From Selaginella moellendorffii (lineage: Eukaryota; Plantae; Lycopodiophyta), in assembly GCF_000143415.4 (NCBI RefSeq), contig NW_003314316.1:598182-662181 (forward strand): DNA of 64,000 nucleotides. Reading direction: 5' to 3'. A program made the translations under genes and the position numbers. The number at the start of each line of letters is the position of its first letter. Positions within the stretch are counted from its first letter, which is position 1. Shown piece after piece: positions 1-64,000 of this stretch. Under the pieces are notes generated by a model. That model did not search any database. It had not been told where the DNA came from and saw only the letters and a program-made list of their open reading frames with translations.

Positions 1-1906
1 ATTTGGAGGAATATCAAGAGGAGTATTGGTGGATTTATAGATGGTATTAATTGTTTTTGATCCCTTTGTACGAAGTGTTTTAATTGCTACACATACACAA
101 TTTTTGGAGGATCGACTTATTAGACGTCATGCTAAACCTATAAACTTATAGTCCCACTTGCTGCAACATCCAATACAATCCTTTCCACTAAGCAAAGAAC
201 CCCTTAAATAAATCACATACTGTAAAATTAGGAAAATGGACTAACACTAAGTCATCCATTATGTATTTCGCAGGTGGATAATGATGGAAGTTACAACGCC
301 ATTGTTATCTCACTTATATGTGGCTTAAATATTTAGTAAACTCTATTTGGACAAGTGGAAGAATGCTTGTTAAATATTGATCCCACATTTAGCATTGGTA
401 GTTTGTGGCAATTGCAAAGGTAAACCCAACTCTATTGATAGTATTGGATTATGACCATATAGGAGTTTATATGGTGAAACTCTAATAGAATTCTACACCT
501 TTGTGATATACATATACTAAAGAAATAGTAAATAACCATCCCAATTTGAATAGTAAAAGTCCACGTACTTCACGATCATCCCTTTGAAGGTTCAAATGAG
601 CCTTTCCACTAAATCGTTTGACTGTGGATGGTAAACACTCGTGAAAGTGTGGTGTATCCTCAATCAAGACATCAAAACATAAAATGCCTCAACCATAAAT
701 GCAGAATCATTATCTAAAAGAATTCGCTTTGGACAAGAATGTTAGAACACCACTCTATTGAGAAGGAAGTATTCAATAGCAATTGCAAATGCACTACAAG
801 AGCACTGACTTCCACAAAACAAGTCAAGTAGTTAGAAGCAACAATGACATACTTATTGGCAGTAGTCGATCGTAAAAAAGGCCCTATTAAATCAAATGTC
901 ACCAACTCAAATGGATAGGAAATTGCAATTAACTTCAACTGTCTTTCCGCAACACAAGAGGGAGTATTACAAGTTTAGCATCAAACATAGCTACGTATAT
1001 ATTGGATAACATTATGTCACATCCTCGGCCAATAAAAAGATCTATGCAGCTTCTCGATCACACGACGATATCCCATATACCCACCTAAAATAAAAGAATC
1101 ATGGTAGGCCGTGGAGAAAGTATGGAATAAAAATCGAAGGCATCACTAGCTGTAAATGATCATCAAAATTTGTTCCCACAAAATAAAGAAAACCATCTTC
1201 AAAGCGATAATGAGAGTGTAAATGCCAAAATAGCAAGTCATTAGCAAGTAATGTAGAATTTTTAAACCTATCACAAAGCCTTTGAATTCATGGTTCAATC
1301 TTTTAAGACTCACGAACCTTGTCAAGAGAAGGTAAATTATGCTCTGCACCTTGTGGACACTAAACGTCAAGTACAAAAGCTACCAATGGCACAGAATCCT
1401 CATTTAAAAACTCCACAGATGTTAAAATAAAAGGCTTATTAGAAACATGAGAAGAGAGTGAAGAAGGAAGAGGAGTTTGAGAAAGAGCATCAGCATAAGC
1501 TATCAAACTCCCCAAACAATGAACAACATTAAAATCATATATTCAAAACTTGAAATCTTACCAAGCAGTACAACTAACTAAGTTCTTCTACTTTAATAAT
1601 GAAGTAATTGCACCATAATTACCTTTTAGTAATGTCCGAAAACCATGTAAATATGCATAAAGTTTTTCGAAACCCCAAAATACTACTAAACACTTCTTCT
1701 CTGTCATGGAGTAGTTCATCTCTACTAGTTAATATATGTGATAGGATGGCACTGACTAGGCACACTGGGCTCTCTTGCATCAACACACTTCCAAGACTAA
1801 TATTAGAAGCATCCACACACAAAATGAAAGGTTGAATATAGTCAAAATATGCCAAAACTGAAGGAGTTGTCAATAACTCTTTGAAATCCATAAATGCCCA
1901 CCCACA
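1..1906 (-). mobile_element. Old degenerate Ty3/gypsy pol, RNaseH/integrase part (outermost host of the nest)
   Basis: ORF fragments 714-938 (PFELVTFDLIGP..KYVIVASNYLT, integrase) and 1619-1933 (PSVLAYFD..PFILCVDAS..GSVL, RNaseH); many stops; continues at 40676 after the TSD. Confidence 0.8.
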
Positions 1907-2433
1907 TGTAAGCCTTAAATTTTTCCTTTCCAATTTGCTAGTTTACCTTGTTTATTTGACCACCATAACCTTAGCCTTAGTTAAGTTCCCTCACCAAAGT
2001 TCTCACCTATTGTACTAGCTCCTACTCGGTCCTACTTGGTTTCAATAGCTTACTACACAAGCAATGGAGTGTTAGCCATCCATCCACGGTTTCCCAAATT
2101 CTTTCTCAATCCCCCTCTCTAGGTTAGATTGGACTTAAGGTTCAGCTACACTTCCCACATGCACAAACATCCTAGCACACCAAGCCTCTAGATTCTTAAC
2201 ATCCCTTGGTATAACAAAACTTGATCATGGGACCCTCTAAATTTGAAGCTTTGGGTGCAACACTTGCTTTGAGACACTAAGGGGAAACACCATGGCCTCA
2301 CGGCCCAGTATGGGTACCCCTACTCCTCCACTTCCATCTCGAAGGGAAGGCCCAAGCCCTTAGGAAGGGCAAGGATCAATGAGCTGTAAGGTACTCAAAT
2401 GGGGCACCACTCCACATGAGCCAGGAGCACCGT

Positions 2434-3060
2434 GTAAGGAACCAACTCCTCGAGGTGTCAAAGGCTAAAAGATCCCCAAAAGCACAACCAAAATGATAAA
2501 GAGTTCATCGATGGGACTGAGTCTGAGATCGAGTCGGAGACCGACTCTAAGACCGAGTCCGAGACCGAGTTTGAGACCGAGTCCGAGACTGTGTGCAAGA
2601 CTGGGTTCGAGACCGGGTTCAAGACCGGGTCCGAGATTGAGTTCGAGACCGAGTCCAAAGTCAAGTCCGAGATTAAGTCCGAGACTTAGTCTGAATACTA
2701 ATAGGTCATGGGGTGAAAGCCCAAAGCATGTGTCTCTTGGGGGGGGTAGGGGGCTGTAGGAGTATAGTAGGGATAGTGAGGTTAATAACTAGTCTTGAAG
2801 GAACTCTCTAGTGGTGCTTTCAAACTGACTTGAGGTTGAGACTGGGGCCGAGGGCCCTCAGGTGGGAGTGAGCATGGACTTGGGTGGTGCCGGAGGGGCC
2901 ACCCAAGGAAATGCTCAAGATTAGCTCTCACTCCTGGAAGGGAAACCGACTGCGGTGCTCTCGGCTCATGTGGAGTGGTGCCCCACTTAAGTATCTTGTG
3001 GCTCATTAGTCCTTGCCCTTCCTAGGGGCTTGGGCCTTCCCTTTGGGATGGAGGGGGGGG
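2434..3060 (+). mobile_element. Inverted, truncated family-B LTR fragment
   Basis: Starts TGTAAGGAACCAACT (reverse complement of the family-B end); carries CCGAGA repeats and the GGTGAAAGCCCAAAGC module; stops abruptly at ~3060. Confidence 0.7.
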
Positions 3061-6000
3061 GGAAACATTATACTATTCCCAAGATCCCAAAGGTGTTCCA
3101 TTATTGGCCCTTTTCTATCCACCACCTCTCCTACAAATTCACACATGAACTATAGTGGAGAGTCATGTCTTCCCAACCTGCTACTCTGCAAGGATAGGCC
3201 CACTCCTAGGACCTTTTGATGCCAACACCAGTGGTGATATACTTGAGCACCAATAAAAGTCAGATTAAGGAACAACTCCGATACCAAGTTATATGTGACT
3301 AAATTTTCCATTCTACTTTAGTCACTTAACCACACCTCCGACCACTTGGAGGAGTCTCACTCACAACCTCCATAAGTCCTATTTTGGACTTAGGGACTTA
3401 CTAGCCCCAAGAATGACATCCATGCCACTCAACCATTGCACTTGGACCAAGTGCTTCACGTGTCCAATCCCATGATTGACACCCCAAGGTACCACCAACA
3501 TATCAGCCTATTACACTAAGGCCATGCCCATTCACCTTAGTCACATTGGTGGTCTAACACCACCTACATCACAGTCCTGTCTCTCAAAGATCGGGCCATC
3601 TGTCCATGAGTGATCATCCCAAATCCACTCCTTAACATCCTTAGGATGCCCATAGACATGGGGAATAGCCTTCCCCAATATCCCTTTTCTGGTCCCCACT
3701 AAGTCCCTTTCTGCCCATGGCCGTGTTTGCCAACACTGCCACTGGATCGAGGCCCATAAGCCCAACTACTAAGTCCCACAGTCCTCTGGGACTTCCTCAC
3801 CACACGATTGTATCCTTTGTCTCTACTCCAGAGGACTACTCCTCTTCCTTTCCACAGTTTGGGCCTTTGGGACAACATTTTGGAACACCATGGCCCTACG
3901 CGAGCCTCATAGGTACTCTCCCCACCTTCCACCTTTGGGTGCTCTAGCCATGGGCTTAGAGCGAGGTTTTGTTGAGCCACACCAGGTACCCAAGTAGGTA
4001 GTGCCACCCACACTTGGACTGGGAGCATCGACCATTCGATCTCCCGGGGGAACTAGAGCCGGCTCTTGAACACTTCACCAAACTACCTTGCTTGTCGGTC
4101 TGTATTCACTCTAGTCTTGGACTTCCCAGTGGTCAACTCATCACCCAACATTGGGCCTGGCCTTCCTGGGCCAAACTGGCCTTTCCTGGCCAAATTGGCT
4201 CCACTGGGCTCCAACCCCCACACTCTCCCTACTATATTTTTGGAACCCCCCGCAGCTCTGCCCCCCCTAGGGGATGATTGCTTTGGGCTTTCACCCAACT
4301 GCCTGTATTAGTATTCGGACTCGGATTCGGACTCAAACTCGGACTTGGACTTGGTCTCGGTCCCGGTTTCGGACTCGGACTCGGTCTCAGTCTCGGTCTC
4401 AGTTCCATCTCAGACTCTATCTCGGACTCCATCTCGGATCCATCTCAGACTCCATCTTGGGTCCATCTCGAACTCCATCTTAGACTCCATCTCGGGTCCA
4501 CCTCGGACTCCATCTCGGGTCCACCTCGGACTCCATCTCGGGTCCACCTCGGACTCTATCTCGGGTCCATCTCGGATCCATCTCAGACTCCATCTCGAGT
4601 CCATCTCGGGTCCATCTCGAACTCTATCTCAGACTCCTTCTTGGGTCCATCTCAGACTCCCTTTTTGGAGCCTTGCTTATTGCTCACTTTGTGCTCGTTC
4701 CTTGAGCACTTTGTTGTGAGTTCCACTCTCGCTCTCGACCTTTGAAGTTGGAGCTTTTGGTCCAAACGTGTTACGCTCGTTTGGCTTTCGCTTCGGCCAT
4801 TACTATGTGGCACCCTTCCGGCTCTACTTGGGGCCCAGAGATTTTGTGTCTCACAACTCCCATAGACGAAGTTTGATGTCCTCATCGAATGATAAATTAT
4901 TTTATAAAGTAATACCAACATGTATTACCCTTTTCATTCTTGGCACTTCACCAATATTCGTCAATGGTTTGATATTGAAGGCTCACCATGCCTTGCCTTT
5001 CCTTCAAGGAGCATACTCCCTCCAACTTAGAGACTGATTGGACCACTTGTGGTGGTTCTCTCCTTTTATTGGTTTAGTTCTCATTAAACTTGTTAAAGAC
5101 ATCGTCTCTATCTCAATCCCACTACTCCTTCTCGAGTAGTTTTAGTTTCCATCAATATAACCTTTGCACTTTGGAACTTTTACTTTTAACTTCTTAAAGT
5201 CAATTTTTTAGGTGTCTCTAACACCTTGTATTGCACATATTGTGCAACTCCACTTCCCCATCCTAGGAAGTTCTCTACTTTATCCTTGAGTGCTACACCT
5301 AGCAACATCGGATCACTACCTCCGTTCTCGAGGTATTTTTTCGGTTCCATAGCAAAGACCTTGTTTTGCCAAGTCTAGAGGGTGTTCACCCCTAGTACGT
5401 CTCTTTAGCATTTTCTACTATGGGCCCTATCCTTGGCCTAACTTTGTGACCCTCCCATGGGTCCCTTATAAAGACTACTTTCTTTGGACTCACTATGCCA
5501 TTGCATAGTCACAAATCATTTCCCTTAGGTGTTCTTTTCACTTGGTCACCTTGACCAAGCCACACCATCATCAATAGTTCAAATCAACACTTTGAACTAG
5601 GAACCTTATCCTTTAACTTCACAAGGACTTTGTCCTTGTTTTAGCCATAAGATCACTTTGTGATCTAACCTTGGCACCTTAATAGGTTTACCAATAGATA
5701 TTAAGTCCTCCAGACCTTTAAATTGTTCATTATGACCCCGGAGGTATCCCCCACACTTGGCGGTGCACCCAAGCCAGCCCTTCCGACTAAGGGTCCATAG
5801 CAGCTGAGACTAAGTGTCCCTATCTCATTCACCACGTCCTTGGTGCCATTCGCACCAAAGTGTTCAAGTTAGATATGCCAAGCCACACTAAGCACTCTAA
5901 CCATGTATTATGACTCCAGGGCATCCTCCGCTTGGCGGTGTGCCCAAGCCAATCTCCTTAATGAGAGTCCATGACCACCGACAAATGAGTGTCCTCATAT

Positions 6001-8819
6001 TTCAAACCATCACCATGCCCTAGTTGTAAGCGACTATTTTTTCCATTTTACTTTAATCACTTAACCGCATCTCCGACCACTTGGAAGAGTCTCATTCACA
6101 ACCTCCATAAGTCCCAGTTAGGACTTGGGGCTTGCTAGCCCCGAGAATGGTATTCATGCCACCCAACCTTTGCACTTGGTCCAAGTGCTCCACGTGTCCA
6201 ATCCCATGACCGACACCCCAAGGTACCACCAACATATCAGCCCGTTATGCTAAGGCCATGCCCATTCACGTTGGTCACACTGGTGGTCTAACGCCACCTA
6301 CATCATAGTCCTGTCTCTCAAAGACTGGGCCATCCGTCCATGAGTGATCATCCCAGATCTACTCCTTAGCATCCTTAGGATACCCGCAGATATGGGGAAT
6401 AGCCTTCCCCAACAACTCTTTTCCAATCCCCACCAATTCCCCTTTTGTCCATGGCCGTGTTTGCCAACACTGCCACTAGATCAAGGCCCGCAGGCCTGAC
6501 CTCTAAGTCCCACTATCCTTTGGGACTTCCTCACCATGTGACCGTATCCTTGGTCACTGCACTAGAGGACTGCTCCTCTTCCCTTTCACCATTTGGGACT
6601 TTGGGTTGACATTTCGGAACACCGTGGCCTTACACAAGCCTCATGGGTACTCTCCCTGCCTTTTGCCTTTAGGTGCTCTAGCCATGGGCTTAGAGCGAGG
6701 TTCCATTGAGCCACACCAGGTATCCAAGTAGGTAGTGCCACCCACGGAGCATCGGCCAGTCGATCTCCTGGGGGAACTAGAGCCGGCTCTTGAACACTTC
6801 ACTAAGCTACCCCACTTGTCGGTCCGTGTTCACTCTAGTCTTGGACTTCCCAGTGGGCAGCTCATTACCCAACACTGGGTACAGCCTTCCTGGGCCAAAC
6901 TGGCCTTTCCTAGCCAAATTGGCCTTTCCTGGCCAAACTAGCTCCAGTGCAGTCCTCCCCCTCACTATACTTTTGGAGCTCACCAAACCCCCTAGGGTCT
7001 GGGAGACGAATGCTTTGGGCTTTCACCCTCTCAGACTCGAACTCGGACTCGGACTCGGATTCGGACTTGGACTCGGACTCGGCCTTGGCCTCGGTCTCGG
7101 TACCGATCTTGGTCTCGGTCCCCGTCTCAGTCTCGACTTCAGACTCCATCTCAGGTCCATCTCGGACTCCATCTCGGACTCCATCTCGGGTCCATCTTGA
7201 ACTCCATCTCGGGTCCATCTCGGACTCCATCTTGGACTCCATCTCGGGTCCATCTCGGTGTAAGCCACAAATTTTTCCATTCCAATTTGCCAACATACCT
7301 CGTTTACCTGTCCAACACTGCCTTGGCATTTGCTAAGTTCCCTCGCCAAGGTTCCTGCCTATGGTACCAGCTCCTACTTGATCCTACTTGGTTTTAGCTA
7401 CTCACTGCACGAGCAACGGAGCATTAGCCATCCATCCACGGATTCCCAAATCTCTCCCAATCCCCCTCCCCAGGTTAGACTGGACTTAAGGTTCGGCTAC
7501 ACTCCCCGCAGGCACAAGCAGCCAAGCACACCAAGTCTCCAGGTTCCTAACACCTCTTGGTACCACAAAACTTGATCATGGGACCCTCTAAATCCCAAGT
7601 CTTGGGTGCAACACTTGCTTCAGGACGCCGGGGCGAAACACCGTGGCCTAACGGCATGGTATGGGTACCTCTACCCCCCCACTTCCATCCCGAAGGAAGG
7701 CCCAAGCCCCTAGGAAGGGCGAGGACCAATGAGCCACGTGGTACTCAAGTGGGGCACCACTCCACTTGAGCCGGGAGCACCGCAGTCGGTTTCCCTTTCG
7801 GGAGTAGGAGCTGCTCTTGAGCACTTCCTTGGATGGCCCCTCTAGCACCAACCAAGTCCATACTCACTCCCACCCAAGGCCCCTCGGTCCCAGTTTCAAC
7901 CTCAAGTCGGTTTGGAAGCCCCACTGGAGAGTCCCTTCAAAACTGGTTCCTGGACCTCACTATCCCTACTATACTTTTGGAACCCCTTACAGCCCCCCCC
8001 CCGGGAGACGCACGCTTTGGGCTTTCACCCATTGACCCGTATTAGTATTTGGACTTAGTCTCTGGCTTGATCTCGGACTCGATTTTGGATCCGACTTCGG
8101 ATTTGGTCTCGGACTCGATCTCGGACTCAATCTCGGACCCGATCTCGGACCCGATCTCGGACCCGACCTCGGACTCGACCTCGGACTCGGTCTCGGACCC
8201 GATTTCGGATCTCGGACTCCGTCTCGAACTCGGTCTCGAACTCGGTCCCGAAGTCGGCCTCGGACTCGATTCCGGACTCTATCTCGAACTCGGTCTCAGA
8301 GTCGGTCTTAGACTCGATCTTCGACTTGGTCCCATCCGATGAACTCTTTGTCATTTTGGTCATGCCTTCGGGGTTCCTTTAGCCTACGACACCTCGGCGA
8401 GTTGGTTCCTTACAACTCCACCACCCATAGAAGAAGTTCGATGCCCACATCGAACGTCTCTCTTTTTTATCCTACGACTTGTTGACCATGTCTCCGGGGG
8501 CATCCCCCCACTTAGCGGTGTGCCTAAGTTAGCCTCCCCGGCCAAGAGCCCATGACAATGGAATATAGGTGTCCCTATACTCCTCACCTCACCATGCCCT
8601 AGTATGGGGTTAGGACTTGAACCCAGCCTTGCTTTATTAAGGGGTTGGGACTCAAACCTAACCTTCGTAGAATACGTCTACGGATTCGACATCCCCGCAA
8701 GGAGTCGGGCGTAGCTCCCTATGCCTGGTCGACCTAGTTAACCCATGCTAATTAGCTTACCTTCGGTGCTCCTTCGGGTCCCAACATATGCCATTGCTCA
8801 ACTTCTCAAATTGATACTT

Positions 8820-9954
8820 TTAATTGAACTTTGCATAAGTACATAGAGTTCTGCCTTGCAGAAATTCCTCCACTAGATCTCGCGCGTTTGCTAGGTTCTC
8901 CTCTGGTTCCCATATTGCTTCGTAGTGTGGAAATCCTTTCCACTTCACATGGAACTCTCTCACCTCGCGTCCTTGTCGCTTGCTCTTGCGCGCATTGAGG
9001 ATGGCCTCGACTTCGTATTCCTCTTCCCCTTGGATATCCTCAGGTAAAGGTTTTACTTGGTCCTTGCGAAGCGGATCCTCAAAATACGGCTTGAGTAAGT
9101 TCACGTGGAACATGGGATGCATCTTCCCCATCTCTCGAGGAAGTCGGAGTCGGTAAGCCACTTTACCGATTCAAGCCTCAATCTCGTAAGGCCCCGCGAA
9201 CCTACTTAAGGAACTCAAGATCAATTCATTTACAGGAATACATGCATTTTTACCTTTGGGTCAACTTCCGGCTAATCCCACTTGGTAGCCTGAGGTTCTT
9301 GGTGTTCAGCCACACCTTCTCCCCAGCTTGGAACTCTACATCCTGGCACTTCTGGTTCGCATACTTAGTTTGCCTTTGTTGAGCTCGTTCCAAGGAATCC
9401 CTCACTATATTCCAAATGTTGAGTCTTTCCGCCGTGAATGCTTCCACTGCGGGTAACTCTCCATGATACTCGGCCACGCCGAGTTCCATAAGACCTTCAA
9501 TAGCTCGCCCATTGATGACTTCCCATGGACTCACCCCGATGCTCGAATGTGGTGAGTTGTTATAACACATTTCCGCAAGTCCCAAATGACTTACCCAATC
9601 GGTCTGGTCTCCCGAGACATAGCATCGCAAATAATCCTCCAGCTGCTTATTCACCCTTTCCGTTTGTCCGTCTGTCAAGAAATGTTAGTGCCCTCAATCT
9701 TGACTTAATACCCATCACCTGTCTGCAGGTGATAGACTGTGCTGAATTTCAACTTGGTGCGATACTGTTCTAGGAGTGTCCTCCAGAACCTACTAGTGAA
9801 GATCTTATCTTGATCTGAGATGATCTCTTCCAGCCTTCCCCGCACTCGAACCACTTGTTCGAAGAACAGCTTCGCCACACCTTCCGCATCCACTTCCGTT
9901 GTGGTGGGTATGAAATGTGCCATTTTCGAAAATCGGTCCACCACCATGAATATC
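8820..9954 (-). pseudogene. Integrase core, GPY/F region and chromodomain of the family-B pol, interrupted by two GT-AG intron-like inserts (9202-9253, 9672-9718)
   Basis: VVDRFSKMAHF, IISDQD, QTDGQTER, KLTQRFAGPY, EYEVEAIL..VKWKGF..WEPEENL; the reading frame is restored only when the inserts are removed. Confidence 0.9.
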
Positions 9955-9959
9955 GCATC

Positions 9960-12900
9960 TGTCGCGCATGTGACTTCGGGTATCGAAAGTTACCTGTCGA
10001 CCAGTCCTTACGGACACTCTTACCTTACTGCCACGATGGCAAGAGGTCGGTATTGCTGGTTCCTTTTATCAGCCCCTCTTGTTCAAGTGTTAGTAAACTG
10101 GACTTTGCATCTGTACTTGGCCGGATGAACACAAGGACGGAATTCCTAAGTGTCTATTCAGCCAAGCATACTTGGCCTGGCTTTTTAGTTCTCTTTTGCT
10201 CTGTCTTGCACTGGCTTGACAAGAACCCTCGCGTATTGAGATTGGTCCCTCAATATCGCTACATGATAGCTTACCGTGTCTGCCAAACACCCTCGCTATC
10301 ATGCCCTTTGTGTTAGTCTCATTTCGGTCCCAAATGCTATTTATGGAAAGTGTCTAGATTTGCTTATTTGGTATATCTACGGAATGTAGAGATTGTCCTG
10401 AACACAATGGTGTTCGTCCTGTGTCCAAATTCGCAATCTAAGGACATTCCATATTTAGTAAGTTTCGAGCTTGTCCCAGAGACTAACTCCTGATACTAAG
10501 GGAGGCTTGGGGTGAAAGCCCAAAGCGTGTGTTCCTCAAGGGGGGGGGGGGGCTGTGGGGGGTTCCAAATGTATAGTAGGGATAGTGGGTAGGTCGGGCA
10601 TGGCCGACCAACCTGAGGCATAGTCTAGCTCCCGCTTGCGTGCCTGTCCTTGTTCTGCGTCCGGCTTGGGTCTAAGCCCAAGTTCCATTCCATGCTAGTT
10701 GGTGGAGTACCCATGTCTTCGCGTTAGGCCACCGGTATGCCGAAATAGCGTCAGACTCCGTTTGGCTCCATTTTGCGTGCTGGTCCTGGCATTGGGATAC
10801 TGGTTACTCTAGGACTGTTCCAAGTCGCTCCGGGCTCCTGTCCCTTCGCTCTTTGGGCTTCATGCTCGGGAGTTGTTCCGTGGTTCGGTTCCGTCACTCC
10901 TTGGCTTCGTGCTTGGGAGTTTGGCACTGTTCCTTCGTTCAGTGGCCCAAGGCCCTGAACCTCAGGTTCCTATGGACACGTGGCATGGACACGTGGCATG
11001 TGACATGTGGCATCTGTCACGTGGCACAAAGAGGGTTTAAGTTCCGCTTCGTGGTGTTATCCTATGGTAAATCATCATAGGATAAAGGGTCAAAACCACG
11101 TGCGCTACATTTGGTATCAGAGCATGAGTCTCAGCGAGTACTATACAATGAGATTGGGCAACTAGTCTCGTTGCATACGCAGAGATGAAAACGATGATCC
11201 GAGTGGGTACACGTTTTGGTGCAAAGGCTTCGCAATTGTTCCTTGGGTATGGATTTGGTTACCTTGTTGTACCTTATGATGTGAGCTTGCTCTTGGGCTC
11301 ACAAGAGGGATTGAGTTGTTCCATTCGCACGAGTTTGAGCTTGGACTCATGAGTGAGGCACATTAGCAACTTGAGATTACACTTTGAGTTGGCAAGATTA
11401 ATGTTAGCCTATCGGTGGTTCCATGAGTTGTTCCATGTACCGTGAGTGAAAGCAAACCTTCCCTGGGTTTGCTATGAGTGGCAAATAGGCTGGTCCGTAG
11501 CTGTTTAGCACGGCACTAGTGGATCCTTCCTAGGCATAGTTACAAGTGGATCAGTCAAGACTGTAGGGATTAGTCTATTGGTTCAAGTAATCATTGCCGT
11601 GCTCTCTCATAAACTTTTCTTGGATTGGACTGAAGGCAGTGTGAAAGCAAGCTTGAGGTGTAGTCAAAAGATAAGACTGAAAAGAGAGTAGTCAGGGACG
11701 GAGGATCAAACACGTAAATCATCTTCTCTTTTGGAGAGATGGTTTGCAACGAGGGGTGACTCATTGCTCATGTTCACATCATGCAATCAAGAGTCCCTAC
11801 TTTGATGCATCTTGGAGATGATGGTCTTACAAATGGTGAGTTATGGGATGGATAGCAGTGAAGCGCTATACCATTTTGTCTAGGCTTGCTATTGGAAGAC
11901 TTGAGTTACAATGCTCAATTCTTTTTCCGGGAACCTTGCTATTATTCCTTGAGTAACTTGGTTGGATTAGTTTTGAGTTTGGTCGGAAAAAGAGTGGCAT
12001 GTGCTTATCCATGTTGTGAACAAAAGTTAGTGGTGTCGGGTGTTGTTAATCTCTATTAGTGGAGTGTGGCATTTATGTTGCATTCTGTCAAGTTGAGTTG
12101 GCACTTGATATTCATGTAAACCTTTGAAGTAATGACATTGGCATTGTTCGTGGTGTTGCTCAATTGATGATCAAGTCATTGTGATACTTATATCATATCC
12201 ATGTGATAATGAGCAATGTGTTTACGAAGTTGCTTAGTTAAGCGATGATCAACCCCAAAGTGGTTGATGGAGAAGCTAGTCTACTTGCAAGTAGTAGCAT
12301 TGTAGTAGTTTTGACAGGATTCTCGATAGTGGTCCATTATGCTAAGCTTAAGTTGGTACGTTGTTCCTTTAAGAGTTGGCCCATAAGGTGTTGGAAAAGA
12401 GTTGTAGCATTTGCTATAACTCATTAGTTGATCCGTTAACACTTGGAGTAGATTGTTGGATAGAGAAGGTGTGAGGTTGAGGCATTGACATTACTAGCAC
12501 TTGTGTTAGTGGAAGTGGCATTGTTATTTTAAGTGATGAGGAAGTTTCCTTAGAGCTTAATTTTCCATGTCATTTTTTCTTGTTAGTGTTTTAGCTTCAC
12601 ATTAGATCTTGAAGGTGGTTGAAGAAGAGTGTTAGTGCAATGTGGATATCCGAAGATGTGGTCTTCGTGATCAAGCCTTGGATGTTCCATTTGCATTTTA
12701 TGGATGTCGGTGTTGGATGTTGAAAATATGGGCAAATAAAGATGTTCAAGGCTTAAGCATATTATGGGTCATGAGAATTTATGTTGAGGTGAACCTATGT
12801 GAAGTTGTTGGTAGGAGGAAGTTGGTTGAATCTTGAAAGTTTGCATTCCTAGACTAAGAGTCATTCTTTCTCTAGGATGGAAAATTTTCCACAAATTTTC

Positions 12901-15900
12901 TTAGATTTTTCCAATGGCTGATCTATTGATCACTTTGCCCGAAAACCATTCCATTTTCGAAAGCCAATACAAACTAGTGAAGGGGTTGGAGTTGACTTCG
13001 GTTGGCTTAGATCTTAGTAAGTAGTTTGTATGATGCGGCCAAAAGGGATGCTAACTTTTGGGGCTAAGGCAATTAAGTTGGATAGAGTCTGGAGTTAGTG
13101 TAGAAAAGTGGCCGTTGCACTTTTCCAGAAAGGTGACCCTTGTGCCTTTCTTTTATAGTGTTCTGCTTGGTGGCAGGTTGCACCTTGCATTTCACTAAGA
13201 CTCTATGAGAGTAGTGAGCTCTCACTGATTTTGACTTGGTCTTGGTGGCTCTGTGCCTTGGCTAAGGATAGTGATGTTCAACTTAGTTGTTTGAGTTTGA
13301 GATGTTGGTACCCGTACTATAGCTTTGTCTATGAGGAGGTTGTGTACCGATATAGATCCATCTCATGGTTTTCACTTTAGTTTCGGCTGAGTGTTGATCA
13401 TGCATAGCTAGCCTCTTCAAGGCATGCTCAGAGCTATTGACTAGATGTGTTTGTGAGCTTATCGCGGTTGAGTTGGATTTGAGTAGCAATTTAGTTTATG
13501 CTTGTCTATGAACCTTTATTTCATACCTGGGGTATTATGTTCATGTCGGACAAGTATATGACTTGATGACAAAAAGTTAGTGTTTGGGTCTTGTGAAGGT
13601 AAGTTGAAAAGTGATTGTTGGTTGCCTTGTGACTAATGGTTGCTTATAGACTTCGTCGAGGACCTCTGATACTTGCTTCACTCGATGATAGTTTAGCGGT
13701 GATGGGCTTGCTTTACCGGATGGTGTTGCGGAGGATCACGTCGTTAGACTTACATGGTTTTTCCATGTTAGCATTTCGATTTTACCTCTATTGATATCAT
13801 TTGGTTACGTTTAGTCCGTGGTGTTGGATTTCATTGAGTCTTGGACGTGGTGATTCACTCCTTGAGGAAGTGTTATCTGTACCTAAGTATTGTTGAGAAA
13901 TTGGTCTCGGATACTGAGTAAAGTATCTCCGACTTTGGTTAGCTTGGTTGCTAGAGAGCTTTGAGTGGTGATACACTCGTGCTTTCTTCTAGCTTTGTTC
14001 TAGTGTTGGTGGCACTGAAGTGATGCTTTGTCGTTGACATTGTTGATGTTGAGATTTCAGTGAAATGAGATGTCTCTCCGCAAGATTGATGTCGAGTTTC
14101 ATTAGTCTTAATAAAGATAGCGTTGATGATTTGGCTATAACTTTGTGTTATTAGCATTCGTGCATTTGCTAGTTAGCAACTGTATTGACGTTCAAATGAA
14201 CTGAGTAGCAAGTTGAGTTAGTTGTGTTCTAGACAAGATTATTTAATAGGGGTTAAGCTTTGGCTTTTCCTTGAAAAGTGATTTAGTCATGGACTATGCT
14301 AACTCTACAAGCGGGAGAGTTAGTGATCGATATTGGATATTTGAATCCTTATGGGATTTTAGTTGAAATATATCGATCATTGATGATTCTTCTTGTGTTT
14401 ATTATAAAGTGACTTACGTCTTGCTATAAATGGATTCATGGAGGATCATTTGGTGATCACTTGTCGAGCATAACTTCGTTATGCTTAGCTTTTGGATTGA
14501 TGCAAATATGCTCTTCATTAGCTTTGCATTATAAAGTTTGGCTTATGGATATGTTAAGGAGAATATTATGGGTTGCACCATGATTTCTTCTTTAGCATTG
14601 AAGTTGATTCATGTAAGACTTGTGATCATTGTTAGGAAAGACTTGGCTATAGACTTCTTCGAGCTTTTGGTTCTTTGAGTTTTATGCTCATTGTTCCATT
14701 TGTTAAAAGTTGTTGGGGAAGACATTTTGGCTTGTTAGCTTCGATGAAGTTGGTATTTGCATCTAGCAATTATTGGTGATGATTGACTATCATTTAGGAT
14801 AGTTGATTCTCCTTATCAAAAGGATTTGCTTGATTATTGTTGATATCGAATAATTTGCTGTTCTTCGGGATGGTGGATTCCTTCTTTGACGATGATTATG
14901 CATCTCTTTATTGATGGGATGATTGATGATCTTTCGTGATAGTTAGTTATTCTCTTTGATGGCTTCTGGCTTTTTGCAATACCACATGTTCTTTGTGATT
15001 TGCTTTGGATTGGTCTCTTGGGTTTGAGACATCAGTAGGATGTTGCTGACACTTGCTTCGGCAACTTGAGTTCCTTGGTATTGTTGGCTGGGATCTATTC
15101 AGATTAGCTTTTGTGATAGTTGGCAGGAATGAGTGTTTGTTGGTCTTACCACATTCATTCTCTTCTGTTGATTGTTGCTCAAGTTACTTTTGATAGATTT
15201 GGATGTTATTTCCTTTGGGTGATACATTCGCGAGCATTTTGCTTATCAGTCAATGATACTTTGTGTTCTTTGAGTTGTCTTTTGTAAGTTGTTTGGTATT
15301 CTGTCTGCAATCTTTAATAGTTAAGCTTTATCATTGAGTTTACTTGATGATATACTTGCTATTGAATTTTGTTAGACGGCGAATCCTATGTTTACCAACT
15401 ATAATGATCTTGGTGGTTCCTGCACTATTATACTGGTTTATCGGATGATAACTTGCTTAGAATACTTTTGTGTTCTACTCTAAGATATAATCACTGATAA
15501 TTAAGCTTCTAAGATATCATTGTTTCTGACTTTGATATTGTCTATCTATTGATCTTTGAGTTTGGGCCAGTATAGGCAGACTGGCTTCGGCACTTCGTGT
15601 GCATGGTGAAATCTCTAGTCATGGGGTAGCTACTGTCGACTGGTCACATAACCCGCCTCTCTGTCGATGTTCCTTATTCCGTTAATAAGGGCGTGACCGT
15701 GTAAACAACTCTAATTGCCTGTTTACAGTAGTCTATCTAAACCCTTACCGACGGGTTTGGTTTCTTTGCTCAGGAGGGTTGGGGCCTCTGGCTTCTCTCT
15801 CTATGTCTCTGCGGGCAGGGCATATCACACTTTTGTAAGCTGGGTGACTCCCAGAGCAGCAAGGGTGGCTAACTCCGTTGGTCATTTCTTTGTCGGCGAC

Positions 15901-17235
15901 GGCCGGAAGGTGTCTGAGCTAGTAGCGCATCCGCGTTAGACAAAGAGGTTGCCCCCTAACTCATTTAAGTTGGTGCATTTCTCACATAGTGTGAATACCG
16001 TGAACTTTTTCTGGAGTTGTTTCCTTGGCAGTATTCTAGACTCGAGTATGCATCGACGAGGACGTCGATTTTCCCTAGGGGGGGAGAGTGTCGTGCATAT
16101 GACTTCGGGTATCGAAAGTTACCTGTCGACTAGTCCTTACGGACACTCTTACCTTACTGCCACGATGGCAGGAGGTCGGTATTGCTGGTTCCTTTTATCA
16201 GCCCCTTTTGTTCAAGTGTTAGTAAATTGGACTTTGCATTTGTACTTGGCCGGATAAGCACAAGGACGGAATTCCTAAGTGTCTATTCAGCCAAACATAC
16301 TTGGCCTGGCTTTTTAGTTCTCTTTTGCTCTGTCTTGCACTAGCTTGACAAGAACCCTCGCGTATTGAGATTGGTCCCTCAATATCGCTACATGATAGCT
16401 TACCGTGTCTGCCAAACACCCTTGCTATCATGCCCTTTGTGTTAGTCTCATTTCGGTCCCAAATGCTATTTATGGAAAGTGTCTAGATTTGCTTATTTGG
16501 TATATCTACGGAATGTAGAGATTGTCCTGAACACAATGGTGTTCGTCCCGTGTCCAAATTCGCAATCTAAGGACATTCCATATTTAGTAAGTTTCGAGCT
16601 TGTCCCAGAGACTAACTCCTGATACTAAGGGAGGCTTGGGGTGAAAGCCCAAAGCGTGTGTTCCTCAAGGGGGGGGGGCTATGGGGGGTTCCAAATGTAT
16701 AGTAGGGATAGTGGGTAGGTCGGGCATGGCCGACCAACCTGAGGCATAGTCTAGCTCCCGCTTGCGTGCCTGTCCTTGTTCTACGTCCGGCTTGGGTCTA
16801 AGCCCAAGTTCCTTTCCATGCTAGTTGGTGGAGTACCCATGTCCTCGCGTTAGGCCACCGGTATGCCGAAATAGCGTCAGACTCCGTTTGGCTCCGTTTT
16901 GCGTGCTGGTCCTGGCATTGGGATACTGGTTACTCTAGGACTATTCCAAGTCGCTCCGGGCTCCTGTCCCTTCGCTCCTTGGGCTTCATGCTCGGGAGTT
17001 GCTCCGTGGTTCGGTTCCGTCACTCCTTGGCTTTGTGCTTGGGAGTTTGGCACTGTTCCTTCGTTCAGTGGCCCAAGGCCCTGAACCTCAGGTTCCTATG
17101 GACACGTGGCATGGACACGTGGCATGTGACACGTGGCATCTGTCACGTGGCACAAAGAGGGTTTAGGTTCCGCTTCGTGGTGTTATCCTATGGTAAATCA
17201 TCATAGGATAAAGGGTCAAAACCACGTGCGCTACA
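9960..17235 (+). mobile_element. Non-autonomous (LARD-like) family-C LTR retroelement; LTRs 9960-11109 and 16089-17235
   Basis: Near-identical TG..CA LTRs; PBS TGGTATCAGAGC at ~11112; PPT GGGGGGAGAG before 16089; perfect TSD GCATC (9955-9959, 17236-17240); 5-kb interior has no coding ORF. Confidence 0.92.
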
Positions 17236-17240
17236 GCATC

Positions 17241-18801
17241 AAACCCCTTGCTTGGGGGAGTCCCGTGATGAAGTCCATTGTAAGACATTTCCACGGACGA
17301 TCTGGAATTGGGATGCTTTGCAACAAGGCCCCACTAGCCTTAGTCACGGCTTTGACCTGCTGACATGTTGGACATGTCTTTACATAGTCTTGGACGTCCT
17401 TAGCCATATCTGGCCAATGGTACTTCCTCTTGAGTAAGCCTATCATCTTGGGCACTCCGCCGTGTCCCGCAAGAGGTCCATCATAATACTCTTCTAAGGC
17501 TACCTTCCTTAGTTCCCCTTCTGGAACATACACCCTCGTTTGCTTGTAATAGATGAGTCCGTTGCGTTCCGCATAATCCGTTTTCTCTTCCGTTGGCAAC
17601 TCACCTCTCTGGTGAGCTTCCTATGCCTCTAGATTCCTCAGCAACACTTCTTGTGCTAGACCATTGTTCTCATATGCTGTTCGCACATCGTCCCAGAAGG
17701 TTGCTGTTGCGCTGGATATTGCCAACCTCAAGCTCGCTTTTCGACTTAGCGCATCCGCCACGATGTTGCTCTTCCCAGGCTTGTACAGAATCTCGCAATC
17801 AAACTCGGCCAAGGCATTGGCCCACCGACACTGTTTCCCTCTCAGGTCGGGTTGTGACAAAAAGTGTTTCGTTGCCACATTGTCCGTGTAAACCTTGAAG
17901 TGTCTCCCAAGGTAGTGTTGCCACTCCTTGAGCGCCTTAACCACCGCAAACAATTCCTTCTCATGGGCAGGCCACTTCCGTTGAGCCTTGTCCAACTTCT
18001 TTGAGAAGAACGCTATTGGATGGTTGTCTTGCTTCAAAACTGTGCCCAACGCAAAGTCTGGAGCATCCGTTTCTACCTCAAAGTCTTTACCAAAGTCTAG
18101 TAATGCCAACACGGGAGCCTTCCTCAACTTCCCTTTGAGGTGGACGAATGCCGCTTCGCATTCCGCTGTCCATACCATCTTCCCTTTTTCTGTTTGGTCC
18201 GTTAAGGGCAAGGCTACTCTCAAATAGTGTCTGATAAACTTTCGGTAGTAGATGCATAGCCCCAAGAACACCCTCAACTCATGTATATTCGATGGTCGCT
18301 CCCATTCCTGGATCACTTGGACCTTCTCCGGGTCCACCTTGAGCCCGTCCTGGCCCACCACATGCCCGAGAAACTTTACCTCTTGTTGAGCAAAGTCACA
18401 TTTGCTCTCTTTAGCATACAGTTTGTGTTCCCTTAGTTTCTCAAACACCTTCGCCAAGTGTTCGGCATGCTCCTCTAGTGTCTCGCTATAGATCAGGATG
18501 TTGTCAATATAGACGACCACGAAGTGATCTAGATAGGGTACAAAAATGTGGTTCATCAGCGCCGAAAACGTTGCTGGCGCATTGCATAGCCCGAAGGGCA
18601 TCATCAAAAACTCAAAGCTCCCATACCTCGTTCGACAGGTTGTCTTCTCGACATCTTCCTCGGCTACCCTGATCTGGTAGTATCCTGACCTTAGGTGAAT
18701 CCTCGAGAAGTATTTTGCCTTTCCCAACCTATCGAACAGGTCCTCAATTCTTGGCAAAGGGTACTTGTTCTTCTTTATATACTTGTTAAGCAACCGGTAG
18801 T
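17241..18801 (-). pseudogene. RT / RNaseH / integrase N-terminal (zinc-binding) part of the family-B pol
   Basis: ORF 17621-18793 ([40 protein letters not shown]) and ORF 17231-17599 (GH..CPTC). Confidence 0.92.
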
Positions 18802-18825
18802 ATGCTCTATTTCGTTAAAGTGGGA
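18802..18825 (+). repeat. Left TIR of the DNA transposon
   Basis: Reverse complement of 32528-32551 with one mismatch. Confidence 0.92.
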
Positions 18826-19461
18826 TTTATTCAGTAAAATGGGACTAGGTACAAATTTTCAAGTATTTGAAAATGACGTGAAATTATATGTTTTTTGTCC
18901 AGGGGCTAGACATATCTGGGGCATGGTGACTAGCGCGGTGACTTTATGTCCAGACTGAGTCCATTTGGTTGTATAATAAATCTCATTGTCAAGGTGAACA
19001 AGCCGAATCTGAAGCTAAAGAAGAGCGATGGCATGCGCGCACACACTATTTGTTTGTTCATTGAGCATGTGGTGAGCTTTCCAAGATGAACGTCATTCCT
19101 ATTAGCCAAACATATAACTTAATGGTGAGAACATTTAGATATTATTCAATGTTATCTTTTTCTAACGAATCTAATTATGAAGGTGTAGCAAGAGGCATTG
19201 CTAGTCTGGAGAAGTCATTTAACTCATTTGACCCTTAGTGTATTTTCATGAAACTAAATAACATTCATATTATTAAGGAATTTCTCTAGTACCTTTTTTT
19301 TATGACATAGAGGCTTGCATTTCTTTCAAAGGTGATTTAGTAAAAGGCCTGAGGGCACATGCCATTCTATTTCTCAGACCGGTATTAAGATATACTAGTG
19401 CAAAGGGAAAAAGGTATTTGGTGATCAAGTAAATGGCATGAGGGCACACGCCATTATAAGC

Positions 19462-19719
19462 CTAAGCGCTAGTGGACACCTCCTTTTTGGTACTCTCAAC
19501 GGTACTATCATCCTTCTCCGGGTCAGTTGTTTTGTTTTGGATTGTTGTCTCTGACGTTACTGGGGTGTTCTCGATAGTTGTTAATGTTGCCGTTTGTTCA
19601 GAAAAATGATCACCTGGAGTATAGTACGGGGAGTTTGGAAGACTTATATATTCTACATCTTCACCTATCTCCTTCTCCGTCTCCTTTTCTGCCTCATTTA
19701 CAGATTTTGTGCTTGCCAT
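19462..19719 (-). CDS. Possible small orphan ORF or exon (85 aa, Thr/Glu/Lys-rich) inside the transposon
   Basis: MASTKSVNEAEKETEKE... open in an AT-rich region, with palindromes on both sides; no recognisable domain. Confidence 0.25.
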   Translation of the reverse strand: MASTKSVNEAEKETEKEIGEDVEYISLPNSPYYTPGDHFSEQTATLTTIENTPVTSETTIQNKTTDPEKDDSTVESTKKEVSTSA

Positions 19720-20357
19720 GAGAACGCTCTTCACCCTAAAATATGGAGTTCGTTGTGTTATAAAAGGAAACCAACTCACACGCTGCAAGGGAATGATGGT
19801 ACATAAAGCACGTAAGCCCACAATATGGGTTTATGTGCCATTAATATGGGCCACACGCCATATTATTAGATTTATGCACGTGTGATTGGTAAATGCATAT
19901 GTCACATCATCTTTGTTTTACCTCACACACTATATCAGGCCTAATGAACCATATCACATGTGCGCACATGCTATATATATGGAGAAGTATTATGCAAGGA
20001 TAGAAATTCAATGCATGATTGTGGAGAGCAATGGCATGAAGCCACATGCTAAATAACATTTTGGAGAAAGAATTAAAATAAAAACATGCAAACAGTACTA
20101 AGTGGACCAAGACTTAGAAGTGCACAATTGAATGAGGTATTTCTAATAAATACTTCACTCACCTCATATAGGAATGGCTACCACTCTCAAATGGCGTATC
20201 GCCTCATGCCATCACCTCGCAATTTGTTATAACAATCCGATGAATTCATATTCGGCTTGTTCACCTTGAAATTTAAGTAAGATTTGCTAGAACAACTAAG
20301 AATTTATACTTGTTATTTATATCATCTCACCTAGGAATGGCGTAAGGCCACATGCCA

Positions 20358-23300
20358 TCACGCCTCCTCTGATTCAGATTCGGATTGTTCACCTTGAAAT
20401 AAAATACATTAGAAACTTAGTAAAGGAATATTCATGAATCTCACCTTGAACCCGGGTTATGAATGCTCTTGCTGCATCTCTTGCATGGTCTGGCAATGTG
20501 ATGGTGGCACTCTGCTTTCGCATCCAACCATGCACAACATTATCCACCGATATGCTCATGCTGGGATCCCTTGGATTCAGCACCCATCTCTTTTCTAGGC
20601 AATCGTTCGTATATCCGGAACTTGGCTTGAACCACTCCACAGTTACATTGAAGGAGTTAGTTTCCGTGTCCTCCTCTGCATCAGTGATGCACCGCCCCAC
20701 CCATATCATTTGTTTTTTATTACTGGGTCTGACAAGCACGACCATTCCTTTGCAGACCTGTACTGGATTGAATGCTGAATCCGGCTTCTTGTTCCTCGGC
20801 CCACAATAGTGATCCTCAACATCGTTATCTGTCACTGCATTTCCAAAGGACATTGTTCCGCTACTATCTGGTGCTCTGGGTTCTGGCCAAAAGGACTCTT
20901 CTAATTCTTCATATACAACCGGCCCATTTTGGATAGCAGATATAATCTTCTCCCAGTATTCGAGCAAAGGTTTGCACCTCTGAAAATAGGATTCTCCACC
21001 AAACACCAACCCCCTCTTCCAGAAGGCAATATGCTGTCTAATCCCGGCCACTATACTTTCCTGGTCTTTGAGTCCATCCGGGTGCATCGGCTGTGGGGAA
21101 CCCTGAGGAATCATAGGTTCCCCAGTTATGGGATCTCTCTTGAAGAGTTCAATGCCGTCCACTGGTAGCGACACTGTGTCCCATTCTCTCATCTTGTACC
21201 TCATCACTGGAGCACCGTCACACATGCTGAAATGAAACTGAAGAGGCTTGGAGTGGCCAATCAGCGTTTCGGATCCGTCCCTGATGTAGCCTCTTACAAA
21301 CCCCTTAAAGTCTGGAACCTCTGTCAGAAGTGCAGCTTCAATAGTGCCTTTGATGCAATTTTGGAATTCATCGTAGAGTTGTGGGAGGGTGAGGACATTG
21401 GATCACCGGAGGGACTCTGCCAGGTGACTGAACATGGCATTGACGTCTTCATGAGTGTGCCCAACCATGAGAAAGCCAAGTGTAACCGTTTCAAATATGC
21501 CTTTGGCAACAAGCATCGCCAAGTACGTGAAGACGTACATGTTTTTGTTCTCACTGCCAGCATTGTCTGTTTGGAGCAGAAGATGGGGTGGAAGGCCACA
21601 TCGGCCGCAAGAACTTCCTTGAGATTCTGCTTCGTTTGGATGAGGCTGTGCATTCACCGGGCGACCAGCCTCATCGGAATGGCATGAGGCCTCACGTGAT
21701 AACCCTACAATCTGATGGCCAACATATTCACTGGGATGGCATGGGGCCCCACGCGATACTGCAAGCCTTTGCTCCTCCTCCAGCTGAACCCTGTATGGGG
21801 TTCGATCGACAAGGGCCTTATGCAAGGGTTGGCCGTTCAGCTCAGTCTGCGCACTTTGCAGAGACCTTAAGTGTTTTGCTAGGGACGCAATCATCATGTT
21901 TGCACCCCCGCCACCCCATAGAGGTACAAAGAAGTTCCCATAGTTCTGGGCACCATGCCCATGAGCGATTATGCCAAACAGAGACACAGGCAGCTGCATG
22001 GATGAAGAGATTGCCTTGGGGGCAGGATTGAGTCGAGGTAAGCACATCTTTTTCTGGTCCATTTTGTCGTGGATGATGCAGAGGTAAGAGTCAGGTCTCT
22101 CCATGGAGAGAATCCTGTTATGATAATATGCAGTCCTGCAGCTTCTCTGCTCGATGTTGTGGTCGAGCCGCCTTCTAACCAACGTCTCTCGCTCTTGAGC
22201 GCTGCAAGAATTCTTCGACAAAGCCATTTTGATAGCAGTGCACTCGTCACACTTTGAAAAGCTGGAGTACTTTCCTATACTCACATTCCTGAACCTGTTG
22301 CTCCACAATCTACTAAATCTAGATTGGCTCAGCTTCCTGTAGCCATTACTCTGGAGTTCCCGATTCACATCTTCCAATATGGCCCCCTTGGTATACATGG
22401 AAGGGAGAACTCGTTGGGTGTCTCGTGTTCCATCTTCCAAGAGGCGGGTTTTATGTGGTTGCTGCTCGCTACATGTCTCGACAAACCTCTTGAAGATTGC
22501 CTCTCCATATACAACATGACCCCTGGTTTTGTGCGTACCGTCGTTCCCACGGACTGCCTGTTGAACCCTTTATTCCTCAAACTCAGTTTTGATTCTGTAG
22601 AATGTGGTTCGAGGGACTCCATAAATGATTCTCCATGCCTTCATGCAGACCAAACCCCTCTGGAAGACCATGCCCCCCACCTGATGTTCTGAAGCATCAA
22701 CAGATGACCGTAATGCCTCATACACAAAATTGCGAGCTGCCTTCCAGGACAATGTCTTGTATCTTGCTCTCTCCTCTTCAATAGCATCCCAATTAGCATG
22801 TTGATAGCACCTCCTCTTGCAACAAGCAACTGTCGAGACCATTCGAACCTCTATCGCCATTTTTTGCCTTTTCGGTTCGTTGCTCAGATCCCTTTGGCTG
22901 CGCTTTAGGAAGGTGTACTTTCTTTTCCCATGAAGAGATGTTCTGTCATCAGTTGTAGTGGTGTTTGATTGTGAATCCTTCACATTCTCAAACACTAAGT
23001 GCCTCAATTTCCACCGCACAATGCTTCCAATAGTCAGACTGTTTTCTTCTGTGTCAACAACCTCTAAAATCGCAACTCCAATATCATCCCAGCCCAATTC
23101 TTGATTAGCAACCGCATCTCTTGGATCGACAACTGTGGCTAAGCCCTCAGCTACCACCTCCCCCTCGGGGTTGTTTAGAAACACCTTTACCTGAATCCAT
23201 GTAGCACGGTTCTTAAGATCCACGGAGGGAACATGCGTCGCACTTGCGCTGTCCCCAACATCTGCTTTCTTCTGAAGATTTTTCAAGGCAACAACAACAT

Positions 23301-23499
23301 TTACCCCGACGACCATCTCTCCTCGTTCAATAGCGACCACATTCCCATCGAAGACAGTCTCTACTGATACAGCAGCATTGCCTTCCCCAAGCCTTTGACA
23401 GTGTATAACAAAGTTCCGATCCATAGACACAAGGGTCCCTTTTGCAACTCTCTTCCCACCATTCAAAATGTAAATCTTTTCCCCAACCTTGAAGGCCAT
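20358..23499 (-). pseudogene. Sola1-like DDD/E transposase, ~1029 aa, two in-frame premature stops (22570, 21403), last intron 20393-20444
   Basis: ORFs 22570-23499, 21403-22440 and 20389-21225 share one frame; motifs FSKCDEC, HDKMDQ, LQTDNAGSENKN, FLMVGHTHEDVN; the spliced end reads VQG|EQSESESEEA*. Confidence 0.82.
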
Positions 23500-23687
23500 T
23501 CTGAAAGTGCAGAAAAGAAGTTAAGACTATACAAAAAATGATTGGAGAATGGCCTAAATCATAACATACCAAACAACCTCAATAGCATGAGGCCACATGC
23601 CATTATTCAAACATGCTATTGACACCCACGTGAAATTTCGCATTCACAAAATTGGCATGAGCCCTCATGCCATTAATGGTACCACTA

Positions 23688-23879
23688 ATGGCATGAGGCC
23701 TCACGCTATCTTTGGCCCCTGCTAGCCTGTTGTTATATTCCTTTTGCCTTGCTGCAACTGTATATATTTTTGTGTGCGTGACTAGTCACCCATACAAAAA
23801 TATATACAGTTGCAGCAAGGCAAAAGGAATATGGCAATAGGCTAGGAGGGGCCAAAGATGGCATGAGGCCTCATGCCAT
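23688..23879 (+). repeat. 192-bp near-perfect inverted repeat (hairpin)
   Basis: Symmetric about GTGACT|AGTCAC at 23783/23784; each arm ends in a 22-bp palindrome. Confidence 0.9.
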
Positions 23880-25035
23880 CTTGATATACACACAGCTGCA
23901 GGCAAGTAAAAACATACATGACAATACGCTAGCCATGAAATTGCAAGGGCCCAAGATGGCATGTGGCCTCATGCCATTTCTAAATGTGGTCCTAAGCCAT
24001 TCCATGGTGAACATACCAGGAAGCACAAGTGCCGAATATCAAGAGGAAGCGGTAGCCACACCAAAGACAGTGTCGCTCACAACACCGCAACTACTCGTAG
24101 CGCCGCTCGCAACACCGCAACTGCTCGTAGCGCCGCTCGCACAAACTGCCACTCGCATAAACTGCCGCTCGCAATGGCGCTCACAATGCCGCAACCGCTC
24201 GTAGACACATAAACCACAGCCCACAACGCCGCTTACACAAGCAGCGCTCACTGCGCTCAGCGGAACCAAGAACACGGCACAAAAAAATGATAGACCTAGG
24301 AATGAGTTCGAGAATTCAAAAATAACACACGCTTGAACGTCACATCAAATCCTCTGACAAACCAGATCTTATGATTCCTCTGACAAATTTCAAACTGAGT
24401 AGCTTCTAGACTTTGCTGTCGGAGGTTGAACTTTGTCACATCATGTCCTTGCCTCGATCCAGCTGTGCCATGTCAGTGATTCGAACTTTGCCATGCCATG
24501 TCAGCGATCCGCACCAAGATTATTCGCCGTGTAAAGGAATAATTATGCTGTGTGTGTACGTCCATTTATGGCAATATAAGACCACACGCCATTCAAAGAA
24601 TAATGCTCGACATAAGGCCACACACCATTCAAAGAATAATGCTAGTCGAGCATTTTTTGGTGCATTTTTGGGTTCAAAATTGCATGAGCCCACACGCTAT
24701 AAAGTTTACCTGTACCAAAAATAGAAACAGCTTTATTTACTTGGGAATTTAAGTGGTTGAGGCATTTTTAAACTTACAAACACATGCCCTACTTACATTC
24801 CTTTGGTTGCTTAAAATTCAAAAATATTATAAACCTTTCTTTTTGCATTTTCAATGTTTTCAATTATGGTTTTTGATTTTCGTAGGACCAGCCTAGTAAT
24901 CTATTTGCATCCCGTCATGTTTATAGCTAGCTTTCGTTTGTCCCCTTCGTTAGCCTGAGATACATCTGCTCGGCATCTGCCTCTTACAGCATTTGCCCAG
25001 AAAGGGCATCTTTCTTCACGCAGCATTTGCCACAT

Positions 25036-25069
25036 GTTTAGGGTTTAGGGTTTAGGGTTTAGGGTTTAG
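25036..25069 (+). repeat. Interstitial plant telomeric repeat (TTTAGGG)4 plus a partial unit (telobox array)
   Basis: GTTTAGGGTTTAGGGTTTAGGGTTTAGGGTTTAG. Confidence 0.9.
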
Positions 25070-26665
25070 CAATTCAGTAGCTTGATAAACATGCAAATAC
25101 AGAACTTGATGCAAAATCCTTTGATATGTCACAATGCCCCTAGGATCATAAACACATTTCAATAGAGAGGGTCTTTTCATTTCATAACTCCTTACGTAGA
25201 TCTTGGTGAAACTAGAGTTAGTGAAGTTAGTTTCTTGTGATCCCGCATCTGATTGTGATGTCCCTTTGCAATTTCGATGGAAAGGTCAATGCACACCAAA
25301 CTGTAAAATTTTGGAGCAAAATAACGGTCGGATCTATGGCAAATGCCCCTGAAACATTGTAAGGCTTGTGTGGTCTCATGTGGTGTCCGATCGAGATGTT
25401 TCTTTGCAGGGTCATCAAGAAAGACATTGTATACCATTCTGTAAAATCTAGTTGCGATCTAACGGTTGGATCTCCAGAAAACTCAAAAAAATCTCGCGCG
25501 TGTCAGAATATCCTAGGAATATACTCCTATGTGCCCCTGAAAATGGCATGCGGCCCCACACCATTCAAGAGATAACGTCAGATGACGCCGAGAATTTTTT
25601 GGTGCATTCTTTGGGTTCAAAATTGCATGAGCCCACACGCTATAAAGTTTATCTTTGCCAAATAGAGAAAAGTTTATCTGTGTCATGTGAGGTAGTTACA
25701 GTCCTTTGTGCTCGGCATCTGCCTCTTGCAGCATTTGCACTGAAAGGGAATTTTTCTCCATTCAGCATTTGGCCCTGAAAATGGCATGCGCCCACACGCC
25801 ATTCAAGGAATAACGCCACAGGACGCCTGGATTTTTAGGTTTAAAATGTTTAGGGTTTTTTGGGTTTTTTCAAAATATTTTGGGTCCAACGTTTTCGGGT
25901 TTCTTTGGTTCAAAATTGCATGAGCCCACACGCTATAATATTGATTTGAGAGAAAAATAGAAACAGATAGAATTTCTTTATTTAGCTGAACATCTGCCAT
26001 TTTTGGAAATACAAGATGCTTTGGAATATCCAATCATGCATGGTATAAATATAGCGAGGGTATTAAATGATATCCCAATCATGATCTTTCTTTTGGATTT
26101 CGCGTGCATGCAGTCCGAGGAATGATGACGTTGCGGATTTCTTTTGGATTTTGCGTGCTTGCATGCGCGCGGCAATCCAGAAATTAATGGTGGCGCCCAA
26201 GTCCGAGGAATGATGACGTGGCGGGATTACCAACCGTTGTGACATTTCGCGCGTGTGAGGTTAGGTTTTGCATTTTGCTTTGTACTCGCGCTCGCACACT
26301 CGCGCTCGCGCTCGCATCACACTCGCGCTCCCGCTCACATCGCGCTCCCACTCGCGATCACGCTCACTTCTCTACAGGTTTCTCGTGTGCATCGGCGTCC
26401 ACTCGCGCTTGCATCACACTCGCGCTCGCATCGCGCTCGTGTGCATCGGTGTCCACTTCAAGACACACCCAGTTTGTAACTTCGCCGCCAACTCCGCCGC
26501 CCACTCCGCCACCCACACGCAGCCCACTTGGTGTCCCGGGAGATTTCAGCACCACTCTCCAACTATAAGTGGCAGAGTAGCCTTGCTGCTACGATCCGCT
26601 GCACACACAGTGCACATTCACCAGCGAGTCCGGCCTCGATTGTCACGGCCTCCATTCGGCTTCAA

Positions 26666-29600
26666 ATGGTAAGTCTTTTAGGCCAAGTAGAAAATGGCAT
26701 GAGGCCACATGCCATTCAGTAGCAACATTGGCATGCACCGATTGGGCTCTCGAGTGCAGTTCGGTTACAGATGGCGTGTAGCCTCACGCCATCTTAGGAT
26801 GCAGCCTCAAGACATCTGATGCAGTGGTGAATGGCGTGTGGCCTCACGTTATTTCCAGCTACTAGCTTTTCATCTGTCAGCTCTAATTGTTGTGCATTTC
26901 TGAACAGGCGAGGAATTGCGTTCTTCTTCCAGCCACTGTCAATGTGGATGCAGAGAAGGGGGAGGAGCTCACCAGTTGGACTTTCGGGATGGAAAGCCCT
27001 GGAGGGGGGCAGCGGCTATGAGGAATTCCTAGAGGGAGCTAGGGAGAGGTTGTCCAGGAGGCCCACAATTTCAAAGATGCTGCGGGTCTATGAAGATCAC
27101 ATGGAATCCACGGACCTCACTTACGGCGATGTTCAAAAACTATATTCCAACATTGAGCCGTTGAGAGTGCCTCCAGTTCGCGAAGCGAAGGGGAAGGGGG
27201 TCGATCTGGAAACTACCCCGAAGCAGAAAAGGGTGGTCAAGCTCAAGCCGACGTCCGACTCTGCTGCTCCAAAAAAGAAGCTACTCGGTGATGCCATTGC
27301 CTCGGGTTCGAACACTACACCCACCAAAAAGAAGAGCCGCAAAGAGCAGAAAGAGCAAGAAGAGGCAGCAAAAATCGTCGCAGATAATAGTACTTGTTAC
27401 TATTCCAACAAAGTATATACAATCGACGTGAGCCGTATCGAGATCCAAAGTAAATACAACCACAGGCTAGTATCTGATGAGTGGGTGGAGAAACTGAAGC
27501 AGAAGATGCTGGCAAGTCCAGTAACACCCGACATCGCAGACGTGATCCCCTACTACCGAAAAATGAAGGGCGAGACGAGGTTTCCAGACTTGATCAATAG
27601 GAAGGTGTTGGACGATCAGAACATCCGGTTCTATGCCATCTCCGGGCAGCATTCTAGCTTGGCGATGCAACAGATAGTTGTGGATATTATGGTGGGCGAG
27701 GAGGTGAAGAAAGTCTTCAAGACAAGAGTTGTCCGCCTGATAAAAGGCAACTCGCCCCTCCGATCTATCATATACATCTCCCACGCGCAGAATGTCAAGC
27801 AAGAAACGTGCTACAAATCGGGTCTGCACGAGACATTGGCACGAACACGGAAGCTCTGGGTTCAACTGAAGAAGCCACAAAAACCAGGACAAGGACGTGC
27901 ACTAGCAACTAGCGCCTGGCAGGTAAGCCTCGTTGCATGTGGCATAGCATGTGGCCTCACGCCATTTCCATTGCAGGAATTCTCGAGTCTTCTCTCGAAA
28001 ACACTGGGGGTCAATGACACACTCAGCATCCATAACATTCTACTCGCGACAAAAGTTGTTTTTGACAAATGGGTAGATGTGCTGAGGAGGTACCATGACG
28101 GGGAGTTGCTAAACTCAATGGGTGTGGAGGACGGCCGGAAGCCCAATGATTTGAAGCTCAACGCCTTACGTTTCTCGCGGTCTCTAGACGATGATGACCT
28201 TCTGACAGTGGCTAATGCTCTTCTACGTGGTGAGGTAGTCTTCAACAAGACCAAAATGACTCCCGGCCATATTGTGACATACGAGGACTTGTGCACGACT
28301 CTGAGAGCTCGTGCGCTATTGAAGGATTGGATCTTCGAGCAAGTGGCCGTGGCGAGGGTGAGCATCGACACCACGCAAGAGATGATGGAAGAGTTGGACT
28401 TGTCAAATGAAGACATCGACGACTACGTGAAGGGGGCCCCCAAGTTCATCGATCTGCTGCGGGATGCCACGAAAAGTAAAGCTGAGAAGTTGGATCAGTA
28501 TCCAAATTTCATTAAGAGGGATGTCGACCGCCGGCTTCAGAAACAGCTCGACCCCACAGGAGAGGCCTATCGAGAACCTTACCGGGTATACGTGAATTCG
28601 GATGAGGATCAAAGGTGGAGGAGCATCGTTTCCCGCGGAGATGAGCAGGTCAAGAACATCTTTTGTGTGATGGACTTCACAAACAAGGAGATCACTCATG
28701 CAGATGAAGTCAGCTCCATCATTGACTTAATGGTGGGACTTGTGGAGGTGGAATCTTTAGTCCACTATATGATCTACAACTCCGAATCCTATCACAAGTT
28801 CTGGAAGGCCTTGAACGAGGTGAAGGCTCGGTTGAAAGGCAAGGAGATGCGGGAGATCCATGGGATAATGGCTAAGAAGAAGATACCGACGAATGTCCGC
28901 ATCTTCACACTCGCCCTTGTTATTGGTCCTGCAGCAGAGTGGGACTGGAGTGACTTCCCAGCTTCGTTCAACAAAGCCGATCGAATTGATCTGAGGGAGG
29001 TCAATTTACCCGTGCCTAAGGAACTAAAGACGGCTATGGAGCTTTCGAATCCAAAGAAAGCTCCAGGTGCAGCATGGGAAATGCTCAGCTGGGTCTTCAA
29101 CGCAATAGCAGGTGACTCCAAGGGCAAATGCATTGTCGAGTACAACTGCGGCGGACTATTCTTTCGAGCCGCACTACTCAAGGGTGTCTCGTGTGTTGCG
29201 GTGACAAACTCCATTGAAGAGGTGACTTCAATGGAGCATATAATTACAGTTGCCAAAGAAAAACAGTATCTTCTCTACGAATCTGGTGAGTACGCACTTT
29301 AAGTTTAAATGTTATCTCACAAGCTCTGTATGCAGGAGCGTGGCCACCCCCAGATGCTGAAACGGCGTTAACAGCTACTGATGTTAGGCCGAGCTCACAA
29401 CCTGCACAAGGTAAGGTCACGTGAGGCCTCACGCCATTTTGATTATAGATCGTTGTGAATATTCAGACACGAGGACTGAAAAGCGCACTGGTGGCGCGTC
29501 GAAGAAGGACAAACAGACAAGCAATAGGAAAAAAGGAGGTACAAATTATATTTGCAATGGCGTGTGGTCTCATGCCATTCCTTGCAGGAGACACTTCTTC

Positions 29601-32109
29601 AAAGGCAAAACAGGCAAGCACCAGCCAAGCTCAAACTGACAGTGGTCATAAAAAGCGAAAGCACGTTGGACAGTCGTCGGGATCAGAGGCGTTTGATTTG
29701 AAAAGGAAGAAGGGCAACGAAAAGATGATAGGTAATGCCTCGCGGTTATGGCGTGTGTGCTCATGCCATTCATTGCAGATCAAGGGCTGAGTGAAAGGAG
29801 CCAGTCACCACCTTCTGACTCAGATTCCTATGGCGGACTCCCCTTCCCCAATCTCAATGGAGAGGTACAATGGATGAGGGATGCTTTTCAAGTCAGGGCC
29901 ACGTTTTTCTCATCTCGTCGTCTTCGAAGGGTGCAAGAACGTGCAAAAACCATGTTAAGATAGTCGGGTGAGGATACGGTCCTAGGTCACGCACTAAAAC
30001 AGGCTATGGATGTCTTGTATTTTGAGATGGAGACTCGGCCAGATGATTTTCCCAAGATGGTCCTGGAAAAACAAGCCATCCAGCCTGAGCAGCCTATGGA
30101 AGAAATGCAGGAGGGGGATGAGGACCCAGAGAAAGATAATGAGCAAGAAGAGCAGAAGGACGAAGAGGAGGACAAAGAAGAGGAGGACGAAGAAGAGGAG
30201 GATGAAGAAGAGGAGGACGAAGAGGACTTGGATGGTCCTCACAATGGTGACGATCACAATAACGACGATGACGATGATGACGACGATGGCCAGCCTGAGG
30301 TGGCCAAAGAGCAGCGGAGGAAGGTCATACAAGACAAACCATCAGGTAAATAATAGTACATCCATTCCTAACCTTTTACCATTTCTAACATTGTCCATGT
30401 AGGTCGCAGAAGAAATGGTAAGTAGAGATTATTCAGTTGAATTAAGATACAAACTCTAGCCTTTAGTGTCGAGGAAGGATAGTGCCAAGCAAGGGTCGAA
30501 ACGTATGTCCAATCCTTCAGAATCAGCAGTGCGCCCAAGTGATATCGGTCCTAGTTCCTCAATAGCAGTTGATGGTAAATACAGTATAGTCGATTCAATG
30601 TGCTAATGAGTTTGTTTTTAGTAGCACGGGAGGATACCATCTCAATCGAAGGGAGATATTTGGACATGCATATGGATCCGCCAGTGGACTCTACTTGCCT
30701 GCAAGAGTCATCAGAGCTGGTGGAGGCTACTATCCATATCAACACCAAGCAAGCTGACCACGCTCCACTTGATGCTGCCCATACCATTGAGTCAATCTTG
30801 TTCACGTATCCAACTGACGGTGACCAGGCGCCATTGGACCCGCATGAGGCCGCCCCAGCCGCCGAGCCGGTCGTATCCTCATTTCCAACGGACTCAACGT
30901 GTGCCCAATCGTCTGACTACGCGCCGTTGGAACCTCCCTACACCGCCCCTACTGCCTGTTCGGTCATGTCCACTTTGCCAACGGAGGCACCAGCTGAAAT
31001 GGCGTGTGATCACACGCCATCGGAACCACCCCATGCCACTGTTGAGCCAGTTGTACCAGAGTCTACAGCTGAAATGGCATGTGCCCACACGCCATCGGAT
31101 GCGATTGACCCCACATTGCAGAGGAGAGTATTTCCGCCCTTCACGTTTCCTCGACCAAAACCCTCTGAACGACCATCGGGAGCACCATTCGCTAATATTG
31201 TAGATGGTAAAATTGACTTGTACCATTTTTTATGCTGACACATTTCATTTCAGAGTCACGGCGAAAGTACTGTATCGTTTTTTATCTGAACGGTGTCCTT
31301 TTCTCCCATGAGCGTGGCTCGTCCTCGAATGTCACTGCACCCTCCAAAGCCTGCGGTCGCAAGTTGGTCAAAAGAGACAGATTCACATTAATCACACAGG
31401 AGAAACTGCGGGATCTAATAATGACCATGCGACACTTAAAACAGAGGGCCGGGTTCAATTTGCAATTGGGAGTTTGGACATCCATGATGCGCCACAATGC
31501 ATTAACGTTGCTACAGATGATGCACGATCAGACGCGAGTAATATTACCATTTGACTTTCTCCTAACGCAGGAGGATTGCTTGACTATGGTCCATGTGAGG
31601 GGTAGCAAGCCCATCTTCGTCAAGGCAGAGGCTGTAGTGATGAACCGGACTGCTAGGTCAAGTGAAATCCTCATCATCGATGACTCGCCGATTAAAACTG
31701 CAGCGAACACACACACATATGCAGTGCACCCCATCTCTTGCAGTATGGAAACTAGGGAGAAGAAACCGTATGTTCTTATGCAAAACGGCTTGAAGCGATG
31801 GTGATAGAGAACCGGCCAGTCCAGGAGGTGGCTGCAGAAATCAACCAAATGGCAGATGGAACGGTATATCAGAAGCCATTTGATCGGACAGACACCAGTC
31901 ATCATTTATGGCATGTATATTGTCTAGCCAAGCACTATCCGCATCTCCATAATCTGCTCAACCGGATGGGTTCTTCGACCACTGAACATGAGCGTGGACG
32001 TATTAGAGAAGAGATGGCATTACTATTGGGTTTAAATCCTGATAGTGTGGAGAGTGATGAAATTCCAAGATTATTGTATAGGCGTTGGAGGCAAAAAATA
32101 ACAGTCTGA
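26666..32109 (+). pseudogene. Multi-exon transposon cargo gene (~1600 aa): ParB/Srx-like domain, degenerate amino-MTase-like fold, low-complexity/acidic linker, FCP1/NIF-like HAD domain; lightly disabled
   Basis: 823-aa ORF joined in frame to downstream ORFs by GT-AG introns 27923-27976, 29286-29335, 29411-29466, 29539-29587, 29732-29778, 30346-30402, 30418-30466, 30575-30621, 31207-31253. There is one stop (29961) and a frameshift near 31795. The 5' end (ATG 26666, intron 26669-26907) needs a frameshift near 27005 and is uncertain. Domain calls are by eye. Confidence 0.65.
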
Positions 32110-32527
32110 GATGGCATGTATTTATTTAAAAATGTAACTTATTATGGCATGGGGTTCCATGCCATTGTATTAATATTAAAAGACAATTCTTTGAGAGGAT
32201 TTGCATTATACTAGAAGTGTTACAGCATGTTATTGGAAGTCTACGAAGTTGTTTTATTAATAAGGGGAAAGTAAAGATTGAATGGGGACTTGGGCTCCAC
32301 CTAGACTCGGAACAACTGAGCCAATATTAAAAGGATGGAAAGAAATTGGATGACAATGACAAGGAGAAGAGAGAGGTGAAGCAGTGGCAGGGGGAGGAGA
32401 AGTGATTAAGTAGACATTTCCTTGTTTAAAATAAAATGGCATGTGCCTCAATGCAGTTGAATTTTGTTATATTTATATACTATATAAAGATTTGGAAACC
32501 TTATTTTACAAGTGGGATAATGACAAT

Positions 32528-32551
32528 TCCCACTTTAACGAAATAGAGCTT
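32528..32551 (-). repeat. Right TIR of the DNA transposon
   Basis: TCCCACTTTAACGAAATAGAGCTT followed by TSD TAGT. Confidence 0.92.
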
Positions 32552-32555
32552 TAGT

Positions 32556-34609
32556 CTATGCACATGCGCATAGAACCATCTTTCTTTTTCACAAATAACA
32601 CCGGCACCCCATACGGCGACTTGCTCAACCTAACATACCCTTTGTCCACCAACTCCTCTAGTTGGCACTTGAGCTCCTTGAGTTCTTTTTCGTTCAAACG
32701 ATAGGGGGACGAACCACCACCTCAGCACCCTCGACCAGCTCAATCTTATGTTCTATCGGTCGTGTAGGGGGCAACCCCACCAGTAGCTCCTCTGGCATAG
32801 TATCCTGGAATTGGTCCAACACCCGCTGGATCACTAAAGGTACTTTTTCCGTTCCTGTCTTTTTGTCACTCTTCACCGAGAGTAAGCATAAAAAGGCTGC
32901 CTTAGTTCCTTTAGTGAGTTGTCCTCTCGTGGACACCAGGTTTAAGCAGGAATCTTTAGCCTTGCTTTGCCCTACCTTTAGATCCTGGGCCTCCACCCTA
33001 GATCTTCTTCCTTGGGCATTTGCCAGTACCACAAGGTTCCTACCTTGTCCATGCAGGGCTATCACGAACCGATTGAACCAATCCATTCCGAAGATCACGT
33101 CAAATCCCGCTATGTCCAACACGGTGAAATCCATGTCTACTTTCCATGTTCCTACTTCGACTCTCGCTTGTCGAAGTACCTCATCGATGCTTTGGCTACC
33201 TTGAACAAACTCTATAGTCCTTGGTTCGCCTAGCCGCTGCACCGTTAGTCCGGCTTGCCAGACTATGTTTGCAGCCACAAAATTATCCAAAGCACCCGTG
33301 TCAATAAGGATCTTAACAAAGCTACCTCCGAGCTTCCCTTGGAGGGCTAGTAGATGTCGCAAACAACTCTCTACCAAAGTTGCTTATGTAATGAGTAACT
33401 TTGAGTTAGGGACTAGATCACATACCTCAGTTTGGACTTCACCCGACTTGATGGCCATATTGGCTCTGGCCTTCTTCGGGTAGGGACATTCCCTCAAAAA
33501 GTGTCCCGCTTCACCGCAGTTGTAGCATACGTTGTTTCCCACGCTGCTATATGATTTGACCTTCTTATTCGTGGGTTTGTCTCTTTTCGCTTAACTCCCC
33601 TACGTACTCTCTCGTTGGCCACCGGATTTGCCTTTCCGGAACCCCAAGGACTCATTCTTAGAGAAACTCTTCTTGAATTTCCCCCTGCTATACGTTCCCC
33701 TTGGTTTGGCCCCTTTGCTAAATGTGGATCCCGACCCCGCTGTGTTCCCCTTTCGCAATGCACCTTGATGGCCGCATCCAACGCTTCCTTGTAGTTGGTC
33801 GGGTTCCAGTGCATCACCTCACCGTGAGCCCAGGTTTGCAAACCCGATATGAAGGCATGGAACGCATCCATATCCCCCATGTCCGTGACAAGTATCCTCT
33901 TTGCCATGAACCCATTCACATATTCCTGGATGGTTCCAGTCTACTTCAGCCTACTCAACTCATCCCTCAGATGCAGAGTGGCATTCGGAGGAACGTATGT
34001 TGTGCAAATCCTCGCCTTCATCATGTCTCAAGTGGCCATCGGTCCTTCGTTGGCCTCCGTCGTTCTCCACCAAGACTTGGCATTATCTGCCAAGTATGGT
34101 TTTGCACATGGGACTTTCTCCGAGCTCGGTAACCGCAACGCTCGGAAGTAGTCCTCCATATCGTAAAACCAATCCTCCACCACCTTATAGTCGTTCACTC
34201 CCTTGAAGACCGGTGGGGGCTTTGGTTTGTACTTGGGAACTGCCTGAGGGATTGATTCCACTTTGGTCTGTTCGACTTTGTCTGGTTTTGCCTCAGTCCC
34301 TGCCGAAGGGTCCGCACCTTCTGCTCTGCCAGCATCCGCAGTCTTTCGCTTTTTCTTCCGCTTTTTGTCATGCTTTAGCTTGCGTATGAGAGTCTCCAGC
34401 AGGGCATTGGTCTGTGCCAATTCTCCTTCTAGGACGTCCAATCGAGCCTTGGACGACTGAATCTCACCATCGGACTCCTGTTTGGAAGTTTCCTCACTGG
34501 AGTCCTCATGCAAGGATTCCTCATCCATAGCCTCTTGTTCGACCGGAAGCTCCAGCTCTGGCGGAGGTTCCGTTTCCACCTGGGTTCACTTACGCCCTAC
34601 CTTTGCCAT
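32556..34609 (-). pseudogene. gag, zinc knuckle, aspartic protease and RT N-terminus of the family-B chromovirus
   Basis: Gag core (VEDWFYDMEDYF..AKSWW), CYNCGEAGHFLREC knuckle, ILIDTGA protease, [16 protein letters not shown]; several stops and frameshifts. Confidence 0.9.
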
Positions 34610-37600
34610 CTCCCAGCAATCCGCCTCTATCCTTTGCTAGAACTGAGGAAAAGACTCCGATACCAAATTGTAAGCCACAAATTTTTCCATTCCAATTTGC
34701 CAGCTTACCTCGTCTACCCGTCTAACATTGCCTTGGCGTTTGCTAAGTTCCCTCGCCAAGGTTCCCGCCTATGGTACCATCTCCTACTTGGTCCTACTTG
34801 GTTTCAGCTACTCACTGCACGAGCAACGGAGCATTAGCCATCCATCCACGGATTCCCAAATCTCTCCCAATCCCCCTCCTCAGGTTAGACTGGACTTAAG
34901 GTTCGGCTACACTCCCCGCAGGCATAAACAGCCAAACACACCAAGTCTCCAGGTTCCTAACACCTCTTGGTACCACAAAACTTGATCATGGGACCCTCTA
35001 AATCCCAAGTCTTGGGTGCAACACTTGCTTCAGGACGTCGGGGCAAAACACCATGGCCTAACGGCCCGGTATGGGTACCTCTACCCCCCCACTTCCATCC
35101 CGAAGGAAGGCCCAAGCCCCTAGGAAGGGCAAGGACCAATGAGCCACGTGGTACTCAAGTGGGGCACCACTCCACCTGAGCCGGGAGCATCGCAGTTGGT
35201 TTCCCTTTCGGGAGTGGGAGCTACTCTTGAGCACTTCCTTGGATGGCCCCTCCAGCACCAACCAAGTCCATACTCACTCCCACCCAAGGCCCCTCGGTCC
35301 CAGTCTCAACCTCAAGTTAGTTTGGAAGCCCCACTGGAGAGTCCTTTACTTTTGGAACCCCCTACAGCCCCCCCCCCCCCCCCCCCCCTGGGAGACGCAC
35401 GCTTTGGGCTTTCACCCCTTGACCCGTATTAGTATTTGGACTTAGTCTCTGGCTCGATCTCAGACTTGATTTCGGATCCGACTTCGGATTCGGTCTCGGA
35501 CTCGATCTCGGACCCAATCTCGGACCCAACCTCGGACTCGACTTTGGACTCGGTTTCGGACTTGATTTCGGATCTCGGACTCCATCTCAAACTCAGTTTC
35601 GAACTCGGTCCCCGAGTCGGCCTCGGACTCGATTCCAGACTCTATCTCGAACTCGGTCTCAAAGTCGGTCTTAGACTCGATCTTCGACTTGGTCTCATCT
35701 GATGAACTTTTTGTCATTTTGGTCATGCCTTCGAGATTCCTTTAGCCTACGACACCTAGGCGAGTTGGTTCCTTACACTTGGGTCCATCTCGGATCCATC
35801 TCAGACTCCATCTCGGGTCCATCTCGGGTCCATCTCGGACTCCATCTCGGACTCCATCTCGGGTCCATCTCAGACACTTCCACGTGTCATGTGTCGGTCC
35901 TCTTGTGTCCCTTTTCTAGAGACTCACTTATCTTTCACTTCGTGCTTGTTCCTCGAGCACTTCGTTGGGAGTTCCACTCCCTCTCTCGACCTTTTCAAGT
36001 CGGAGCTTTTAGTCCAAACGTGTTACGCTCGTTTGGCTTTTGCTTCGGCCACTACCACGTGGCACCCTTTCGGCTCCACTTTGGGGCCTAGGGATTTTGT
36101 GTCTCACACTAGTGAGTTGGGACTCAAACCCAAGCACTAGAGGGTCGAGACTCGAACCTAACCTCCGTATATGCATCTATGGAAGGCATCATCCAAAATG
36201 CTTGGCGTGACTCCTCACATCGATGCACTCGTCGATGATCGAGTTAAAGCGCTCTACAAATTACAGCTTAGGAACTTAGTTCCTTTGCACTACCAAGCCC
36301 TCTCACTTGACAAGTCTGTGATCATGCATGGAATCCTCCATGCTTGGCCCCATGGGCCACCCCTTTTTAAATTGGCACCTTCAACTAGGGGATTTGTTCC
36401 TCTAACTTGCCAATCTCACTTAGCAAATCATCCGACCAATGTAACATGGTTTCATGCACAAGCATGAAAGTCCTCGACCATCGACTTTCATTCAAAGCTA
36501 TCCCTTTGAGCACTCGGGAACTGCTTCCCCAACCTTGATAGCATTGCGTTATGGCAAGCTTCAAGGCCACACTTTTGCTGCGCCACTCTGATTTTATACA
36601 TTCTATGAACCATTTACACTTGGCTTTCTAGGTACTAAACTACCTAGAATTGTCTTTGGGAACCTTTGAAGGAACTCTGTCCCTTAACTTGCTAAGGCCT
36701 CTCCTTTTGCAAGTTTTTTAATTGTCATATGTCTAACATGGATAATTCCATGCTTCAGACTCTCCATGGCATCATGGTTGTTAGTAACAACATGCTTGAG
36801 TACCCACTTGATTCTCCACTCTCAACTAACATAACCACCCTTAGTTATGCAATTCGATTCTTATGGTTTGATTTTATCCCCCTACTACTTGCTTTTGGCC
36901 TCATACCTTTCCTTCGATTATTCTCCTCTAGACTAGGAGGATAGCTTTGCACTTTCTACTATGCCGTAACAAATATTCTTAGAGAAGAACCTACCCAACA
37001 GCCTAGGGAGTAGTTCCTCAATCCAGGTATGCTCAACTTATAATCCCACACACCGGGATTAACATTGCTACTTATGGGCTTTTATATGCCCATCACTAGC
37101 CTTGCCAAAATTTCATTTTGGCTTTCTCCAATTCGGGTAGACAGTCTTCCCCTGTCTCCGCAATCTTGGACATTTGGATAACACCTTTTATCCATCATTC
37201 GCTAGGGACTTAGTCCCTAAGGCCTTATCTATCGCCCTCGCGACACTAAACACCACCTCTTAGTGTTCTAGAGTGTTTGGGTGTCTCAATGGTGGTCTCC
37301 TTGACAATGAGCATTTCTTTTTTCGACATTGACTCACTATATCGCAACATGAGCAATTTATCCCCTGTATAGGTATATCTAATGCTATTAAGAAGTCTTG
37401 GGTAGCTACTTTTTACCCGTTTAACCAATTATCTTGCACCTCTTGCTTAGTTGCCCTATAATTGTCAAGTCCTACAACTCATTGTTTGGTGGTTCCACAC
37501 CTCCATCATTATCTGGGTCACCACACTCCAACTGCATGCCTTCCAACTTAGGCCATGCCATTCCCATTTCCATTAAAATTCCTTTGGGAAGGGGTTTTCA

Positions 37601-40600
37601 TAAACCCACCAACTTGACTTTAAGGCAACACACCTTGGCACATTCAGTATCTCTATACCCTTGGCTCTATAAGCTTACCTTTACAACACTCCCCACTTGT
37701 GTTAGGGTCTTTGCCAAGACCAAAGCAGTTGTCTCTCATGCCAACTATCAATTAGCACTACACCATAATGTTCACACACAACTCTATGCCAAAGTTGTTT
37801 TCTTTTGGGGAACACCTTTCCCATGACTTTAGTATGGCACATTCTGCCATCGATAAGATACCCTCTGTTCTTATACTTGGATCTTATGATCCCCCTCATC
37901 CTTCGTGGGGTACAACACACCTCAGTCCAAATACTTCCATCAATCCCTTAGGATTATTCCTTGACTCTATTTGAATTATCCAACTTTTTGGACTTTATCA
38001 TCCGACGACTCGTGAGGTCCTACCTTTGAGGTGCCAGCTCACTAGAATATAACTTCTTGTATTCAGGTCCTACTCACAAGGACCATCTTTGCAAGTGTTA
38101 CTCCGACACTTGATTTGTTCTCTTGGGGCAACCTTTTGCTCCTTAGGACCACTTGTCCATGTGATGAGAATACCAACTCATCCTCTGAGTACACATCTAA
38201 CTCCTTTGGTTGTTCCAACATTTATTAAAGGTAGCCTTGGCTACCATTTCAAAGACTTGTGTCCTCTTTTATATTTGACCTCCCACAGTCATCAATTCTG
38301 GTCTCAAATTTATGAGCACCAACCTCAACTATATGAGGGTAATCTTGTGACTCCTTTATTGTTTTGGAGTCTGCATCTTTCCCATGATCCCAACTATAGT
38401 TGTTTACCACAACTACATTAGCCCGTTTGCTGCGTCAAACGCTTATCTGGATCACATCCTCAGCTCTCTAAGGAAACATTATACTATTCCCAAGATCCCA
38501 AAGGTGTTCCATTATTGGCCCTTTTCTATCCACCACCTCTCCTACAAGTTCACACATGAACTATAGTGGAGAGTCATGTCTTCCCAACCTGCTACTCTGC
38601 AAGGATAGGCCCACTCCTAGGACCTTTTGATGCCAACACCAGTGGTGATATACTTGAGCACCAATAAAAGTCAAACTAAGGAACAACTCCAATACCAAGT
38701 TATACGCGACTAAATTTTCCATTCTACTTTAGTCACTTAACCACACCTCCGACCACTTGGAGGAGTCTCATTCACAACCTCCATAAGTCCTATTTTGGAC
38801 TTAGGGACTTACTAGCCCCAAGAATGACATCCATGCCACTCAACCATTGCACTTGGACGAAGTGCTTCACGTGTCCAATTCTATAACCGACACCCCAAGG
38901 TACCACTGACATATTAACCCATTACGCTAAGGCCTGCCCATTCACTTTAGTCACACTGGTGGTCCGACACCACCTATATCACAGTCCCATCTCTCAAAGA
39001 CCGGGCCATCCATCCATGAGCCAGATCCACTCCTTAGTATCCTTAGGATGCCCATAGACATGGGGAATAGCTTTCCCCAATATCCCTTTTCCAGTCCCCA
39101 CCAAGTCCCTTACTGCCCATGGCCGTATTCGCCAACACTGCCACTGGATTGAGGCCCACAAGCCCAACCACTAAGTCCCACGGTCCTCTGGGACTTCCTC
39201 ACCACACGACTGTATCTTTTGTCTTTACTCCAAAGGACTACTCCTCTTCCTTTCCACAGTCTGGGCCTTTGGGACAACATTTCGGAACACCATGGCCCTA
39301 CGCAAGCCTCATGGGTACTCTCCCCGCCTTCCATCTTTGGGTGCTTTAGCCATGGGATTAGAGCAAGGTTCCATTGAGCCATGCCAAGTATCCAAGCAAG
39401 ACACTTGGACTGGGAGCATTGACCATTTGATCTCCCAGGGGAACTAAAGCCAACTCTTGAATACTTTACTAAACTACCCTACTTGTCGGTCTGTATTCAC
39501 TCTAATCTTGGACTTCCCAGTGGTCAACTCATCACCCAACACTGGGCCTGGCCTTCCTGGGCCAAACTGGCCTTTCCTGGGCCAAACTGGCCTTTCCTGG
39601 CCAAACTGGCTCCACTGGGCTCCAACCCCCACACTCTCCCTACTATACTTTTGGAACCCCCTACAGCCCTGCTCCCCCTGGGGGACGATCGCTTTGGGCT
39701 TTCACCCAACTGCCTGTATTAGTATTCAGATTCGGACTCGAACTCGGACTCGGACTCGGTCTCGGTCCCGGTTTCGGACTCGGACTCGGTCTTGGTCTCG
39801 GTCTCAGTTCCATCTTAGACTCCATCTTGGACTCCATCTTAGGTCCATCTCGGACTCTATCTCGTGTCCATTTCAAACTCCATCTTGGACTCTATCTCAG
39901 GTCCATCTCAGACTCCATCTCAGGTCCACCTCGGACTCCATCTCAAGTCCACCTCGAACTCCATCTCGGGTCCATCTCGGATCCATCTCGGACTCCATCT
40001 CGGGTCCATCTTGGGTCCATCTCAGACTCTTTCTCAGGTCCATCTCAGACTCCATCTCGAAATCCTTCTCAAGTCCATCTCAGACTCCCTTTTTGGAGTC
40101 TCGTTTATTGCTCGCTTCATGCTTGTTCCTTGAGCACTTTGTTGCAAATTCTTCTCCCGCTCTCAACCTTTCAAGTTGGAGCTTTTGGTCCAAACGTGTT
40201 ACACTCATTTGGCTTTCGCTTCGGCCAGTACCATGTGGCACCCTTCCGGCTCTACTTGGGGCCTAGGGATTTTGTGTCTCACACTCACCTCTCGGAGGCA
40301 CATACTTTGGGCTTTCACCCCATAACCTGCATTAGTATTTGGACTTGGTCTCGAACTTGATCTCGGACTTGATCTCAGACTTGACCTCAGACTCGGTCTC
40401 GGACTCGATCTTAGACCCAATCTCGGACTCTCTCTCTCGGACTCGGTCTCGGACCCGATCTCGGATCTCAGACTCCATCTTGATCTCGGTCTTGGACTTA
40501 GTCTCGAACTCAGTCTCGGAGTTAGTCTCAGACTTGGTCTTGAACTTGACCTCAGACTTGGTATCGAACTTGATCTTGGACTCAGTCTCATCTGATGAAC

Positions 40601-41799
40601 TTTTTATCATTTTGGTTGTGTTTTCGGGGATGCTTTAGCCTTTGACACCTCGGGGAGTTGATTCCTTACATCACAGTCCATAGACCAAATGAAAGATGAC
40701 ATTAATGACTTTAGTAATGCTCACAACGATGTAATATGATTAGAAAGATGATTAACAAAACAACTGAGATATTACACCTGTTCAGGGTAGGGAACTTTAG
40801 AATGGCTATAAGTTTGTCAAGATCAATTTGAAAACCCTCACGAGAAATATGGTATCCAAGATAAATTGTGTCCTTAGACCTAAACACGCACTTTGACCGC
40901 TTCAACTTTAAACCAACTTTTTGTAACTTATCTAACACCTTACAAACATTACAGATGTATTCCTCTCATGCCCCTTCGAGTGGATTAAAACACTATTGAT
41001 GAAGTCAACAATGACCTCCAACATATCATAAAGAACCTTGTCCATCATCCACTAGAAAGTTGTTGGAACATTATTCAAATCAAACGACATCACCAAGAAC
41101 TCTTACAAACCAAATAGTGTACAAAAAGCAATTTTAAGAATATCTTCTTTAGCCATCTGTATTTGCCAATACCCTGAAGTAAGATTTAACTTGGTGAGCC
41201 GATGGTTTTTCCTTAGACGATCTAAGAGATAAACAATGTGAGGAAGAGGGTACACATCCGAGATTGTCACTTCGTTTAATAAATGATAATTAATGCAAAA
41301 AAAAATACTCCCATCATGCTTCATCACAAGATGGGGTTCATATGCCTAAGGACTCTATGACTTTCAAATAATACTTTTTCTAACATCTCTTTGATGTTTG
41401 AATATAAAATTTTAATTTTTTTGGGTGACTGAAAATGAATAGGAACTTTGATTGGATGAACATCCCCAATTAGAATAAGATGAAATATTGCAATCTTGGC
41501 CCCAGGTAACAAATCATATTCAAAGAGATTGGCATACTCCTTCATAAGTTGGTCAACTACTGCAACATAAAGATTGTCAGAAGGATAGGAAAAGGACAAG
41601 ACGGAAACATAAAAGGAAGTAATAGGGAGCCAAAAGTGAAAAGAAGAAATATAAAGATAAGAGGGAGAAACCTCAAAGTCACACTTGGCATAATTGTACC
41701 GCAACCAATCTATACCAAGGATGGGGTCAAAAGTTTGACTCGGCACTACCTGCAATGATTGCAACTCAAGCTCAAGATCGCCCATATACATAATTAGGT

Positions 41800-42922
41800 T
41801 GTAAGTGACTAAATTTTCCATTCTACTTCAGTCACTTAACCACACCTCCGACCACTTGGAAGAGTCTCATTCACAACCTCCATAAGTCCAATTTAGGACT
41901 TGGGACTTGCTAGCCCCGAGAATGGCATCCATGCCACTCAACATTTGCACTTGGTCCAAGTGCTCCACGTGTCCAATCCCATGACCGACACTCAAAGGTA
42001 CCACCAACATGGCAGCTTGTTACGCTAAGGCCATGCCCAATCACCTTTGCCACACTGGTAGTCCATACCACTTGCATCACAGTCTTGGCTCTTCAAGACT
42101 AGGCAAACCATCCGTGAGTGGTCATCTCAGATCCACTCCTTAGCATCCTTAGGATGCCCACCGACAAGGGGAATAGCCTTCCCCAATATCCCTCTGTCAG
42201 TCCCCACTAAGTCCCTTTCTGCCCCTGGCCGTGTTTGCCAACGCTGCCACTGGATCGAGGCCCACAGGCCCAACCACTAAGTCCCACGGTCCTCTGGGAC
42301 TTCCTCACCACACGACTGTGTCCTTGGTCACTACCCTAGAGGACTGCTCCTCTTCCTTTCCACAGTCTGGGCTTTTGGGACAACATTTCGGAACACTGTG
42401 GCCTTATGCGAGCCACCTAAGTAATCTCCCCGCCTTCCGCCCTTGGGTGCTCTAGCTATGGGCTTAGAGTGAGGTTCCGTTGAGCCACACTTGGTATCCA
42501 AGTAGGTAGTGCCACCCACACTTAGACTGGGAGCATTGGCCAGTCGATCTCCCGGGGGAACTAGAGCCGGCTCTTGAACACTTCACCAAGCTACCCCGCT
42601 TGTCGGTCCGTGTTCACTCTAGTCTTGGACTTCCCAATGGTCAGCTCATCACCCAACACTGGGTCTGGCCTTCCTGGGCCAAATTAGCCTTTCCTGGCCA
42701 AACTGGCTCCAACTGGGCTCCAACCCCCACACTCTCCCTACTATACTTTTGGAACCTCCCGCAGCCCCCCCCCCCCCCCCCCCCCCCGGGGGACGATCAC
42801 TTTGGGCTTTCACCCAACTGCCTGTATTAGTATTCGGACTCGGACTTGGACTCGGACTCGGACTCGGTCTCGGTCCCGGATTTGGACTCGAACTCGGTCT
42901 CGGTCCCGGATTTGGACTCGGA

Positions 42923-42959
<37 letters not shown>

Positions 42960-43656
42960 CCGGTCCCGGTCTCGGTTCCATCTCGGGTCCATCTCGGACT
43001 CCATCTCGGGTCCATCTCGGACTCCATCTCGGACTCCATATCGGACTCCACTTCGGGTCCATCTCGGACTCCATCTCGGACTCCATATCGGACTCCACTT
43101 CGGGTCCATCTCGGACTCCATCTCGGACTCCACTTCGGACTCCACTTCGGGTCCATCTCGGACTCCATCTCGGACTCCATATCGGACTCCATCTCGGACT
43201 CCACTTCGGACTCCATCTCGGATTCCATATCGGACTCCATCTCGAACTCCACTTTGGACTCCATATCGGACTCCATATCGGACTCCACTTCGGGTCCATC
43301 TCGAACTCCACTTTGGACTCCATATCGGACTCCACTTCGGACTCCACTTCGGGTCCATCTCGGACTCCACTTTGGGTCCATCTCGGACTCCAACTTGGGT
43401 CCGCCTCGGACTCCATCTCGGACACTTCCACGTGTCATGTGTTGGTCCTTTTTGGGTCCCTTTTTGGAGCCTTGCTTATTGGTTGCCTTGTGCTTGCTCC
43501 TCGAGCACTTTGTTGGGAGTTCCACTCCTGCTCTCGACCTTCCAAGTCGGAGCTTTTAGTCCAAACGTGTTATGCTCGTTTGGCTTTCGCTTCGGCCACT
43601 ACCACGTGGCACCCTTTCCGGCTCCACTTTGGGGCATAGGGATTTTGTGTCTCACA
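41800..43656 (-). mobile_element. Family-A solo LTR with an expanded minisatellite
   Basis: TGTAAG..CTCACA; perfect TSD TAGGT (41795-41799, 43657-43661). Confidence 0.92.
42833..43425. repeat. LTR-internal tandem arrays of 6-mer (CTCGGA/T) and 12-mer (GGACTCCATCTC) units
   Basis: Directly visible; homologous arrays at 4315-4660, 7035-7258, 8050-8330, 35440-35870, 39730-40085, 40340-40590, 52355-52830. Confidence 0.9.
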
Positions 43657-44466
43657 TAGGTTTACCTCATCCCATGTACATGTATGTGTATTGCTATTGC
43701 CACAAAGAATGAAAACTGGCTTTGTTGCACAACGTAAATGTAGATGGTAATATATGGCAATAAACTGAGTAATAGAAAATGAACTCAAGTCTGTATCAAC
43801 CAACACAAAAAGAATAATAGAAGATCTATTTTTTATAAAAGCAAACTTAAAAAGTAAACACTAAATGAACTGGTTCTGAGTGAACCCCTTGATAATACTT
43901 CTAAAAGGAAGATGGAGAGATCACTAACTTTTATTCGTACAAGGTCCCTTCATTACTCGCGTGACTCCTTATTTCCTAGAAGCATCTCGGTATCTAAACC
44001 TTCCACTATAACAACATCAACAAAATGTTGTTGATGCCAAGGTCTCTACCCAGGAAATGGAGGTTGCCACTTTGGAAACACCGGCAACACCAATAAATAT
44101 GAATAACTTCATCATATGTCTAGTAGTAGACATCACGGCCATGGCCACAACCACGTCTTTACCCTTGTCCTTGAATTTAGGCAGCAGTAGCATCAACCTC
44201 TATTGGAACACAATCAGCTCCTATAGAAAGTGGGGTTGAAGGATGTGTAGTGAAAAGTGGAACATGCAACGTTTCATAATGTTGTGCTAAACAAAAGGCA
44301 TTGTCAAGGGTGGTTAAAGCAAATGCATACACAAGTTTTACAAGATTTTAATGAAGTATTGGCCATAACATTCTCAACTTGATCCACTCCAACATATTTA
44401 GCTCTACATAAGGCTACAGAAATGAATGCCAAATTGCATCATTAATTTAGGTGGCCTTTGATGAAG

Positions 44467-44860
44467 TGTAAGCTCCCAAGTTTGAACTTCCCGGGAAGTC
44501 ACCCAGCCCAGTATTATTCAAACCCAAGGACACTTAACCCCAAGTATCTGTAAGCAACCAAAGGGAACGATTTGAAAAACGATCCATAAGGGTTCAAATA
44601 TAAAGGGAAAGAGCCCATGAACAAAAATGCATCCTTTTTTCCAATCGGTTAAAGGTTTTAGGATACTTGAGATTAAGTGTCCTTGGGTTTGAATAGTATT
44701 AAGCTGGGTGACCTCCTGGGAAGTCCAAACTCAAAAGTTTATAGTATCTCAAGACCTTTAACCGATTAGAAAAGGGGGTGCACTCTTGTTTATGGGCCCT
44801 TTCCCTCTATATTTGAGTCTCATGAATCATCTCTCAAGTCGTTCTCTTTGGTTTTTTATA
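44467..44860 (-). mobile_element. Cassandra-like solo LTR with an inverted solo LTR of the same family nested inside (44549-44743)
   Basis: TSDs TGAAG/CGAAG (outer) and GTATC/GTATC (inner); ~195-bp LTRs containing a 5S rRNA-like segment. Confidence 0.78.
44671..44726 (+). other. 5S rRNA-derived internal promoter segment (A-box/IE/C-box region) within the TRIM LTR; not a 5S gene
   Basis: TTAAGTGTCCTTGGGTTTGAATAGTATTAAGCTGGGTGACCTCCTGGGAAGTCC versus remembered plant 5S TTAAGCGTGCTTGGGCGAGAGTAGTACTAGGATGGGTGACCTCCTGGGAAGTCC; last 22 nt identical. Confidence 0.8.
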
Positions 44861-44976
44861 CGAAGATAATGCAATTGTTAGAAGATATCATCACAATTAT
44901 CAATATATCCAAATGCATGTTTGAAGATGTTTAGGAGAATGCTCCAATCTGCATGAGTGGTTGCACTTAATCCATT

Positions 44977-45497
44977 TGTAAACTCCTAAATTTGGATTTC
45001 TCAGGCAATACTGCTCAAACCCAAAGACACTTAACCCTAAATATCTCAAAACCCTGTTCATGAGCTCTTTTCCTTTATATTTGAACCTTATGGATTGTCT
45101 CTCAAATCGTTCTCTTTGGTTGTTTATAATCTACTAGACTTTCTTGCAAGTTCACGCCCTCGTGAATAGAAGCTAAGAGCTACAACTCTCTCGAGAGCCT
45201 CGCTCTTTTGATACCCTACCCCTCAGGTCGAATCAAATGTCAATCAACATGTAATGTGATTCCCTTAACCAACTAACAAAGCCGGACCTAAGACCTTTTT
45301 AATACCAAATGTAAACTCTTGAATTTGAACTACTTAGGAGGTCACTCAACCCAGTATTATTCAAACCCAAGAACACTTAGCCCTAAATATTCTAAAACTA
45401 TTAATCAATTGAAAAAAGGGGTGCACTCTTAGTTATGTTCTTTTTATATTTGAACCCCATTAATCATCTCTCAAATCGTTTTCTTTAGTTTCTTACA
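44977..45497 (-). mobile_element. Complete Cassandra-like TRIM (LTRs 44977-45128 and 45310-45497, ~180-bp interior)
   Basis: Two short related LTRs; degenerate Met PBS (revcomp TTTGGTATTA) at ~45300-45309; TSD is weak. Confidence 0.7.
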
Positions 45498-46182
45498 TCA
45501 TACATATGGGAAATTCATATAAACACCAAATATCATCCCAAAAATGATATATAACAATCAGTATAAAGTGATCAAACTAATTGTACATATTATCCTTAGA
45601 ATTCCCATGGAAGAACTCTGGCAGGACGTAAGGATTGGCAACAAGAGCAGGAAGAATTGTACCATGCACTATGAACGTTGCTATCAACTGAATTTGGTTG
45701 CTCAATTTCAATTGTATAACATCAAATAATTGCACTAATTGTAGCTCCAAAGTCAAAGGAAGAGAAGATTGCTATTCTGTCATGAAGATGAATGAAAAAA
45801 GAAAGAGCAAAAGAAAAGAAATAGAAAAAGTTAGAAAGAAAAAAAGATCTAGACAATGCAAAGTTAAATCCAGACTAAAATTCTAAATTTAAAAACTTCT
45901 TAGGGACAATTGAAGTTGCCCCTTACCTCCACTAATGTGAGTGCATGGAATATGAAAATGGAATATAAAAATATGCATATCAATTAACCCAAAAACTTTA
46001 ACTTATATACAGTATTAAAGCTAATATTAATATACAACTTGGTAACTGTACATTTGGAGGTCATGCATTTAAATTTCCATTATCTTTTGTTTTAGGGTTT
46101 TGGTTTAGAATATTTTGGCCATTAGGGCTGATAAAACTTGCAGAATATACAAAGTTTTGCGAGGGAGGGCATTCTTCGAGCC

Positions 46183-46679
46183 ATGGCGGCGGCGGCTGGA
46201 TTTTCGATTCCTGGACGAGGGGCTAGGTGGCACCAAGAACAAGAAGCGCAACCGATCAGGTGGCGATTGATGTGGAGGAGCAGCAGCAGGAGGAGAAGCG
46301 GCAGGCGATGGATGAGGGAGATTCCAGGCCCGTCTACGGTAAGCCCAGCTACGACGCGTGATCGCGGGGAAGGTGTCGGGGCGCAAGTGGAAGGAGGTGA
46401 AGACGTGCCGCACGTCGGCGCTGCGGGTGAGTGTTGAGGGCAGCAGCCTGGAGGAGCGCGCCAAGGCCAAGCGCATCGCGGCGGAGTTCCGGGAGCGCAA
46501 GCAGCAGCTCAGGGAGCAAATCCGGGCCAACAAGAAAGAGGCTGGAGGAGTACAAGAAGAGGAAGAAAGAAAACGTTAAGAAGTCGGGTTTGAAGCTCCA
46601 GAAGGTGACCAACCTCAAGAAACTCCAGAAAATGTCCAAGAGGGAAAAGAAGAAATTGGTGGCACAGCACGGCAATTAA
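46183..46679 (+). pseudogene. CCDC86/Cgr1-family coiled-coil protein, frameshifted
   Basis: DFRFLDEGLGG, GKVSGRKWK, KRKKENVKKSG..QKVTN..KLQKMSK spread across different frames; telobox upstream at ~46090. Confidence 0.65.
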
Positions 46680-47457
46680 AGGTGGCAGTGTGTCGCATAG
46701 ATCTGCGAGAGAGTAAGTGCTAGACTCGATTGTTGGATCGATCGATAGTTTTATTTTTTCTCTCCTGTTTTTTGTCGCTTTAATTCCTTGTTGTTGGCTG
46801 AGAAGGACCAGAGATTATCGCTGGGCTCTTCTCTCAGACCAATCTGCAAAGATTTTGCAAAGAAAGAAAAAACAATTCTAGAGCCTCGGATGTTGCAGTA
46901 GATGGAAGGCCCAGCTACTCATGCAAGTGAGCTACAGTGGTGTTGATTTCCTCAACGTTTGCGAACAGCTCTTCTCCACTCGGTACTTGACTTTCGGCCT
47001 GCTCGATTTGGCTCGGCTCGGCTGCTTTAAAGGTTTCTAATGGTTTCCTGGACTGTTTCGGATCGTATTGGATTGGACGGACTGACAAAATCCACTCCCT
47101 AGAGTGTTGGAACCCGAGAGCAAGTCGAGAACGTTGGACAAGCAAGAAACCTTACATCCGGTTAGAAGCAAGCAGGAAAGCAACGAAGCAACGAGAGACA
47201 AATTCGTCAACTTTTCATTAGATGTACACAATAATTAGCCAGGCAGCAGCAGCAGCAGCACAGGGAAGAAGGAAAAAACAAGAAGAGCTGGATGATGTCG
47301 AGAAAAATGGACGAACCCGCAAGAGACCTCGAAAACTTTGAACGTCCCGCCCCGCGTTCTGAGAAAAAGGAAGAAGATGCTGAAAGGAAACAAGAAGGAA
47401 CAGGAAGTGTGTGCTCGCTCGCTCGCTCGTTTGATCGGGCTAGCGAGTTAGCGTAGC

Positions 47458-49638
47458 TCAAAAACTGGGCGTTCCGGACCAGCCATCGACACACTTCAAC
47501 AAGGGAGCAACAAGCTTGCCCTGGCAGATGGCATCGTAGACTTTGGTGAAGTCCTCGCCGGGCGTTCCACTCTTGGTCCCCATGAGCAGCGCAGTCCCGG
47601 CACCTTTCCTCACAAACTCATACAGCGGCGCCGAGGCACAGTCGAAGATCCGGTTTGGCAGCACCGCGTTACCGCTCTCGTACGCCTCCCTGGCAGCCAG
47701 GACCTCGACACTCAACGCCGCCTTGAGCTCCTCCTCGAACAGCCCGATCTTGTGCAACACCGAGGAGCTCGTCTCCTTCTCGTCCCCGATGTTCTTCAAG
47801 GCGTGCTCGACGAGAACCTGGCGGAGCTTCTGCATGAGCGGGTATCCAGCGCTGGCCGGATCATCGATGTAGGTGAAGACGTGCTGGTTGTCCACCACGG
47901 ACAGGAGCTCCTTCTCGCAGAGGCGCGACGGCAGCAGCGCTCCGGCAGCCCCGGTGGTGAGCGTATTCTTAACGGCGTGAGAGACTGTCTGCTTCACGGT
48001 GGCTTGCAAGTTCTCCTCGAGGTGGCGGAGGTCGATGGCCTGGCACAGCGCCACCAGATACGTCGACGACATGAGCTTGAGGATGTTGAGAGCTTCCACC
48101 GTCTTGCGAGCCGAGACGAGGCCGAGAGAGTTCACGTCCTGGTTGTGCTGCTCGGCGCTCTGGACGTGGGTGGTGACCGGGTTGGCCAGGTACTGGAGCT
48201 CCGAGGTGTACGAGGCCATGGCGATCTCGGCACCTTTGAAACCATAGTCCAAGCTCGGGTTGGATCCGCCGCTCAAGTTGGAAGGCAGGCCGTTGTTGTA
48301 GAAGTCATTGACGAGCTCCGAGAACTGCGCGAACATGAGCTTCCCGATGGCCGCCACCGCCAGGCGCAAGTTATCCATGGACACACCGATGGGCGTCCCC
48401 TGGAAGTTGCCGCCGTGGAGGGCCTTGTCGCGAGCAACGTCGATGATCGGGTTGTCATTCACGGAGTTGATCTCGCGCTGGATGGAGTGAGTGGCGTGGC
48501 GGATGACCTCGATCTGCGGGCCGAGCCACTGCGGGGAGGTCCGCAGCGCGTAGCGGTCCTGCTTGGGCTTCTTGAGGGAGTCGGTCTCGTGGAGCTTGGC
48601 GGCGGCCTTCATGTAGGAGCTCCCGGCGAGGACGTGCTCCATGATGGCGGCGGCCTCGATCTGGCCGGGGTGGTGCTTGAGCTTGTGCGTCAGCGGATCC
48701 GTGAACTCGGGCTTGCCTTGCATCGCCTCGCAGAACATCGCGGACAGGATCTCGGCCAGGAGCGCCAGGACGTTGGCGTCGAAGCAGGCGATGGAGGCCA
48801 CCGCCGCGCCGACTGCCGTGCCGTTGACGATGGCGAAGCCTTCCTTGGGCTGGAGCTCGAAGGGCTGCTCCACGCCGACGAGCTTGAGCGCCTCGGTGCT
48901 GTTGACGACCTTCCCGTCCGGCAAGACGGCGCGCGCGTTGGATCGGCCGCTGAGCAGCCCGGCAATGTAGCTGAGAGGGACGAGATCGCCGGAGGCAGTG
49001 ATTGTCCCGCGGAGTGGGATCCGCGCCACGATGCCCGAGTTGACGAGCTTCTCCATGGCGGACAGGATCTCCCACCGGATGCCCGAGTAGCCCTGGAGGA
49101 GCGTGTTGGTGCGCACCAGCATCGCGCCGCGCGCGAAGGCCAGCGGGAGAACGTTGGTCGAATCGTCGTCGCTGAAGATCCCGGCGTTGAGGACGCGGAT
49201 GAGCTCGCGCTGGAGCCCCACGCCCTGGTTGATCCGGCGGTGGGAGGTGGCGCCGAATCCAGTCGTGACGCCGAGGATGTCGGTCCCCTTCATCGCATTG
49301 TCGAGTACCCAGTTGGAGCTCTCGTCCACCCTCTTCTTGGCGGCGGCGGAATCCAAGCGTACCTGGGCACCGCGCTTGGCCACCGCCGCCACCTGGGCGA
49401 TGGTGAGCGTGGTGCCCTCGATCGGGAAGCTGGGCTTGGCGGCGCCGTAGACGGTGTGGGCCATCTCGCGGACCTCCTCGAGGTGGCTACCCGACATCGC
49501 CGCCGCGGCCTTCTTCCAGCTGAGGGGATCGGCGGTGTCGTAGCGCGGAGTGGAATTGGGGAGGCAGAGCGTGGGATCTGGCGACACCCGGACGAGCGGC
49601 GAGTAGGAGGAGGTTGTGTCGCTGCCGTTGGCCACCAT
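47458..49638 (-). CDS. PAL: Phenylalanine ammonia-lyase family protein, intronless, 726 aa (probable start MVANGSD)
   Basis: MIO motif [61 protein letters not shown]; high GC3. Confidence 0.96.
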
Positions 49639-49917
49639 TTTCGCTTCTTCCCTGTGAGCTTCTCCTCGATCGATCGATCGATTGAGGGAGGATTTGTCTA
49701 GCTCCTGCAGCAGGGGAGGAATGAGAAGCCCAAATTGAGAGCGCCGGTGCGTGGAATCGATTGCCCGGCCTTGCCCTGTTCTCCGATCGAATCGCCGCCT
49801 CTTTGCTCCGATCGAATCGAATGTTTGCGCTCTTCTTTGTGTGTTCTTCCTCTTCTTTTGTGCGTTGGAAAAAGAGAGAAGAGAGAACACTGATCTATGC
49901 CAGCGTTTGAACTACCC

Positions 49918-50130
49918 TTTATACCCGCGCTGCCGCCCTCGGATGAGGGCCCATCCGACGGCTGCGCGGTCATGGCCATGGCCATGACTGGCATGACGTG
50001 GCAGCAAGATGCCCCGAGAATATTCTGGGCTGCGTCCTAACCCCTAGTTCGCTGTAAGAAATTAAAACACATGGGCGGTAGAATCCTACCGTACGCACCT
50101 CGATTTCCGTACGAACTGTCACCAACCGCG
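49918..50130 (-). promoter_or_regulatory. PAL proximal promoter: TATA (49918-49923), G-box-like TGACGTGG (~49994), AC element ACCAACC (50121-50127)
   Basis: Motifs seen upstream of the PAL ATG; AC elements are typical of phenylpropanoid promoters. Confidence 0.45.
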
Positions 50131-50469
50131 GCGTCCAGGTGGACGACCGGATTGTCAAGTTCGCGTGGCTGACGGGTGGATGGACTGGTGGGGGCAGGGG
50201 GGCATGCGGGCTCATGGTGAATATCTATCTTTTTCTTTTCTTTCTTGTGTGTATGTGGGGTTGTAATGTGCTGCGTGGAGAGACTAGCCACCTCCCCTCT
50301 ATGTTTCGATCAATCTGAAATGCCTTAAGAGTTATTTGCTTTGGTGGATTGATCCACAGTGTTTATGCAATATACCTATTATGGTTCTCTAGCATGCATT
50401 GTGTAGTTTTCTATCTTCCTTGATTTCCTAGTACCACACGCTTAACAATTAAAGGAACTATTTGACAAG

Positions 50470-50730
50470 TGATTTATAATGGTTTAAATATGAAAAGAAG
50501 AGGTGTAGTGCATTTTATTTTTCAATCGATTAAAGGTTTTGAGATGAGTAATATTGGGCTAGATGAAGTTTAAATTTAAAATTTTACATTTGGTATCATA
50601 GGGATTTTAGGTTTGACTTTGGAAAAGTTTACAATTAATAGTTTACATCCGGTATCATAATGAGATTAAGATCTAGTAAGTTTAGCTTGCTTCTAGCTGG
50701 CTCAACCTAAGGGGTAGGGTGTCGCTAAAT
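50470..50730 (+). mobile_element. Degenerate copy of the Cassandra-like TRIM
   Basis: CAATCGATTAAAGGTTTT and ..TTTACA + TTTGGTATCA PBS; AAGGGGTAGGGTGTC matches the interior of 44977-45497. Confidence 0.5.
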
Positions 50731-51186
50731 TTCCTTAAACTCTTAAGTATTGGTCCTAATTTTCAGATCCATATGAGAATCAGCTAACCTTACAAGAAGA
50801 TATTAAATAGCAAAACAAAATGCTAGAAACACTAGAATTAAGATTAATGTGTTATGTGCATGCTAAGATTCAACACAACTCTTGATCCAATGGACAATCA
50901 AAAGAGGGTAACATGAACAATATGGGATGTTCTACATTCTTCTCATTGTCTCGTTCGTCTTGCTATATCACCCATCTCATCACTTTAGATCAGTCAAGGC
51001 CATAAATCAAGTGAAAGGTGGTGCAACAAAGAAATCCTTGTTGATCTAGTTGTCAAACCCTTATAAAAATCATATATAGATTTTAATAATGTAAATTCTT
51101 TTGTAAATACTTTCATTGAAACTATTAGTCTCTTGTAGCATTTGCTTGTTAGTGTCAAAGGATTTTAACATTAGAATCAAAACATT

Positions 51187-51286
51187 NNNNNNNNNNNNNN
51201 NNNNNNNNNNNNNNNNNNNNNNNNNNNNNNNNNNNNNNNNNNNNNNNNNNNNNNNNNNNNNNNNNNNNNNNNNNNNNNNNNNNNNN
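51187..51286. other. Assembly gap (100 N)
   Basis: Run of N. Confidence 1.
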
Positions 51287-51354
51287 TATTGCATGTTACG
51301 GAACATAACAAGTGGCTTCAAGTTTTGTGATGGAGTCACTTAGGAAGTGGATGG

Positions 51355-53070
51355 TGTAAGCTATTAATTTTTTCCATTATACTTTAGTCACTTAACCATA
51401 CATCCAACCACTTGGAGGAATCTCATTCATAACCTCTATAAGTCCAATTCCGGACTTGGGGCTTGCTCACCCCGAGAAGGGCATTCATGCCCTTCAACCT
51501 TTGCACTTGGTCCAAGTGCTCCACGCGTCTGATCCCATGATCGACACTCCAAGGTACCACCAACATACCAGCCCGTTATGCTAGGCCATGCCCTTTCACC
51601 TTGGTCACATTGGTGGTTCAACACCACCTACATTGCAATCCTATCTCTCCAAGACTGGGCCATCTGTTCATGAGTGGTCATCCCAGATCCACTCCCTAGC
51701 ATCCTTAGGATGCCCACAAACATGGGGAATAGCTTTCCCCAATATCTTCTTTCCAGTCCTCATCAAGTCCCTTTCTGTCTATGGCTGTGTTCACCAACAC
51801 TGCCACTATATCAAGGCCCGCAAGCCCGACCTCTAAGTCCCTCAATCCTTTGGGACTTTCTCACCATGTGACCATATCCTTGGTCACTACACTAAAGGAC
51901 TGCTCCTCTTCCCTTTCACCGTTTAGGACTTTGGGACAACATTTCGGAACATTGTGGCCTTACACAAGCCTCATGGGTACTCTCCCCACCTCTTGCCTTT
52001 TGGTGCTCTAGCCATGGGCTTAAAGCGAGGTTTCGTTGAGCCACACCGGGTATCCAAGTAGGTAGTGCCACCCACACTTGGACTGGGAGCATCGGCCAGT
52101 CGATCTCCCGGGGGAATTAGAGCCGGCTCTTGAACACTTCACCAAGCTACCCCGCTTGTCGGTCTGTGTTCACTCTAGTCTTGGACTTCCCAGTGGGCAG
52201 CTCATCACCTGACACTGGGTCCGGCCTTCCTGGGCCAAATTAACCTTTCCTGGCCAAATTGGCTCCACTGTAATCCTCCCCCTACTATACTTTTGGAGCT
52301 CACCAAACCCCCCAAGGTTTGGGAGACGAACGCTTTAGGCTTTCACCCTCTTAGACTCGAACTCGGACTTGGACTCGGACTTGGACTCGGACTCGGACTT
52401 GAACTTGGACTTGGACTCGGACTCGAACTCGGACTCGGTCTCGGCCTCGGCCTCGGTCCTGATCTCGGTCTTGATCTCGGTCTCGGTCCCGGTCTCGGTC
52501 TTGACCTCGGAGTCCATCTCGGGTCCTTCTTGGACTCCATCTCGGATTCCATCTCGGGTCCATCTCGGACTCCATCTCGGACTCCATCTTGGGTCCGTCT
52601 CGGACTTAATCTTGGATCCATCTCGGGTCCATCTCGGACTCCACCTCAAACTCCACCTCGGACTCCATCTCAGACTCCATCTCGGACTCCATCTTGGGTC
52701 CATCTCGGACTCCACCTCGGACTCTGTCTTGGGTCCTTTTTGGGTCCACCTTGGACTCCACCTCAGACTCCATCTCAGGTCCTTCTCGGACTCCACTTCG
52801 GACTCCATTTTGGACTCCAACTCGAGTCCATGTTGGACACTTCCACGTGTCATGTGTTAGTCTTTTTTGGGTCCCTTTTTGGAGCCTCGCTTATTGCTCG
52901 CTTTGTGCTCATTCCTCAAACACGTTTTTGGGAGTTCCACTTCTGCTCTCAACCTTTCAAATCGGAGCTTTTAATCCAAATGTGTTACACTCATTTGGCT
53001 TTTGCTTCGGCCACTACCATGTGACGCCCTTCCGGCTCCACTTTGGGGCCTAGGGATTTTGTGTCTCACA
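51355..53070 (-). mobile_element. Family-A solo LTR
   Basis: TGTAAG..GTCTCACA; degenerate TSD GATGG/AATAG. Confidence 0.85.
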
Positions 53071-53491
53071 AATAGCTCATGGGCAGCATTGGGCATTCTT
53101 GTTCATAATTTCACTAGTATCTTTAAGAGTGTGTTTTTGATATTGTTTTAGTTTCTATAGGACATTGAGGAATGTACATACACATTCATCTTTCAAGTGG
53201 CATTTATTTTACACAACTCACTAGAAAGTGAAATCTTGGGTTGTGCTGATGATACCCCACACCATCTTTTATGAATCCACCCCAAAACAAAAATTTAGAT
53301 AGTGACAATCAAGAGCAAGATACCTACCCTTCAAGGGCATCTTGTGGAATCTAACAACTTCCACAAACGATTTGCTGGGCTCAAGATTGTGACTTTGTGG
53401 TAAAAAGCATAGTAAATCTTCCACCAGCTTTTGAAAGGACATAATACTGGCACTGGGAATCTTGTCTCGTCAAATGTAGGTCTTTGATTCC

Positions 53492-54990
53492 ATGCCAGAT
53501 CAGAGCCTAGCATCCTGGAATTCCTTGCTGGCAAACATGGCATCTTGTTCCTCTTTCGATGACACAAAGAGGGTATTTGATTCCATGAAGAGAAGGAATC
53601 TTTTCTCTTGGACGGTGATGCTAACGGGATATGCCCGAACTGGGGATCTGGAGGGCATGAACGCTTTGTTTGGTGCTATGCCCGAGAGGAATCTGATGTC
53701 ATGGACGGTTGCGATTAGTGGGTTTGGTTCCAATGGCAAGATCCAGCAAGCAAAGAGTCTGTTCGACTCGATGCTAGAGTGGAATCTTGTCGCCATGAAT
53801 GCGATGCTCGCGGCATTTGTCCAGGAGGGCTATCTCCAAGAGGCCAAATCCTTTTTCGATTGGATGCCTGAGACGAATCTAATTTCCTCGACAACGTTGC
53901 TGCGAGCTTACGCTCAGGAATCACAAATCCTCGAGGCAAAGCGCTTGTTTGATTCAATGCCGGAGAAGAATCTCGTCACCTGGACGACGATGGTAGCGGC
54001 ATTTCGCCAGGATCCTCTTCTTCTGAGTGAAACGAGAGATCTCTTTGATCGGATGCCGGAGCACAACATTGTATCACGGACAGTGATGCTGATGTCATAC
54101 GGTCGCGCTGGCCACGTCACTCAAGCACAAGGCATCTTTCATCAAATGCCTGGACGAGACCTGACAGCGTGGAATGCCATGCTGGTAGCATTTGCCCAAG
54201 ATGGGCAAATCTTACACGTAATTAACTTGTTTGGGCAAATGCCTGTGCATGACGTAGGATCCATGTCAACCANNNNNNNNNNNNNNNNNNNNNNNNNNNN
54301 NNNNNNNNNNNNNNNNNNNNNNNNNNNNNNNNNNNNNNNNNNNNNNNNNNNNNNNNNNNNNNNNNNNNNNNNCATAGCTCAAACGCGTTTATCTCGTCTT
54401 TAGCACTCAATCGTAAACTTGCTAGTGCAGTTGGTGTTTTTCACAGGGCTAACCAGAGAGATGTAACAACCTGGAACACCGTTCTTTCTGCATTTGCCCG
54501 TGATGGAAATCTGCAAGAAGCTGAAAAAGTCTTCCAATCGATGCCGGAGCGCGATCTCGTGAGCTGGAATTCAGTGCTGGTGGCATATGCGGGGCAAGGC
54601 AAGCCAGCCCAAGCGATCGGATTCTTCTACGAGCTTCAGCAACAGTGGATTCCCAGCGCAATCAGCGTTGTTTGCTTCTTGGTTGCCTGCGGCCGGGTGG
54701 GGAACTGCGCACTGGGCATCTCTTGCTTCAGATCCATGACACGGGACTTCGGATTGGAGGCAACCAAGCAGCACTACAGCTGCGTGATCGATCTCCTGTG
54801 CCGGGCAGTCGTTTTGGCGAATGCCCAAGCCGTGATTGCTGAAATGCCCAGTGTTCCTGATCTTGTCGATTGGCATTGCGTGCTCGCGTTTTGTTCCAGT
54901 GACAAAAACGTTGAACAAGGAAGAGTGTGTGCCATGTCTGTTCTTGAGATGGAACCATACAACGCTGCTGCTTACGTCTCGTTGTCATAA
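53492..54990 (+). CDS. PLS-class pentatricopeptide repeat protein with 31-aa repeats and a truncated E-like C-terminus; spans an assembly gap, may be a pseudogene
   Basis: Repeats of the F..MPERNL.SW..ML type; HYSCVIDLL.R..L..A...I..MP..PD.V.W motif; gap at 54273-54372. Confidence 0.8.
54273..54372. other. Assembly gap (100 N)
   Basis: Run of N. Confidence 1.
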
Positions 54991-55155
54991 ACATTGATCT
55001 AAAACTCCCGCCAAGATTTAAACTTTTGGCTGACGTGGCGCTCATTTATTGGTGGAAGGAACCCTAGAAAGGGATCACTGGAATTCGCGAAGATCCCAGG
55101 AGCAGCAAGGAGAAGGAGCAAGAACAGTCTTCTCCTTCCTCCATGGCCGTCAACA

Positions 55156-56913
55156 ATGCGTTGCTGGAAAAGGTGTCGTTGTCATCTTCTTCGTCGGCTT
55201 CCGGTGGTGGTGGGAATGACAGCCGGGGAAAGCTCCGGGGGCATGATTCCTGTGGAGCCACCGTCACCTCCCATTCCACCAGACACCCACGTCACGCGCT
55301 CACACAAGAAATCGTCCAAGCACAACTCTGGACCGAGCAACTCGCTGGGTGGCACGAGTGGTTCCAATCTCGGGAGGAATTTGCCTTCTCCTCGTGAGAT
55401 CTGCGAGGAGCTTGACAAGTTCGTCATCGGCCAGGAACGAGCCAAAAAGGTGTGTGTTCTTGCTTTTATCTTACGTTTAGTTGTTCTTCTCTTCCAGGTG
55501 TTGTCTGTGGCAGTCTATAATCACTACAAACGGATTTACTTTGAGAGTTTAAGAAATGAAGCTGCCAAAGCCGCTTCTATGGGAGAGTACGCAACATTTT
55601 TTCTATTCCTATACCAACAAGTGCTTGCATTGTTTTTCAGATCAGAGGAATTTGATGAGAGCGTAGAGTTGAATGCCAATGCGTCTGGAGACGATGAAGT
55701 TGAGCTTGAGAAGAGCAACGTGCTGTTCCTCGGTCCTACTGGCTCTGGTACCGATGCTTTACACAAGATTCCATGCAAGCTCATCTTGATTTTTTGCAGG
55801 GAAGACATTGTTAGCTAAGTGCTTGGAAAGTTTGTGAATGTTCCCTTCATAATTGCAGATGCTACGACGCTCACACAGGCAAGATTAAATCAGCAAATTT
55901 TCTAAGATGCAAGTAAGGAAATTTTGTTTGAGCTTGGTTCGTTATAAAGTATTGGCTCCTTAGGCAGGATATGTTGGAGAAGACGTGGAATCTATCCTTC
56001 ATAAACTTCTTGTGGTATGTTTGGGGTACTATTACCAAACCTGGTCGTAAGCACTTTGTCTTTCACTAGGCGGCCGAGTTCAACGTAAATGCAGCTCAGC
56101 CTACATTGACGAAGTCGACAAAATTACCAAAAAGGTACGATCAAAATCCATTTTTCTTTCTTTCTTTCGGCCTGACTTTTCTCCAGTGCAGTCAGAAAGC
56201 CTCAACATTGGAAGATGAGCGGTGAAGGTGTTCAACAAGCACTGCTCAAAATTTTGGAAGGAACTGCTGAAATACTATTCTCATTGCAAAGACTTCTTGG
56301 GTAATCAACTCGTTCAGTGAGTGTGTACAGATTGTTAACGTCCCTGAGAAAGGAGCTAGGAAGCATCCTCGTAGCGATCACACCCAGGTTTGCTGTGGGG
56401 TTCTATCTTTCAGCTTTGATTTATTTACAGATACGAAAGAAATCCTTTTTATATTGCGGGGATCTGGAGAAAACGATTGCAGAGAGGTTAGTGGTTGCAA
56501 AGACTTTAGTTATCGTTTTTATCTAAAGCAATATCCCAGGAGACAAGATTCGTCTATCGGTTTTGGGGCACCAGTGCGAGCCAATATAAGAAACAACGGT
56601 GGTACAACCAGTGCGACGGTTGCTTCATCTTTTCTTGAAAAGGTTTGGTCCACTTTATGGCTTTAAAATTTAGAGATGTCTCTTTTTCCTCTTAAGCAGG
56701 TCGAGAGCAGTGACCTTATTTCATATGGATTGATACCAGAGTTTATTGGACGCTTTCCAGTGATTGTGAGCCTTTCCGCTTTGAACGAGGATCAACTTGT
56801 CCAGGTTAGTTAAATGACTTATACTTTACAGCATACTTTTTCCTGGGCAGGTTCTCATGACGCCTAAGAACGCATTGGGCAAACAGTACACCAAGCTCTT
56901 TGCAATGAACGAC
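55156..56913 (+). pseudogene. CLPX: Mitochondrial-type ClpX AAA+ ATPase, multi-exon, frameshifted and 3'-truncated
   Basis: [13 protein letters not shown]|[26 protein letters not shown]|KTLLAK, ADATTLTQ|[37 protein letters not shown]; small deletions at ~55820 and ~56100. Confidence 0.88.
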
Positions 56914-57739
56914 GTAAGAGATGTCTCAAAATCAACTCAAGATTGATCATGGCTTGTTCCAATTGGAATCAAGATGAGAGCTCTTTCACTTTCAGCACTC
57001 ATCATCTCATTGTTTTGATCGATCGCGCGATCAAAAAGGGAATTTTGGAATTCCGGAACTCAAATCGTGGGTGGGAGTGAAATTGCGATCAATGCAGGCT
57101 GTTCTATGTGCGCTAAGTAGCGGCGAGAAAACCCAGGAGCGCGATTTTGCTAAGAAAATCCCAGGATCACGTAAAAGGCACCAAGAACACCAAGAACAGG
57201 GGAGGACACCTTTCTGGGCATTCAAATGGAGGGAGGAGTAATTTTCTTACCTGGACGATTCGGTGGTAGGACGTGCAAGCGGAGCAGAGTGGATTCTTGG
57301 CGAGGCAAAAACAAGACGGCTCTCAGGGCGATCGAAGCGATTCGAATTCTAGCGATTAAAAGAGATGGATCGATTGTTGGACGGGGAAAGAAGAGGAAGG
57401 AAGGAGGCAAACATTTGAGAACAAGATTGATAGAAATTAATATCACACAAGACACCCACACAGCACACCGGCTTGGGGCCGATCGTTTCCTCAGAAACAC
57501 CGTCGGATTCTAGCGGCCATCCAACGGCCAATAGCGAAGAGCCCGCCTGGCCGTCCGATGCCGCATCCGACGGCTGGCGATCAACAAGACGTGTGCGTTT
57601 CGTTTTCCCTAACCCTAAATATAGATTGGAATATGGAAATGGAATATGCTTATAAATTAACTTAATAACCTTAGTTTACATATAAAAGTAAATGGTCTGA
57701 ATTAAAATCAATCTGATGTCCCACTACACTAATATTATT

Positions 57740-60700
57740 ATAACACCACTTTAAAGCTTCTTTCTCGTTTCCACTAGCTTTTCTCTTTGTCTTCTGCATT
57801 TTCCAATTTTGATCTTGTTGAGAGTATTGACAATTTAATTCAGATTGTGTTTTTTGCTTTTGCTTTAGCTCATTTTGATTGCTTCCAAAATCGCCCCAAG
57901 ATTTGGCGCGATCAGAATGTTGCTTGAAGCTTTGTTATGGTTTTCTCCTTTCTTGGAAAAGAGTATGAAAGGGGTTATAGTTTCAAAGCTAATGGATCTT
58001 CAATTGTTCAAAGAGAAGCTCGAAGCATGTTTTGGCGAGATGGATCGGGTTCGGGCTGCCACCACAAAGATGAGACGTCTTTCTTAAGGGTCTTGTCTTG
58101 CCTCGATCTATACTGCAGAGTTCCAACTCCTTGCCTTGGACACTCAATAGGATGAGTGGGCCCTAATTGATCAATTTCGTTTCGGCCTTAACAACAGTGT
58201 CAAGGATTTGTTGCTCACCACGGAGGATCTCACGGACTTGTCGGACACCATCAACAAAGCTATTCAATGCGACAATTCTCTTTAAACATTGTCAGGAAAG
58301 TTGCCGTGCTGCCGTTTTCGCATCTCAAACTTAGGAATCCCAGCTTGAGTCTTCGGGGCATACTCCTGAACCTACTACTCCGGTCCCGATGGAAAGTTGA
58401 GTCCTGCTAAGAAGCAATGTAGAATATCTCATAATCTTTGCCTCTACTATGCTGATCCTAATCACAAAGCAGCTGTGTGTCCCAAGAAGCCTCTCTGATT
58501 GCTCGAGTTCACTCTGCCTCAAGGTCCACCTCTGTTGCAGTCGGGAAATGACCCAATCCAAACAAAGTAAAAGCTGTCTGTTTGGACTCCCCGAATAAAA
58601 ATCATTTTTCTTCTTTATCAAGCTCCTCACCACCTTTCATCAAAGCCACCACCAATTCCCACAACTTCCGCATCCCATGTCTCCTTTCTTTCATCGGACA
58701 ATCAAGACTCAATGCTCTGGTGCTACTGGACTTGGGTGCAACTTCCTGTTTCATGGACACGGACTTTGCTACCTGACATCACGTTCCTCTTTCTCCTACC
58801 ATACAAGATTTGAGGGTTGAAGGCATCGGCAGGCATTTTGTGTCTCCATCTTTTGGACTTAGGGAAACGTTACCCCTTCAAGTACACATCGGGTCCACCA
58901 TCACCGATATCGCCTTCAACATCATCAATAGCAAGTCCTCCTCTGTGGTGCTCGGCCTTCCTTGGTTCCAACTACACCAACCTTAGATTTGTTGGAAGGA
59001 ATTACAGCTCGTCTCTCCCACGTCACCATCTCCCACGGCTTCCCCTATTATTCATTGAGTCCGAATAAGGAAAAGTCCCCTAAACTCAAATCGGGGTTCT
59101 GTTCCTGACTCTATGAAGTTCTCACCTTTTTCTTTTCCCTCTCTTCCATCTTACACTGGACAATATCCTCATCTCATCATTCCATTCAGTCGTATGCCTC
59201 CTTCTATCTCCACAATCACTATGAAAAAACTCCTTCATGAAAAACTTATTTTCCTTTTTGCTTTGCATGTTTCTCCTGTCAGTCTTCCTGAGAAGTATCA
59301 TGATTTTGGGGATGTGTTTGACAAGAAAAAAGCTAGTGTACTACCTATTCATCAGCCTTATGACTGTCCCATTGATTTACAAGAAGGAGCGTCACCTCCG
59401 TGGGGGCTTATCTACGGGTTATCCATGTCTGAGCTTAAGGCCCTCAATGAGTACGTGGACGAGAACCTTGCTTCGGGGTACATTCAGCATTTGCAATCCC
59501 CGGTTGGAGTGCCTGTCTTCTTTGTCAAGAAGAAGGATGGGAGTTTGCGGCTAGTTATCGACTACCAAGGTTTGAATAAGGTGATTGTTTGGAACCATTA
59601 TCCATTGCCCTTGATCTCAGATCTGTTGGAATGCCTTAGGGGTGCCTTTTTCTTCACCAAGATCGACCTCCGTGGAGCATACAACCTGATTCGGATCCAG
59701 CTTGGCGATGAATGGAAGACTGCATTCTGAACCCACTATGGCCACTTCGAGTACACTGTCATGCCATTTGGCTTGACAAATGCTCCAACCGTTTTCCAAC
59801 ACATGGCAAATGACGTATTTTGGGAGTTTCTTGATCAGATGGTGATCATCTGCCTCGACAAAATCCTCATCTACTCAAAAACTCAGGAGGAACATGACAA
59901 GCATGTGTGCAAGGTGCTAGCGAAGTTGTAGGAACATAGCCTATACGTGAAGCTTGAGAAATGTTGCTTCGATCAGGAGTCTGTGGAGTTCCTTGGGTAC
60001 ATTGTCACTCCTGAGGGTATCACGATGGATCCTGCCAAAGTCAAGACTATTCTCGAATGGGAGCCTCCACAATCAATGTCGGACGTTCAGGTTTTCCTTC
60101 GCTTCGCCAACTTCTACCACAAATTCATTGATCACTACTTTGATATTGTCCTTCCTCTCACGCATCTCATTCGCAAGGATGTTCCTTTCTCTTGGTCTGC
60201 TACTGCCTAGTAGGCCTTCGACACACTCAAGGTGGCCTTTAGTTCTGCTCCTGTCTTGATCCATGCTGATCCCTCACAACCTTTCTTCATCGAGGCAGAC
60301 GCCTCCGACTTTGCCATCGGTGTTGTGCTGTCTCAACTCTGTGTGGATCAAGAATTTCATCCAGTCACTTTCCATTCTCGGAAATTCCAGATCAATTACG
60401 AAATCCACGACAAGGAGCTCCTTGCCATCATGGATTCCTTTGGAGAGTGGCATTGTTTCTTGGAGAGGGCGAGCCATCAAACAATGGTCTAGACAGATCA
60501 AAAAAATCTCGAGTACTTTGCCACTTCCTGAGTTTTGAGCCGTTGTCAGGCAAGGTGGGCACAATTCCTGAGTCAGATTGACTTTGTTATCAAGTACATA
60601 CCTGGAAAGCTTCAAGGCCTTCCTGATGCTCTTTCAAGGTGCTCCTATCTTAGTTTCAAGCCTGGTAATCCTACATTCGATCAACAGGATCAGGTTATTC

Positions 60701-62411
60701 TCGGTCCTAATTGGCTTCAAGTTATGGCAATTTCCCTGGCCCCTCAGGACTCCTCCTTGATGGATGTGATAAAAAACGATCTTCAATCTGACGACGTCGC
60801 CAGCGACATTTTCCCCCATCTTTAGGCTGGACACCTAGTGACTCCTGACTGCCAGCGATTTGATGAGTTCGAGTTCTTAGATGGCTTGTTGTACCGTGGG
60901 GAGCAACTATACATTCCTGAAGGTGATGCTCGAAAGTTGGTCCTGATGGCGTGCCATGATAGCCCGACTGCTGGTCACTTCAGCATTGCGAAAACCTATG
61001 AGTTGGTTGCACGGGACTTTTGGTGGCCTCACATGGACGACTACATCAAAGCTTTTGTTACCTCTTGTGACACTTGTGCCTGGAATAATGTACCTCGCCA
61101 CCTTCCTTCAGGTTTCCTTCATTCCCTCTCAATCCCTTCAGGTCCTTGGGAATCCATCTCCATAGATTTCTTGAGTGATCTTCTGAGTTCTGGAGGCTTC
61201 AACAACATTTTAGTCATGGTGGATCACTTCACAAAGATGGCACACTTCCTACCAAGGAGTTTTCGGGCGAGGACATGGCAAAACTAGTATTCAGGGAAAT
61301 TTTTTGACTTCATGGGATTCCTGCAGATGTGGTTTCGGATTGGGGACCTCAGTTCATCTCTCATTTCTAGAAACGGTTCTTGCAGCTACTTGGAGTGAAG
61401 GTCAACCTCTCTTTGGCATATCATCCTCAAACTGATGGATAATCCGAGTGAACAATTTAGATGTTAGAACAATTCTTGAGGTGCTTCATTAACTATCATC
61501 AGGATGACTGGTTTGATATCCTTCCCCTTATTAAGTTCTCCTATAACAATTCTATTCACTCCTCCCTTTGAAATTCCCCCTTCTTTGCAAACTCTGGCCA
61601 AAATCCCCGATTCAATCTCTCACTTCCTTCTCCATCCGAATCCTCTTGTTTAAATCCCTACTCTGAGGCATTTGTCTCCAACCTCTAGGAAATCCACAAC
61701 TCCATCTCCTTCCACCTCCATCGTGCTCAAGAATTTTATAAAACATTTACCAATGTCCATCGTCAAGATTGTCCCCCTTACAATATCGGGGATAGAGTCT
61801 GGTCCTCAGGCAAAATATCTCCAACAACAGGCCATGTCCCAAACTTGATTTCAAACACCTTGGTCCTTTCCCTATCACTGCCATCATTAATCCTGTCATT
61901 TATCGCCTTGCACTTCCCTCCTCATATCAAATTCACCCTGTTTTTCACTCCTCTCTCCTTGAGCCTTATATTCCCAATCCTATTCCAAATTGGGTCATTC
62001 CTCTGCCTCCACAAGTGCAGCTCGAGGATGGGTCTGAGTACAAGGTTCAGAACATCCTTGATTCCAAGATCTCACGGTCTAAATTCTACTATCTGGTAGA
62101 CTAGAAGGGTTATGGACCTGAGGAACACACTTGGGAACCTGAGGAACACACTTGGGAACCTGCGGACAACCTGATTCATTCTCTTGACTTTGTTTAAGAC
62201 TTCCACCACCGCTATCCTTCTTATCCCAATCCTCATTCTTTTCATTCTCCATCTCCTGTCCTTTGCCTCCCATCTCATCCTTCTCTTCATTCTCATTCAC
62301 ATCCTCGTTCCACTCATTCTTGAGGAGGGGATGTTGTCAGGAATCCCCCAATTCTTGCCACATTCCTGACTCTCGTCGGATTTCTGACCTGCAGACCATA
62401 TTCCTGACTCT
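57740..62411 (+). mobile_element. Degenerate Tcn1-like Ty3/gypsy chromovirus with a truncated 3' LTR (62335-~62411)
   Basis: gag (DQFRFGL, LCLY..H...CP), LDLGATSCFMD protease, LPEKYHDF.DVF..PYDCPIDL RT leader, RNaseH, integrase, chromodomain, PPT GAGGAGGGG; 5' LTR not found. Clade call is from remembered motifs. Confidence 0.8.
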
Positions 62412-64000
62412 TGAGAAGCAATAATGATATACTTATTGGTAGCATTTGATCGTAAAAAAGGCCTCATTAAATCAAACACCACCAACTTAAATGGATAGGA
62501 AATTGCAATTGACTCCAACTGTTCTTCTACAGCATGAGAAGGAGTATTACAAATTTGGCATCAAACATAACTACATATATATTGGATAACATTACATCAC
62601 ATCTTCGGTAATAAAAAGATCTGTATAGCTTCTTGGTCACATGATGATATCCCATATGCCCATCTAAAATAAGAGAATCATGGTAGGCCATAAAGAAAGC
62701 ATGGAATAAAAATTGAAAGCATCACTAGCTATAAATGATTATCAAAATCTGTTCCTACAAAATAAAGAAGACCGTTCTCAAAGTGATAATGAGAATGTAA
62801 ATGCCAAAATGGCAAGTCATTAGCAAGTAATGAAGGATTCTTAAACCCATCACAAAGCCTGAATCCATAGCTCAATCTTTTAAAACTCATGAACCTCGTC
62901 AAAAGAAGGTAAATCATGCTCTACACCTTGTGGACATTGAACATCAAGTACAGGAGCTACCGATGGCATAGAATCCTTGTTTAATAACTCCACAGATGCT
63001 GGAACAAAAGACTCATCAAAAACATGAGAAGAGAATGAAAAAGGAAAAGGAGCTTGAGAACGAGCATCAGCATAAGCCATAGAACTCCCTAGATGATGAA
63101 CAACATCAAAATCATATATTTAAAGCTTCAAATCCTATTAAGTAGTACAATTAACCAAATTCTTTTGTTTTAATAATAAAGTAATTACACCATGATTACC
63201 TTTTAGTAATGTTTGAAAGCCATATAAATATGCATAAAGTTTTTCAAAACCCCAAAATACTACTAAACACTTCTCTCTTGTGGAGTAGTTCACCTCCACT
63301 AGTTGTAATGTATGGTTAATATATATGATAGAATGGCATTGACCAAACACATTTGGGCTCTTTTATATCAACATACTTCCAAGATCAATATCATAAGCAT
63401 CCATGCAAAAAATGAAAAACCGAATGTAATCAAGATATGCCAAAATTGAAGGAGTTATCAATAACTCTTTGAGATTTATAAACACCCACTCACATGTAAG
63501 TTACAAATTTTTCCTTTCCAATTTATTAACTTATTTTATCTATTTGATTATCACGGCCTTGGCCTTAGTTAAATTCCCTCACCAAGGTTCCCACCTATTG
63601 TACCAGCTCTTACTTGGTCTTACTTGGTTTCAGCAATTCACTGCACAAGTAATAAAGTGTTAGCCATCCATCCACATTTTCCCAAATTCTCTCCCAATCC
63701 CTGGGGTTAGATTGAACTTAAGGTTCGGCTACACTCCCCGCAGGCACAAGTAGCCAAGCACACCAAACCTCCAGATTCTTAACATCCCTTGGTACAATAA
63801 GACTTGATCATGGGACCCTCTAAATCCCAAGCCTTGGGTGCAACACTTGCTCCGGGACACTAGGGGGAAACATCATGGTCTAATGGCTTGGTATGGGTAC
63901 CTCTACTCCCCCATTTCCATCCTAAAGGGAAGACCCAAGCCTCTAGGAAGGGCAAGGACCAATGAGCCACAAGGTACTCAATTGGGGCACTACTCCACAT
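62412..64000 (-). repeat. Paralogous copy of ~830-2420 (old gypsy pol plus family-B LTR starting at 63495)
   Basis: Colinear similarity, including the same LTR insertion point (TCACA|TGTAAG). Confidence 0.85.

What the first reader, a model, noticed from the sequence alone, without database searches (positions are those of the whole stretch)
18802..32551. Giant Sola1-like transposon with a ParB-like cargo gene and its own dispersed palindromic sites: candidate transposon-encoded self-recognition system
Seen: a cleanly delimited 13.75-kb element (24-bp TIRs, TAGT TSD, splits host RT at CID/YR). It holds two divergent genes, a transposase and a ~1600-aa multi-exon protein, plus ~30 copies of one 22-bp palindrome that I saw nowhere else in the 64 kb. 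Established: Sola elements make 4-bp TSDs and are usually described with only a transposase; bacterial ParB loads at palindromic parS sites; Arabidopsis VANDAL transposons encode VANC proteins that bind motifs dispersed in the element's non-coding DNA and counter silencing. Inference: the cargo protein, or the transposase's extra domains, binds the palindromes to coat, unsilence or synapse this long element. That would be a parS-like or VANC-like system in a different superfamily.
Basis: partly seen in the sequence, partly recalled or inferred. Interest (0 to 1): 0.92.

Follow-up and report, generated by a model that had tools for sequence, protein, structure and literature searches.

The report
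Sola1 transposon with ParB-like partner gene
This is a real but decayed 13.75-kb plant "jumping gene" of the Sola1 kind that carries a second large gene with a bacterial ParB-like fold and 31 copies of its own 22-base palindrome; related elements keep the layout but use different palindromes, which suggests self-recognition, an idea already proposed for algal transposons in 2025.

Summary
The element runs 18802-32551, with 25-nt TIRs and a TAGT duplication. Removing it restores the host gypsy RT motif MCIDYR. All 31 copies of ATGGCRTGNGGCCNCAYGCCAT lie inside it; shuffles expect 0.

The minus-strand gene is a DUF7869 transposase. The plus-strand gene has a ParB/Srx-fold domain, shown by AlphaFold plus two fold searches. 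A helical domain follows, then a beta-class N6/N4 methyltransferase-like domain without the DPPY motif, then an FCP1/NIF-like phosphatase domain.

Four related loci carry their own, different 21-24-bp palindromes: 44, 26, 4 and 4 copies. One is a 16.8-kb Riccia element with the same two-gene layout. One conserved intron of the accessory gene holds the family's own palindrome in three families.

This supports an element-encoded protein that recognises the element's own DNA. No binding, expression or splicing was shown, and I cannot say which protein binds.

The gene content is not new. A brown-alga Sola1 with a divergent ParB+methyltransferase gene and a red-alga ParB-like gene beside inverted-repeat arrays were published in 2025. 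This scan also noted sister copies elsewhere in this genome, with the same conclusion. This is a new land-plant variant of a known kind.

The parts
18798..18801 (.). left copy of the 4-bp target site duplication TAGT
   Evidence: excision restores the host RT frame
18802..18828 (+). left terminal inverted repeat (A-T-GCTCTATTTCGTTAAAGTGGGATTT)
   Evidence: I11: 25 nt, 96% complementary. The core resembles the Sola1 TIR in PMC3845634 Table 1.
19028..32457 (.). array of 31 copies of the 22-bp palindrome ATGGCRTGNGGCCNCAYGCCAT. Starts: 19028, 19344, 19433, 19953, 20031, 20191, 20337, 21679, 21736, 23582, 23652, 23688, 23858, 23956, 24607, 24679, 25543, 25622, 25781, 25915, 26694, 26771, 26831, 27944, 29416, 29557, 29748, 30999, 31074, 32144, 32436
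   Evidence: No site lies outside the element. C5, T7 and A16 are invariant in 31/31 sites; positions 9 and 14 are free.
20389..23499 (-). transposase gene in three ORF blocks: 22570-23499 (N-terminal, Cys-rich), 21403-22440 (core with the IIHDKMDQKK and LLLQTDN..ENKN motifs), 20389-21225 (C-terminal). GHTHEDV lies at the end of the middle block.
   Evidence: Pfam DUF7869 E 1.1e-28. Homologs are 38-41% identical. 34-37% identical to the Riccia element's transposase.
23500..26668 (.). region between the two divergent genes, with 11 palindromes and a 192-bp dyad (arms 23688-23783 / 23784-23879)
   Evidence: (I1)
26669..26858 (+). three candidate GT..AG mini-introns (26669-26719, 26764-26797, 26827-26858), each built around one palindrome; the 5' end of the accessory gene is uncertain
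   Evidence: Other copies carry 170 extra nt at 26994/27001. No RNA support.
27383..27922 (+). ParB/Srx-fold domain of the accessory protein (motif FYAISGQHS)
   Evidence: AF2 pLDDT 80.6. The Foldseek top 50 are all ParB/Noc/KorB/Srx. VIA-align: PadC Z 9.8, KorB 9.2, pNOB8 ParB-N 9.0. Atlas finds ParB_N clusters.
27923..27976 (+). 54-nt phase-0 mini-intron candidate (CAG|GTAAGC...TTGCAG|G) holding the palindrome at 27944. The intron position is conserved in Riccia and in L005.
   Evidence: The Riccia intron 11681-11876 lies between tblastn blocks of the annotated protein P0014.
27977..28546 (+). helical middle domain, function unknown
   Evidence: AF2 pLDDT mostly 70-92. Homologous to Selaginella P0001, P0026 and P0029. 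No PDB or Pfam match.
28547..29285 (+). beta-class N6/N4 DNA methyltransferase-like domain. The D of DPPY is kept (CVMDFTNK) but PPY is lost; motif I is shortened (EYNCGG).
   Evidence: The family profile hits M.RsrI at E 0.006 over the HPTQKP..FxGSG region. The Riccia homolog hits Pfam N6_N4_Mtase at E 0.0011. VIA-align: M.MboIIA Z 7.2 and other beta-class enzymes. Atlas by shape and by features. The model confidence here is low.
29286..29778 (+). four phase-1 mini-introns (29286-29335, 29411-29448, 29539-29587, 29732-29778; 50, 38, 49 and 47 nt). The last three each hold one palindrome. The exons between them encode a basic Lys/Ser-rich linker.
   Evidence: frames join without stops across canonical GT..AG sites. 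Inference only; no RNA support.
30130..30234 (+). acidic Glu/Asp-rich coding repeat
   Evidence: (D8, D10). It attracts unrelated contigs in read laying.
31232..32109 (+). FCP1/NIF-like phosphatase domain, broken in this copy (ORFs 31232-31804 and 31798-32109). Its motif reads YLN here and DLN in other copies.
   Evidence: Pfam NIF E 0.001 here and 7e-11 in Riccia. 31283 T>G and a 7-nt indel at 31776-31778 in other copies. Translation.
32525..32551 (-). right terminal inverted repeat
   Evidence: I11
32552..32555 (.). right copy of the TAGT duplication

Best explanation
This is a decayed copy of a large cut-and-paste DNA transposon of the Sola1 superfamily that inserted into the RT gene of a Ty3/gypsy element.

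Besides its DDE-type transposase (Pfam DUF7869) it encodes, divergently, an accessory protein. That protein has a ParB/Srx-fold domain, a helical domain, a catalytically degenerate beta-class N6/N4 methyltransferase-like domain, charged linkers and an FCP1/NIF-type phosphatase domain.

The 31 dyad-symmetric 22-bp sites are most likely binding sites for a dimer of an element-encoded protein. I favour the accessory protein, through its helical and methyltransferase-like parts rather than the ParB-like domain alone. Such binding would let the element mark its own copies and no others.

The sites sit where they cost least: between the genes, near the ends, in mini-introns and in unconstrained linkers.

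Shown: the anatomy, the folds, the motif's confinement to the element, and its turnover between families with length, symmetry and even intron position retained.

Inferred: that a protein binds the sites, which protein it is, and the consequence (countering silencing or controlling transcription of the element as VANC does, or helping the ends of a long element to meet).
For: - Precise insertion and TSD.
- All 31 sites lie inside the element, with 0 expected by chance.
- Conservation is by position, not by pairing: many sites keep only 7-9 of 11 complementary pairs, there are no compensatory changes, and the flanks carry about 0 bits.
- ParB/Srx fold.
- Methyltransferase-like signals from four weak, partly independent routes.
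- The Riccia sorocarpa element L001 has the same layout: TIRs 317-352 / 17091-17126, a homologous transposase, and an accessory gene with NIF at 7e-11. It carries 44 copies of a different palindrome, all inside its TIRs.
- L005 has 26 copies of a third palindrome. L007 and L008 have 4 copies each of a fourth and a fifth. Shuffles expect 0-0.05 in each.
- The same intron after the ParB-like domain holds 1, 3 and 2-3 copies of the family's own palindrome in the window, Riccia and L005.
- Literature: a divergent ParB+methyltransferase gene in Ectocarpus Sola1-1_Ec32 (PMC12477816); inverted-repeat arrays next to a ParB-like gene in Plavaka; family-specific motif arrays bound by VANC (PMC5735166).
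Against: - There is no binding data of any kind.
- No RNA evidence: the two runs guessed to be RNA gave unspliced contigs only, so expression and the mini-introns are inferred.
- In true ParB the N-domain is a CTP switch and a separate HTH reads parS. Here the GxxR motif is replaced by SGQHS and no HTH was detected.
- The methyltransferase-like part is modelled with low confidence, and its Pfam score is below the curated cut-off.
- L007 and L008 were found through the transposase, and their contigs are too short to show whether an accessory gene is present, so the palindromes could go with the transposase instead.
- Five sites lie in frame inside long ORFs (21679, 21736, 27944, 30999, 31074), so exclusion from coding sequence is not strict.
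Confidence: 0.55

Rival explanations
1. The palindromes are binding sites of the transposase itself, through its poorly conserved Cys-rich N-terminal part. They would act like the subterminal and internal repeats of Ac or En/Spm to assemble the transposition complex of a long element. The accessory protein would do something else.
For: L007 and L008 were found through the transposase alone, and both have palindromes close to the transposase gene. Seven sites cluster between the left TIR and the 3' end of the transposase gene. The transposase N-terminal block is as divergent between families (21-28% identity) as the accessory protein.
Against: The palindrome has no likeness to the TIR. The TIR and subterminal sequences keep shared motifs between families (TTCAGTAAAATRGGA in the window and Riccia; AAAGTGG with insect Sola1), while the palindromes are completely replaced. 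The densest arrays lie next to or inside the accessory gene (L005 26-bp tandem array at 2194-2524; the conserved intron).
Confidence: 0.2
2. The methyltransferase-like domain is still an active N6-adenine or N4-cytosine enzyme. On this view the palindromes are its methylation targets, so the element writes a private DNA mark on itself. This is the reading offered for the algal proteins.
For: The architecture matches phage and plasmid ParB_N+N6_N4_Mtase fusions. The HPxxKP...GxxVhDFFxGxG region is recognisable. The Asp of motif IV is nearly invariant (D233). Beta-class enzymes of bacterial origin are active in rotifers and Marchantia (PMC8885841; 10.1101/2021.02.12.428880).
Against: The PP(Y/F) of the catalytic motif is missing in every plant member aligned: DFTN, DVTH, DATT, DSAN. 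Motif I is one residue short. Pfam scores are below the cut-off.
Confidence: 0.1
3. The palindromes act in RNA, as hairpins in introns and UTRs. They could tune splicing of the mini-introns, or feed or block small-RNA pathways.
For: At least four, and up to seven, sites lie in candidate introns of 32-54 nt, usually 4-11 nt upstream of the AG. The intron location is conserved in three families.
Against: Eleven sites lie between the divergently oriented genes and others lie near the ends. Variation does not preserve pairing: there are no compensatory pairs, and A-C and T-T oppositions are common. No transcript evidence.
Confidence: 0.08
4. The palindromes have no function for the element. They would be by-products of slippage, gene conversion or hairpin-prone replication that spread within a long element.
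For: Some copies are parts of local duplications (78-nt unit x3, 70-nt x2, 41-nt x2; 26-28-bp tandem spacing in L005 and Riccia).
Against: Five families independently keep a 21-24-bp dyad of different sequence. Invariant positions persist across 31 and 44 copies. The same intron is occupied in three families. In the window and in Riccia all copies are confined within the TIRs.
Confidence: 0.07

Closest known systems
Sola1-1_Ec32 of the brown alga Ectocarpus (Dinatale et al. 2025, PMC12477816)
   Same: A giant Sola1 transposon (21.5 kb). Its accessory gene is transcribed opposite to the transposase and encodes a ParB-like domain plus an N4C/N6A DNA methyltransferase domain. The authors propose that it binds and modifies its own element.
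   Different: Here the methyltransferase motifs are degenerate, an FCP1/NIF phosphatase domain is added, the host is a land plant, and a dispersed family-specific palindrome array is documented. The paper's text has no occurrence of 'palindrom'. I did not compare the sequences directly.
Plavaka PAG3 of the red alga Bostrychia moritziana (Petroll et al. 2025, 10.1101/2025.02.11.637652)
   Same: A transposon accessory protein with an N-terminal ParB-like domain. Arrays of inverted repeats lie next to the gene across families. The authors propose self-binding.
   Different: It belongs to another transposon superfamily (Plavaka/KDZ). Its partner domain is a 2OG oxygenase. The repeats are tandem and next to the gene, not spread through the whole element and its introns.
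VANDAL21 VANC and its target motifs in Arabidopsis (Hosaka et al. 2017, PMC5735166)
   Same: A transposon-encoded non-transposase protein acts on short motifs that pile up in the non-coding DNA of its own family. Related families have different targets.
   Different: It belongs to the Mutator superfamily, and VANC has no ParB, methyltransferase or phosphatase domain. Its motifs often form tandem repeats (paper abstract) and, from my own recollection, are about 9 bp and not dyad-symmetric. For VANC, binding and loss of methylation are shown by experiment; here nothing is.
Bacterial ParB-parS, and phage/plasmid ParB_N + N6_N4 methyltransferase fusions
   Same: The N-domain has the ParB/Srx fold. 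The domain order ParB-like then beta-class methyltransferase is that of the phage fusions. The cis sites are dyad-symmetric and occur in several copies.
   Different: There is no GxxR CTP-binding motif, no ParB HTH and no ParA partner. The sites are 21-24 bp and number 30-40 per element. The gene is eukaryotic, has introns, and is fused to a phosphatase domain.
En/Spm TnpA and its 12-bp subterminal motifs
   Same: A second element-encoded protein binds repeated short motifs in the element. It is needed both for transposition and for reversing silencing.
   Different: The TnpA sites are confined to the subterminal regions. It belongs to another superfamily, and the protein is unrelated.

Membership tests
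Sola1 superfamily of DNA transposons | 4-bp target site duplication | tested here: met
   TAGT on both sides; excision restores the host ORF
Sola1 superfamily of DNA transposons | target preference AWWT/AWDT (called a hallmark in PMC3845634, citing Bao et al. 2009) | tested here: inconclusive
   TAGT fits 3 of 4 positions. One insertion cannot test a preference.
Sola1 superfamily of DNA transposons | termini like known Sola1 TIRs | tested here: met
   The window has CTATTTCGTTAAAGTGGGA; the published insect Sola1 TIR has GTTTATTTTGAAAGTGGTG. I compared them by eye; they share TATTT.G..AAAGTGG with a 2-nt indel.
Sola1 superfamily of DNA transposons | transposase homologous to Repbase Sola1 transposases | not testable with these tools
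   No Repbase sequences are held and Bao et al. 2009 is not held. Proxy evidence: Pfam DUF7869 at 1e-28, and the same divergent ParB+methyltransferase partner gene as the Sola1-1_Ec32 element curated by TE specialists.
ParB/Srx superfamily | ParB/Srx fold | tested here: met
   pLDDT 80.6. The Foldseek top 50 are all ParB/Noc/KorB/Srx/SbnI. VIA-align Z is 9.8-6.2 for eight family members, then drops to 4.2.
Canonical ParB (CTP-dependent parS clamp) | GxxR / GERRxR CTP-binding motif | tested here: not met
   The equivalent loop is the invariant (A/V)ISGQHS, which has no arginine.
Canonical ParB (CTP-dependent parS clamp) | HTH_ParB DNA-binding domain after the N-domain | tested here: inconclusive
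   No Pfam or PDB sequence match for the helical middle domain.
N6_N4_Mtase (beta-class amino-methyltransferases, PF01555) | Pfam score above the gathering cut-off | tested here: not met
   The best member (Riccia) scores 19.4 bits against a cut-off of 26.7, E 0.0011. The window has no hit.
N6_N4_Mtase (beta-class amino-methyltransferases, PF01555) | catalytic (D/N/S)PP(Y/F) motif | tested here: not met
   D is kept (D233, nearly invariant) but is followed by FTN, VTH, ATT or SAN.
N6_N4_Mtase (beta-class amino-methyltransferases, PF01555) | HPxxKP ... FxGxG AdoMet region and overall fold | tested here: inconclusive
   The profile aligns to M.RsrI 203-270 at E 0.006. Beta-class enzymes give the longest structural alignments at Z 6-7.2, but the model has pLDDT below 60 there.
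FCP1/SCP (NIF, PF03031) phosphatases | Pfam score above the cut-off, and a DxDx(T/V) motif | tested here: inconclusive
   The Riccia homolog scores 42.5 bits against a cut-off of 21.8 and has LDVDY. The window scores 19.2 bits and has FYLNG, which reads DLNG in other copies.
VANC-type sequence-specific self-recognition system | family-specific motif arrays in the non-coding DNA of the element, diverging between related families | tested here: met
   Five families have five different dyads. One conserved intron holds different palindromes in three families.
VANC-type sequence-specific self-recognition system | the element-encoded protein binds the motif and changes the element's chromatin or methylation state | not testable with these tools
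   This needs EMSA/DAP-seq/ChIP and methylomes.

The most novel reading that the evidence does not exclude
The accessory protein is a pseudo-methyltransferase 'reader' that binds the element's private 22-bp dyads as a dimer. Through its FCP1-like phosphatase domain it would act on RNA polymerase II or chromatin proteins only at its own copies. That would be a self-addressed transcription or anti-silencing switch that co-evolves with its sites. The binding sites would be kept along the whole 14-kb element by being housed in mini-introns. It would be a VANC-like system, built from bacterial parts, that arose independently in seed-free plants.
Probability: 0.3. Interest if true: 0.8.

Novelty: new variant of a known kind. 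Interest (0 to 1): 0.55.

Why it matters
How long transposons tell their own copies from the rest of the genome and escape silencing is known in molecular detail for very few systems; VANC in Arabidopsis is one. ParB-like accessory genes in giant algal transposons were reported in 2025, but the cis sites were described only briefly.

The comparison here gives a concrete, testable pairing in land plants. Each family has a defined 21-24-bp dyad in tens of copies. The dyad's sequence turns over while its length, its symmetry and even the intron it occupies are kept.

That provides ready-made probes for binding assays. The five families form a natural series for mapping which protein region sets the specificity. 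If binding is confirmed, the proteins could serve as programmable, sequence-specific DNA-targeting modules.

The locus also shows bacterial ParB and N6/N4 methyltransferase folds, fused to a eukaryotic phosphatase, being carried by plant transposons. A transposon-free relative sits among ordinary genes in Selaginella moellendorffii.

Tried and rejected
- Word-indexed protein searches with the 823-aa accessory ORF, whole and residues 195-560, found nothing. Only the exhaustive HMMER search gave 17 remote relatives. One of these, P0002, is a bacterial repeat protein and is spurious.
- Pfam, PDB-sequence and profile searches gave nothing usable for the ParB-like or the middle domain. Only fold comparison identified the ParB/Srx domain.
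- Foldseek on the second model gave no meaningful match. That model is poor beyond residue 195.
- RNA evidence: no run on record as RNA holds the stretch. The two runs guessed to be RNA gave unspliced contigs, so they test neither expression nor splicing.
- I looked for G-U versus A-C bias at the mixed CpG positions of the sites, as a test for RNA hairpins. The numbers were too small and the result depends on strand, so I dropped it.
- I first read the R/Y variation as CpG decay in this copy. No difference inside a palindrome is among the 40 listed (38 more are not shown), so it may be a property of the family.
- The Riccia TSD could not be read cleanly.
- Bao et al. 2009 is not held, and no paper mentions DUF7869.
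- My tools did not identify the organism.

Full report
OBSERVATION

The element is real and its limits are exact. A 25-nt inverted repeat (18804-18828 / 32525-32549, 96% complementary) is the only long terminal pair. TAGT flanks it on both sides. Deleting 18802-32555 joins the flanks into one open minus-strand frame that reads ...[16 protein letters not shown]..., the RT motif of a Ty3/gypsy element. The flanking ORFs are RT/RNase H and aspartic protease.

The 22-bp palindrome is also real. There are 21 matches at up to 3 mismatches against 0 in 100 shuffles. With R/Y allowed at two positions there are 31 sites, all inside the element and none in the other ~50 kb.

A position count shows invariant C5, T7 and A16, free positions 9 and 14, and flanks with almost no information. 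The 22-24-bp dyad is therefore the conserved unit. Other palindromes that recur in the window do so only a few times each.

THE TWO GENES

The minus-strand gene (20389-23499, three ORF blocks) matches Pfam DUF7869 at 1e-28. It carries the motifs IIHDKMDQKK, LLLQTDN..ENKN and GHTHEDV. These align at 38-41% identity with DUF7869 proteins from assemblies and metagenomes.

The plus-strand gene starts near 26.7-26.9 kb and runs to about 32.1 kb. Its domains are as follows.

- ParB/Srx domain. Residues encoded by 27383-27922 were folded with 13 remote homologs (pLDDT 80.6). All 50 best Foldseek matches are ParB, Noc, KorB, PadC, sulfiredoxin or SbnI. An independent all-against-all aligner puts eight ParB/Srx members on top (Z 9.8 to 6.2) before a drop to 4.2. 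The loop that binds CTP in true ParB (GxxR) is the invariant ISGQHS here.
- Helical middle domain. The next ~190 residues form a confident helical domain with no known relative.
- Methyltransferase-like domain. The following ~250 residues are modelled poorly. Four weak routes still point to a beta-class N6/N4 DNA methyltransferase:
  - protein-language-model neighbours are phage ParB_N+N6_N4_Mtase fusions;
  - the Riccia homolog hits PF01555 at E 0.0011;
  - the family profile aligns to the HPTQKP...FAGSG region of M.RsrI at E 0.006;
  - beta-class enzymes give the longest structural alignments.
- Motif status. The Asp of DPPY is kept, but PP(Y/F) is absent in all plant members. Catalysis is probably lost.
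- Phosphatase domain. The C-terminal part is FCP1/NIF-like: E 0.001 here and 7e-11 in Riccia.

This copy is damaged. Other copies carry 170 extra nt at 26994/27001 and 7 nt at 31776-31778. They also read G at 31283, which restores the phosphatase Asp.

RELATIVES

The liverwort Riccia sorocarpa has a 16.8-kb element (L001, TIRs 317-352 / 17091-17126) with the same divergent layout. Its transposase is 34-37% identical over the core, and it has a homologous accessory gene. It has no copy of the window's palindrome. Instead it has 44 copies of another one (core GGGACGCGTCCC; 0.4 expected), all between its TIRs.

A 6.9-kb contig with an accessory-gene homolog (L005) has 26 copies of a third dyad (TCNCAACGCNGCGTTGNGA). 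These include a 26-bp-period tandem array just upstream of the gene.

Two contigs found through the transposase carry a fourth and a fifth dyad: AGATAAAATCGCGATTTTATCT (L007, 4 copies) and GGCTCAAA-N6-TTTGAGCC (L008, 4 copies). Chance expectation is 0-0.05. All five dyads are 21-24 bp long.

WHERE THE SITES LIE

- Between the left end and the transposase gene: 7 sites.
- Between the two genes: 11 sites, two of them within a 192-bp dyad.
- In three candidate mini-introns at the start of the accessory gene: 3 sites.
- After the accessory gene: 2 sites.
- Within the gene bodies: 8 sites.

Of the gene-body sites, 27944 lies in a 54-nt CAG|GTAAGC...TTGCAG intron candidate. Sites 29416, 29557 and 29748 lie in three of four consecutive phase-1 mini-introns of 38-50 nt, whose removal joins the reading frames without stops. 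The two sites in the transposase lie in the unconserved linker between the first two catalytic motifs.

The intron after the ParB-like domain is at the same position in three families, before EF/QF/RF. It holds one copy of the window's dyad, three of Riccia's and two or three of L005's. The Riccia intron lies between blocks of the annotated protein. Several homologs called from contigs end in W-K/Q-V, which is the read-through of this same splice site. This pattern of kept location with replaced sequence is the strongest sign here that the sites are selected and co-evolve with something the element encodes.

MECHANISM

The dyad symmetry, the ~10-bp half-sites, conservation by position rather than by pairing, confinement within the TIRs, and turnover between families all fit binding by a dimeric element-encoded protein.

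I favour the accessory protein. The palindromes change completely between families, while the window and Riccia keep a shared subterminal motif and the window's TIR core resembles an insect Sola1 TIR. The densest arrays also adjoin or lie inside the accessory gene.

The transposase remains a serious rival, because L007 and L008 do not show whether an accessory gene is present.

The ParB-like domain should not be read as the parS reader. In real ParB that job belongs to an HTH domain, which was not found here.

What binding would achieve is inference: anti-silencing as with VANC, polymerase control through the phosphatase domain, or pairing of distant ends. No binding, expression or splicing data exist.

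COMPARISON WITH WHAT IS KNOWN

The gene content is already known. Ectocarpus Sola1-1_Ec32 (21.5 kb) has a gene opposite the transposase that encodes a ParB-like domain plus an N4C/N6A methyltransferase. [quoted passage not shown]

In the red alga Bostrychia, Plavaka elements encode a ParB-like/2OG-oxygenase protein next to tandem inverted repeats, with the same suggestion.

VANDAL/VANC shows by experiment the logic of family-specific motif arrays (PMC5735166).

What this land-plant lineage adds:
- the phosphatase domain;
- the loss of methyltransferase motifs;
- the spread of tens of dyads through the whole element, including mini-introns;
- a five-family series showing dyad turnover.

Earlier notes of this scan describe sister copies elsewhere in the same genome and reached the same reading. 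I used them as leads only and tested the claims here.

VERDICT

- Observation: confirmed.
- Interpretation: partly supported.
- Class: a new variant of a known kind.
- Interest: moderate (0.55).

Noticed in passing
window 23688-23879: An almost perfect 192-bp dyad (two 96-nt arms, 92% complementary, no spacer) lies between the two divergent genes, with a palindrome site at each outer end. It may be the core of a bidirectional promoter.
   Followed up: no
L002 10190-11422 (Selaginella moellendorffii GL377575.1): A 451-aa gene (P0001) is homologous to the helical plus methyltransferase-like part only. It is a single ORF set among ordinary genes (ArfGap, VQ, SCAR). There is no transposase and no palindrome array within 10 kb. 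It may be a domesticated relative of the accessory gene.
   Followed up: partly
window 29438 joined to 32528 (run X4): One contig of another organism's DNA run joins the base just after the palindrome at 29416-29437 to the right TIR, skipping 3089 nt. It may be an internally deleted, non-autonomous copy. Only 22 nt lie on the shorter side, so the evidence is weak.
   Followed up: no
window 26600-32551 (runs X4 and X12): Runs labelled as two other organisms hold this stretch in contigs that are mostly 90-99% identical to it. Most differences listed in the summary counts are A>G and T>C (window A or T where the others have G or C), so this copy carries an excess of G>A and C>T changes.
   Followed up: partly
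L005 2194-2524: A head-to-tail array of 13 palindrome copies with a 26-bp period lies directly upstream of, and runs into, the start of the accessory-gene ORF. In Riccia, neighbouring sites are spaced 27-28 bp apart.
   Followed up: partly
window 3437, 6171, 41946, 51502, and 3719, 6453, 51783: Two other palindromes (TGCACTTGGNCCAAGTGCT and GGCCGTGTTTGCCAACACTGCC) recur three or four times, always about 280 nt apart. They look like parts of a longer repeated unit, possibly an LTR, and are unrelated to the finding.
   Followed up: no
L004 (Logan ERR5554644, 5.3 kb, 32% GC): This contig encodes a homolog of the helical plus methyltransferase-like part (P0029/P0031) and has no repeated palindrome. 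So not every relative of this module comes with an array.
   Followed up: partly
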